From Malacoraja senta (lineage: Eukaryota): a DNA stretch of 64,000 nucleotides. Location: positions 5,270,001 to 5,334,000 of the forward strand of contig CM075991.1 of the NCBI GenBank assembly GCA_038087875.1, read 5' to 3'. Under the pieces are notes generated by a model. The model made no database searches. It had not been told where the DNA came from and saw nothing but the letters and a program-made list of their open reading frames with translations. A program made the position numbers and the translations under genes. Position 1 is the stretch's first letter; each line of letters begins with the position of its first letter. Shown in pieces: positions 1-64,000 of the stretch.

Positions 1-331
1 TGTTTTTTTTCCTTCTCCGGGTGCTCCGTTTCCACCCACATTCAACAGAGGTTCAGGTTTATAGTCTAATTGATCAAAGGTCGGCGTGGACACAGTGTGT
101 TTCCGTGCTATATCTCAAATTCTAAAGTGCTATTAATTACACGAGTCTAGTAAAGAGCCTATGTGACCACTGTGGCAGTCTGAAGAGGGGTCCCGACCCA
201 AAATGTCACCTATCCACGTTCTCCAGAGAGGCTGCCTGACCCGCTGCTCCTGCATTTTGTGTCTTTCTTGTTTCAGTGTAACCATTATGGGCTAAATGAC
301 TTCCTTCTTTGTCTATGGAATCAAACACAGA

Positions 332-618
332 GGCTCAGCTGCTGCCTCAGAGCGCCAGAGACCGAGGTTTGATCCTGACCTCAGGTGCTGTCTATGTGGA
401 GTTTGCACATTCTCCGAGTGACCGCGTGGGTTTCCTCCGGGTGTGCCGGTTTCCTCCCACATCCCAACAACATGCGGGTTTGTAGGTTAATTAGTCTCTG
501 ATATTTAGGGAGTGGATGAGAAAGTGGGATAACGTAGAACTAGTGTCAATGGGTGATCAATGGTTAGCATAGACATATTGGGATGAAGGGTCTGTTTCCA
601 TGCTATATTGCTAAACGA
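332..618 (+). mobile_element. HE1-type tRNA-derived V-SINE
   Basis: tRNA-like head (GGTTTGATCCTGAC B-box), central GGGTTTCCTCCGGGTG...CCTCCCAC domain, CR1-like tail. Confidence 0.8.
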
Positions 619-1262
619 AATTTATTGATCACATCTTATGGTAAACATAGACCTTTCAGTTTTATTCACGAGACTCATGAAAAGCCGAGTGAAATGTACT
701 TTCAGCTAATAATTTTGGAGATTTTCTCTATCTGTGTAACTGTCTGAGCGGCAACGTGAAATTTGACAGGAGCACATCTTTTAACAGCAGCGTAAAATAA
801 AGGCAAGCTTAATTAAATTAATACAAGTCGAGCACCCTGTAAGTTAATTTTCATTTGAAGGAGAAGGCGTAAGCCGGTGCTTAATCATGACAAGCAATTT
901 AACCAGCTTTCTTTGAATAGACAGCGCTGTTTAATTCAATCTGTGTGACATTTGGTGAATAGCAAAAACACTTAAACCAAATGTTCCTTCAGCTCCATTT
1001 AAAATGCATCCAGTCTTGGGTCACTGAGGCGTGCAGCCATGCTAATGTTATTGGAATGCAAATCAGGGTGAATCGGGACCCAGTCCCACCTCTCTCACAC
1101 ACAAACAACACTTTTGCCTTGTAATTGTAGCAGGGCATCTTAAGGTATACGCCTGGACCCGTGGGGATAATGGCTCCCTCCATGTGGCTTCATTAGAAAT
1201 GAATAATTTTGAATACAAACCAGGCAGCTTGCAAAGGGAGGCAAAATATGGCTTTTTAATTT

Positions 1263-1562
1263 CGGTTAGTGTACAGATACAGCACGGAAGCAGGCCCTCT
1301 GGCTCACCGAGTCCACGCCGATCGCCGTACGCTAACACTATCCTACACATGAGGGACAATTTACAATTTTTACCAAAGCCAAATTAACCGACAGTCGTGT
1401 ACGTCTTTGGAGTGTGGGAGGAAACCGGAGCACCCAGGGGAAACCCATACAGGTCACGAGGAGGACGTACAAACTGCGTAGAGATAGCACCCATAGGCAT
1501 GATCTAGCCCGGGTTTCTGGCGCTGTAAGGCTGCAACTCTACCGCTGTGCCACCTTGCCGCC
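1263..1562 (-). mobile_element. HE1-type SINE
   Basis: Near full-length reverse copy of the SINE consensus seen throughout the window. Confidence 0.85.
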
Positions 1563-1623
1563 ACCATAGCTTAAAAAATCGTGTAATATCTCATTACTGC
1601 AAAATTATTCATGAGAAATAGGA

Positions 1624-1918
1624 GCAGCACAGTAGCACAGCGGTAGAGTTGCTGCCTTTCAGCGCCACGGGCCCAGGTTCGATCCTGACTACAGGTGTGG
1701 CTGCGTAGGTTTCCTCCGGCTGCTCCGTTTACCTCCCACAACTCTTGTACGTATGGATTTGAAGGTTAATAGGCCTCAGCAAAATTGTTCCTAGCGTGTA
1801 GGTAGTGGATGGGAATGTGGGGTGGCATAGAACTAATGTGAACGGGTGGTCATTGGTCGGTGTGGACTTGGTTGGCTGAAGGGCCTGTTTTCATGCTGTA
1901 TCTCTAAATTGCACTAAA
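1624..1918 (+). mobile_element. HE1-type SINE
   Basis: A-box-like GTAGCACAGCGG, B-box GGTTCGATCC, tail GAAGGGCCTGTTT...GCTGTATCTCTAAA. Confidence 0.85.
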
Positions 1919-2176
1919 CCAAGTGCTGGTTAATGGGAAGATTATAGTTGGCCACCTGATGGCCAGCACAGGCAGGGTGGGCTGAAGGGTCTGTTACCTC
2001 TGGGAAACATTAGCTGATACAAGCAGAATGACAGCACTGCAGGTCAGGATTGAACGCAACTGCGCCTGTGCCAAATGTAAAGCCAATTAAAACGCAGCAA
2101 ACTCCAACAAACATTGACAGGATAATCTGCTTTAGTGGGAGAAACTAATATCCATCCCCAGGATAAGTCTCATTTT

Positions 2177-2625
2177 ACATAGAAACATAGAAACATAGAA
2201 ATTAGGTGCAGGAGTAGGCCATTCAGCCCTTCGAGCCTGCACCGCCATTCAATATGATCATGGCTGATCATCCAACTCAGTATCCCGTACCTGCCTTCTC
2301 TCCATACCCTCTGATCCCTTTAGCCACAAGGGCCACATCTAGCTCCCTCTTAAATATAGCCAATGAACTGGCCTCGACTACCCTCTGTGGCAGAGAGTTC
2401 CAGAGATTCACCACTCTGTGTGAAAAAAGTTCTTCTCATCTCGGTTTTAAAAGATTTCCCCCTTATCCTTAAGCTGTGACCCCTTGTCCTGGACTTCCCC
2501 AACATCGGGAGCAATCTTCCTGCATCTAGCCTGTCCAACCCCTTAAGAATTTTGTAAGTTTCTATAAGATCCCCTCTCAATCTCCTAAATTCTAGAGAGT
2601 ATAAACCAAGTCTATCCAGTCTTTT
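2177..2625 (-). mobile_element. CR1 LINE 3' fragment
   Basis: RGDLIETYKILKGLDRLDAGRLLPM...RTRGHSLRI ORF2 C-terminus; (ATGTTTCT)n tail. Confidence 0.9.
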
Positions 2626-2682
2626 TCTCAGACATAGGACACCGCGGAATCTTTACACCACCTCTTTTGATTATTTGATTGA

Positions 2683-3056
2683 AAGATACAGCATGGAAAC
2701 TGTCCTTCAGTCCATTGAGTTCACACTGACCACCGATCGCCAATCCAAAGATAGACACAGCGTGCTGCAGTAACTCGGCGGGTCAGGCAGCATCTCTGGA
2801 GAGAAGTGACATTTCGGGTCGGGATCCTTCTTCGCGCTCTTCAGATGACCCATCCACACTAGATCTATGTTAAACCACTTTCGCATCCACTCCCTACACA
2901 CTTGGGCCAATATTTTACAGAGGCCAATTAACCGACGCACCTGGAGTGAAGCCAAGCGGTGACTTGGAGAGCGTGCAAGCTCCACACAGACAGCACCCGA
3001 GGTCAGGATCGAAACGGCTGTGAAGAAGCAGCTCTACCAGTTGCACCACAATGCTG
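2683..3056 (-). mobile_element. HE1-type SINE with nested Penelope-derived fragment (about 2746-2845)
   Basis: SINE consensus interrupted by GACACAG...GGGTCAGGCAGCATCTCTGGAG. Confidence 0.7.
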
Positions 3057-3606
3057 CCTGTTCTTGATTATCCGAAAGATGGTCACTCCAAGAGGCCGTT
3101 ACTCCGCCTACACTGGTTCTGAAGAGTCACGGGATTTATCAAATGAAGCACGTTAAAATGAGATATTCCAAAAATCAACTATTTGGATTAGAAAGCATTT
3201 AAGCTCATTCACAAATCCCAGTAAGCGATGGCTGGTTTAATAAGCCCTCAGATCAGCTTTGAGGCTTTGTTGCAGTAGAGTGGCTAAACATATAATGAAA
3301 TGATGAAAGAATACTCTTTGAAGAGACTGCATGGTTCATTAATACAACAGGCAGTGTTTCATGTGAAGGAAGGAACTGCAGATACTGGTTTAAACTGAAG
3401 GCAGGTCTCGACCCAAAACATCACCTATTCCTTTTCTCCAGAGATGTTGTTTGACCCGCTGAGCTACTCTAACTTTTTGTGTCTATAGGCAGTATTTAAT
3501 TTGCTCCATCAAAAGATATCTCAAGTAGTAACAATCAGGAATAGAAAGTCAATGTACTCAGTGAAAGAGACTGAGATGCAGCATGCAGGTACAAGTTGCT
3601 GCAGAA

Positions 3607-4068
3607 TTAGGTGTGTCAGAGGTTATGGGGAGAAGGCAGGAGAATGGGGTTAGGAGGGAGATATAGATCAGACACGATTGAATAGACCATGTGGGTCAAA
3701 TGGCCTAATTTGCTCCTATCACTTATGATCTTATGAATTAGGCCATTCGGCCCATCAAATCTACTCCGCCATTCAATCATGGCTGATCTGTCTTTCCCTC
3801 ACATCCCCATTCTCCTGAAACTTTCTTTATCTTTGTTTTCCTGGCAATATAATAGACAATAGACAATAGGTGCAGGAGTAGGCCATTTGGCCCTTCGAGC
3901 CAGCACCGCCATTCAATGTGATCATGGCTGATCATCCCCAATCAGTACCCCGTTCCTGCCTTCTCCCCATATCCCCCGACTCCGCTATTTTTAAGAGCCC
4001 TATCTAGCTCTGTCTTGAAAGCATCGAGAACCTGCCTCCACCGCCCTCTGAGGCAGAGAATTCCACAG
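3607..4068. mobile_element. Cluster of CR1 3' tails (one plus copy nested in a minus copy, then another minus copy)
   Basis: Plus tail 3612-3734 flanked by a GAATTAGG direct repeat; minus tail with (ACAATAG)n at 3853-4068. Confidence 0.8.
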
Positions 4069-4519
4069 AATATGTTCCCTATGATAACAAACATGAACTA
4101 GCTTTGACGGGTTCAATGTTTCTTCTCAGCCATTAATTACACCGTAAACATGTGAGAAAAAACACCTCCAAAGCATTTCAACACCGAAACAGATCTTTAC
4201 ATGGCAGATAGTAATCCCAAATGTACTGTCTGAAGGGACAGTGGGAGCAAGAAACTGGATAAGGAAAAGTAACCTGGTGTGCTCGGGGGACCACAGAGAT
4301 AGCACAGGGTAAGATGGACTGAATAGCCTCCTCCCAGGTGCTCAGAGGATCTGTCAGGAATGAAGTCTGATCCAAAAGAGGAGGGATTTGGAGCTCCGCC
4401 CAACAACTTTCTAACATTTTCACACAAAGGGTGGTGGGCGTATGGAACGAGCTGCCAGTGGAGGTGGTGGAGGCAAGGACCATCCCAACGTTTAAGAAAC
4501 AAACATGTACATGGATAGG

Positions 4520-4615
4520 TCTGAAGAAGGGTTTTGGCCCGAAACGTTGCCTATTTCCTTTGCTCCATAGATGTTGCTGCACCCGCTCAGTTTCTCCAGC
4601 ACTTTTGTCTACCAA
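4520..4615 (+). mobile_element. Short Penelope-derived insert beginning at a hammerhead-like motif
   Basis: TCTGAAGAAGGGTTTTGGCCCGAAACGTTGCC...; 13-bp TSD GTACATGGATAGG (4507-4519 / 4616-4628), inside a CR1 tail. Confidence 0.8.
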
Positions 4616-5477
4616 GTACATGGATAGGGCAGGTTTGGAGGGAGATGGGCAAAATGCCCTTGTGGGACATAATAATCATACTTTATTAGCCAAGCAACAT
4701 ACGAGGAATTTGAGTTGGGCTTAAGGGCCTGTTTCAACACTGTATCACTCTATGACTCTATTAATAAGAAATGAATTACAAGCAGGTTGGAGGGACTCCA
4801 AATATTTAGCAACAATCATTGACACAATTGCAGGAGGAGACGGGCGGAGAGATTGAGTGGGGCTTGGGAATGGGGGCAGCTGAAGGCAGGGCACCAATAT
4901 CGGAAATCTAATCCCACTTCGCTTCTACAAAGAGGAAGCGTTCACAGTGCGTGGCGATTATGGGACCACACACACACACACGGGCTCAGTTGCCACACGC
5001 TACACTCCGTCGGTGCCTCTGCCGTGAGCTGAGCTAAACCTGCCATTGGCCACTTGCCTTTTGTCAGTGGCAGTGTTGGCACCAGGCCCAGCAACACTGC
5101 CTGATCCGTGCCCACACACTGCAGCCTGTTCACTCAGAACAATACCCTGGCAGCCAGACCCACTGAGAAACCTTCCCTTTCAGTCGTGTGGTGCTACACA
5201 ATACAGGAATGCCCCTGACGTACATAGGCCCCACAGCCCCTGCCCCATCCTCAGCCAGTCACCTCCTGCAGCACCTGGCATCTCCATCTCCATCTCCTTA
5301 CCCCAGATTTCCCTGTTTCAAGTAATGCGCTAATCTCCCTGGCCCAGAATCAACCCAACATTCTGCTTTTTTTGTTCAAATCCATGCCCCAAGTCTACAA
5401 CATCCTTTTGTTGGAATAGAACATAAAACAGCACATACATCCCAGCAGCAGTTACGTTTCCTTGCTTTGTTAGTTGA

Positions 5478-5510
5478 ATAACTGTGGTAATTCTAGAGCT
5501 AATACATGCC
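5478..5510 (+). pseudogene. 18S rRNA-derived fragment
   Basis: ATAACTGTGGTAATTCTAGAGCTAATACATGCC matches a conserved 5'-domain segment of vertebrate 18S rRNA as recalled; similarity decays on both sides. Confidence 0.8.
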
Positions 5511-5521
5511 AACAAGCCCAA

Positions 5522-5824
5522 GGGGTGGCACTGTGTCGCAGCGGTCGATCTGCTGCCTCACAGCGCCAGAGATCTGGGATCGATCCCGACTACGGGTGCT
5601 GTCTGTACGGAGTTTGCACGTTCTCCCTGTGACCACGAGGGGTTTCTCTGGGTACTCTGGTTACCTCCCACTTTCCAAAGGCATGCAGGTTTGTAGGTTA
5701 ATTGGATTCTGTAAATTGCCCCTAGTGTGTCGGGCAAGAGATGGTGTAAGGGTGAGCATCGGTCAGCACAGACTTGGTGGGCCGAAGGGCCTGTTTCCAT
5801 GATGTATCTCTAAAGTGAACTAAA
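5522..5824 (+). mobile_element. HE1-type SINE
   Basis: Full head, central domain and tail. Confidence 0.85.
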
Positions 5825-5825
5825 G

Positions 5826-6560
5826 AACATAAAATATAGAACAGTACAGCACAAGAACAGGCCCTTCAGCCACAATGTCTGTGCCTAACTTGATGCTAAG
5901 ACCATCTCTTATGCACCCACGCATAATCTATATCCCTTCATTCCCCGCATATGCACATACTTATCCAAAGTGGCCTCAACCACCAACCCTGGCAGCTCGT
6001 TCCAGGCACTCGCCACCCTCCGTGCAACAAAAACTTGCGCTGCGCATCTCCTTTAAACTTTACCCATCTCATCTTAGCAATACCCTCTAATATTTGATAT
6101 TTTTTCCATCCTGGGGTAAAGGTTCTGACTGTCGACCCTATCTATGCCTCTCATAATTTTAGAGACTTCTATCAGGACTCCCCGCAACCTCTGGATTTCC
6201 AGAGCAAACAATCCAAGTCTGCCCAATCTCTCCCTGTAGCTAATATCCCCTAATTTCACTTTAGTTTTAGAGATACAATGTGGTATCAGGGCCTTCACCA
6301 AACCTAGTCTGCGCCAACCAGCAATCCCCATCCTCTACTATCCTACACACTAGGGACAATTTATAATTTTTACCAAAGCCAAATTAACCTACAAACCTGT
6401 AGGTCTTTGCAGTGTGGGAGGAAACCAGAGCACCCGGGAGAAACCCACGCGGTCACGGGGAGAAGGTACAAACTCTGTACAGACAGCACCCGTAGTCAGG
6501 ATAGAACCCGGGTCTCTGGCGCTGCAAAGCACCATCTCGACCGCTGCACCACCGTGCCAC
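5826..6560 (-). mobile_element. CR1 3' fragment (5826-6252) followed by HE1-type SINE (6256-6560)
   Basis: SYRERLGRLGLFALE..RLRGVLIEVSKIMRGIDRV; SINE consensus in reverse. Confidence 0.82.
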
Positions 6561-6764
6561 CTCGAATCCAGGCAATATTCTGGAATACTCGAGCAGCAGT
6601 GTGGAACTCTGGAACCAAGCCCTAATTCACCACTGCTCCACTTCACTTCATCTCCATCTGTGCTGAATGCTAAAATAATTGGCAAAACTGAGAAACCTGT
6701 AAAATGTTTATTGTTGTGCTTGTGTTAGGGCTCTGATTTCATAATTTCTTATGACACAGTTAAA

Positions 6765-7080
6765 AGCCCTGTCCCACTGTACGAGTTCATTCAAGTGCTC
6801 TACCGAGTTAAAAAAAAAATCAAACTCGTCGTAAGCACACAAAACGAACGTAGCAGGTACGTCGGAGCTCAGGGACGTCTCTTAGCGGCTCGTAACGCTA
6901 ACAGCAGGTACTCGAGAAATGCGGTAAGCTCGGGAAGACTCGTGAAGATTTTTCAACATGTTGAAAAATGTCCACGAGAGCCCCGAGTACTTACGAGCGG
7001 CCATTACCGTAAATCTCCGAGTTCGAATCAGGACAAACTCGGGAGAGCTCTTGAATGAACTCGGACAGTGGGACAGGGCT
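6765..7080. mobile_element. PIF/Harbinger-type MITE
   Basis: About 31-bp TIRs AGCCCTGTCCCACTGT(A/C)CGAGTTCATTCAAG; central palindrome TTTTTCAACATGTTGAAAAA; TSD not clean. Confidence 0.75.
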
Positions 7081-7115
7081 AGTCAATCAGCTTGTCGACG
7101 CTATGCCCATTCACC

Positions 7116-7715
7116 AGACATTGAGTATAGAAGTTGGAAGGTCATGTTGCAGTTGTACAATGTGAGTTCACATTTAGAGTATTGTGTTCAGTTCTGGGCA
7201 CCATGTTATAGGAAATATGTTGTCAAGCTGGAAAGGGTACAGAGAAGATTTACAAGAATGTGGCCAGGGTTAGAGAGTCTGAGCTATAGGCAGAGGTTGA
7301 GTAGGCTGGGACTCTATTCCATGAAGCGCAGGAGGATGAAGGGTGATCTTATTGAGGTGTATAAAATCATGAGGGGAATAGATCGGGTAGATGCACAGAG
7401 TCTCTTGCCCAGAGTTGGTGAATCGAGGGCCAGAGGAAAGGTTTAAGGTGAAGGGGAAAAGATTTAATAGGAATCCGAGGGGTAACTTTTTTTACTCAAA
7501 TGGTGGTGGGTGTATGGAACAAGCTGCCAGAGGAAATAGTTGAGGCAGGGACTATCCCACCATTTAAGAAACAATTAGACAGGTACATAGATAGGACAGG
7601 TTTGGAGGGATATGGACCAAATGTGGGCAAGTGGGACTAGTGTAGCTGGGACATGTTGACTGGTGTGGGCAAGTTAGGCCGAAGGGCCTGATTCCGCACC
7701 ATATCACTCTATTTC
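7116..7715 (+). mobile_element. CR1/HER1-type LINE 3' fragment
   Basis: HLEYCVQFWAPCYRK..KLERVQRRFTRM..RRRMKGDLIEVYKIMRGIDRV; tail GGCCGAAGGGCCTG shared with the SINEs. Confidence 0.92.
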
Positions 7716-7929
7716 CATCAGCCCTATTTCCTCCCCTTAATATTTGTCAATGCACTCCCAATCCTCCTGCCACCAATTTACAGCAGGGGCAATGTGTAGA
7801 GGTCAAGGCACATATGTACCAGCATGTCTGTGGGATGTGAGGAGATGGGAGAATACATGGAGAGAAACCTACACATTACAGGAAGGTTGTAAAAACTCCA
7901 CGCTGTAGCAAAGTGAGAGAGACATAGAG

Positions 7930-8295
7930 CTCTACAGCATGGAGAAGGGCGACCTTGAGGGTAGACAGTCAAAACCTTCCACCCAGGGTGGAAACATCCA
8001 ACACCAGAGGGCATAGCTATAAGATGAGAGCAGGTAAGTTTTTTGGAGATGTGCGGGACAAGTTTTTTTTTTTTTTTTAAAGGTGGTGAGACTTGGAATG
8101 CATTTCCAGGTGTGGTGGTGGAGGCATATACGATAGTGGCATTTAAGAGCCTTCTAGATAACTACATGGAAGTGCATGGAATAGAGGGATACGGATAATG
8201 TACAGGCAGATGAGATGAGTTTAACTCGGCTTCATGTTTGCCACAAACATTGCGGGCCAAAGAGCCAATTCCTGTGCTATATTGTTCTATGTTCT
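7930..8295 (+). mobile_element. Older CR1 3' fragment
   Basis: Degenerate ACCAGAGGGCATAG...GGTGGTGGAGGCA...GCATTTAAGAG motifs. Confidence 0.7.
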
Positions 8296-8752
8296 ATTAG
8301 ATACTGTGATCCATGTAAGTGTAGGTTTGGTTCGTGCTTACAATCACACACTCTGTATTCCTTACGATCAGTTTTTATCCCCAGTTGTTACCCCCTGCTG
8401 GAAGTCCACACCTCCACTTCTCCTTGTGTCATGTAGGATTGATGCTACATTGTAAATCTAACCATGCACATCAATTCAAACAGATTTCAACACATATTGT
8501 GATTCACAGCGGAGTGTGTGTCTCCTAATTCAGTCCTATCAGTCAAACTACTGAACACCTTTAAAGTGTTCCTGTCGTGCTTAATACTTTAACTACTTGA
8601 TTCAAATGAACAAATGGTCATGTTTATTGCTGCCATAAACAACACCTTGGACAAGCAAAAGGTGCTGGAAGATTTGCAGCCAGCTTGCTTGTTCTCTCTC
8701 ACCCATTCTCACTGTCCCCTGCCCTCTCCCCACACACACACAGTCTGTGAAA

Positions 8753-9020
8753 GTTTAGTTTAGTTTATGGACACTGCGAGGAAACAGGCCATTCGGCCCA
8801 CACCGACCTGCAAGCCCCGCACATTAACACACACACACGACATCAAGCCAATTAACCTACAAACCCGGAGTGTGGGAGGAAACCAAAGATCTCGGAGCAA
8901 ACCCACGCAGGTTACGGGGAGAACGTACAAACTCCGTACAGACAGCATCCATGGTCAGGATCGAACCTGGGTCTCTGGCGCTGCAAGGCAGTAGCTCTGC
9001 CATTGTGCCACCCTGCTGCC
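8753..9020 (-). mobile_element. HE1-type SINE
   Basis: Reverse consensus with (CTAAA)n tail. Confidence 0.85.
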
Positions 9021-11009
9021 CAGAGGTAGGGTGGATGGTTTGGGGAAGCTGACATTAATTTGCACAGAAGCTCTCCGGTGAAGCAAACCTTTAAGTGTTG
9101 TGGATGGATGAAGGTGCCACTGCTGTGATGTTGGGGAGAGTGCTGGATCCAGCAACCTGAATTTGCACAATACAATTCTGCCTGCCACCCCTCAAAAGAG
9201 TTTGCTCTTGTGGTATACCAATGGTGATTTTAAGCTTTGCATCTCAGGTAAGCATACTTATTTTTTTTATCTGTCATGGTGATTTTTATATTTCAGAATG
9301 TCCTCTTTGTTAAATATTTAAAAAGCAGAATTCATGGAATGCATGGATTGTGTGGCTTTAAATGTGCCCCAAGTGGGTTTCATTCATAACATGGTGTTGA
9401 AATCTACCTACAATACCTGGAAGAAAGCAAATAATTCAGGTGCTGGTTGCATTAATCTGATAGAAATTATGTTCCTTAGTTATTCTTTAGAAATTATGTT
9501 CCTTATGTTTCTTAGAAATCTACGTATAAAGCTCCATCGGAACTTCCTCTTTAGCTTTTGTCCTTAGTAAATGAAAACAATGAGAGCAGCAAAAAGAGGT
9601 CCAAGTTGCAAGTACGTAGGTGGAAGTTGTAACTAGACTGGTTTCCAATGGAATTTTTGAAGCCACAAGATGGTGAGTGGGCTGGATAAATGCAAGAGCT
9701 TCAGTCCCGTGGCAGTGAGTGTGCAGCTGAGCAAGGGACACATTGCTGGAGTCCGAGGAAAGATTCCCACCCAAAACGTCACCTATTCCTTTTCTCCAGC
9801 GATGCTGCCTGACCTGCTGAATTACTCCAGCATTTGGTGCCTGTTTGTTGTAGTGTAGGTTAAAGATAGTTTAGTGTAGGTTAAAGATAGAGTGCAGAAA
9901 CAGGCCCTTCGGCCCACCGAATCCATGCCGGCCAGCGTTCACCTGCACAGTAGTTCTATCCTACACACTAGGGACAATTTACAGAAGCCAATTAGCCTAC
10001 ATGCCTTTGGAAACCCACGTGGTGACAGGGAGAATGAATGAATGAATAAATGTATTATACCAAGAAGGTACAAACTCCGTACAGACAGCACCCGTAGTCA
10101 GGAAAAGTAAAGGAACACTGCCTCAGTAAATTGTCCCTGGTGTGTAGGGAGTGGGTGAGCAAGTTGGATAACATAGAACTGGTGTCAACGAGTGATGATG
10201 GTCGGTGCGGACTTGGTGGCCCGAAGAGCCTGTTTCCGCCCTGCACCACGAAAGTAAAGTCTAACCTTTTGCGACATTGCCTGACAACATGCCCATGAGA
10301 TTTATTTCAGACGACTTTATCACATTAAGGGATGTCGTTATTGATGGGCACAAATTAATGCGCTTCAAGGACACCCTTGCCCTGTGCATGACTCCATTCA
10401 CATAACAATGTGGCTGCAACTATACCTTCTCTCAAATCACTTGATTTACCTCAATCTTCCTTACCATCTTCACAGAGAATGCAGAATATGCTCTTTTGAT
10501 GGAATATTTTAAAATTAAACACTAATTATAAAGACAGCCCCATCTTTTGGTTAACATTGCCCGACCATTGATGAAATACTTCTCCTTGGATCGCGACCAA
10601 ATTTGAAACAGAAGTGAATACTGGCCCCGTTCCAGCCACAGGGTCGAGCTATTTCAGTCGTTCCATGGTGGCTTTGAATGCTGTAAGCTTACACCTGGAA
10701 TCTGGACTGGCACGTCACACACCAGAGTTATTTTAGGGCCAGTGTTGCCTGTCTCAACAAGTTGCTTCTGGAAGGCAAGAGAGAGGAGAGACGCTCAAAG
10801 AGCCACTTGCAGCTTCTTCCTCAAAATTACCTCCCAACTCTCATTCGCAAAAGCTGTTCAAACTCCAGGCTGATGAATGAAGTGTCACAATTGCATTTTT
10901 TATAATGATGCATCTTTGAATTGAAAATTAAAGCTACTTTATTTCTGGAACAGGATGAAGAGCATCTGTGCTGAGAAAGTTCTATTCATTGGGGAAATTA
11001 CTTCCTCAC

Positions 11010-11293
11010 TTTAGAGATACAGCACAGAAACAGGTCCTTCAGCCCAAAGAGTCCGCGCCGACCAGCAATCCCCGTACTCTAGCACTATCCTACACACTAG
11101 GATTTGTACCGAAGCCAATTAACCTACACACCTTTACGTCTTACGGAGTGTGGGAGGAACCTGGAACACCAGAGGAAAACCCACACGGTCACAGGGAGAA
11201 TGTACAAACTCCATACAGACAGCACCTGTAGTCAGGATTGAACCCGGGTCTCTGGCGCCATAAGGCAGCAACTCAACCGCTGTGCCACCGTGC
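11010..11293 (-). mobile_element. HE1-type SINE
   Basis: Reverse consensus. Confidence 0.85.
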
Positions 11294-12699
11294 TGACCTT
11301 GTGATGTCTGATATTGGGGAACTCTGAAATACTCGCAGCAAAGTACTTAACCCTTGGAAGAACAAGTTGTGACCCCCTTCCTCCTTCACCATTTTAATCT
11401 CATATGGTAGGAAATAATTCCTGATCTTCTCATCTACCTCATTGTAGCCCTTGCACTTTTTTTTTTTAATGGCACTTTCTCAATAGCTGTAACACAATAT
11501 TCTGCAATCTGTTTATTTTCTTTTTTCACTACCTGATGTACCTGATAGTAATGACCTGCCAGGCTTCATCCTTCCCCTCCACTCCTCTAGCTTTCTTTCC
11601 ACCCACCCCTGCAAACAGTCTGAAAAAAAGGGCCCCACCCCAAAACGTCACCTGTCCATTTTCTCCAGGGATACTGCCTGACCAGCTGAGATACACCAGC
11701 ACTTTGTGCCTTTCCTATGGTAATGCTGTGCCTGGATAGCGCACAAAACTGATTTTCATTAAGAGAGAGGAGACACTAGGAACTGCAGATGTTGGTTCAC
11801 AAGGTTCATAAGTCATAGGAGCAGAAGTAGGCCATTTGGCCCATCAAGTCTACACCATCATTCAGTCATGGCTGATCTATCATTCCCTCTCAACCCCATT
11901 CTCCTCAATCTCCAAACAAAAATACCCATTGACTTGGCCTCCACAGCCCTTCGAGGCAACGAATTCCACAGATTCACCACCCTCTGACAAAATAAATTCC
12001 TCCTTATCTTTTTTCTAAAGTGCGAGAATAACTCAGCAAGTCAGGCAGCATCTCTGGAGAACATGAATAGGTGAAGTCTCAGGTCGACACCTTTTTTGAG
12101 ACTGGTTCGATATATTTAGGCAGACATGTCCATAATGAATTAATACCAAAACCAATATGTTAATCACGTGAGCCATGACCAGAAAAACATCTCCTCCCTT
12201 ACGGATCATTGACGCAACTCCCCACATTCGTCCCACTTATACCGCCCATCGACTGCGAGCCTCCCACTCTAAAGCCTCTCTTGCCCCAGACTCTGGCTCA
12301 CATCTAGTGCCCTTGCCCATGGAGTACCAGCCCCCCTGCCTGGTCCTTTCCCTTCCCGAGCTCTACCGATCTTGGAGTCCACCTCAACGGTGCATTCAGA
12401 AGAGTGCAGTACATTGGTCATCCCAGGCTGCAGAATCGTTCAGCCATGGGACCTGGAGAAAATACTGCCCTCCCACTGCCCCATCAAGGCAAGAGATTGA
12501 AAAGGAAGGGTTTAAACCAGCATCTGCTGTTCCTTCCTACACAAGAGATTGAGAGGGTCTAGATTAGTAAGGGTGTCTAAGATTATAGGGAGAAGGCAGG
12601 AGAATGGCATTGAGTGGGAAAAATAGATCAGCCACAATTGGATGGTAGGGCAGATGCGATGGAGTAATAGCCTAATTCTGCTCGTATATCCAATGGCCA

Positions 12700-13765
12700 T
12701 TTAGTTTAGAGATACAGCGTGGAAATAGGCCCATCGGCCCACCGAGTCTGCGCCGACCAGTTCTATGTTATCCCAGTTTTGCATCCTCTACACTAGAGAT
12801 AATTAACAGTAGCCAATTAACCTACCATCCTGTACGTCTGTGGAATGTGGGAGGAAAACAGAGCACCCAGAGGAAAACCCACGCTGTCACAGGGAGAACA
12901 TGTAGACTCCACACTGCCAGCACCCCTAGTCAGGATCGACCACGGATCTCTGGCGCTGTGTAGATGTGATATGCATGTGCCTTTAACATAGTGACCTCAT
13001 ACCTACTAACCACTCCCCATATCACAAGTATATCTACAACCTCCCCACCCACAGACCCGCTGGCCGATTATCCCGACCGCTTTGATGATAAGCTAGGCAA
13101 ACTACCCTGCAGCTACAAGATTGTAGTGGACCATAAGATCGTTCCTGTGGTCCATGCTCCTCACCGTGTCTCCTTCGCCATGAGGGACAGAGTGGAGGCG
13201 ACCCTACACAGTATGGTACAAATGGGCGTCCTAAAGGCGGTCGTTGAGCCCACCAGCTGGGTCTCTTCCATGGTTGTTGCTGCTAAAAAGGCACATGCAT
13301 ATCACATCTACACGCTGTAAGGCAGTAACTCTACCCACAGAGTCCATGCTGACTAATGATCACCCATTCACCAGTTCTATCCCATACACACCAGCGACGA
13401 TTTACAGAAGCTGGTATTTTGATCTGGTATTTTGTTGGTTCACATGCTTGATCAATGGTGTTTTATCATTAATGTTTTATTATTATTAATGTTTAGTGTT
13501 TTCCGAGTCATTCGTAACAGTCACTGTATGTCATGTTGTTACTTGTGGGCGGAGCACCAAGGCAAATTCCTTGTATGTGAATACTTGGCCAATAAACTTA
13601 CTTACTTCCTGCACGACTTTAGAATGTGCGAAGAAACCGGAGCACCTGGAGAAACCCACACGGTCACAGGGAGAGTATACAAAGCCCATACAGACAGCAC
13701 CCATAGTCAGGATTGAACCTGGGTCTCTGGCGCTGTAAAGCAGCAACTATATCGCTGTGCCGCCC
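12700..13765 (-). mobile_element. Two tandem HE1-type SINEs, hosting the TIR/Gypsy insert and a LINE 3' UTR insert (13415-13607)
   Basis: SINE consensus resumes on both sides of each insert. Confidence 0.78.
12959..13312 (+). mobile_element. 354-bp TIR element (TGT...ACA) carrying a Ty3/Gypsy pol fragment; Ginger-like non-autonomous element
   Basis: Perfect 26-bp TIRs TGTAGATGTGATATGCATGTGCCTTT (12959-12984 / 13287-13312) and 5-bp TSD CGCTG (12954-12958 / 13313-13317), inserted in a SINE head. Internal frame ...LGKLPCSYKIVVDHKIVPVVHAPHRVSFAMRDRVEATLHSMVQMGVLKAVVEPTSWVSSMVVAAKK resembles the start of a Gypsy RT. Confidence 0.85.
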
Positions 13766-14249
13766 GTGTCTGATGGTATATTAACACATTGATGCCCCAT
13801 CGTTTTGCCCAGCGCTCTAGCTGGGGGACCATTTGACCCGGTGCCAACACACTGCAGTGTCGGGTATCAGTGACTTACTTCTGCGGGCAGCTGCTTGAAA
13901 GGTCTAACAGTGAAACACAAGCTGGGACAAGTTGGCTTTTTTCCCCCCTGACATCCTGAAATAAGCAGCAAGTGGACGGCCCAGCTGTAACCCAGAGCAG
14001 CTCACTCAGATCATTTACAACTCGATCAAACTCTTCAGCTACCTCTGCCCTTTGAATTTGCGTAAAGCTAAGATTCTTCCCGCTCCCTCCCTCGTGGCAG
14101 GTTACAGGTGACCTCCGCACTGCAGTAGTTCAGGTAACAAACTTACCCTCACTAATGTGGCAAGTCAATACCAAATAAATATCTGAGATATGGAATGGAA
14201 ATTTGCTCTCTCAGAATGAGTGTCAATTTTTAATCTTGCTTTCAGCTTC

Positions 14250-14645
14250 ATTTAGACTTTAGAGATACACCGTGGAAGCAAGCCCTTCGGCCCATCGAGT
14301 CCGCGCCGACCAGTGATCACTCCGTACCTAGGACTATCCTACACACTAGGGACAATTTACAATTTACAGAAGCCAATTAACCTTCCAAACCTGTAGGAAG
14401 GAATTGCAGATGCTAGTTTATACCAAAGATAGACACAAAGTGATGGTGTAACTCAGCGGGTCCATCACCCACCCTTTTTTCTACAGAGATGCTGCCTGAC
14501 CCGCTAAGTTACTCTAGCACTTTGTGTCCAACCAAGAAACCTGCACGTCTTTGGAGTGTGGGAAGAAACAGGAGCACCCCGAGAAAATCCACGCTTTCAC
14601 AAGGAGAACATACAAACTCCGTACAGACAGTATCCATAGTCAGGA
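14250..14645 (-). mobile_element. HE1-type SINE with nested Penelope-derived fold-back (about 14394-14537)
   Basis: Insert flanked by an AAACCTG repeat. Confidence 0.75.
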
Positions 14646-14782
14646 TAGCCTGTTTCCCTGCTCCGTGACACTAAGTGGGGAAGCTGAAATTTCAAGGTGC
14701 ACAGAAAAGTCAACACAAGAAATAAGGGACAAGTAACTGCAGATGCTGGTATACAAAAAAATCACAAAGTGCTGACATACTG

Positions 14783-15083
14783 TGAGCCACAAGGGCCACA
14801 GTTTAAGAATAAGGAGTAAGCCATTTAGAACGGAGACGAGAAAACACTTTTTCTCAGTGTGGTGAGTCCGTGGAATTCTCTGCTTCAGAGGGCGGTGGAG
14901 GCAGGTTCCCTGGATGCTTTCGAGAGCTAGATAGGGCTCTTAAAAATAGCGGAGTCAGGGGATATGGGGAGAAGGCAGGAACGGGGTACTGATTGCGGAT
15001 GATCAGCCATGATCACATTGAATGGCGGTGCTGGCTCGAAGGGCCAAATGGCCTACTCCTGCACCTATTGTCTATTGTCTATT
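14783..15083 (+). mobile_element. CR1 3' fragment (young, (ATTGTCT)n tail)
   Basis: Nearly identical to the copies at 25443-25729, 41944-42224 and 61268-61655. Confidence 0.88.
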
Positions 15084-16208
15084 GTGACTCAGTGGGTCAG
15101 GCAGCATCTGTGGAGAACATGGATGGATGGCGATTCTGACAAGAAATAAGTTAGTAAAGATCGAGTATCATGTATCTACACTGGAAGGCTTGACTGTAAT
15201 CATGTATTGTCTTTCTGCCGACTGGTTAGCTCGCAACAAAAACTTTTCACTGTACCTCAGTACATGTGGCAATAAACTAAACAGAACTGAACTGAGTATG
15301 AACACGAAACATTAATTTAGAACATTTTTAGTAGCAGAACATTGTCAGCATTCCAGCTAAATTGTTGGCACACAAAGTATAGAAGATATCAGGTTTGACC
15401 TAATCTGGAAAGAAAGGTTAAAGAGAGGCATTTGACTCATGTTAAGGGTCTTGGCATGCATCATAAAGGGAAGAGGTTCCGTTTGCTCGAATATGTTTGT
15501 GTGCCAAGACCTTCAGGTGAATCAGAGATGAGAATGTACATAGGAGTGATTGTGGACACAAGGTCAGAAGGAATAGGAGTAAAATTATTTGCTCTTTTCA
15601 GTCATGGCTTTGACTCTTCAACTTTAAGACTCACCTTGACTTTATTGAAGGTACAACATTCTTTTTGGTTTGGTGTCTTCATAAGGTCATAAGTGACAGG
15701 AGCAGAATTAGGCCATTCAGCCCATCAAGTCTAACTCTGCCATTCAATCATGGCTGATCTATCCCCCATTCTCCTGCCTCCTCACCATAACCCCTGACAT
15801 CTGTACTAATCAAGAATCTATTTATCTCTGCCTTAAAAATATCCATTGACTTAGCCTCCACACCCTTCTGTAGCAAAGAATTCCACAGATTCACCACCCC
15901 GACTAAAGAAATTTCTCCTCCTCTCCTTCCGAAAAGAACGACATCTGAGAATTTTGCAAGTGGAAAGACTGCGGGGGATTCAGGAAGCTTGAGCAGTTCA
16001 CAGGACACCCACATCAGTACAGGTGTCAGGGGTTATGGGGAGAAGGCAGGAGAATGGGATTAGAAGGGAGAGATAGATCAGCCTTGATTGAATGGCGGAG
16101 TAGACTTGATGGGACGAATGGCCTAATTCTGCTCCCATCACTTATGACCTTATGAAGATACCAAACCAAAATGAAAGTTGTACTTTCAATAAAGTCAATG
16201 ATATCTTC

Positions 16209-16244
16209 AGGTCTGAAGAAGGGTCTCGACCCGAAACGTCGCCT
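16209..16244 (+). ncRNA. Minimal type-I hammerhead ribozyme motif (Penelope-associated); representative copy
   Basis: AGGT-CTGAAGA-A-GGGTCTCGACCC-GAAAC-GTC-GCCT: CUGANGA and GAAA core, palindromic stem II, minimal stem III, GUC cleavage triplet, 4-bp stem I. Activity not shown. Confidence 0.6.
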
Positions 16245-17113
16245 ATTCCTTCGCTCCATTGATGCTGCCTCACCCGCTGAGTTTCTCCAGGTTTTTTGTC
16301 TACCTTCGATTTTTCCAGCATCTGCAGTTCTTTCTTAAACAAAGTGCAAAGGGAGGCGACGATTAAAATTTGTAAATATGTTTATTATTTCCCAACGCAC
16401 AGACAGCGCACGTAAATATATGGTTGTCATTGGGGAAGTATTATATCACCTTTGCATTCTGCGTACGTGGGTGATTGAATACAAACATTTGGATGAAAGA
16501 ATCATCAGGTTTGAGCTACTCGGGTCTAGCTCTATACATTCTGCGTGGTACTGCATTACAATAGAAGTCTAGGAGGACAAATCCAAGCTTCCATTTGTAT
16601 CATTCCTTTCATAATGTCATGACTAAAGCACTTGGCCTAACTCTGATGTGAAATCGATGTTACACAGAAAGAATTGTCCAGCATTTAAGAGAAAGCTAGG
16701 AAGGAACTGGGGGATTTTAATTATGAGGGGGGATTGGATATGTTGAGTTTGTTATCCTTAGAGTGAGAGGTAAATATGTTTATGAGACATCAACAGGGTA
16801 TATAATCAGTAATTTTCCATGGCGAGGTAATCTAAAAAAGCCCATAGGCTTAAGGCAAGAGAATTTTTTTTTTTTTTAAAGTGCGGTTGATGTCTACAAT
16901 CCAGAAGGGATGTTGATCATCAGATAGCTTTGACTTCATTCATCCACACTTACTGTGCTTCAGTATGGGACTCATGCATTTTGAAGACTTTGACAGTACA
17001 TGTACTAAAGTGTGGTTAGAGTTTGCAGTACAATGTGTGTTCACAGCTCAGCTGAAGGCAACGTAATCCAAAGAAACAGTCTGAAGAAGGGGCCAGACCC
17101 ATAATGTCATCTG

Positions 17114-17320
17114 AAGGTACACAAAAATGCTGGAGAAACTCAGCGGGTGCAGCAGCATCTATGGAGCGAAGGAAATAGGTAACGTTTCGGGCCGAAACCC
17201 TTCTTCGGCCCGAAACGTTACCTATTTCCTTCGCTCCATAGATGCTGCTGCACCCGCTGAGTTTCTCCAGCATTTTTGTGTACCTTCGATTTTCCAGCAT
17301 CTGCAGTTCCTTCTTTAACA
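17114..17320. mobile_element. Penelope-derived fold-back element with perfect 84-bp inverted repeat
   Basis: Arms 17113-17196 / 17204-17287 with a 7-nt loop; 15-bp TSD CCATAATGTCATCTG (17099-17113 / 17321-17335). The arm sequence matches the 3' region of the Penelope copy at 52764-52885. Confidence 0.88.
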
Positions 17321-17580
17321 CCATAATGTCATCTGTTCGTTTTCCTCCTCAGATGCTGCCTGACCGGCTGAGTTCCCGAGTTTGCTTTTTGCTGACGATT
17401 CCAGCATCCGCAGACTCTTGTATCTGCAACATAATCTCCATAAGATTGTCCTACTCTATGTGTTTTGGGCTTCAAAGCGATCAGTGTTTAGTTGAGCTTA
17501 GTTGATTATCATCACATGTACTGAGGTATAGTGAAAAGCTTTTGATTGCATGCTATCCAGTCAAAGACTACACAGGATTA

Positions 17581-17730
17581 AGGGCCTGTCGACTTATGCG
17601 ACCTTTACAGGCGACTGCCCGCACCCGTGATAGGTTGCCGAAATTTTCAACATGTTGAAAATTCAGCGGCGACCAGAAAGACTCTGGAGACCTCTCACGA
17701 CCATAGGAGACCTCTCACGACCATACAGGC
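17581..17730. mobile_element. Partial PIF/Harbinger-type MITE
   Basis: TTA|AGGGCCTGTC left end, the same TTTTCAACATGTTGAAAA palindrome and a 20-bp tandem duplication; right TIR missing. Confidence 0.6.
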
Positions 17731-18119
17731 TGCACAGATACAGGATACAACATTTAGTTCAAGGTAAAGCCTGATAAAGTCCCATTAAAGACAGTTCAAA
17801 AGTCTCCAATGAGGTTGATGGGAGGTCAGGTCAGTTCACACTAGCACAAGATACCGTTCTAATTTATCTGACATTTCCTCCACCTGACCCTTCATCCCCC
17901 ACCCTCTGGTCTGGGTTTATAGTGAATCAGCACGGCATTTGCATTAATGCATCTACAAGCTTTGTGCCACGAACGACCTGCACACGAACCTTAAACACCC
18001 TATCGCTTCAGAAATGCTTTTACATGAATTATTTTTCTAATTTGTCTTCCACTCCCTTCCGAGTAGAAATGTTTTGCCAGTGCAGTGAGTTATTTCATTG
18101 ATTAACCAGTTATTTAATA

Positions 18120-18415
18120 GGGGCGCAACGGTAGAGTTGCTGCCTTACAGCGCCATAGACCCGGGTTCAATCCTGACAACGGGTGCTGTCTGTACGGAGT
18201 TTGTACTGTGATCCCTGTGATCGCGTGAGTTTTCCCAGGATGCTCCGGTTTCTTCCCGCGCTCCATATACGTACAGTTTGTAGGTCGATTGGCTTTGTAA
18301 AAGTTTCATTTGTCCTTAGTGTGTAGGATTGTGCTAGTCCACAGGGTGATCGCTGGTCGGCGCAGATTCTGTGGGCCGAAGGGCCTGTTTTTACGCTGTA
18401 TCTCTAGAGTCTAAC
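18120..18415 (+). mobile_element. HE1-type SINE
   Basis: Consensus head, central domain and tail. Confidence 0.85.
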
Positions 18416-18861
18416 TTGGCCTTGTGTGCATTGAGGAAAATGATATATTCGCTCATTCCCAATGTCTCAGCATTCTTTCAGAATACATTTTCAATAGAGA
18501 TTTGTCAATACTCCTGGCATCGGCTTAGTTATTAACTATTATATTATCTTGCCTTCAGTGAGGTGGCTACAATATAAAATTATGCTCCTTGTGCTCAGCA
18601 ATTACATTACGCGAGCCTGTTCTGCGTTTTTAGTGAGCATTTGCTTGACGGGCACCACTTTAGCTTACAGTCTTTACTCCAACTTTGCACGCTGGCCTTT
18701 CTACAGTGAATGCGTTTAAATGCCTGGGTCTGACACTTATGGTGAATGACACCCAAGATGGTTGCACCTGTCAACTCAGATTGTGCTTGCATAGCACGGG
18801 CTTGCTACTGGAACTTATCCTTTGGTCGTACCAGTGAACCTAAAGCGTATGGAGTGTCACC

Positions 18862-19160
18862 GAGGTGTGGCGCAGCATTAGAGTTGCCGCCGTACAGCGC
18901 CCGAGTCCCAGGTTCGATCCTGACTATGGGTGCTGTCTGTATGGAGTTTGTACATCCTCTTCTTGACTTGCGTGGGTTTTCTTCTGCATCTCTGGTTTTC
19001 TTCCCCAGTCCAAAGACGTATAGGTTTGTTGGTTAATTGGCTTGGTATCATTGGAAATTGACCTAGTGTGTGTAGGATAGTGTTAGTGTGCAGGGATCGC
19101 TGGTTGGCGGGGACTTGGTGGGTCGAAGGGCCTGTTTCCGCACTGTATCTCTAAACTAAA
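18862..19160 (+). mobile_element. HE1-type SINE
   Basis: Consensus head, central domain and tail. Confidence 0.85.
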
Positions 19161-21609
19161 CAGCAAAGCACAGGTACAGGCCACTTCAGCCCACTATAAC
19201 CATGTGACCATATGCTGACATGTCACCATATCCTTACCTCCATGGGTCTACCCAAAGCCTCTTCAATGCCCCTATCATATCTACTCCATCACCACCCCAG
19301 GCAATGCATTCCAGGCATCCACCATTCTCTGTGTAGAGATATTTGCCTTGCACATCTCCTTTAGACTTTGCCCTCATCACCTTAAAGCTCTGCCATCTAA
19401 GACCATTTGTCAAAGATAGACACTAAGCACTGGAGCAATTCAGTGGGTCAGGCAGCATCTCTGGAGAAAAAGTTGATTTGTATGGGTGTCAGGGGTTATG
19501 GGGAGAAGGCAGGAGAATGGGCTGAGAGGGAAAGATAGATCAGCCATGATTGAATGGCAGATTAGACCTGATGGCTGAACGGACTGATCGGCATCTCTGG
19601 AGAAAAATAATAGGTAATGTTTTGGGTTGAGACACTTCTTCAGACTGAAGAGTGGTCTCGATCCGAAACATCACCTATTCCTTTTCTTCAGAGATGCTGC
19701 CTGCCTGACCCATTGAGTTAGTCCAGCGTTTTGAGTCTATGATCTTTACTGAGTTTAGCACCAAAAAGCTCCAACCCAAGGCCGCAAATGTAAACAGAGC
19801 AAGCGAGCGAGCGAGCGGAGGGTGCCAATCCTTGGGCAGGTACCAAACACAAACACACCAGTCCTGGGGTAACAACACACAGCTAGAGTAGCACAATCAC
19901 GTCAAGTCAAGCAAATAATGAAGTGCAAAGTTGTTCAGCTGTGTGGAGAATTAATTGATAACAATGGGCAGAACAAAATGCAATCAGCGTTAAACAGTGA
20001 AACACAACATGCTGGAGGAGCTCTGCGGGTCAGGCAGCATCCTTTAGACCTTACTTTAGAGATACAGCGCCGAAACAGGCCCTTCGGCCCATAACAACAG
20101 TACCGAAGAGGGATCGGCATTAGTTCTATCCCTGCACGCTTGGGGACAATTTACAGAAGCCAATTAATCTACAAACCTGCACGTCTTTGGAGCGTGGGGG
20201 GGGGGAACCGGAGCACCCGGAAACAACCCACGCGGTCACGGGGAGAGAGTACAGACACCGTGGTCTCTGGCGCTGTAAAAAAAAAAGACAGCAACTCTAC
20301 CGCTGCGCCACCATCTGCAGGGGGAATGGACAGGGACATGGCGAAATAAACAGGGGACAGAGCCGGGGGGGGGGGGGGGGGCACACAGAGGGTCTCTCAG
20401 AACTCCTAACAATAAACTTAGGGTCACTGAGACCTTTAACGGGACGTGTACAGATAAATAATTTAATTCTAAATGGGAGGAGTCCATTCGTCCCATCAAA
20501 TCCATACTGGGCCTTGGTGGAGCAATCCCCAATCAGTCGCATCCCACCACTCTTCTCTCCATGACTTTTTAAACCATCTTCCCTCGAGTGCCCCCTTCCC
20601 CTCCACCCCCCAAGTCCAGAGTCTACCCTCTCTGGGCCTTTACTTCCAGTCCGGCTGTTTACTGGCATAAACTGTTTACACCTTTGACCAAGTATACCTA
20701 TCCAAGTGCAAATGTCTCGGCTGATTCCTGTTGAAATAAGGGGGCTCGGGACATCCCGACGCCCAGCGACTGCAGTGTAAGATAACAGTGTTTTCCAAAG
20801 CAAAACACAAAGTGTTGGAGGAACTCAGCGGTTCGGGCAACGTGTGTGGGAGGCGAATTGGCAAGCGACGTTTCTGCTCGGGACCCTTCCGAAAGGTCGC
20901 CCATCCATTCCCCCCACAGATGCTGCCCGAGCCGCCGAGTCACTCCAGCACTTCGCATTTTGCTCAAGAATCAGAGTGCACCTTAAATGATCATACCTCT
21001 CTTCATAGTCCTATTGCGATAAAATTCTTCTCCAAATGCATATCTGGCAGGCTCCTCCGCTGAGCTTCCTCTGCAAGGGTCATTTTACAGTGTCGCACCT
21101 TGCACACATTGAATCCTTGCACCAGTTTCCATTGTCACGTCCGGAGCAGCATCTTTCCAAAGGCAGAGTGTAGAAAAGTTGTTCTTACACCCTGTCCTGG
21201 TTTGCCGCGTTCGCAGGCGCTGAGATTTCCAACTCTAGGGGAAAGCTAGGAATCCCTGCAGCAGAATCTCTTTAACACACACACACACACTTGCCCGACA
21301 GACTGCCCAGCCTCCTCATTACACATTCAGCCCTGCAGAAACACCAGCATCGATTGGCTCTTGGGCTGAGCAGAGCCTTTCTCTGTTAAAGGGACACTTT
21401 CAGTGGCCGCTGCACCGACCAAATCCCGTGCAGACAAAAAAATAACCTCTGCACAAAACGACACACAGTGCTGGAGTAACTCAGCTGGATCAGGCAGCAT
21501 CTCTGGAGGACATGGATCGGTGATAGGGTCAAGATTTCTGCACACTTACACTCTATCCCTTTCTGAATTTGTGTCCAATTTCACTTCTGGTTAAACTCGC
21601 TGGCGTTTG

Positions 21610-22013
21610 GAAGAATGAGGGGGGGACCTCATTGAAACATACAGAATTAGTGAAAGGCTCGGGTAGAATGGATGTGGAGAGGATAAAATTGTTTCCATTA
21701 GTGGGAGAGTCAAGGACTAGAGGCCATAGCCTGAGAATTAAAGGCGTTCTTTTAGGAAGTGGATGAGGAGAAATTTCTTTAGTCAGAGGGTGGTGAATCT
21801 GTGGAATCCTTTGCCACAGATGGCTGTAGAGGTCAAGTCAGTGAATATTTTGAAGGCAGAGATAGATTGTTTCTTGATTAGTACAGGTGTCAGAGGTTAT
21901 GGGGAGAAGGCCAGGAGAATGGGGTTAGGGGGGAGAGATAGATCAGATATGATTGAATGGTGGAGGAGACTTTATGGGCCGAATGGCCTAATTGTACTCC
22001 TATTCGTTATGAC
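21610..22013 (+). mobile_element. CR1 3' fragment
   Basis: [33 protein letters not shown]. Confidence 0.88.
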
Positions 22014-22809
22014 CTCAGTGTTAAAATAAGTTTAGGTTTCGATCAAGTGCTGGAGTAACTCAGCGGGCCAGGCAGCATCTCTGGAGAAAATGAACAGGTG
22101 ATGTTTCGGGTGGAGAATTCTTCAGACTCAGAGTCAGGGGAGAGCGAACCGAGAGATATGAAAAGGTACAGCACAAATTAATGAAAGATTATGCAAAAAA
22201 AAATCAAAGCCAGCTCGGGAACATGGATAGGTGACATTTTGGGTCAAGACCCTACTTCATGCTGTAGAAACAAAGAACTGCAGATGCTGGAAAAATCGAA
22301 GGTAGACAAAAAAGCTGGAGAAACTCAACGAGTCAGGCAGCATTTCTGGAGAAAAAAGAATAGGTGACGTTTTGGATCGGGACCCTTCATACTGCTAGGT
22401 TTAGGTTTATTTATTGTCAAATGTACAGAGGTGCAGTGAAAGCTTTGTTTTGCATGCTATACCCAACTAATCACATATACCATCCATAAATACAATCAAG
22501 TCAAACTCGAGTACAATAGGTAGAGCAAAGGGGAAGATACGGAGTGCAGAATATAGTTCTCAACGTTGTAGCTCACTAGTTGCTTGGATCTGTTTGGTTT
22601 TAATGTTAATAATGAAACAGATTTAACTTTTTTGCATTGAGTTGGCAAATGTTCTTGTTCAGATGGTTTCAGGCATGGGATTGCTGTGGGATTACAGAGG
22701 GTTCAGGGTGTGAAGGATTTTGAAAACTGACTTTGCTGTGACACAGGAAACACGGTGACTGATTTGTGCACAGAAATCTCCCATGACAATCAGTGTTTTG
22801 CTGAGGTTG

Positions 22810-23115
22810 TAGCTGGGTTCTTGGAGTACTGGGAGCGGTGTTGGGTCGCCCTGCTGTAGGAAGGACATCATTAAGCTGGAAAGAGAGCAGAGAAGATTTA
22901 CAAGGATACTGCCAGGACTCAAGTGCCTGAGCTATAGGGAGAGGTCAGGCAGGCTACAACTTTATTCCTTGGAGCGCAGCAGGCTAGGGGGTGATCTTAT
23001 AGAGGCGTATAAAACCATGTAGGGAATAGATAAGGTGAATACACAAGGTCTTTTATCCAGGTTCAGGGAATCAAAAACATGACTTTGGTTTAAAGTTTTG
23101 GGGGACAAGATTTAA
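22810..23115 (+). mobile_element. CR1 ORF2 fragment
   Basis: Degenerate KDIIKLER..RRFTRILPGL...GDLIEAYK. Confidence 0.8.
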
Positions 23116-23196
23116 AATCAACGGAATCAATGGATGTAGAAAGGATGTTTCCACTGGTGCAGAGAGTCTAGGACTAGAGGTCATAGCCTCAGAATT

Positions 23197-24491
23197 AAGT
23201 CAAGTCAAGTCAAGTGAGTTTATTGTCATGTGTCCCTGATAGGCATTGACTACAAAACAGATCAGTGTGTCCATATACCATAATATAAATATATACACAC
23301 ATGAATAAATAAACTGATCAAGTGCAGATAACAGAAAATCGGTTATTAATAATCGGAGTTTTGTCCGAGCCAGGTTTAATAGCCTGATGGCTGTGGGGAA
23401 GTAGCTATTCCTGAACCTGGTTGTTGCAGTCTTCAGGCTCCTGTACCTTCCACCTGAAGGTAGCAGGGAGATGAGTGTGTGGCCAGGATGGTGTGGGTCT
23501 TTGATGATACTGCCAGCCTTTTTGAGGCAGCGACTGCGATAAATCCCCTCGATGGAAGGGAGGTCAGAGCCGATGATGGACTGGGCAGTGTTTACTACTT
23601 TTTGTAGTCTTTTCCTCTCCAGGGCGCTCAAGTTGCCGAACCAAGCCACGATGCAACCGGTCAGCATGCTCTCTACTGTGCACCTGTAGAAGTTAGAGAG
23701 AGTCCTCCTTGACAAACCAACTCTCGTAATCTTCTCAGGAAGTAGAGGCGCTGATGAGATTTCTTGATAATTGCATTAGTGTTCTCGGACCAGGAAAGAT
23801 CTTCAGAGATGTGCACCCCCAGAATTTGAAGCTCTTGACCCTTTCAACCATCGACCCATTGATATAAATGGGACTGTGGGTCCCCATCCTACTCCTTCCG
23901 AAGTCCACAATCAGTTCCTTGGTTTTGCTGGTGTTGAGGGCCAGGTTATTGTGCTGGCACCATATGGATAGTTGCTCGATCTCTCTTCTATACTCTGACT
24001 CACCCCCATCAGTGATACGTCCCACCACAGTGGTGTCGTCAGCGAACTTGATGATGGAGTTCACACTGTGACCGGCTACGCAGTCATGAGTATAGAGTGA
24101 GTACAGCAGGGGGCTGAGCATGCAGCCTTGAGGTGCTCCTGTGCTGATTGTTATCGAGGCTGACACATTTCCACCAATACGAACAGACTGTGGTCTGTGA
24201 ATGAGGAAGTCGAGGATCCAATTGCAGAGGGATGCGCAGAGACCCAGTTCTGCGAGTTTGGTAACCAGCTTGGAGGGGATGATTGTGTTAAATGCCGAGC
24301 TGTAATCGATGAATAACAGCCTGACATATGAGTTTTTGTTGTCCAAGTGGTCCAGAGCAGAGTGGAGGCCAAGCGAGATCGCATCCACCGTTGATCTGTT
24401 GTGGCGGTAAACGAACTGCAGTGGGTCCAGGTTTTTGTCAAGGTAGGAGTTGATTTGCTCCATGATCAACCTCTCAAAGCACTTCATCACC
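23197..24491 (-). mobile_element. Rex1/Babar-type LINE, 5'-truncated, RT domain with frameshifts
   Basis: ORFs 23735-24490 ([51 protein letters not shown]) and 23200-23715 (FYRCTVES, HPGH, LLPSGGRYRS); (GACTT)n tail; interrupts a CR1 copy. Confidence 0.92.
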
Positions 24492-24770
24492 TTAAAGGGT
24501 GCTCTTTTAGAAAGGTGGTGAGGAGGAACTTCTTTAGTCAGAGGGTAGTTAATCTGTGGAACTCATTGCCACAGAGGGCTGTGGAGGCCAAGTCAGTGGA
24601 TATTTTTAAGGCAGAGATAGACAGATTCTTGATTAGAACATGTGTCAAGGGTTACGGGGAGAAGGCAGGAAAATGGGATGAGGAGGCAGAGATCAGCCAT
24701 GATTGAATGGCGGTGTTGACTTGATGGGCCGAATGGCCTAATTCTACTCCGATAACTTGTGAGCTTGTGA
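24492..24770 (+). mobile_element. CR1 3' fragment (5' part at about 23130-23196, split by the Rex1 insertion)
   Basis: GGTCATAGCCTCAGAATTAA|...|TTAAAGGGTGCTCTTTTAGAAAGG rejoins to the CR1 consensus. Confidence 0.85.
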
Positions 24771-27700
24771 ACCTGAGGGGCAACTTTTCCACTCAGAGGG
24801 TGGTGGGTGTATGGAAGGGGCTGCCAGAGGGGGTAGTTGAGGCAGGTGTGGAGTGGCGATTTAAAACAAATCACCACAGCATTGGGCTCTGCAGGTCACG
24901 GAACTCAATGGCAGAGAACAGAATGGTCAGCTTGGCCAGGCCCAGCACCAAACTGACAAAGTCATACCCCAATCGACCCCCACCCCCCCCCCCCCCACCT
25001 CTGAAGAAGTGTAGAAACAAGGAACTGCAGATGCAGGTTTACCAAAAAAAAGAGGCAAAGTGCTGGAATAGTTTAGCTTAGTATATTGTCACCTGAACTG
25101 AGGTACAGTGAAAAGCTTTTGTTGCATGCTAACCAGTCAGTGGAAGGACATGACACAATTACAATTGAGCCATTCACAGTGTATAGGTACACGATAAAGG
25201 GAATAACATGAAGGACATTAGTGCAAGATAAAGTCAGTAAAGTCTGATAAAAGATAGTCCGAGGGCTGCAATGAGGTAGGTAGAAGTTCAGGACTGCTCT
25301 CGCATTGTGGTAGGATGGTTCAGTTGCCTGTATCTCACTAACTCTGTGGGTCAGGCAGCATCTCTGGAGAATGTGGATACATGGCGTCTCGGGTCAAACT
25401 GTGTCACAATTCTTAAACTGTGGCCCCTGGTTTTGGGGGAGTCCAGAACTAGGGGCCACAGTTTAAGAAAAAGGGGTAATGCATTTAGATGAGGAAACAC
25501 TTTTTCACACAGAGAGTTGTGAGTCTGTGGAATTCTCTGCCTCAGAGGGCAGTGGATACTTTCAAGAGGGAGCTTGATAGGGCTCTTGATGACAGCAGAA
25601 TCTGGAGATATGGGGAGAAGGCAGGAACGGGGTACTGATTGGGGATGATCAGCCACGATCACATTGAATGGCGGTGCTGGCTCGAAGGGCCGAATGGCCT
25701 ACTCCTGCACCTATTGTCTATTGTCTATTGGGTCGGGTCCCTTCGTCAGACAGGTGGTCCCTCGGAATGAGCTTCTCCCCTTTTACTGTCAGCGATCTCC
25801 CACTTCATCTTAACCAGCAGCAATTCAGAGAGTGTGTAAAGATAGAGTTACTGGGAGTGTTGTAATAACCAGGCTGCCTCGTTCCCTACTAGAGATTAGA
25901 AGCGATCCTGCCAGGCACTCGCTCTTTGTGTGACTTCTCTCGCTGGGGATTTCAATCAGACAATGAAATGCAGATTAGGACCAGCTATTTGCAAAATGCT
26001 TGAATCTATGAGCCGCCTTGCACAGTTTCATTTTACAACCATTTAATTTTTGCACTCTTTTTATTTTAAAGGACAATATTTTAAAGGACACATACAAGTA
26101 CAATATTATTGTACAATACGAAAAGTTTTATTTTTCATACTATCCAAACAAATCAGATATAACATACAGAGATACAATGTTCAAATTCAAGTACAGTAGA
26201 TAGAGCACAGGGAATGCACAACATAGTTCTCAGCATTGTAGCACAGTTCCAGAGACAAAGTCTAATATCCTCAAAGGTAAATCGGACAGTACCCCAGCTT
26301 ATGGAAGGGCCGTTTAGAAGCTTGATAACAGAGGGGAAGAAGCTGTTCCTGAGTCTGGTGGTGCCGGAAGGTTCAAGCTTTCTGAACCTTCTGCTGGATG
26401 GGGGCAGAGAGAAGAAGGAATGACCACCCTGTATTAAGCACCTTGGGAAGGTTTGTTCTGTTGGCATTATAAATAAATCTAACTCGCTGCTCTGGGGATC
26501 AGTGACTATTGGCATTGACGTCCAGTCATATGTAGAGACTGTGAGGCCCAAACTGTGGAAGTTTCTCTCCTCATTCAAGCTGCCTCTTTGACCGAGCTCC
26601 CTGTGCGTGCAGCGTAGCGTTTGCCCACAGTCCCGTCAAGTGGTTTGTTGCTGTTGCTATTGGAGTGTTCAGTCAGAGAGGGGATGTGTAGCGGATTTTG
26701 TAACAGCAGCAATCCATCAGCCTGGTAACTCCATCCTTGTGTGAATGTGATGCAGGGCATGAGGAACAGGTGCATGGCACACTGCCACCACACTCACACA
26801 GTCCTTACTTGCGAATAGAACATAGAACAGGACAGCACAAAAGCAAGCCCTTCAGCCCACAATGTCTGTGTCGAACATGACGCCGAGATCATCTTTTATC
26901 TCCTCCACCTAATCGATATCCTTCTATTCCCTGCCTATCAATGTGCCCATCCAAAAACCTCTTAAATGCCACTTTCGCAACCAGTCTCTACCCACTAGGG
27001 GCAATTTTACTGAGGCCAATTAACCTACAAACCCGCACGTCTCTGAGATTAGTTTGGTTTACAGATACAGCACGGAAACAGGCCCTTTGCCACCGGGTCC
27101 GTGCCGACCAGCACACTAGCCCTATCCCACACACACTAGGGACAATTTACAATTTTAATAAGCCAATCAACCTAGAAAGCGGAGTACGTGCTGGCTCGAA
27201 GGGCCAAATGGCCTATTCCTGCAAAGGATTTTCCATGTTTCTATGTTTCTTTGCCCAACTGAGTGCACCCAATCATCGATCACACCAGTTCTGCTATCCC
27301 ACCTTTCATCCACTCCACATTTACGGAAGTCAATTAACCTACAAACCCACTCATCTTTGGGATGTGAGAGGAAACCGGAGCACCCACAGAAAATCACACG
27401 GTCACAGGAGAATGTGCAAACTCCACACTAATCTGATAGATCTGATGGTACTTATCGACCTAACGTGTTTCTCTTCCACATACGCTGCCTGAACTGCTGA
27501 GTATTTCCAATGTTCTGGTTCTATTTGCAACAGATCTTTGTTGCATTAGGGTTTGGACGGATATATGTCAAGTTTATTTATTGCCACATGCACAGGTACG
27601 ATGAGGTACAAAAATTGTTTTGCTTGCAGCAACATCACAGGCACAAGGACCCAGACCACACATAAAAAACATAAACTGTACATAAATGACACAGAAAATT

Positions 27701-28011
27701 CTGCAAAACCAAAAAAAAAGAAAAAAAGACCATACAAAAAGACAAGACCTTCTTCCTATCGAGTCCACATGCAAGATTAGAAGTTTTCAGCCAGAGCTGA
27801 CACACTTCTCGGCATCTGCATACAATGCCGTCTTGTCATTTCTTGTGCTTCTTGTGCATGATGGTGGAAAGATTGGTGGAAACAGGGCCGCGATGTGAAC
27901 TCTCTTTCCTTGACCCCAAGACCTTAGTGCAAAACATAATTAGCAAATAAAACAAGACCTTGGTAATGCAAGAGATGACTGCAGTGTTGAAGTAGGATTA
28001 GGGATGTACAG

Positions 28012-28225
28012 GAGGTACACAAAAATGCTGGAGAAACTCAGCGGGTGCAGCAACATCTATGGAGCGAAGGAAATAGGCAACGTTTCGGGCCGAAACCCTT
28101 CTTCAGACTGATAGGGGGTGGGGAGAAGAAAGGAAAAAGGAAAAAGGCGGAGGAGGAGCCCGAGGGCTGGGGGAGGGGAGGAGACAACCAGACGGCTGAT
28201 GAAGGGGAGGGGACAGCAAGGGCTA
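28012..28225 (-). mobile_element. Penelope-like 3' terminal fragment (young family)
   Basis: Very similar to 52790-52985, including the hammerhead-like core and the purine-rich spacer. Confidence 0.8.
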
Positions 28226-28589
28226 GCAGAATTGGGAGAATGTACAGGTTGGGTCAAGAACCTGATAGTTGTAGGAAAGTACAACTGTTCTTGAACCTGT
28301 GTTGTGGGACCAGGTTTCTGTACCTCCTGCCAGATGGTAGCAGTGAGATGCGGGCATGGACCAGGGTGATGGGATCCTTGATGATGGATACCACCTTCTT
28401 GAGGTAGCATCTCATGTGGATGCTTGTGATGGTGGTGAGCGTAGCGTCCGTGATGGACCTGGCTAAGTCCATCACTCTCTGCAGCCCCTAGCAATGCTGC
28501 ACGTTGGAATTGCCGTATCAGGCCATGACACAACCTGTCAGGAAACTTTCTACTGTGCTTCCTGAGGGAGAGTTATTAGGGTGCTCATA

Positions 28590-29060
28590 GGCTCATGTTC
28601 ATAATTGATAGGAGCAGAATTAGGCCATTCCACCCAACAAGTCTACTCCGCCATTCAATCATGGCTGATCTATCTCTCCCTCCTAACCCCATTCTCCTGC
28701 CTTCTCCCCATAACCCCTGACACCCATACTAATCAAGATTACATCTCTGCCTTAAAAATATTTACTGACTTGACCTCCACAGCCTTCTGTGGCAATGAAT
28801 TCCATATATTCACCACCCTCTGACTAAAGAAATTCCTCCTCATCTTCCTAAAGGAACGTCCTTTAATTCTGAGGCTATGACCTCTGGTCCTGGACTCTCC
28901 CACTCGTGGAAACATCCTCTCCACATCTACTCTATCCAGGCCTTTCACTATTCAGTGTTACAATGAGATCCCCCCCCTCACTGATCCTTCTAAACTCCAG
29001 CAAGCAGTGGCCCAGTGCTGTCAAACGCTCATCATATGATAACCCACTCAGTGCTGAATA
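28590..29060 (-). mobile_element. CR1 3' fragment
   Basis: MKGLDRVDVERMFPRVGESRTRGHSLRIKGR...[11 protein letters not shown]. Confidence 0.88.
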
Positions 29061-30150
29061 ACTGAATGGGAGGAGGGACTGAAAGGGCTTCCTATTCCCA
29101 CGAGGTGGGGCTCAATGGGCTGAATGGCCAACCACTGCTTCAGTGCAGAAGTGGCGACTCTGCGACAGGGCTCTTCCCCTCTGACAAGGACCATTACAAC
29201 TAAGTAATGTGGACTGCAACAGGACTTCTGCTGTGTTGATAGAGGAGGTAGGCCCAAGGCATCAAAGGGCTTACATTTGGGTAGCACCCAGCTACAAATA
29301 TGTTCAGTGAGTCAGATAATTGATTTGCTGCCTTTAGATTTCACACCGATGAATGCCCGGTGGATGTTTTTTAAGCTGCAGATTGCAGTCTATAACTTTA
29401 AGTTCAAAGGGACCAAGTGCTTCGTAAATAGGAGTGAACTATGGGAGAAGCTTGTAAACCTTTACAGTACATTACTCAAGTAGGAGCTAAGGTGGAATGT
29501 GTCGGCTTTGTGTGTTTAAGTGTTCGGTGTCTCATCTTTAAAACTCACACGGATTAGAGCTAATTTACCCAAAGTCAGACCATGGACTTTGAAGATTTAA
29601 TTTTAACATGTTTAGAGAATTGCCTCCCTTCTCATTCTACAGTTACTTTCTAGATTATAAAATCCCAAACAACAGGCCCTTACGAAAGGGATGGGTGGGG
29701 GAGGGTGGGGGTGGGGGTGGGGGTGGGGGTAACATCACCAACTTTTGTGTGGTGTCTTTTAATGGGGCACGGTCGCGCAGGGGTAGAGTTGCAGCCTCAC
29801 AGCACCAGAGACCCCGGTTCGATCCTGACTACCGGTACTTGTCTGTACGGAGTTTGTACGTTCTCCCCGTGACCTGCGTGGGTTTTCTCCGGAATCTTCA
29901 GCTTCCTCCCAAAGATGCACAAGTTTGTAGGTTAATTGACTCGGTATAATTGTAAATTGTCCCTAGTGTGTGTGCAGGATAGTGTTAGTGTGCGGGGATC
30001 GCTGGTTGGCGCAGACTTCTGTATCTCTAAATTAAAATAAGTATACTGAGAAACAATACACCCTTTAAAAAATTGCAAATAACGCGCCAAATTGGGAATA
30101 TTGAAATATTAAGTGTTTATTAATTAATTATTAATAAGATTTATAAAGTG

Positions 30151-30217
<67 letters not shown>

Positions 30218-30248
30218 CAAATTAAATAATCAGACCACTTCATCAGTG

Positions 30249-30448
30249 NNNNNNNNNNNNNNNNNNNNNNNNNNNNNNNNNNNNNNNNNNNNNNNNNNNN
30301 NNNNNNNNNNNNNNNNNNNNNNNNNNNNNNNNNNNNNNNNNNNNNNNNNNNNNNNNNNNNNNNNNNNNNNNNNNNNNNNNNNNNNNNNNNNNNNNNNNNN
30401 NNNNNNNNNNNNNNNNNNNNNNNNNNNNNNNNNNNNNNNNNNNNNNNN
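30249..30448. other. Assembly gap (200 N)
   Basis: Run of N. Confidence 1.
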
Positions 30449-31640
30449 TTCTAAACTCCAGCAAGCAGTGGCCCAGTGCTGTCAAACGCTCATCATATGT
30501 TAACCCACTCAGTGCTGAATAACTGAATGGGGAGGAGAGACTGAAAGGCCTTCCTATTCCCACGAGGTGGGCTCAATGGGCTGAATGGCCAACCACTGCT
30601 TCAGTGCAGAAGTGGCGACTCTGCGACAGGGCGCACCCCCTCACCTGTCAAAGGCTCTTCCCCTCTGACAAGGACCATTACAACTAAGTAATGTGGACTG
30701 CAACAGGACTTCTGCCTGTGTTGATAGAGGAGGTAGGCCCAAGGCATCAAAGGGCTTACATTTGGGTAGCACCCAGCTACAAATATGTTCAGTGAGTCAG
30801 ATAATTGATTTGCTGCCTTTAGATTTCACACCGATGAATGCCTGGTGGATGTTTTTTAAGCTGCAGATTGCAGTCTATAACTTTAAGTTCAAAGGGACCA
30901 AGTGCTTCGTAAATAGGAGTGAGCTATGGGAGAAGCTTGTAAACCTTTACAGTACATTACTCAAGTAGGAGCTAAGGTGGAATGTGTCGGCTTTGTGTGT
31001 TTAAGTGTTCGGTGTCTCATCTTTAAAACTCACACGGATTAGAGCTAATTTACCCAAAGTCAGACCATGGACTTTGAAGATTTAATTTTAACATGTTTAG
31101 AGAATTGCCTCCCTTCTCATTCTACAGTTACTTTCTAGATTATAAAATCCCAAACAACAGGCCCTTACGAAAGGGATGGGGTGGGGGAGGGTGGGGGTGG
31201 GGGTGGGGGTGGGGGTAACATCACCAACTTTTGTGTGGTGTCTTTTAATGGGGCACGGTCGCGCAGGGGTAGAGTTGCAGCCTCACAGCACCAGAGACCC
31301 CGGTTCGATCCTGACTACCGGTACTTGTCTGTACGGAGTTTGTACGTTCTCCCCGTGACCTGCGTGGGTTTTCTCCGGAATCTTCAGCTTCCTCCCAAAG
31401 ATGCACAAGTTTGTAGGTTAATTGACTCGGTATAATTGTAAATTGTCCCTAGTGTGTGTGCAGGATAGTGTTAGTGTGCGGGGATCGCTGGTTGGCGCAG
31501 ACTTCTGTATCTCTAAATTAAAATAAGTATACTGAGAAACAATACACCCTTTAAAAAAATTGCAAATAACGCACCAAATTGGGAACAATATTGAAATATT
31601 AAGTGTTTATTAATTAATTAATTAATAAGTTTATAAAGTG

Positions 31641-31642
<2 letters not shown>

Positions 31643-31704
<62 letters not shown>
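31643..31704. repeat. (ATT)n microsatellite (second copy at about 30152-30214)
   Basis: About 20 perfect TTA units. Confidence 0.95.
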
Positions 31705-31707
<3 letters not shown>

Positions 31708-33469
31708 CAAATTAAATAATCAGACCACTTCATCAGTGGCTTGGACTGACTAACAGCCTATACAGCAAAGGCAGTGTTTAGTTTAGTTAACTCTACCAGC
31801 TGCTCTGATGTGCCTCCCTTCTTATACTTGTGTTTTGTACAAGAAAACAAGCCCGTCTATCCACTCACAAAACCATCCATGTTTGGTGAATGGTGAAAGC
31901 CACAACAGCCTCTCATGCAAAACCTCTCATGTCTTTCAATCTCTTAATCAACATGATTCTTGACCTTCAAGCAGCAGCAATAACTTCTCCTTTGGTTAAT
32001 TTCCTCTCGACACTTCCTGGCAAGACAAACCTCCTCTGCTCAACCCTAGGACGATTATATGTATAATTTATGTCTAATTTATGCTTTTGTGTGCTGTCTG
32101 AGTCGATATGCCTGCGATGCTGCTGGAAGCAGGAATTTCATTGTTCCTCTACCTCACCGGGACTGTACATGTGATAATATATTAGACTTGACTTGATTTT
32201 AAGAATGTATCAGTTATATCTATGTAGCCAGCTTCTATAGATTCAATGCTATGTCAGTGACTGCAGGTACCAGCTGTAATAAGATTTTTTGAAAAAAGCC
32301 TTCATCTTCTTCCTTACTCAGGACAAGGATGTACAGGAGCCAGCGTTACTAAAGGTCAAATAATGGAGACTATTGTTTGGTCAGTTTCAATTTACTAAGC
32401 AGAGACATTTTCTGTGGTGTGGGGGATGAGCACCTTTTGGCTTGAGGTTTGGATGGGGGGGTGGGGGAGGGGTAGGGGTAAGAGGCAGAGGTGGGGGGAG
32501 GGGCGTAGTCGAATGCAGTTCTGAATCCAAGGATTTAATCACAGATAGAAGCAGAGTTGCCGGTGCAAAAGAAAGAACAATGTTTTTTTAATGAGTAACG
32601 CAATTGTCAACCTTTGTATGGCCGATGTTCCCCAGAGTGAACGGAGGCCCCAGTAATCCCCCAGAGGAGATAGCCAGAATGACCAATTCCAGATAAACAG
32701 CTGGACTCACAAAGCTGCCACATAATTATACCCGCGGCTTTAGCCTCTTGCACTTATTTAATAAGAAAACGTCCTTAAAAAAAAAAATCTAACCGCTATA
32801 GGAGAAAATTAATTGGTAATTAAAGGAGAATTACAAAAGCGTTCCCCTCAAGGACTTGGGTGGAGCATTCACTTAACACTCGACATCCTGGATTAACCCT
32901 CCAAACGCCAGACCTCCTTAGAAACACACAAAGCGCTGGAGTAATTCAGCAGGTCAGGCAGTATCTCTGGAGAACATGGATAGGTGATGTTTTGAGATGG
33001 GACCTGTCTTCAGACTGGCAGCTCAAGTTCCTTGATATCAGTTCTCATTACAAGGTCAGCTCTTTCCCAGCTTTCTCCCCCCTCTGCTCCTCCCAGTCTG
33101 AAGAAGGGTTCCCTGAGCCGAAATGCCGTCTTGGTCCACCGATGTTGCCTGACCCGCTGAGTTGCTCCAGCACTTTGGGTTCTGCCCTTTGATCGAGAGC
33201 TCTTTGATCTGCCCTTCCGAACATCACGGCCACTATTTATTAATGGCTGTGGTTTGCTTTTCCGCATTGAAGTTTTGAACTGAAAATCTTGGTTATTCTT
33301 GGGGATGTGGACAATGTAGGCAAGGTCACTATTTGCTGTGGTCATTATTTACTCAGTCTGAGACTCTTTGAACTGTTGGCCAGGCGATTAATGCAACCCA
33401 GAGGAGATGCTGTACACTGGCGGGCAAAATACAAACTGCTGATAACACTCGACAGGCCCCAGCAGCTTC

Positions 33470-34595
33470 TTTAGCTTAGAGACACAGCGCGGAAACAGGC
33501 CCTTCGGCCCACCGAGTCTGTGCCGACCAGCAATCCCCGCACACCAACACTACCCTACACACACTAGGGACAATTTACATTTATACCAAACCAATTAACC
33601 TATAAACCTGTACGTCTTTGGAGTGTGGGAGGAAACCGAAGATCTCGGAGAAAACCCACGCAAGTCACAAAGAAGAACGTACAAACTCCGTACAGACAGC
33701 ACATGTAGTCGGGATCGAACCCGGGTCTCCTGGCTCTGCAAGCGCTGTAAGGCAGCAACTCTACCGCTGCGCCACTGTGACGGTGCAATTCTACCATTGC
33801 TACATACCATTATTGAACTTAAAATTAAACAACGGTGAAACTTAGTGGACCCTGGGGAGAACGTACAAACTCCGTTCGGTCAAACACCCCTAGTCCGGAT
33901 CGAACCCGGGTCTCTGGCGCTGGAAGGCAGCTTCTGAGGAAAGAGAAAACTATTTTTTGTTATAGGAGATGTGCATTGTTGGTTTTCATTAGGGCAGCAC
34001 AGTGGTGCAGCGGTAGTAACTGCTTTACAGCGCCAGAGACCCGAGTTCGTTCCTGACTGCAGGTGCTGTCTGTATGGAGTTTGCACGTTCTCCCTGTGTT
34101 TTCTCTGGGTGCTCTGCTTTCATCCCATATTCTAAAGACGTGCGGGTTTGTAGGTTAATTGGCTTCGGTAAAAAAATTGTCCCTAATGTGTAGGATAGAA
34201 TTCGGTGATTGATGGTCGACATGGACTTGGTGGGCCAAAGGGCCTGTGTCCACACTGTATCTCTAAAACTGAAAACAAGACATCAATGGCAATGAGCTGC
34301 ACAGTGGAACTGCTGCTCACGGTGCCAGGCACCCCAGTTCGATCCTGATCTTGCTGCCTGTGTGGAGTTTGCGCGATCTCCCAGGGACCAAGTGGGTTTT
34401 TGCAATGGGTGCTCCGGTTTCCTCACACATCCCAAAGGTGTGAGTGTTTGTAGGTTAATAGGCCTCTGTAAAATTGGCCCTAGTGTGTAAGAAGTAGGTG
34501 TTAAAGTGGGATAACATAAAGTTAGTGTGAACGATGGTCGGTGTGGAGTCAGTGGGGCGAAGTACTCAATTCCATGCTGCATCGCTAAACTAACC
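33470..34595. mobile_element. Cluster of HE1-type SINEs (minus 33470-33780, minus 33854-33930, plus 33992-34270, plus 34300-34595)
   Basis: SINE consensus motifs in both orientations. Confidence 0.82.
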
Positions 34596-35567
34596 AAACC
34601 TATACTCCCCTCCTCTCCTTTTCACTATCATCAAATCCTTCTCTTTTATCCCTGCTTTGTTCTCCCTGTTTCATGTCAAATGTGCCTCTACCGTTTTCCT
34701 CAATGGCTCCCTGCAGGCTAGGATTGAGCAGTGAGGGTGTGTTGGCTTTGGCAGAATTTGTGGTCCACATGGTTTTTTTTGGTGTGTTGAACTGAAGAAT
34801 GTTCACCTCACCTCTTGGTGGATAGAACTCACATTGTAACTCTGGGATGGACACTAAAAGCTGGAGTAACTCAGCGGGACAGGCAGCATCTCTGGAGAGA
34901 AGGAATGGGTCGAGACACTTCTTCAGACTGGTTAGGGATTAGGGAAACAAGAGATATTGACAATGATGTGGACAGATAAAGAACAATGAATGAAAGATAT
35001 GCAAAAAAAGTAACGATGATAAAGGAAACAGGCCATTGTTAGCTGTTTGTAGGGTGAAAACGAGAAGCTAGTTCGACTTGGGTGGGGGAGGGATAGATAG
35101 AGAGGGAATGCCGGGGCTACCTGAAGTAACGCTGGGGTATCTTCAAGAAGAAGGAGTTGAGGAGGCTGTTTGCATTGACCATCACTGTGGCGAATGGCAG
35201 GAAAGATGATACAACTTTGGAAACTACTGCAATGGGATCTCAATATTGATGGTGTTCAAAATAACAGTGTCCCTCAGCTCCACAGGAAAGATCACTATTC
35301 CTGGATCGAGTCATGAATTGTTGCCTTAGGCACCGGTCCATTGACACCCATGCCACCAGCTGCCTGGGTCCTGGGTCTTCCATCCCTTCAACTTTCTCTA
35401 TTCTTGAAAGCATCCTCTTAAATCAGACTTTTGATAATCTGTCCCAACCAATCCTCTCTGCTCCACATCAAATTCCGATCGATAACTCATCTGTCAATCC
35501 CGCAGCTATTTAATTGTGTTAAACTTGATACAAATTCAATTTCTTTATATTCACAATCGTTTTTTGA

Positions 35568-35876
35568 AAGATACAGCATGGAAACAAACCCTTCGGTCCA
35601 CCGAGTTCACGCCCATCACCCATTCACATGAGTTCTATGTTATTATCCCACTTTCTCATCCACTCTCTGCACATTAGGGGCAATTTACAGAGGCCAATTC
35701 ATTTACAAACCCGCATGTCTTTGGGATGTTAGAGGAAACTGGAGCACCTGGAGTAAACCCACGCGGTCACAGGGAGAACATGCAAGCTCCACACATACAG
35801 CCCTCGAGGACAAGGTCGAACTCTGGTTTCTGGAGCTGTGAGGCAGCAGCTCTACCTGCTGCGGCACTGTGCAGCC
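35568..35876 (-). mobile_element. HE1-type SINE
   Basis: Reverse consensus. Confidence 0.82.
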
Positions 35877-36341
35877 TAAAAATTGATCTAATACTGAATC
35901 AAATAAATGTGATGGCTTTAAAAGAGAATGTCTTCAGCTACAGAAAGAGATTTTCTCACAGGTTTGATGTCGTTTATTGTTGAGGTTTGTTTAGAGATTT
36001 GTGTTTTCAAACCGTTAGACTGACCTCTGCTGGTTACACAGGATTGTGGAAGAGTTTACGAGAGGATTTTTATCCCCACTGAGTTCTTTAATATTCTCTT
36101 GGCTTGAGGCAGGTTATGTTATTGACCTGCTTTTGAAAAGTGGCCAGTTTGATGTTGGGATTTGAGAACGTTGGTTTTGTACAGAGAAAATAGCACCCAG
36201 AGCCAAAGGAAATGTGGGATGTGAGTCGAAACTTCAAGGATGAATGCACACTGACCATTGCTGGAAACCGATGAGAATCCCAGCAGCACGTAACAATTCC
36301 ATTTGCCTCTTGTTTCAGAGTGTTAACCTTGCTCCCATTAG

Positions 36342-37377
36342 TAGGAATATTACAAAATTTTGAGATTTTAAAAATCAAGTCTGTAATTTATCCCATCAGA
36401 TAAAGCATAAAAATGTGACACCTAATTCACTTTCATATCTTCAATATTAAAAGAGTTATGGCCATTTTCATACTCGGAAATTAGCATCTTGTTCCCTATT
36501 GCTTTTCCATTGACTTAACACAAAAGCTGTGATCGAGGACAGTCAAAAGCCCATAACTTTCTTAAAAATTAAGAGAACTGAAAGAAATTTTCAGTTATTA
36601 TAGATTGAAGCATTCTGAAACAAATATGAAACCATCTTACTTAGATGACATGAAATTAAAGCATATAATTAGTTAGTTACCTAATTGTAGCTAATTACAA
36701 AATTCAATTACTAGATCTAAACATCTATCAATTTCTTAAGAATAGATTAACATTTTTTAATAGCCTAAGTGTCCAAATAACATTCACACAAGAATTCACA
36801 ATATAACATAATTTTTAAATCTCATTGTCATGGATTTATAGGCCAAATGGAAGGAATTTAATATTTAATACCTGTAAATTAATGGGTATTTAAATCATCT
36901 TGCGAGTGGGTTTTTCTGGAACGCGATCATTTGGAACGTTGATTTGCGGTGAATTTAACCCCGTATCGGCATGAAAAATACTGCCGTTAGTTCGGGGAAA
37001 AGAATCACCGTTTCGCATTTTAAAATGTGAATTAAAGGCCTCTTAAGAAGCACTTTTATACATAAAATAAACGGCTTTCGTTTACCTGTCCCGTGCGTGA
37101 AATCCGTCCCCGTTGTCGGCGTTGACGGCTTTAGAAGCTGATTTTAAAATAACTCCAGCGCTGAACTTGTCGGGCGAATAAAATTTAAAAATACACAAAA
37201 CGCCCGTCGGAACGATTCTTCAGCAAAAGCTTGCACTCCAACGCAATATAATTCAGGACAAGGTAGGAGAAACCCGCGTTTTAACCCCGCCCCCCCCCCC
37301 TCAAAGGCGCCAAAATCGCGCACACGGCCAGTGGCAGAATTGCAGCGCCACTGAAGGTAAGTATTGTAACATACCTA
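36342..37377. mobile_element. Unclassified non-autonomous DNA transposon, 1036 bp
   Basis: Imperfect TIRs TAGGAATATTACAA / TTGTAACATACCTA; 7-bp direct repeat CCATTAG (36335-36341 / 37378-37384); AT-rich left half, CpG-rich right half; no ORF. Confidence 0.7.
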
Positions 37378-37444
37378 CCATTAGCAGTCATTTGTGTTCT
37401 TGTTAGTGCAGCAGACCAAACAAAATAGACATCGCATTAGATGA

Positions 37445-37757
37445 GGGCGGAACAGTGGCGCAGCGGTAGAGTTGCTGCCTTACAGCGCCCGAGACCCGGG
37501 TTCAATCCTCACCACGGGTGCTGTCTGTTTGGAGTTTGTACGTTCTCCCTGTGATCGCGTGGGTTTCTCCAGACGCTCTGGTTTCCTCCCACATTCCAAA
37601 GACGTACAGGATTATAGGTCGATTGGCTCAGTAAAAATTATAAATTGTCCCTAGTGTGTAGAATAGTGTCAGTGTATGGGGTGAACGCTGGTCAGCACGG
37701 ACTCGGTGGGCCGAAGGGCCTGTTTCTGTTCTGTATCTCTAAAGTCTGAAGTCTAAA
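37445..37757 (+). mobile_element. HE1-type SINE
   Basis: GGCGGAACAGTGGCGCAGCGG head; full length. Confidence 0.88.
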
Positions 37758-38198
37758 TTAGATGGATAAACCTACGAGCTGAATTTCATTCCAACCTCTG
37801 TGCATCATCGTTTATGTCTCTCGTTTCCCTTTTCCCTAACTAGTCTGAAGAAGGGTCTTCGGACCGAAACGTCACCCATTACTTCTCTCCAGAGATGCTA
37901 CCTGTCCCGCTGAGTTACTCCAGCTTTTTGTGTCTATCTTCATTCCAACACTATTGACTGCACTTCAAATTGGAAGATATAGTCTAGATCTGTCAATCAC
38001 TGCTTTAAAAATACCCATTGAATTGCCCAACGCAGCCGTCTGCGGCAATGAATTCCACAGATTCCCCACCCTCGAGCTCAAGAAATTCCTCCTCATCTCC
38101 TTTCTAAAGGGACGTCCTTTTATTCTGAGTTCCATGTTCTCCAGAGATGCTGTTTGACCCACCAAGTTACTCCAGCACTTTGTGTCTTCATTACAGTA

Positions 38199-38500
38199 TT
38201 TAGTTTAGTTTAGAGATACAGCGCAGAAACAGGCCCTTCGGCCCACCGAGTCCATGCCAACCAGTGATCCCCGCACATTAACACAATCCTACACACACTA
38301 GGGACAACTTACATTTATAACAAGCCAATAACCTACAAACCTGTACGTCTTTGGAGCGTGGGAGGAAATCGATGATCTCGGAGAAAACCCACGCAGGTCA
38401 CAAGGAAGAACGTAGAAACTCCGTCCTGAAAGCACCCATAGTCGGGATCGAACTCGGGTCTCCTGGTGCTGCAAGCGCTGTAAGGCAGCGACTCTACACT
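38199..38500 (-). mobile_element. HE1-type SINE (head-insertion variant)
   Basis: Reverse consensus with an extra CAGCGCTTG in the tRNA-like head. Confidence 0.85.
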
Positions 38501-38849
38501 GTGACGCTCCAATTCTACCATTGCTACATACCATTATTGAACTTAAAATTAAACAACTGTGAAACTTAGTGGACCCTTTCTAATATTTACTAAAACTCGG
38601 CAATATATTTTATGCCCATTTTAATTATGCACAATTGTAAATTGTACTAATTATATTGTGTGAAATGACTCAATTCATCCACAACGTGTTTCAAAGTTAG
38701 TCTCCGATGGTCTTGACATTTGTGCAGAGGGGTTCTATATTTGTCTCCATTCAGTTAACTGCAGGCACACTTCCTGAACAGAGCAGTTGCAGCTTCATGT
38801 CACTGCAAGGCAGAATAGTGACTGACTGCAGTTTCTAGCAAAGATAGAC

Positions 38850-38983
38850 GTGGTGGAAAATTGCAACCTTCACGTGGTCTGCCCTGTTTCGACTAATGCA
38901 ATCAACTCGACGTGCACAAACGGAAGATCAAATAGAACAAGTTGTCCTACAACTTTAGGCTGTGCACGCCACACGAAAGAAGA
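38850..38983 (+). mobile_element. Short non-LTR 3' fragment with (GAA)n tail, tentatively Vingi/Ingi-like
   Basis: 13-bp TSD AGCAAAGATAGAC (38837-38849 / 38984-38996); ends CCACACGAAAGAAGA. Confidence 0.65.
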
Positions 38984-39589
38984 AGCAAAGATAGACACAA
39001 AGTGCTGGAGTAACTCAGCGGGTCAGGCAGCATCTGTGGAGAAAAAAGGATGGGTGATATTTCAGGTGGGTACCCTTCTTCAGACTGAAAGTAGGGGATG
39101 GGGCGGGGTGAAGAGCTGGAAGCGAGAATATGCTAGTACCAGGATTGAGTTACTCCAGCACTTTGTGTCTATCTTTGGTAGAAACCAACATCTGTAGTTC
39201 TTTGCTTCCAATTGTTTCTACAGCTTCTAGCTGCAGGATGCTCATGCCTACAACCTTGACCAGGTTTGTGCTCCCTTCCCAGCTCCAACTATCCTGTTAT
39301 TGAATCTAATTATCACGGCACAATTTCCCAGTGAGATGCAATTTTTGCGGGACAGGTACTGCCGCTTGCAATTCTGCAGCTGACCATTAGAGGGTACACT
39401 GGCATCAAACTTGAGGGTTTAAAATAAATCAATGTTCAAAGTTGCACAGAAAACCACAAACAGTTTGGTCAAAGTCCATACTCAGCAAAATACTTCATCA
39501 GGTCTTAGTGAGACGTGCCTCTGTTCTACTACATTAAATCCCCTTTTTGAGACAGGTACCTGTTGTTTTTATAGAAAGGTTAGGATTGG

Positions 39590-40210
39590 GCCCGTGTCTC
39601 CTGGTCCGAGAACACTGATGCTATTATAAAGAAAACACATCAGCGCCTCTACTTCCTGAGAAGATTACGGAGAGTCGGTATGTCAAGGAGGACTCTCTCT
39701 AACTTCTACAGGTGGACAGTAGGGAGCATGCTATCGTGGCTTGATTCGGCAACTTGTGCGCCCAGGAGCGAAAAATACTACAAAAAGTAGTAAACACTGC
39801 CCAGTCCATCATCGGCTCTGACCTCCCATCGAGGGGATCTATCGCAGTCGCTGCCTCAAAAAGGCTGGCAGCATCATCAAGGACCCACACCATCCTGGCC
39901 ACACACTCATCTCCCCGCTACCTTCAGGTAGAAGGTACAGGAGCCTGAAGACTGCAACGTCCAGGTTCAGAAACAGCTTCTTCCCCAGAGCCATCAGGCT
40001 ATTGAACTCAACTCAAACAAAACTCTGAACATTAATAGCCCATTATCTGCTTATTTGCACTTTATCTGTTTTATTTATTCATATGTGTATATATTTATAC
40101 AATGGTATATGGACACACTGATCTGTTCTGTATTCATGCCTTCTATAATTCTGTTGTGCTGAAGCAAAGCAAGAATTTCATTGTCCTATCTGGGACACAT
40201 GACAATAAAC
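39590..40210 (+). mobile_element. Rex1/Babar-type LINE 3' fragment (same family as 23197-24491)
   Basis: Highly similar to the reverse complement of 23200-23790 ([10 protein letters not shown]..., QKVVNTAQSIIGSDLPS); ends GGACACATGACAATAAAC. Confidence 0.88.
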
Positions 40211-41086
40211 TGGAGGTTTTGTAGGTTTGTGAGTGACGCTATGAGGCAGCAGCTCCACAGCTGCGCCACTGTGCCACTCCTTATAAATATGTTTTGTGCA
40301 AGAAAACCAACCCCTGTCTATTTACTCACAGCCCCATCAATGTTTCTTCCTCAAATGTTGTCAGGTGCATTGTGAAAGACTCTTGCATCTTTGAATCTCT
40401 TTTCCAACATTATTCTTGACCCTTAGGGGGATCACTGGAGCTGTGAATGGGCAACGCTACTGATTTTAGTTTATTGTCACGTGTACCACGATACAATGAA
40501 AAGCTTTTTGTTGGATTTATATGATAAACAATCCACAGTGTACAGATAAAGGATGAAGCGAATAACATTTAATGCAAGATAAAGTCCAGTAAAGTCCAAT
40601 TTAAAATAGTCCCAGGGTCTCCGATGAGGTAGATGGGAGGTCAGGACCGCTCTCTAGCTGGTGATACAATGGTTCAGTTACCTGAGAAGAAACTTGCTCC
40701 CCCAACAATGTGTCGCTGGCTGCACAACATGAGCTGCCAGTTCCAACCTGCCTCAGCTCACATGCTTAGGTTATGATAATCATCCTGATGTAAGTATAAT
40801 TGGAGGTAGGCGGGGGAATGAATACTTCAAAGTTATTTTTAGCTGTGAAACTTACTTTTAGTCATAGTAATGAGTAAGCTTTCACTATTTTCTGATTGAC
40901 ATCACCAGTAGTTGGAACTTTCACAGACATTCCTCACAGGTCAGTGAAACTCTCCGAGTCAGGCAACACTCCAACTGAAGCCCACACGTCTTTCGACTTG
41001 GCAATGTATACCTCTACAACATCCACAGGCTCCCAACAACAAAGATTGGTTACATTGCCAAAAGATATTATCAGGGTTGAAGGTGT

Positions 41087-41416
41087 AGGAAAGAACTGCA
41101 GAGGCTTCCAGAGAGAGTTAGAAACATATAGCTCTTAGGGCTAACAGAATCAAGGGATATGGGGAGAAAGCAGGAACGGGGTACTGATTCTGGATGATCA
41201 GCCATGATCATATTGAATGGCAGTGCTGACTTGAAGGGCCGAATGGCCTACTCCTGCACCTATTTTCTATGTTTCTATGCTGGTTTAAACCGAAGATAGA
41301 CACAAAAACCCGAAGTGACTCAGCGGGTCGGACACATCATCTCTGGAGAAAAGAAACAGGTGACATTTCTAGTCAAGACGCTGTCTGACGCAGAGTTACT
41401 CCAGCTTTATGTGTCC
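41087..41416. mobile_element. Penelope-derived fold-back element with nested CR1 tail
   Basis: 17-bp TSD ATCAGGGTTGAAGGTGT (41070-41086 / 41417-41433); CR1 3' end nested at about 41103-41278. Confidence 0.75.
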
Positions 41417-41736
41417 ATCAGGGTTGAAGGTGTTCAATTCTTCGCGAGTTCGCTCAAAACCAGAATGATTATTACTGTGGGATTAATGACTTCACTCTCG
41501 CAATATTCTGACTTGTGTAATACTATCATCTCCAAGTCCTGACATGCTATTGGAGAATTTTCATATTTCCTTACAATTAGAAGCCAAATGATCTGGCTCT
41601 CCGAGCAATCCCGTCCCCCTCTTATTTCCCTGTAAACTATTCTCTCTCACAGGCACAGCCGTTGCCCACCTATCGTCTGAGGGGTCATTCACAGTGGACA
41701 ACCTGTGTGGATGTGGGAGGAAACCAGAGCTCCGAA

Positions 41737-42364
41737 TGGGCCTGTCCCACTTGGCAATATTTTAGGCAACTGCCGGCGACTGTCATAGTCGTAGCAGGTC
41801 GGCGAATAACCGGCGACAACCTACGTCATCCTGGCAACAACCTACGACAGCACCTATGTCAGGAGAAGTCAAGCTACACTCATTGGCGTCAAACCCACTG
41901 TCGGCAAAAAAATTTCAACGTTGAAAGAATTCTTAAAACATGTTTTAAGAATAAGGAGTAAACCATTTAGAATGGAGAGGAGGAAACACTTTTTCTCACA
42001 GAGAGTGGTGAGTCTGTGGAATTCTCTGCCTCAGAGGGCGGTGGAGGCAGGTTCTCTGGATGCTTTCAAGAGAGAGCTAGATAGGGCTCTTAAAAATAGC
42101 GGTGAGGGGATATGGGGAGAAGGCTGGAACGGGGTACTGATTGGGGATGATCAGCCATGATCACATTGAATGGCGGCGCTGGCTCGAAGGGCCGAATGGC
42201 CTACTCCTGCACCTATTGTCTATTGAAAATTTAGTGGCAACCAGAAAGACGCTACGACTTTTTGCGTGACTGAGGAGACTACTCCCAGCGACCACCGGCG
42301 AACATGTGGCGACAAGCTAGTCGGCTGTAGTTGCCTAAAAAATCGCCTAAGTGGGACAGGCCCA
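41737..42364. mobile_element. PIF/Harbinger-type MITE interrupted by a CR1 3' fragment
   Basis: TIR TGGGCCTGTCCCACTT / AAGTGGGACAGGCCCA; CR1 tail at about 41944-42224 inserted at the central TTTCAACGTTGAAA palindrome. Confidence 0.82.
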
Positions 42365-43019
42365 TTACAAGAGCTCACCCGTTGATGGAGAGAACGTGAA
42401 AACTTTTCACTGTATCTCGCTACATGTGACAGTAAAGTAAACTAAACTTAAATGGGTAAATTTCACTGGCCGATTAACGTATTGCCACATCTTTGACATG
42501 AGAGAGAGAACAGGTTGTCGGGGCTACAGATAAACGAGGAAACTGGGAAAGATGGGTTTGGGAGACTGTGGCCAACTCTTATGTCAAACAACTCAAGGAA
42601 TGAGTGATAAATTGGTCATTTTTGCCACTTGCCCACACTCAGGGGAGGATTCAGAAGAAACGATTATGCAAATTCCATGAAAGCAGGTTAAAAAGCTGCT
42701 TGATGTCCAATAATTACATCATATTCAGAAATTAATCATTAGATCTGTAGTTGCTGCATTTCTCGTATAGATGTTGAGAGATGTTTAGGGTTTGCTCCAC
42801 TGTGAAAATCTCCTCAAGGTATGCTTACTTAGAAGAAGTTCTCCTCCTTTCTCCGACAGTTCTGCAACACCCTCTCTCTCTCTCTGCACCCACTCTGATT
42901 CCTCCTGCTAGCAGTCTGAAGAAGCGTTTCGACCCAAAACATCACTTATTCCTTTTCTCCAGAGATGCTGCCTGACCTGCTGAGTTACTCCAGCATTTTG
43001 TGTCGATCTTCGAAATATG

Positions 43020-44120
43020 TTTAGTTTATTATTCTCACATGTATCAAGGTGCACTGAAAAGCTTTGTTTGTGTGCTATCTAATCAAAGAAAAATGCTATG
43101 CATTATAATCAAGCCAGACAGTGTACAGATAAGGGATACAATATTTAGTGCAAGATAAAGTTTGATTAAAGATAGTTCAAATGTCTCCAATGAGGTAGAT
43201 ATGAGGTAAGAATGCACACCAGCTGATGAGACCCTTTAGTTGCCTGTCCCAGAATCTGGAGGTATGCGCTTTCAAACTTCTGTACCTCTTACCTGATAGG
43301 AAAGGGAAGAAGAGGGAGTGACCAGGGTGAGACTGGTTCTTGATTATGCTGGTGACCGTACCAAGACAGTGTGAAGTGTAGATGGAGGCAATGGAGGGAG
43401 TTTATGTGATGGTCTGGGCTACGTCCACAACTCTTTGCAATTTCTGTGTAGGAAGAAACTGCAGACACTGGTTTAGACCGAAGATAGACACAAAACGCTG
43501 GAGTAACTCAGCGGGACAGAGTCTGAAGAAGGGTCTCGACCAGAACCAAGGGCCAGTCTTAGAATAAAGGGGAGGCCATTTAGGACTGAGGTGAGAAAAA
43601 ACGTTTTCACCCAGAGAGTTGTGAAACTGTGGAATTCCCCGCCACAGAGGGCAGTGGAGGCCAAATCACTGGATGGATTTAAGAGAGTTAGATAGAGCTC
43701 TAGAGGCTGGTGGAATCAAGGGATATGGGGAGAAGGCAGGCACGGGTTATTGATTGGGGACGATCAGCTATGATCACATTGAATGAGGGTGCTGGCTCGA
43801 AGGGCCGAATGAAATAGAAACCTATTTTCTGTTTCTATGAAACGTCACCCATTCCTTCTCTCCAGAGATGTTGCCTGTCCAGCTGAGTTACTCCCAGCCT
43901 TTTGTGTCTATCTTTGCAATTTCTTGCTGTTTTGGATGGAGCTCTTCCCAAACCAGGCTGTGATGCATCCCAATAAAATGCTCTCTTCGGCACATCTGTA
44001 TAAGTTGCTGGGAACATGCAAGACTTCCTAAGCCGTCGAAGGAAGTAGAGGCTTTGTGTGTTTGGCCATAGCTTCAATGTGGCTGGTCCTGGACAAATTG
44101 CTGGTGATATTTATTCTTAG
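43020..44120 (-). mobile_element. Older Rex1-type LINE 3' region with nested Penelope-derived element and CR1 tail (43542-43838)
   Basis: [13 protein letters not shown] frame at 43990-44077; CR1 splits the hammerhead-like motif GTCTGAAGAAGGGTCTCGACC|GAAACGTCACC. Confidence 0.7.
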
Positions 44121-44384
44121 GAATCTAATTCTAATTCATTTTATCAGGAATGGTTGCAGTACTCTCAACATTCCAGCAGGGGTCAATGTCTCCCACTGTG
44201 GCAATCCATTCTCTTTAGATTAAAAAAGCATATGACCTGTTTCGTAAGTTTGAGACAAGTAACATTGAGCTGGTGGTGTCTGTCATTTTCTCCTTGGGGG
44301 CTTATCCTTCTTCTTGTGGATCTTGACTTCCAAGGATGGAGGCACAAGGGGCAGCAGATACTGGAATCTGGAGTCATATTTTGT

Positions 44385-44635
44385 GCTCCTGATATGGCCT
44401 TACATCAGAGACCAAGCACAGACTAGGCGACCACTGGATTGAATAATTGACCTGGATTGCCCTGTGACCAGCCATTTTAATTTCTCTTCCCAACCCCACA
44501 CCGACCTGTCTGTCCTTGGTCTCTAATACTGCCTGAGTGAGGCCACATGTAAACTGGAAGAACAGCACCTTATATTCCTTTTGGGTACCTTACAACCCAA
44601 TGGCATGAATATCGAATTCTCCAGCTTCAGGTTAA
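44385..44635 (+). mobile_element. Degenerate Penelope-like GIY-YIG fragment
   Basis: Encodes ...DLSVLGL..CKLEEQHLIFLLGTLQPNGMNIEFSSFR with stops and frameshifts. Confidence 0.8.
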
Positions 44636-44739
44636 ATCCCCCCTCTCCTCCTTCACATTCCTTCTTTCCATTGCCCCCACCTAGTTCCCTCCTCCATGTC
44701 AAGTATTGCCTGGACTGACAACTGAAATATTTCTGCCCC

Positions 44740-45045
44740 CCACTGTGGCGCAGCTGGTAGAACTGCTGCTTCACAGCGTAAAAGACTGGGTTCGATCCTG
44801 ACCTTGGGTGCTGTCTATGTGGAGTTTGGACGTTCTCCGTGACTGCGTGGGTTTCCTCCGGTTTACTCCCACATTCCAAAGACGTGCAGGTTTGTAGATT
44901 AATTGCCTTTCTGTAAATTTCCCTTAGTGTGCAGAGAGTGGATGAGAAGACGAGATAACATAGAACTAGTGTGAAAGGGGGGGAATCAATAATCAATGTG
45001 GACTCTGTTAGGCCAAGGTTGTGCTTCCATGCTGTATCTCCAAAT
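44740..45045 (+). mobile_element. HE1-type SINE
   Basis: Consensus motifs. Confidence 0.82.
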
Positions 45046-47239
45046 TTACGGGCGGCAGAGATTGAAGCACAATATCAAGAGCCAGAAACGGTGTCACGTG
45101 TAACGTAGATATTCGATAAAACCCTCAGGCTTAAACTAGGAAAATGCATTGAGGATTCTTCCTCTGACTCAGCCATCCACGTACAAGGAGAGGAGAAATG
45201 TATTCACTCAAAGGCTGAGAACTGAAGGGTTGGAGGCAACCAGCCTTAAATATACATAAGAAAGAGGAACTTGGAGGAAAAGGAATAGAGATGTGATAGG
45301 AAACAAGGCTAATGGCCAGCCATGATCACAGGTATGGTAAAGCAAATACAAAGAGCCAAATGGAGTTACACAGCATGGAAACAGGCCCCACGGCCCAACT
45401 TATCCAAGCCAACCAAGATGCCTCACCTAAGTTAGTCCAATTTACCTGCTGCTGATCTATATCCCTTTAAACCTATCCTAACCATGTACTTGTCCAAGTG
45501 TTTTTGAAGGCTATTACAGTACTTGGCTCATCTACCTCCCCTGGCATCTCATTCCATTAACCCACCATCCTCCGTCAAAAAGTTGCCCCTCAGGTCCTTG
45601 TTAAATCTTTTCCCCTCTCACCTCTATGTCTTTTGGTTCTTGCTTTCCCCTACCCTGGGTAAAAGAAATGCATTCACCCTATCTATTCTAAACATGTACA
45701 CATGGTTGTGTAGGAAAAACTACAGATGCTGGTTTAAATCAAAGATAGGCACAAAATGGTGGAGCAACTCAGCGGGACAGGCAGCATCTCCGGAGAGAAA
45801 GAATGGGTGACGTTCCTGGTCGAGACCCTTCTTCAAACTGATCAACATAGTTTTTCAGTTCAGAGAAACAAGCGCTTCGGCCCGCCAATCAGCGGTCACA
45901 CATACACTACTTCTATCCTACACACATGGGATAATTTACAGAAGCCAATTAATCTACAAACCTGTACCTTTTTGGAATGTGGGAGGAAACCAGAGAACCC
46001 GGAGAAAACACAAAAGTATCACAGGGGGAATGTACAAACTCCGTACAGACAGCAAGCGAGGTCAGGATCAAACCCGGGTCCCTAGCGCTGTAAGGCAGCA
46101 ACTTTATTCAAACTTTAAGACCGCCTTGGTTCTATTTTATTATTTCTATCTGAAATGACTGGCTCTTTTATCCCTTTGCACTGATGTGTGAGGGTTCTAG
46201 TCTTGCACTGTTGGCTTTGTTTGACTGGAATCCCCTTTTGTGGGCCGTGGTAACATGCTCTGATTTCTTTCGCACCCATCTCCCCACCATCCGTGCGACA
46301 GGAGCAAAAACCCTGTGTGAGAAAAACTACATCTCTCGGCGTTGTTCCAGGGAAAGCATTGTAAGCAACTTCCCCTTTCTTGGTATTGACTCCACACTCT
46401 GCCTCCACTGGGTAGGTGTTCCCCATCAGAAGAAATCCGTGTCACCATGGTCAATAGTGCTTTTAATAGAGTGCAGAAAATATGACATCTAATAATATTT
46501 ACAAACATTACAAATTCATATCCCATTGAAGCAACCTCGAGGTGCAAGAAGACCCAACTTTTACATGGCTCTACATTTTTCTCATTATATCAGGAACAAT
46601 GAATCAAATAACCATAATCACCATCACCTTCAATCTGCAGAGCAATCCCACATTTCCTTCATTCGGTTCTTGGGGTAACACTTTGCTGAGAGCTCCAGTT
46701 CCTCAACAGTATCATGGCATTTTCTCCCCAGATGTAACATGAACAGTTGCCACGAAGCAGAGGGGAAACCAGGAAGCATACAGTGCCGCAGTTTAACACG
46801 GGGCTGGTAAAAAGCGACAGAATGTGTGTTTAGGTTAAAAGTGCAAAAACAGAGTCAGCAAAGTTGGTGGGGTCAGCAAGAGGTGTTGTCCAAACCTTAA
46901 CGTCGGACCCACATTAAACTTGGGTTCAGCCATTTAAATTGGCCGCTCAACCTCAGGTAATAGAACGTTTTGGTATTCTGGCTATGGGTCATTCAACAAT
47001 AATGCATATCCAGCTCAAACTCTTTCCCAACTCGTCAAATTAGAGAAGTAAGTACAGGGAATACCGAACTGGCTGGATTTTGAGGATCCAGAGTTGGAAT
47101 GGGATGTAGCCTTTGAGCTGTAATTTGGACATCATGGGAGTAGGAACGTGGTGGGGAAGGTCAAGGGCAGCAATCTCTTTTTCAATAAAGTGCCGAAAGT
47201 TACATTCAAAATGATCCTGAGTTGTACCTGGTATTCCTT

Positions 47240-48785
47240 ATTTGGGAAGCGATTACAAGACGCTTAGCAAAGTAGAACATGATTAGATAAAGTCGCGTGT
47301 TTTTACTCATGGGAAATTGTGTTCATCAAATTTTCCAGAGAGCGCTTTGAGAATGATGGGACAGATGGAAGGGAGCCAGTGGATGTAGTGTTTGGAGTTT
47401 CCAATAGCGTTTCCGACAATGTGTAGGTTTCTAGGTTAATTGCCGTAAATTGCCCCCTAGTGTGGTTGGGGGGGAATTGAAAAGAAAGTGCAGTAGTATA
47501 GAACTAGTTTAAACGGGTGATCGATGCTCGGTGTGGACTCGGTGGGCTGAAGGATCTCGACCCGAAATGTCACCCATTCCTTCACTCCAGAGATGCTGCC
47601 TGTCCCGCTGATTTACTCCAGCATTTTGTGTCTATCTTCGGTGTGCTGAAGGGCGTTTTCATGCTGTATCCTTCAATCAGTCAATGTACAAAAATATGAG
47701 TGATATAAATAGGAGAGATAGCTGGAAACTCCCCATAGGAAGTGTCAAAAACAAGGTGGAGGTCATTGGTTTACAACAAAAGCAAGAGATTCAGAGGAAA
47801 TCTGAGGAAGAATGTTTTCACCCAGAGGGGGCCTGGAATCAGAGCGTGAGCAGTGGAAATAGGTGCTCGCATAACATTTAAGTATCTAGATGGGCACTTG
47901 CATCTCCAAGGCTTTGGAGGCGATGGACCAAGCGCTAGTGAATGGGAATAGTATAGATAAGTACTTGGTAAGTTTCTGTGCTGCATGTGGCTATGCAAAG
48001 GGATATAGACAGATTTAAATGAGTGCGCAATGATATGGCAAATGGAATATTGAGAGGTGAAACGTGAAACTATGGTCAGAAGAAGAAAAATGCAGGACAT
48101 TATTGAAATAAGTGGAAGACATTAAATATTAGTGTTCAGAAAGGTTTTGTCAGCTTCATTCTAGAAACAAAAAAATAACCTGTAAAGATGCAAGTAATGA
48201 GGAAGGAAAAGAGGATGAGCCCTGATGGCAGGGAAATTTCAAGTAGGGAAGTCTTGCCACAACTGCACGTTTTCGCCAGAGACCATGCTCACAGACTACA
48301 TAAAGCTACAGTCCCCTTATTCAGGAAAGAAGGTTGTTTGGACTTTGAGGTGGTTCTGCAGATGTTTGATAGAAGGGTGGGATGAGAGGATCTTCCTAAT
48401 ACAAAAGTTTAAGCAGACTGGACCCATATTGTCTACAGTTTAGCTAATGAACAGCAGTCTCTTTGAGATTAGCTAAACTATAGACAATAAACTGTAGACC
48501 CTTTTTGGAGATAAAGACTGAGTGGATGTCTCTTCTGGTGCAGGAGTGAATCTCAGGATACAGCATCACCAACTGGAACCATGAGGAAGAATTACTCCCA
48601 TCAGAGGGCTGTGAACTTTTGGAGCATCAGAGTGTGAGGTTTCAAGGCTAAGGCACAAAGATCTTCGAATTAAGGTGGAATCCAGGCTTATGGAATCAGG
48701 CACAAAAATGAAGTTAAAACAATATGGTCTTAATAAACAAAGGAGCAGGTTTGAGGGAGCTCTGTGACCTACTCTTGATCATATT
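47240..48785 (+). mobile_element. Ancient fragmented CR1 (RT region to 3' end) with younger inserts
   Basis: Degenerate GKSCLTN-like and EPVDVV...AFDKV segment at 47310-47423; QRDIDRL..W..IWQMEY at 47995-48050. Confidence 0.65.
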
Positions 48786-49161
48786 TTCTAAACTCAGGGT
48801 TTATATATAATTTTTTTTAAACCTGTATATAATTTACTTTTCCGTGTTAAACTGTTCAGGTCTGTGTTTGAGGGGAATACCTCAGCTTCATGTTAAGAAG
48901 GTCCATGGCTTCCACGATTTGTTTAATCTCCAACAGTTGTGCCAATTGTCCCACATATTATTTTCTCCCAAACATTGTTCTTTCCAAACTTCCATGGGAT
49001 GGAAAGGTGGATCCGTTCCTTCTAAAACCCAAACCTGTTTTTCAGGAAGGGCAGTGACTGAAGTCCAGGCACTTTGTAACAAGGAGAGTGAATGTGAACC
49101 CTTCACTCTATGTCAAACCGAGGACTGATAAAAGAGATATTTCTCAGCATTCTTTGGCTTA

Positions 49162-49397
49162 AGGGCCTGTCCCACTTGCCGATTTTTTCGGCGATGCCGG
49201 CATCATTCACTGACGTATCAGGTCACCGAAAAAATGGCGGCGCGATGACGTATTGGCGCGCGGTGTTTCCTCAAGTGCCGCAACATTTTTTTTGTCGCCG
49301 TTGGATTTTGAAATGTTCAAAATCTTTCCGCGGCTCTGATACGTCAGTCAATGATGCCGGCAGTCGCCGAATAAAATCGCAAAGTGGGACAGGCCCT
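49162..49397. mobile_element. PIF/Harbinger-type MITE
   Basis: TIR AGGGCCTGTCCCACTT; TTA TSD on both sides (49159-49161 / 49398-49400). Confidence 0.85.
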
Positions 49398-49697
49398 TTA
49401 GAGTCACAGAGCATGGAAACAGGCCCTTCAGCCCAACTTGCCCATGCTGACCAGGATGCCCCATCTACACACGTCCCACCTGCCCGCGTTTGGCCCACAT
49501 CCCTCTAAACCGTAAAGACACAAAGGGGGGGTAACAGGATAAAAAAGGTAGGATTTCTAGATCATTGTCCAAAGACATTCCACATTTCACCAGTTTCTCA
49601 AATGATTTCCCACCTACACATTGATTGGATTATTCTGAACATCAGAGTCTGAAGCCAGTGTGGAATCAGTATTCAGTCCATGTACAACTTTTCAAAT

Positions 49698-49844
49698 TCA
49701 GTCATCTGCCACTATAGACAGGGCCCGCAGCTCATTGAGCTTGGCTTCATTCTCCTTCTGTCGTTCTTCATCACTGATACCCTGCTGGTCAATTTGGCCA
49801 GTGAGGTCTCCAAATATCTTGGACATCTCTGTGTAGTATACGAC
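49698..49844 (-). CDS. BIN3: Terminal coding exon of bridging integrator 3 (BAR-domain protein)
   Basis: Minus-strand translation VVYYTEMSKIFGDLTGQIDQQGISDEERQKENEAKLNELRALSIVADD* closely matches the vertebrate BIN3 C-terminus as recalled (VVYYSEMHKIFGDL...ENEAKLSELRALSIVADD). It is preceded by a polypyrimidine tract and AG acceptor (TGTGTTTCTTTTTCCAG, AG at 49846-49845), phase 0. Upstream exons are not found in the window. Confidence 0.95.
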   Translation of the reverse strand, partial: VVYYTEMSKIFGDLTGQIDQQGISDEERQKENEAKLNELRALSIVADD

Positions 49845-49919
49845 CTGGAAAAAGAAACACAACAGGTGGTGAGATAGACGTAAAACAGAATGCACTTCAG
49901 ATTTCATAATATAATTAGC

Positions 49920-50230
49920 GGGCAGCAAGGTAGCCTAGCGGTAGAGCTACTGCCTTACAGCGCCAGAGACCCCGGTTCAATCCTGACTAGGGGTGCTGTC
50001 TCGACAGTTTGTACATTCTCCTCGTGACCTGCGTGGGTTTTCTGAGATCTTAGGATTCCTCCCACACTCCAAAGATGTATAGGTTTGTAGGTTAATTGGC
50101 TCGGTATAAATGTAAATTGTCCCTAGTGTGTGTGGGATAGTGTTAGTGTTAGTGTTAGGGATCGCTGGTCAGTGCGGACTCAGTGGGCCGAAGGGCCCGT
50201 TTCTGCACAGTATCTCTAAACTAAACTAAA
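49920..50230 (+). mobile_element. HE1-type SINE (BIN3 last intron)
   Basis: Full-length consensus. Confidence 0.88.
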
Positions 50231-50369
50231 CAATACCACAACTTCGGACTGACCACCTGGTCCTTCTGCCTTTCCAGCCAGGTGCACACAACTAGCTTTC
50301 ATCTCCATTCCAATTGAGCTAGCGGACTCATATTTGAGTAGTGAGTGGTATCCCACCGGCTGAGAAAGA

Positions 50370-50540
50370 TTTATATTCACGCAACACCTTTCATGACTTC
50401 CGCAACTGCTTTACAATCAATTAGCTATTTCCAAAATTAATTAACTTTTGCAATGTAGTAAAAGCGGAACCCATTTTATACACAGCAAGTGTTCGCAAAA
50501 AGCTGTGTGATAATGTTCTTTTACAGAATGTTGTTTGAGT
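50370..50540 (-). mobile_element. DeuSINE (SacSINE1/AmnSINE-like) relic
   Basis: CACCTTTCATGAC...GCTTTACA..CAA...AATGTAG..AA..CGG..CCATTT...CACAGCAAG resembles the reverse of the Deu domain as recalled; a similar relic lies at about 22715-22810. Confidence 0.55.
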
Positions 50541-50658
50541 CACAGAGTCATGCAACAGGAGAAGCAGACCGCTTGCCCCACTCTGTCCATACCAACCATC
50601 AGGCACCATCAATGCTAATCCCCATCAAGTGCACCCCAACACGCCTCTCCAGATTTTC

Positions 50659-50972
50659 TTAGTTTAAAGATACCGTGTGGAAACAGGCCCTTCGGCCCAC
50701 CGAGTCCATGCCGACCAATGATCCCCGCACATTAACACGATCCAACACACACTAGGGACAATTTACACTTATACCATGTATACAAACCCAAGCCAATTAA
50801 CCTACAAACCTGTACGTCTTTGGAGAGTTGGGAGGAAACCGAGGATCTCGGAGAAAACCCACGCAAGTCACGGGGAGAACGTACGACAGCACCCATAGTC
50901 AGGATCGAACCCGGGTCTCCGGCGCTGCAAGTGCTGTGAGGCAGCAACTCTACCGCTGCGCCACCGTGCCGC
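50659..50972 (-). mobile_element. HE1-type SINE (head-insertion variant)
   Basis: Reverse consensus. Confidence 0.87.
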
Positions 50973-52198
50973 CTACATTTGACCTACACTGGGAGCACAA
51001 TTTAGAGATCCTAATTAACTTGTCAATTTGCATGCCTTTGACACGTGAGAGGAAACCAGAGCTCTCCAGCTAAACCTACATGGACACAGGATCATGATGC
51101 AAACTTGACAGAGACCGAAGCCAGGGATCAGCACCAAACTGGGTTTGGTGGCACCATCCTGACTTGATCTGATTTATGTACGAGTCCAAACTTAAGTAAA
51201 CAGGCAAGCAACCAATCTCATCTACCATTTTACATTATGTGCATTTATACACACATGGTCCAATTTAATATCATTTAGTTGAAGATAGAATCCTGTACAA
51301 TAACCAAATTGAGAAAGAAAATTGGATTAAGGGGGAGTTATCTACAAAAGAGGTTAAGCGATCAAAATTAGAGCATGTGGGATTGATGACAATGTATTAG
51401 TATGGTCTGGTTAATGGACCTGGTTAATGGAAAGAAAACAGGGAGAAGGAAAATACAAATTTATTTTCATATAGGGAGGCTTTAACTCATGGGGTGTAGA
51501 GTTCAGTGCCAGGCCCTTCTCCAGTTCACTTCATTGGCAGAGTTGCTGCCTTACAGTGTTGGTGACCCGGGTTCGATCCTGACTATGGGTGCCATCAAAT
51601 TGTCCTTAGTGTTGCTGGTCAGCGTTGGACTCGGTGGGCCGAAGGGCCTGTTTCCACATTGTATCTCTGAAGTCTAAAGTTCACAATCGATATCAGTGCT
51701 TGGGATAAGCAAGAACGTCCACACCTGTTAAGACTTGACTTCCTGGGATTGTTTATCATATAACCTTGCAAGCGGCAGGAAGGACAGGTATGGCATCCGG
51801 CATCTCTCCTGCACTCAATAATGTCATCATGCTAATCTGGTGATAATTCCCGACAGAGGGTACTGCACTGATTGCCAACACGCTGAGCCTGCAGCAGGAA
51901 TCGTGAGAATGAACTATGTCATCATAGGAATAATAAAAGCCCAGGGAAGTGGCTTCTATCTCGGTTCCACCTGAATTTCCAAAACCTTATATTTAGGGCA
52001 GTTATTCTGAACACACACATGAGAGATAGAACACTACTTTTGACTTGCAGACCATCCTTGTGGAATTATCAGTTCATAAAGGAGGCAGAAATGGAAACTT
52101 TACTACTCTGGATTCAACTTCGAATCAATTGAACCCTTGGTCTTAGAATTGGCAACTGGAGAGCTGTCTTGAACTGCCATCTACCTCACTGGAGACCC

Positions 52199-52365
52199 GG
52201 GATGCAAGCAGAAGCCTCCACGTGGCGCAACCCGGGCAATGCCGATGACAGAAACTGTACCACAGTGACTGACTGAAGTAGCCAATTCTGCAACCACCGA
52301 CCGTCAACCGTCACTGACCGACCGGAAAGACGTGATATAGAAGATGGCCGGACACGAGGAAGAAG
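52199..52365 (+). mobile_element. Short non-LTR 3' fragment with (GAA)n tail, tentatively Vingi/Ingi-like
   Basis: 11-bp TSD ACTGGAGACCC (52188-52198 / 52366-52376); ends GGACACGAGGAAGAAG; inserted in a Rex1-type 3' UTR. Confidence 0.65.
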
Positions 52366-52763
52366 ACTGGAGACCCTCGGACTATGTTTAATCGGATTCT
52401 ATCTTACACCAAACACTGTTTCCTTTATGCTGTATCTGTACACTGTGGACAGCTTGATTGTAATCATGTATAGTCTTTCCGCTGACTGGATAGCACGGAG
52501 GAAAAAGCTTTTCACTGTACCTCAATAAACTAAACTAAAATGACATCCCAGGGTAATGGTGACCAAGATGTCACAACTCACTTAAAACACCACAAACCCC
52601 AATGAGGTGGAAGGATGAACTACATGGACTGGATTACTCGCATATAATGGTCACGGAGTTGCCTATTAAGCATGAACATGTTGCCACGATCAGAGGCCAA
52701 ATGGCATCACATGCCGTGGGCCTTCTTCACAGAACAACCAGTCCCTCCATTAGTATTTAAGAA

Positions 52764-53266
52764 GGAACTGCAAATGCTGGAAAATCGAAGGTAGACCAAA
52801 GTGCTGGAGAAACTCAGCGGGTGCAGCAGCATCTATGGAGCGAAGGAAATAGGCAACGTTTCGGGCCGAAACCCTTCTTCAGACTGATGTAGGGTGGGGG
52901 GGGCGGTGAGAAGATAGGAGAAAGGAAGAGGAGGAGCCCGAGGGATGCGGGAGAGCTGAGAATGGGAGGAGACAGCAAGGGCTACTGGAAATTGGAGAAG
53001 TCAATGTTTATGCCGCTAGGGTGCAAACTGCCCAAGTGGAATATGAGGTGCTGCTCCTCCAATTTCCGGTGGTGCTCACTCTGGCCATGGAGGAGGCCCA
53101 TGACAGAAAGGTCGGATTCGGAATGGGAGGGGGAGTTGAAGTGCTGAGCCACCGGGGGATCAGGTTGGTCAATGCGGACCGAGTGGAGGTGTTCGGCGAA
53201 ACGATCACCAAGCCTACGCTTGGTCTCACCGATGTAGATCAGCTGACATCTAGAGCAGCGGATGCA
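52764..53266 (-). mobile_element. Penelope-like element 3' fragment with intact GIY-YIG endonuclease C-terminus
   Basis: Open frame 53266-52982: CIRCSRCQLIYIGETKRRLGDRFAEHL...VAQHFN...KLEEQHLIFHLGSLHPSGINIDFSNFQ*. The 3' region has a hammerhead-like core. Flanked by a 15-bp direct repeat ATTAGTATTTAAGAA (52749-52763 / 53267-53281). Confidence 0.9.
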
Positions 53267-54076
53267 ATTAGTATTTAAGAAATAAACGAAGACTCCACAC
53301 CGTCAGGCTGGAACCAGACATTTGGATGTGAACGTTTTATGATTTTTCAGATGCAGTGATTAATATCAGTGTAGTTTACTCCTGAGCACATGATGACTTA
53401 AATTGAAATCGTGCAGAAAACATTATCCTATTCATTTTGAGGCGGCAAGCTGCTAAACTGCAGGCTTCTCAAAATTAGTAGTCACTTGGCATTTGCTGAA
53501 GGAACAGTACTCATAAATCAATGGTTGACTCTATTGACAAACAAATCTGGAAGAGAGATTAGTTGGTCTAGACAGACAGTCAAAAGAAAGAGCTTTAATT
53601 TTGTGTACCATTACAAAAAAAAACCAAATATGGGGGCTCTGTACCGACATATTCTATTCATTAAGTTATAAAAATATCTTCAGACACGTGGAAGATTTTT
53701 CAACCCAGCAAGACAACGAAATTAAGCTATATTGCCTGAAATTCACTCCCAGTGTAGAACTAAATGTATCAGCATGTTGCTTTCTCACTTTGAAATTCAT
53801 TCATTGACTTCAATATTATGTTCCTCACAGGGGGTGAATTTTAAAACAATGTACTCAACCTATGTCATTGCAATCTACTGATTGTAACTTAGTTTGAAAT
53901 AACCTAAAACTTTGCCAACAATGCCCTCTGAAAACCGAGTCAGAGATTGATTCTGTTTTTTCCACAGGCATCTATCTCCTCAGCTTCAACTTATGTCCCA
54001 TCACCATCTTCCTTTTGCTTTCCAATATCCTCCCTGCTATTGTTTAGCCACTGATGCCTTTGCGGGTAGCTCTAGT

Positions 54077-54365
54077 GGGCAGCACAGTGGCACAGCAGTA
54101 GAGTCGCTGCCTTATAACACCAGAGACCCTGGTTCAATCCGGACTTTGGGTGCTGTCTGTATGCTCTCCTCGTGACTGCGTGCATTTTCCCAGGGTGCTC
54201 TGGTTTCCTCCCACACTCCAAAGACATACATGTTTGTAGGTTAATTGGCTTCGGTAAAGATTGTGAATTGTCTCGAGTGTGCAGGATAGTGCTAGTGTAC
54301 GGGGTGATCGCTGGTTGGCACGGACTTAGTGGGCAAGGCCATTTCCTCGCTGTATCTCTAAATTA
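54077..54365 (+). mobile_element. HE1-type SINE
   Basis: Consensus motifs. Confidence 0.83.
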
Positions 54366-56029
54366 AACAAAAAAAAACTATTTTGATGGCAGACCTTCCC
54401 TTTTCTGCAATTCCCGGACTCGGTACTTACCTAAAATCTGTTGCACCTCACACTCTATCTAGTGAAAGTCAACCATCTCCACAGATGCTGCCTGATCCGC
54501 AACTGCTTTCAGTGCATTTTCATTCATTAGTTATAGGTTTGCTGATTCATTTAGCATTCAAGCTTATTTGTGGATAAGGTTCACTACATATTTTCAAGAT
54601 GAACAATATTGAAAATATTTTGCTTTCCAAAACAAACTCCTTTCAAAAGGACACCACACTAATTCATGCCTTCAACTGAAAGCAGCTTTGGGTTAGAAGT
54701 GAATTTCGAAACAAGCCCTACACTTGATTGCACTTAGAAAGCTCCTAAACATCGGTTTGTGGGAGTTGCCATCAGTTGACAGAAAAACCCTGAACATACA
54801 CAGGCTTGGGCCAGGACAGAAAGTCAGTGGTTTGCAGAGGACTCGAGAAATGTGAAAAGATCTGCTGTTTTCTGTTTGTTTTTCAATTTTTTATTCACAC
54901 AGTTTCTAGCCAACAGGAAATTGCAGGCTGCAACAGAGATCACTTCTGTGACTGGCTTGGCTGAGGAAAGAGTGGGCTCAACTCCTTTTCCTGATTTTAA
55001 AAGAGTTTTATTGATTATCATTGCCTGTCACATGAGGCAATTATTCAATCTGGATATCTGGCTTTAAGACTTTCATTAAAGTAGCAGAGATACATTTGGG
55101 TTGGAGTTTTTTTTCTGGTAAACAAAAGTTGAATGTTTTATTAGATTCTGCCAAATTGACACTTAGTGGTTTTTGAACCAACCCAATAAAAGCAATCAGT
55201 TAAAACCCCATGTGCCTGCTGCCTCCAGATCACGGCAAAGATAGCAATATGAGCTCCAAGAATGTTCTCTTTTCTCACAAGTGTTGAGAACTTCAAAACG
55301 TGAGGTTCGAAAATAATGAATTCCCAACACTTTCATCTTATTCCCAATACCCAACATGAATTTTCAAGCAGTCAAATGCATGACTGTCTTACAGGTAGTG
55401 CTCTTCTGGTTGCTGCCTCACAGCTCCAGAAACCAGAGTTCAATGTTGACCTGCGGTGCTGTCTTCGGTGAGTACTTTCCATGAGATTGCTTGCACCTTC
55501 TCCGGATGCTCATGTTTCTTCCCAAGTCACAGGAACTAACATATTGGTAGCATAATTGGCCGTTAAAATGTGCCTCTCATGTTTTTAATTAATTGAAATA
55601 TCGTCAAGTCAAGAGAGTTTATTGTCATGTGTCCCAGATAGGACAATGCTTCAGCACAACAGAATATAGTAGGCATGAATACAGCATGGATACATTGAGT
55701 CCATGCCCACTATCGATCACCCTTTCCACTAGTTCTATGTTATCCAACTTTTGCACCCACACCTTTAGGGCAATTTACTGAGGCCTATCAACCTACAAAC
55801 CTGCATATAATTGGGATCTGGAAGGAAACTGGAGCACCCAGAGGAAACACACATAAACAGCATCCGGAGTCAGCAAACAAGAATTTAATTGTCCTATCTG
55901 GGACACATGACAATAAACTCTCTTGACTTGACTTGACTTGGGTCGTACCCGGGTCCCTGGCATTGAAAGGCAATTACGCTACCAGATGCGCCTCCGTGGG
56001 AAGAATTAAAATTACTCTAGGATTAGAAT

Positions 56030-56340
56030 CATTAGACGGCATCTTCCAAGTGAACACCTTCCTCTACCAAGTAGAAGGACAAAAGCAGCTAAACTATAGG
56101 AAGACCACCACCTAGAAGTTGCCCTCCAAGCCACACAATGACCATCCTGACTCGGAAATATATCGCCATTCTTTCACCGTCGCAAAGGTAAAAATTCTGG
56201 AAACACTCTCCCCACACACATTGTGCATATATATCGCACTTTAAGGACTGCAAGCAGTTCAAGAATGGCGGCTCACCACTACCTTCTTCAGGAGTACAAG
56301 TGATGGCTCAGCCAACAAAGCCGGCACCCTTTAATGAATA
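56030..56340 (+). mobile_element. Ancient CR1/L2-group LINE 3' end
   Basis: CCCTCCAAGCCAC...ACCATCCTGACT..GGAAATATATCGCC...GGACTGCA..GTTCAAGAA..GCTCACCAC, a motif set recalled as typical of an old elasmobranch LINE tail. Confidence 0.6.
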
Positions 56341-56454
56341 AGTAACGGGTGCTTGTTGGTTGGCACAGATTCAATGGGGCTTCAAGGCTGCATAACCCGA
56401 ACTATGCCCAACCCAAACAGTCTTTGTTCAGGTTTCAAAGCTTGAAACTAGTTT

Positions 56455-56720
56455 TAGTTTTAAGTTTAGTTTATTGTCACGTGTACCGAGGTACAGTGAA
56501 AAGCTTTTGGTGCAAGCTCACCAGTCAGCGGAAAAACAAATCATGAGTACAATCGAGCCATCCACAGAAATATAATAAAGGGAATGAGTGCAAGATAAAT
56601 CAAGATCGTCTGAGGGTCTCCAATGAGATAGATAGTTGTTCAGGACTGCTCTCTAGTTGTTGGTAGGATGGTTCAGTTGCCTGATAACAGCTGGGAGGAA
56701 ACTGTCCGTGAATCTGGAGC
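56455..56720 (-). mobile_element. Rex1-type LINE 3' UTR fragment (related copies near 15160, 17490, 22400, 25075, 40465, 52150, 61130)
   Basis: TTTATTGTCACGTGTACCGAGGTACAGTGAAAAGC...CCTGATAACAGCTGGGA. Confidence 0.7.
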
Positions 56721-57291
56721 AGTGTGTGTTCAATCCCGTGAGATGCCATCAGTTCACAAGACAACTTTAATTTGCCCCACATCTATCACTGATATTTTAC
56801 ATTTAAAAAATCCCTATTCTTCCCTACAATCGCACGTTATGCGGACACCACTGACAGGAACTCGGCAGGTAACGGAAGCTTCCCTGAATGTCCAGAGTCC
56901 CACAAGCCCACGGGGGATGTTTATAAAAGTGGTCTGCTCCACATATTGGCAGTATTTCACCATCTGTTTCAAGTTTCCCACCAGATCTTGCTTGGTCTCT
57001 GGAGAGGTGACAGGAGGAGGTCATTCCACACTAAGCTAGAGGCGGAGGGCCAGGGCAAGAACAGGCTCACCAAATGCTTGAACCACCTGCAGGAGCAACT
57101 TGCATGGAGACAGGGGCCAGGTGTTTAAATCTGTTCTTATTTCTCCTGCTTCCAGAAATCCAAGACTACATAAAATAGTAGTGTCAATGGACAAGTACAC
57201 ATGTGTATTGCTGAATGGAACAGAATAGAATTGAATTGAATTCTTTATTATGACATGTGAAAAAAATCTTTGTTTTCCATACCATACCCAG

Positions 57292-58056
57292 AGTATAGGG
57301 TGGTGCCGTCAGCCTTGCCAACAGTCTGTCTGCCTTTTCATCTTGTTTTATTATTTTTAGTGTGTTTTAAAAGTATGTGTTAATGTTCTCTGGTTTGTTT
57401 TATGTGGGGGGGGGGGGGGTTGGTGAAGGGGGTCGGGGAAAACTATTTTCAGTCTCCTACCTTGCCGGAGATGCAATTGTTTTCCGGATCGTATCTCCGG
57501 TCGCCCTGCGGCCTAACATCATGGAGTTGGTGGCCTTGCTCGAAATTGACTTTGAGCCCCACCGCGGTGCCGTGGACTTAACACCGGAGCCGATCCCTTG
57601 CCCGGGATCGATGCTCCAACCACGGCCTGCGGATTTCAACATCGAGGAGCTCGTAGTCTCGGGTAGAGACTGAAGTCGGGAAGCTCCAAAGTCGCAAGAG
57701 GTTCAACTAGCCCCGACCCGGGGTCTGATCGCCCGGCGCGGGGGAGCTGAGATCCCCCCGATGCAGGAGCTTGATCGCACCGACATGGAGGGCCCGACCG
57801 CCGTCTACGGGAGACAATGTCGTCCCGTCAACAGAAGGTTCGAGTGCCCTGACCACGGGGAAACTAAGAAGGGAAGAAGATTGAATTTTTTTTGCCTTCC
57901 ATCACAGTGAGGAATATGGGGGAGTCACTGTGGTGGATGTTCATGTTAAAAATTTATTTGTGTATTGTTGCTCTTTATTGGTATGACTGTATAGCAAATC
58001 TAATTCCTTGTATGTTGTAAAACATACTTGGCTAATAAAGTACTATTATGACTATG
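57292..58056 (+). mobile_element. CpG-rich non-coding repeat with LINE-type 3' tail (probable non-autonomous retroposon)
   Basis: 3' end AATTCCTTGTATGT...TACTTGGCTAATAAA is shared with the tails at 13415-13607 and about 4670-4712 (minus); CpG-dense body; no credible ORF. Confidence 0.55.
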
Positions 58057-58981
58057 ATAATGTAACAGTGCTCAATGTAGTCCCGGTGGTCCCTCTTCAT
58101 TATCCGTGGTCCTCTCTACACCGACTCCCTCTTTATTCTCGGAGTCGGAGTCCCTCTTTGTCCTCAGCGGCTCCCCCACGCCGTGTCCCCCTTTGTATTT
58201 GTACCGTGTGCACATACACGTCACAGAGCCATACAGCATGAAAACAGGCTCTGTGGCCCAATTTACCGTGCCGATCAAGCTACCCCATCTACGTTAGTCC
58301 ATGTTTGGTCCATATCCCTCTAAAATATCCATACACTGCCTACCTGCATTTTAAACGCTGCTACAGTACCACAAGTACATTTCACAATGTACAAATTACC
58401 ATCATGTAACGCAAGCACCTTTTTAGAGGGAGAGGGAGAGGGAGAGGGAGAGGGAGAGGGAGAGGGAGATGGTTGCCCGGCCTAGAATGATCAATAACAC
58501 ACCTTGAGAAGCATCCAAAAAACATGCTACTATATTTCTCTCTCTTGGCAGTGCGACCATTTATTTCATGCCACAGAGACAAATCTCTTCAGTGTCAACC
58601 GAACTTACCTTTTGTCAATTTGGGTCAAACACCTTCATCCCACACACTTACACTGCTCAGCTTGTTTCCAGCTCCCGACTAATGGCATTGTGGGCTGCAG
58701 TGAGTAACACAGCTGTTATTGGCTCGTGAACTTCACCCACAGCAGCCCCATATCCAGAAAGGCACCGGGTAATCTAATCACATCTTCAAGAAAATGCCCT
58801 CGCACTGATGCTCTCTTCCTCGTCTTGCCCACAAATGTTTGATAAGGTCAGTCGGTCTGACCGATTTCATTGTTTACAAAAAGTGGTTTTATTAAGATTT
58901 ATTAAAAATAAAATGAAGACTGTCAATGAAGTATTTAGGTTAAACCTTAACAGTGAAAAAAACTGCTCTTATCTTGAAGTT

Positions 58982-59110
58982 GGAGAGAGAGAGAGAGTAG
59001 AGAGAATGTAGAGAGAGAGAGAGAGAGGGAGGGAGAGAGGGAGAGGGAGAGAGAGAGGGGGAGAGGGAGAGAGAGAGAGAGAGAGAGGGGGGGAGGGGGA
59101 GGGGGAGAGG

Positions 59111-59148
<38 letters not shown>

Positions 59149-59382
59149 GAGGGGGAGAGAGACAGAGAGAGAGGGTGAGGGGGAGGGGGAGAGGGAGGGA
59201 GAGAGAGGGGGAGGGGGAGAGGGAGAGGGAGAGAGAGAGGGGGAGGGGGAGAGGGAGAGAGGGAGGGGGAGAGGGAGAGAGAGAGAGGGAGAGAGAGGGG
59301 GAGGGGGAGAGAGAGGGAGAGGGAGAGGGAGAGGGAGAGGGAGGGGGAGGGGGAGAGGGAGAGGGAGAGGGAGAGAGAGAGG
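58982..59382. repeat. About 400-bp polypurine (GA/GGGAGA)n tract; shorter one at 58426-58469
   Basis: Almost exclusively G and A on the plus strand. Confidence 0.95.
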
Positions 59383-61267
59383 CAGCAATCAGGTCATGAG
59401 GGCAGTTTTATAATAAGAGAGTGAACAGATTGAACGGAACAAACAGCAAGCTGTAAACTCTGGAGACTCTGGTGGTTCACTTTTAGAGTAAAACCCTCGT
59501 GAGGTCACATGTTTTTTTTACAAGTTCCCACATCTGACCAGGCGTGGGTGGGGGGAATTTCAAGTTGGGTACCTTATGCACTGCTTCAATGAGGGTCAAA
59601 CAAGACACGAGAGAGATGTCCAATCCCCAGACACGGTTTAGAGAAGTACCACAAGTCTGATCCCAGGCAGGAGAGGACTCGGGAATGAGAAAAACTGGAG
59701 CATTTGGGCTTTTCACCCATGAAAGATGCGACTGAAACTTTCGACTGACTCAAGATTTCACAGAGTAAAAGGATTCTCGAACTAAAGCCACTATAAAAAA
59801 TCTAGGAACAACTCTAGATTATATGGAAGGTACACAAAAATGCTGGAGAAACTCAGCGGGTGCAGCAGCATCTATGGAGCGAAGGAAATAGGCAACGTTT
59901 CGGGCCAAAACCCTTCTTCAGACTATTTATATGGAGCTGTGAGGTGCTTTCAATCTTAGACCGTTTGATTTCACATTCTTTAATACACTTGCCTAAACAT
60001 AAAATAGTTTTTTTTCTATTTTTTTCCCACCACTTCCCTTATGCACCGTTCTAGCTTTGAAGAAAAGAGTTCTATTAACATTTTGTGACTAATGTGCCCG
60101 CCAGCAGTGCTACATGTTGTTTAAAGTTTATCTGCTCTTGTTCTCGTCTGCCCAACCAAAGAACTGAGTTTCTCTCTATTAAATCTTATCAACTTCATAA
60201 ATCATTGCAGATATCAGGGAGAACTCATTCATTCCAAGGGAATACAATCCTAGACACCTAGACCTAGAAGGCATCATTCTGGTGAAATCGCAGTGTGTCA
60301 CTCATGGACGACAGCCTTGGAGAGGCTGGTAGGGACTTGAGCACAATCCTCCTAAGAGAACACTAAGAAAAGATAAGACAGACACAAAGTGCTGGAGTAA
60401 CTCTGCGGGCCAGGCAGCAACTATGGAGAAAAAGGATGGGTGACAGTTTGTCGGGACCCTTCTCCAGAGACACTGCCTGACCTCAAGAGTTATTCCAGCA
60501 CTTTGTGTCTATCTTCAGTATAAACCAGCATCTGCAGTTCCTTTCTACATCTAAGAAAACATAGGCAGTTAAGTTTTTCAGAATTCCAGAATGAAACAGC
60601 CAATGACTCCTAATTTTTTTCAGAATATTTTTTTAAACAAGAGTCCACTAGCTTTTCACGGCAATTGGACGGGACCAGAAATTTCTCCGCTACTCAACAC
60701 TCAACGCTTTGATCCACCTTTCTCCATTTCAGAGCCATCCACCTGCCATCAGTCTTCGGAGGCAGCAGAAGTTGAAAACAGAAGAACGCAGGAGTAAATT
60801 TAAGAATGACGGCAGACATTTCTGTCGCATGGATGATCAATGCATAAATGGGCAGCAGATGAAAAAGGAAATGTTAGATTCACTTGAGAAATTATGTTTT
60901 CTATTTACAGCGGATGAAGGAAGTAGAGATTCTGAACTTGGTGGAGCTTGAAGATCACGACCCAAAACATTGCCTGTCCATTCAGTCAAAGCGTCATACA
61001 GCGTGGAAACAGGCCCTTCGGCCCTACTTGCCTACGCCGACCATCATGCCCCACCTACACTAGTCCCACCTGCCTATGGAGTCACACAGCATAGTCATAC
61101 ATGTAACATTTTTCTCCACTGATGCAGTGCTGAACTACCATCTACCTCCTTGGTGACCCTCAGACTATCCTTGATCGGACTTTGCTGGCGTTACCTTACA
61201 CTAAACACTATTCCCTTATCATGTAAATGGCTCAATTGTAATCATGTGTTGTCTTTTGCTGACTGGA

Positions 61268-61655
61268 TAGACAATAGACAATAGGTGCAGGAGTAGTCCA
61301 TTTGGCGGTTCGAGCCAGCACCGCCATTCAATGTGATCATGGCTGATCATCCCCAATCAGTACCCCGTTCCTGCCTTCTCCCCATATCCCCTAACTCCGC
61401 TATTTTTAAGAGCCCTATCTAGCTCTCTCTTGAAAGCATCCAGAGAACCTGCCTCCTCCGCCCTCTAAGGCAGAGAATTCCAGACTCACCACCCTCTGTG
61501 AGAAAAAGTGTTTCTTCGTCTCTGTTCTAAATGGCTTACTCCTTATTCTTAAACTGTGGCCCCTGGTTCTGGACTCCCCCAACATCGGGAACATATTTCC
61601 TGCCTCTAGCGTGTCCAAGCCCTTAACAATCTTATGTTTCAATGAGATCCCCTCT
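61268..61655 (-). mobile_element. CR1 3' fragment nested in a Rex1-type UTR
   Basis: KIVKGLDTLEAGNMFPMLGESRTRGHSLRI; direct repeat CTGGATAG at both junctions. Confidence 0.88.
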
Positions 61656-61911
61656 CTGGATAGCACGCAAGAAAAGCTTTTCACTGTACCTCGGAACACG
61701 TGACAATAAACTAAACTGAAAATGATGCTGCCTGACCGGCTGTGTTTCTCCAGCAGTTAATGTTATTTCTGGGAGTGGGGGGGATTGGTGAAAATAGTAT
61801 GGGAGGGAAGAGCGGAGATGGTGAAACCGTTAACTTCCAAATTCACCTCCTTTGGGTAAGGGTTGAAGTGCAGGGCCTAAATTTCAAATTGAAGAAGAGC
61901 CTCAACATTAA

Positions 61912-62111
61912 NNNNNNNNNNNNNNNNNNNNNNNNNNNNNNNNNNNNNNNNNNNNNNNNNNNNNNNNNNNNNNNNNNNNNNNNNNNNNNNNNNNNNNNNN
62001 NNNNNNNNNNNNNNNNNNNNNNNNNNNNNNNNNNNNNNNNNNNNNNNNNNNNNNNNNNNNNNNNNNNNNNNNNNNNNNNNNNNNNNNNNNNNNNNNNNNN
62101 NNNNNNNNNNN
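61912..62111. other. Assembly gap (200 N)
   Basis: Run of N. Confidence 1.
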
Positions 62112-63522
62112 TGCTGACTCAAAACTTGAGAATTTCTATCAACACCTCAGAAATACTTCATTCATTATATAATGGGCTTTGGGACGTTTTGAGGTTGGGA
62201 AAGTCATCTCATCAATCTTCTTCCTGCCTGATCTCATTTATAAAAATTCATCAAGTCGTAGCTGACAGGAAAGGTACAATTTGGATTACTTTAGCACCGA
62301 GTTTTTACAGGGAGCAAAATCTCAACAACCACACAAAGAATTTTCTAATTTCCTGTCCCAATCTGGAATTGAAGAGCCAGGTGCAAAATGGATTGCTGCA
62401 TTTAGTGGATTCACAAAACAGAACACGGATTAGGTCTGCATTTTGAGTTTGCAACATTGTAGGAGGTTGAACAGGAAATACTATGTGGAGGCAGCAGAAC
62501 CTTGGCTCAGAGTCTCCAAAGGGAACTGCACCATTGCTTTAAGATGCACATTACAATTGGAACCACCATTATTGATCTTCAGGGAAATAAAGGCGGCAGC
62601 AATCAAAACTGGAGACTGGAGCTGGCTAATAATTTAATCCAGGCTCAGGTGCAAAGGTTTTTTAATTGTATTGTTCCTGATAGAGCTGCATTGGACAAAG
62701 AGAGAGCATAATGACATTTCCAATTTACTGTGTAAAGACATTTCTCGTCTTCTTAGTCATAAATTACCGACTCGTTATGCTGAGATTCAGTATGCAGAAA
62801 GAACCTCTTAGCATCTACCCACATTATCCCTCTTCATAATTTTGCTCCTCTCAACTAAATCATCTCTTATTCTTTTGAACGCCACCATTTAGTTCCCTGT
62901 ATTTTGTCACTGGAAACAATCGAGCAAAACATGTTAAACTGATTTCAGGATTATTTTCCCAGTGAGATTTCCTTACCTTTGTTCTCCGACACACTGAATA
63001 ACGGTTATAAAGTACAATTATCCATCAGTGCTTACTACACCAACCCGTTTACCTCCTGCAAGTTATGAAACAGTGCTTGAAAATCCATCTATTCACTTAC
63101 AAAATATCACTTCCTCTCCATTTAAAAAATATTGATTTCTGCTTCTGTGAAATTCAATAACCTCACATTTTCCCACATCATATTCTATGTCCTACTTGCT
63201 CATTCATGCAACATGCCCCTATCCCTTTAAACTCTTTGCGTCGTTACAGCTCACATTGACACCTAACTTTTGGCTACAGCACACAAGGTCCCTACGTTCA
63301 TGTCACCAATAAAGACTGTAAATAATTGAGGCCCCAACACACAGACTCATTTAAGTTATTAATATATTATTTGGATGGCTTTGTGGTCAAAACTGATCTA
63401 ATGGCAAACACTGGCAATACACTGGCAAATCAAGACATTTAACCAATATATCCATTGTTCGATGCCACTCTATTTCTATGAGCACCTATTTTACTCGACA
63501 ACCTTGTTTGGTACTTGTGTGG

Positions 63523-63833
63523 GGGTAACACAGTGATGCGGCTGGTACAGGTGGTGCCTTGCAGTATCAGAGACCCAGTTTGATCGTCATCTCGGGTGCT
63601 GTCTATGTGGAGTTCACACATTCACCCTGTGGCAGCGTGGGTTTCCTCCAGGTGCTCTAGTTTCCTCCCACATCTCAATGACATGTGGGTTTGTAGGTTC
63701 ATTGGCCAGTGTAAAACTGCCCCTAAAGTGTTGGGAATGAATGAGAAAGTGGGTTAACTTAGAATTGGTGATCGATGGAAGCATGGACATGGGGGGCCGA
63801 GGGGTCTGTTTCGAAACTGTATCTCTAAACTAA
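63523..63833 (+). mobile_element. HE1-type SINE (diverged)
   Basis: Consensus motifs and (CTAAA) tail. Confidence 0.8.
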
Positions 63834-64000
63834 ACCTTATCAATTGCCTTTTGAAATTCAAGAGTCTTATTAATTTACTGGATGTGAGTATTTTAGCAGG
63901 GCTGCATTTATTTATTGCCTGCACTTTTGTTTTACATGTACATGCAATGGTGAGCTGACCTCCTCAATCACTGCTGCCTTTGGTGAAAGTACTTAGACAG

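Follow-up and report, generated by a model that had tools for sequence, protein, structure and literature searches.

A young 354-bp insert in a Malacoraja senta SINE with probable U3 ends at both tips, most likely from a one-off aberrant Gypsy insertion

The window analysed here is a stretch of 64,000 nt from Malacoraja senta (assembly GCA_038087875.1, contig CM075991.1, positions 5,270,001 to 5,334,000 of the forward strand). Within it, a SINE is interrupted at 12959-13312 by an insert of 354 bp. The features of the locus are:

12700..12958, minus strand: body and most of the head of the host SINE (~68-80% identity to other copies in the window)
12954..12958, no strand: left copy of the target site duplication (TSD), CGCTG, which occurs only once where other SINE copies have an empty site
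12959..12984, plus strand: left arm of the 26-bp perfect inverted repeat, which is the first 26 bp of the LTR-like end
12959..13055, plus strand: end of a repeated element, 97 bp, starting with TGTAG (TGTNR), interpreted as the U3 (5') end of a Gypsy LTR
13029..13032, plus strand: TATA-like motif and putative promoter element, with TATAA-type variants in other copies (loose contig ends behind 13020 in runs X1 and X4)
13054..13055, plus strand: 2-nt microhomology GA at the LTR-to-pol junction (chance 0.16)
13054..13291, plus strand: Gypsy pol fragment, 238 bp with 79 stop-free codons, from between protease and RVT_1
13287..13291, plus strand: 5-nt microhomology AAAGG between pol and the inverted LTR end (chance of at least 5 nt ~0.005)
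13287..13312, minus strand: right arm of the terminal inverted repeat (TIR), an inverted copy of nt 1-26 of the LTR-like end, of which 21 bp are non-pol
13313..13317, no strand: right TSD copy, CGCTG
13318..13335, minus strand: rest of the host SINE head with its first ~11 bases missing, followed by another SINE copy

As stated in the original prediction, the two ends of the insert match perfectly over 26 bp in inverted orientation, counted inwards from the TGT and ACA tips. By chance, ~1e-8 such inverted pairs are expected, and two matches of the 23-nt end occurred in 0 of 100 shuffles. CGCTG flanks the insert on both sides. Among the other SINE copies of the window that carry the same junction, the insert is absent in 17 of 17; 16 run through the junction uninterrupted and one has a short extra stretch there, and two of the 17 represent one probable false duplication. 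As all 17 copies lack the insert, CGCTG is a true duplication, and the predicted clean split of a SINE is borne out. One additional flanking base also pairs, which extends the inverted repeat to 27 bp (12958-12984 and 13287-13313), so that the sequence alone would allow a TIR of 27 bp and a duplication of 3 bp (GCT). This is disfavoured by contigs that start at 12959, which therefore favour TGT...ACA tips with a 5-bp TSD. Two adjacent insertions in opposite orientation followed by a deletion were ruled out, because both outer edges share one 5-bp TSD (chance ~0.001). The insert DNA has a strong predicted fold (z -5.2), which reflects only the panhandle formed by the TIRs.

The head of the host SINE is presumably tRNA-derived; an Rfam search with a sister copy returned two matches only, both sub-threshold. 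In the region 13318-13770, the truncated host head is followed by a second SINE copy at ~13334-13411 and 13588-13768, broken by ~180 bp that end in short ACTT repeats and are possibly a LINE 3' end. Elsewhere in the window, we observed a perfect 84-bp inverted repeat with a 7-base spacer at 17113-17287, a fully homogenised fold-back derived from a common genome repeat. A 1.3-kb segment is present twice with 97% identity (28988-30248 and 30449-31738) around a gap of 200 N, probably a false duplication from scaffolding. On the minus strand at 23200-24562, two open frames (191 and 275 aa) resemble pieces of a non-LTR retrotransposon reverse transcriptase. Perfect inverted pairs of 45 bp (55603-55932) and of 23 bp with similar flanks (56486-61694) may be ordinary non-autonomous DNA elements.

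The interior of the insert had been described as about 80 stop-free codons resembling the protease-RT junction of Gypsy Pol. Homology to Gypsy Pol was confirmed, with 66% identity over 87 aa to P0001 and 80% identity over 55 aa to P0002. The latter, a gene model from Amblyraja radiata, is the closest named relative, suggesting a skate or ray as the host. The pol-derived part, however, spans only 79 codons and contains neither catalytic site. A HMMER search returned 1448 proteins at E up to 0.001. Six matches were scanned, and the five long ones carry RT, RNase H and integrase in Gypsy order, with a protease preceding RT in two of the five; the sixth contains Gag only. In P0009, the matching region comprises residues 414-493, between the protease (310-391) and RVT_1 (494-649), and because the piece falls between these domains it has no catalytic site. 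Pfam analysis of the 116-aa frame alone detected 0 families. The stop-free frame comprises 116 codons in total, its non-pol part being open by happenstance. In translated searches of the window with seven relatives, the insert was the sole match. The left TIR, whose frame reads like a protease tail, was considered as such and dropped, as contigs put the start of the Pol homology at 13054. At 13245, the T of the window is a C in 20 of 20 contigs counted (16, 3 and 1). The transporter-like model P0002 contains, in the region of residues ~520-690, Gag-like sequence that meets the same Pol piece at a point 5 codons before the junction in the window. As a loose contig end has CAG just before this join, it is probably a predicted intron and not a deletion.

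The borders of the pieces were read from public contigs. Ten public runs were listed, with no RNA run among them, and four contained at least half of the sampled words; contigs were placed on the window from X1 (2196), X3 (17), X4 (12) and X8 (0). The evidence comprises the 24 of 2230 placed pieces and the 18 of 91 loose ends that were listed; contigs omit rare forms, coverage in X3 and X4 is shallow, and the species sequenced in these runs may differ from that of the window. Of the listed contigs, four begin at 12959 and one each at 12960 and 12957, after foreign sequence. Past 13051/13055, contigs enter a shared non-pol sequence in all three runs with placed contigs. Hand translation of loose ends showed that the Pol frame continues before 13054 in eight X1 and two X3 contigs and behind 13291 in one X3 contig, and the residues outside the piece are those that flank it in P0001 and P0002. 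The pol piece was thus delimited to 13054-13291. One X4 contig (record 20) fits up to 13055 and one X3 contig (record 13) from 13054, each with 0 differences, so that the two pieces overlap by the GA of the junction. The seven best-matching of the 24 listed pieces show 0-2 differences over 57-181 bp (98-100% identity), whereas the remaining listed pieces differ by up to ~12%. That each piece is 0-2 differences from its best contigs supports a recent event, as had been proposed.

Several properties of the left 97 bp point to an LTR. Its summed depth exceeds that of pol in X1 (~1e6 versus 1-4e5), X3 (37-46 versus 7-19) and X4 (17-31 versus 3-10); although depth is not copy number, a several-fold higher value in all three runs is as expected from LTRs plus solo LTRs. 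An X4 loose end before 12959 terminates in an 11-nt purine run, with an agreement of 0.64 among three records compared to an estimated ~0.56 for three unrelated flanks. No contig joining the LTR-like end to pol or to a primer-binding site (PBS) was present among those listed. Most likely, the left 97 bp are the U3 end of a Gypsy LTR, the cognate LTR being deduced from these properties. The cut at nt 97 lies ~25 bp past the TATA-like motif and hence near the would-be transcription start, which may be a coincidence. Another X4 loose end, before 12972, represents a variant of the LTR-like end that shares the first six bases, while its start differs and is 3 bases shorter. Therefore, subfamilies exist, and the right TIR exactly matches the variant of the window itself.

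Alternatively, the 97-bp end could be the terminus of a high-copy, Ginger-like DNA transposon with long TIRs. In this case, a transposase would have moved the insert, a deletion derivative that had acquired Gypsy pol through gap repair. Contigs alone cannot tell a TIR from an LTR start, and long TIRs would place both ends of such an element on the left arm. The TGTNR termini seen here (TGTAG) are common to Ginger and Gypsy and hence not diagnostic, and the insert also shares terminal inverted repeats and an integrase-type TSD with Ginger1 and Ginger2/TDD. PMC2836005 gives TIRs of 40-270 bp and a 4-bp CCGG/CCGT TSD for animal Ginger1, and TIRs of 50-180 bp with a 4-bp TSD in AT-rich RTATAY for Ginger2/TDD, with 5 bp in Dictyostelium TDD (TDD-4/5). 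The insert has 26-bp TIRs and a GC-rich target, CGCTG, and agrees with TDD in TSD length alone. GingerRoot elements are described with 6-bp TSDs, TIRs of 100-150 bp and ends that are mostly TA (PMC6839031). The insert furthermore lacks a transposase, and no amplified junction was found among the listed contigs; one molecule, not two neighbouring insertions, apparently provided both ends. The TATA-like motif, the flank resembling a polypurine tract (PPT), the orientation matching that of pol, the equal youth of the pieces and the co-scaling depth in three runs instead fit one LTR family. A Ginger-like origin of the left end is thus very unlikely, and by its TIR length and TSD the insert does not belong to Ginger1 or Ginger2. 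The earlier suggestion of a Ginger-type MITE with captured Gypsy sequence finds no support in TIR length, TSD length or target, all of which differ from animal Ginger1/2, and no family is visible.

If the LTR of this family natively ended in a long inverted repeat, the insert could be merely an internally deleted element, composed of a 5' LTR start, a pol piece and a 3' LTR tip. This is the simplest topology, and matches as short as an LTR tip would probably be missed by contig placement. A metagenome scan yielded 78 loci, 23 of which have a long-range direct repeat; the five with both LTR tips visible by eye were taken as relatives. Their LTRs are 107-229 bp long and have perfect terminal inverted repeats of only 3-8 bp in 5 of 5, with 9-15 of 26 positions matching. 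In all five, a purine tract precedes the TGT of the 3' LTR, and the purine run of the X4 loose end before 12959 resembles these tracts. An exact 5-bp TSD was found in L062 and a match in 4 of 5 positions in L013, while three had none or lay at a contig edge. Although their Pol proteins are only ~40-50% identical to P0001, which makes them distant relatives and not the cognate family, a 26-bp perfect terminal repeat is not native to the LTRs of these five, and we regard a native long inverted repeat as highly improbable. The LTR-like start of the window showed no significant similarity to the LTRs of the five relatives. A resemblance to the L062 LTR start noted by eye proved to be chance, as 175 of 300 shuffles were equally good; the best of the five, L013, was reached by 9 of 300 shuffles and scored similarly in reverse.

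The inner junctions, at 13055 and 13291, are spanned by no contig among the pieces listed, the window contains gaps and the probable false duplication at 28988-31738 mentioned above, and amplification chimeras also display inversions with microhomology. An assembly or library chimera would nevertheless have to stop precisely at nt 1 of the LTR and then pick up the SINE again with 5 bp duplicated (chance ~0.001), and misjoins in an assembly graph require overlaps far longer than 2-5 nt. In addition, an X1 depth of ~52-54 at 13300-13331 is left over after two listed SINE joints, which by arithmetic could stem from a lone single-copy contig that extends across the right end. Together, this renders a chimera extremely improbable.

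Depth also bears on whether the insert is one of many. At 13300-13315, X1 has a depth of 60.8, compared to 8e4-1e6 for the parts in X1, so that the right inverted end lies more than 1000-fold below the pol and left parts in that run; in both X3 and X4 the depth there is 0. The sole joint among the listed pieces is the empty SINE site. In the 64-kb window, the insert and its ends are single-copy, unlike a MITE, in which one short TIR element is repeated at numerous sites. Exact matches of the 23-nt end were absent (0) from viral contigs and metagenome contigs, and protein-based locus searches yielded no confirmed relative in viral contigs (3 candidate stretches) or prokaryote genomes (153). A high-copy family of this insert is therefore unlikely, and a few copies remain compatible with the contig data. 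Overall, the insert is real and young and most likely represents a single aberrant event of Gypsy integration that left U3 at both tips.

On balance, we think it probable that the insert is an aberrant Gypsy cDNA that acquired two U3 ends by template switching and was inserted by Gypsy integrase. The source would be one young, high-copy Ty3/Gypsy family, whose own integrase would insert the DNA. Plus-strand DNA starting at LTR nt 1 would jump at nt 97 into pol via GA, or else the deletion from nt 97 to pol might be later than the insertion. After a further 238 nt, the 3' end AAAGG would pair with CCTTT of a U3 start, either that of its own 5' end in a fold-back or that of a second short plus-strand intermediate, and copying would proceed to LTR nt 1. 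In a one-step variant, two plus strands might anneal 3' end to 3' end, each being extended on the other to give the whole duplex. Integrase would then take both U3 ends and insert them in concert with a 5-bp stagger, the target being an older SINE. In the standard scheme as presented in PMC6894440, U3 precedes pol only in DNA and not in genomic RNA, which makes the insert a DNA-level product. By analogy, Ty1 offers a precedent for U3-U3 insertion: its integrase carries out concerted integration of U3-only donors in vitro, with a preference for U3 (PMC8487063), and inserts any TG...CA DNA with a 5-bp duplication, while strand switching gives rise to composite Ty1 elements (PMC2939329); Ty1 is, however, a copia-type element. 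The other predicted alternative, a piece of Gypsy inserted in trans with a single LTR end repeated in inverted orientation on both sides, fits the three-piece anatomy, although the identity of the LTR is deduced.

The same sequence can also be produced by genomic repair after a normal insertion, and one locus cannot separate the two. A normal full-length Gypsy element would in this case have inserted at CGCTG and undergone remodelling within the chromosome afterwards. After breakage in pol, the broken end would fold back on the 5' LTR start via AAAGG/CCTTT, copy ~16-21 nt and rejoin where the tip of the 3' LTR naturally carries a short inverted repeat; fold-back templated insertion, alternative end joining or MMBIR could accomplish this. 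LTR nt 98 to pol would be lost in another deletion, the TSD would be original and a U3-U3 substrate would never have existed. The order of LTR then pol is indeed collinear with a normal element, the 3-8-bp inverted repeats at the LTR tips of the relatives could serve the return jump, and PMC11724301 describes microhomology-mediated fold-back inverted duplications of ~5-34 bp at yeast breaks; the window itself holds the perfect 84-bp fold-back. We nevertheless consider remodelling unlikely, as the rejoining would presumably have to hit the last few bases of a multi-kb element despite many nearer short matches, and two large deletions would be needed in a copy whose pieces are each only 0-2 bases from their relatives.

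If read as an aberrant cDNA, the insert can be placed relative to known element types. With Ty3/Gypsy LTR retrotransposons, it shares a TGTNR start, a 5-bp TSD, the PR-RT-RH-IN order in its relatives, a pol piece 66-80% identical to P0001/P0002 and a putative LTR start that lies upstream of pol in the same orientation; the closest elements are those of the short-LTR type of aquatic animals, putatively Mag-like/K02A2.6-like. Its tips, TG...CA, and its TSD lie within the range of LTR retrotransposons (4-6 bp). In contrast to these elements, which are ~4.5 kb long, it measures 354 bp and lacks a direct LTR pair, a U5 end, a PBS and a PPT, and its right tip is an inverted copy of the presumed U3 start. 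In TRIMs, direct LTRs are accompanied by a PBS and a PPT; the insert has no direct terminal repeat and is thus neither an intact nor a TRIM-like element. It is also not an ordinary solo LTR, as 238 bp of pol lie within it and the LTR-like part is cut at nt 97. With TRIMs, solo LTRs and autointegration circles, it has in common that small LTR-derived pieces are inserted by integrase or rearranged. Autointegration itself was ruled out, because it joins an LTR tip to the target (PMC7197481), whereas in the insert the joint lies within the LTR, with the tip facing outward. Aberrant products of Ty1 integrase share TG...CA DNA, a 5-bp duplication and strand-switch joins (PMC2939329, PMC8487063), but are laboratory events of a copia-type yeast element, whereas the insert is natural and stems from an animal assembly. 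Unlike the Ty1 composites, it consists solely of parts of its own element and has inverted U3 tips. HIV proviruses with internal inversions have been reported, and the passages of PMC9278108 on these contain no inverted U3 tips. In its presumed mode of insertion, the insert thus resembles a Gypsy cDNA joined to the genome by integrase, while its outward form is that of a MITE, and it would be a new form of aberrant LTR insertion. A search of mainly open-access literature turned up no report of a natural insert from an LTR element that bears U3 ends in inverted orientation at both tips; older work on Ty1 or retroviruses may report such inserts.

For annotation, the locus is a warning that a perfect TIR, a TSD and TGT ends need not mean a MITE. 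The insert is a single locus and encodes no integrase, and as it has no PBS-like motif, no purine tract of at least 9 nt and no direct repeats, it is incapable of normal retrotransposition and most likely a dead end. The proposal that it is an intermediate between LTR retroelements and cut-and-paste elements therefore holds for its structure only, with no sign of amplification or re-mobilisation. In their Discussion, Bao et al. (PMC2836005) considered that the TIRs of Ginger1 perhaps arose from two LTRs in opposite orientation and called the route unclear. The insert displays this inverted-LTR geometry at base resolution, with perfect TIRs, one LTR-like end, a 5-nt template switch and a single TSD, and thereby yields a precise search signature for genome-wide counting. 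Although probably a copying accident, it shows how cut-and-paste-like elements could arise from retrotransposons. It is distinctly unlikely that U3-U3 inverted mini-elements recur in this Gypsy family as independent inserts with varied interiors and their own 5-bp TSDs, some of them re-mobilised as DNA. If they did, such inserts would represent a one-step route from LTR retrotransposon to TIR element, caught in the act, and the same accident across the integrase gene would give a Ginger1-like transposon.
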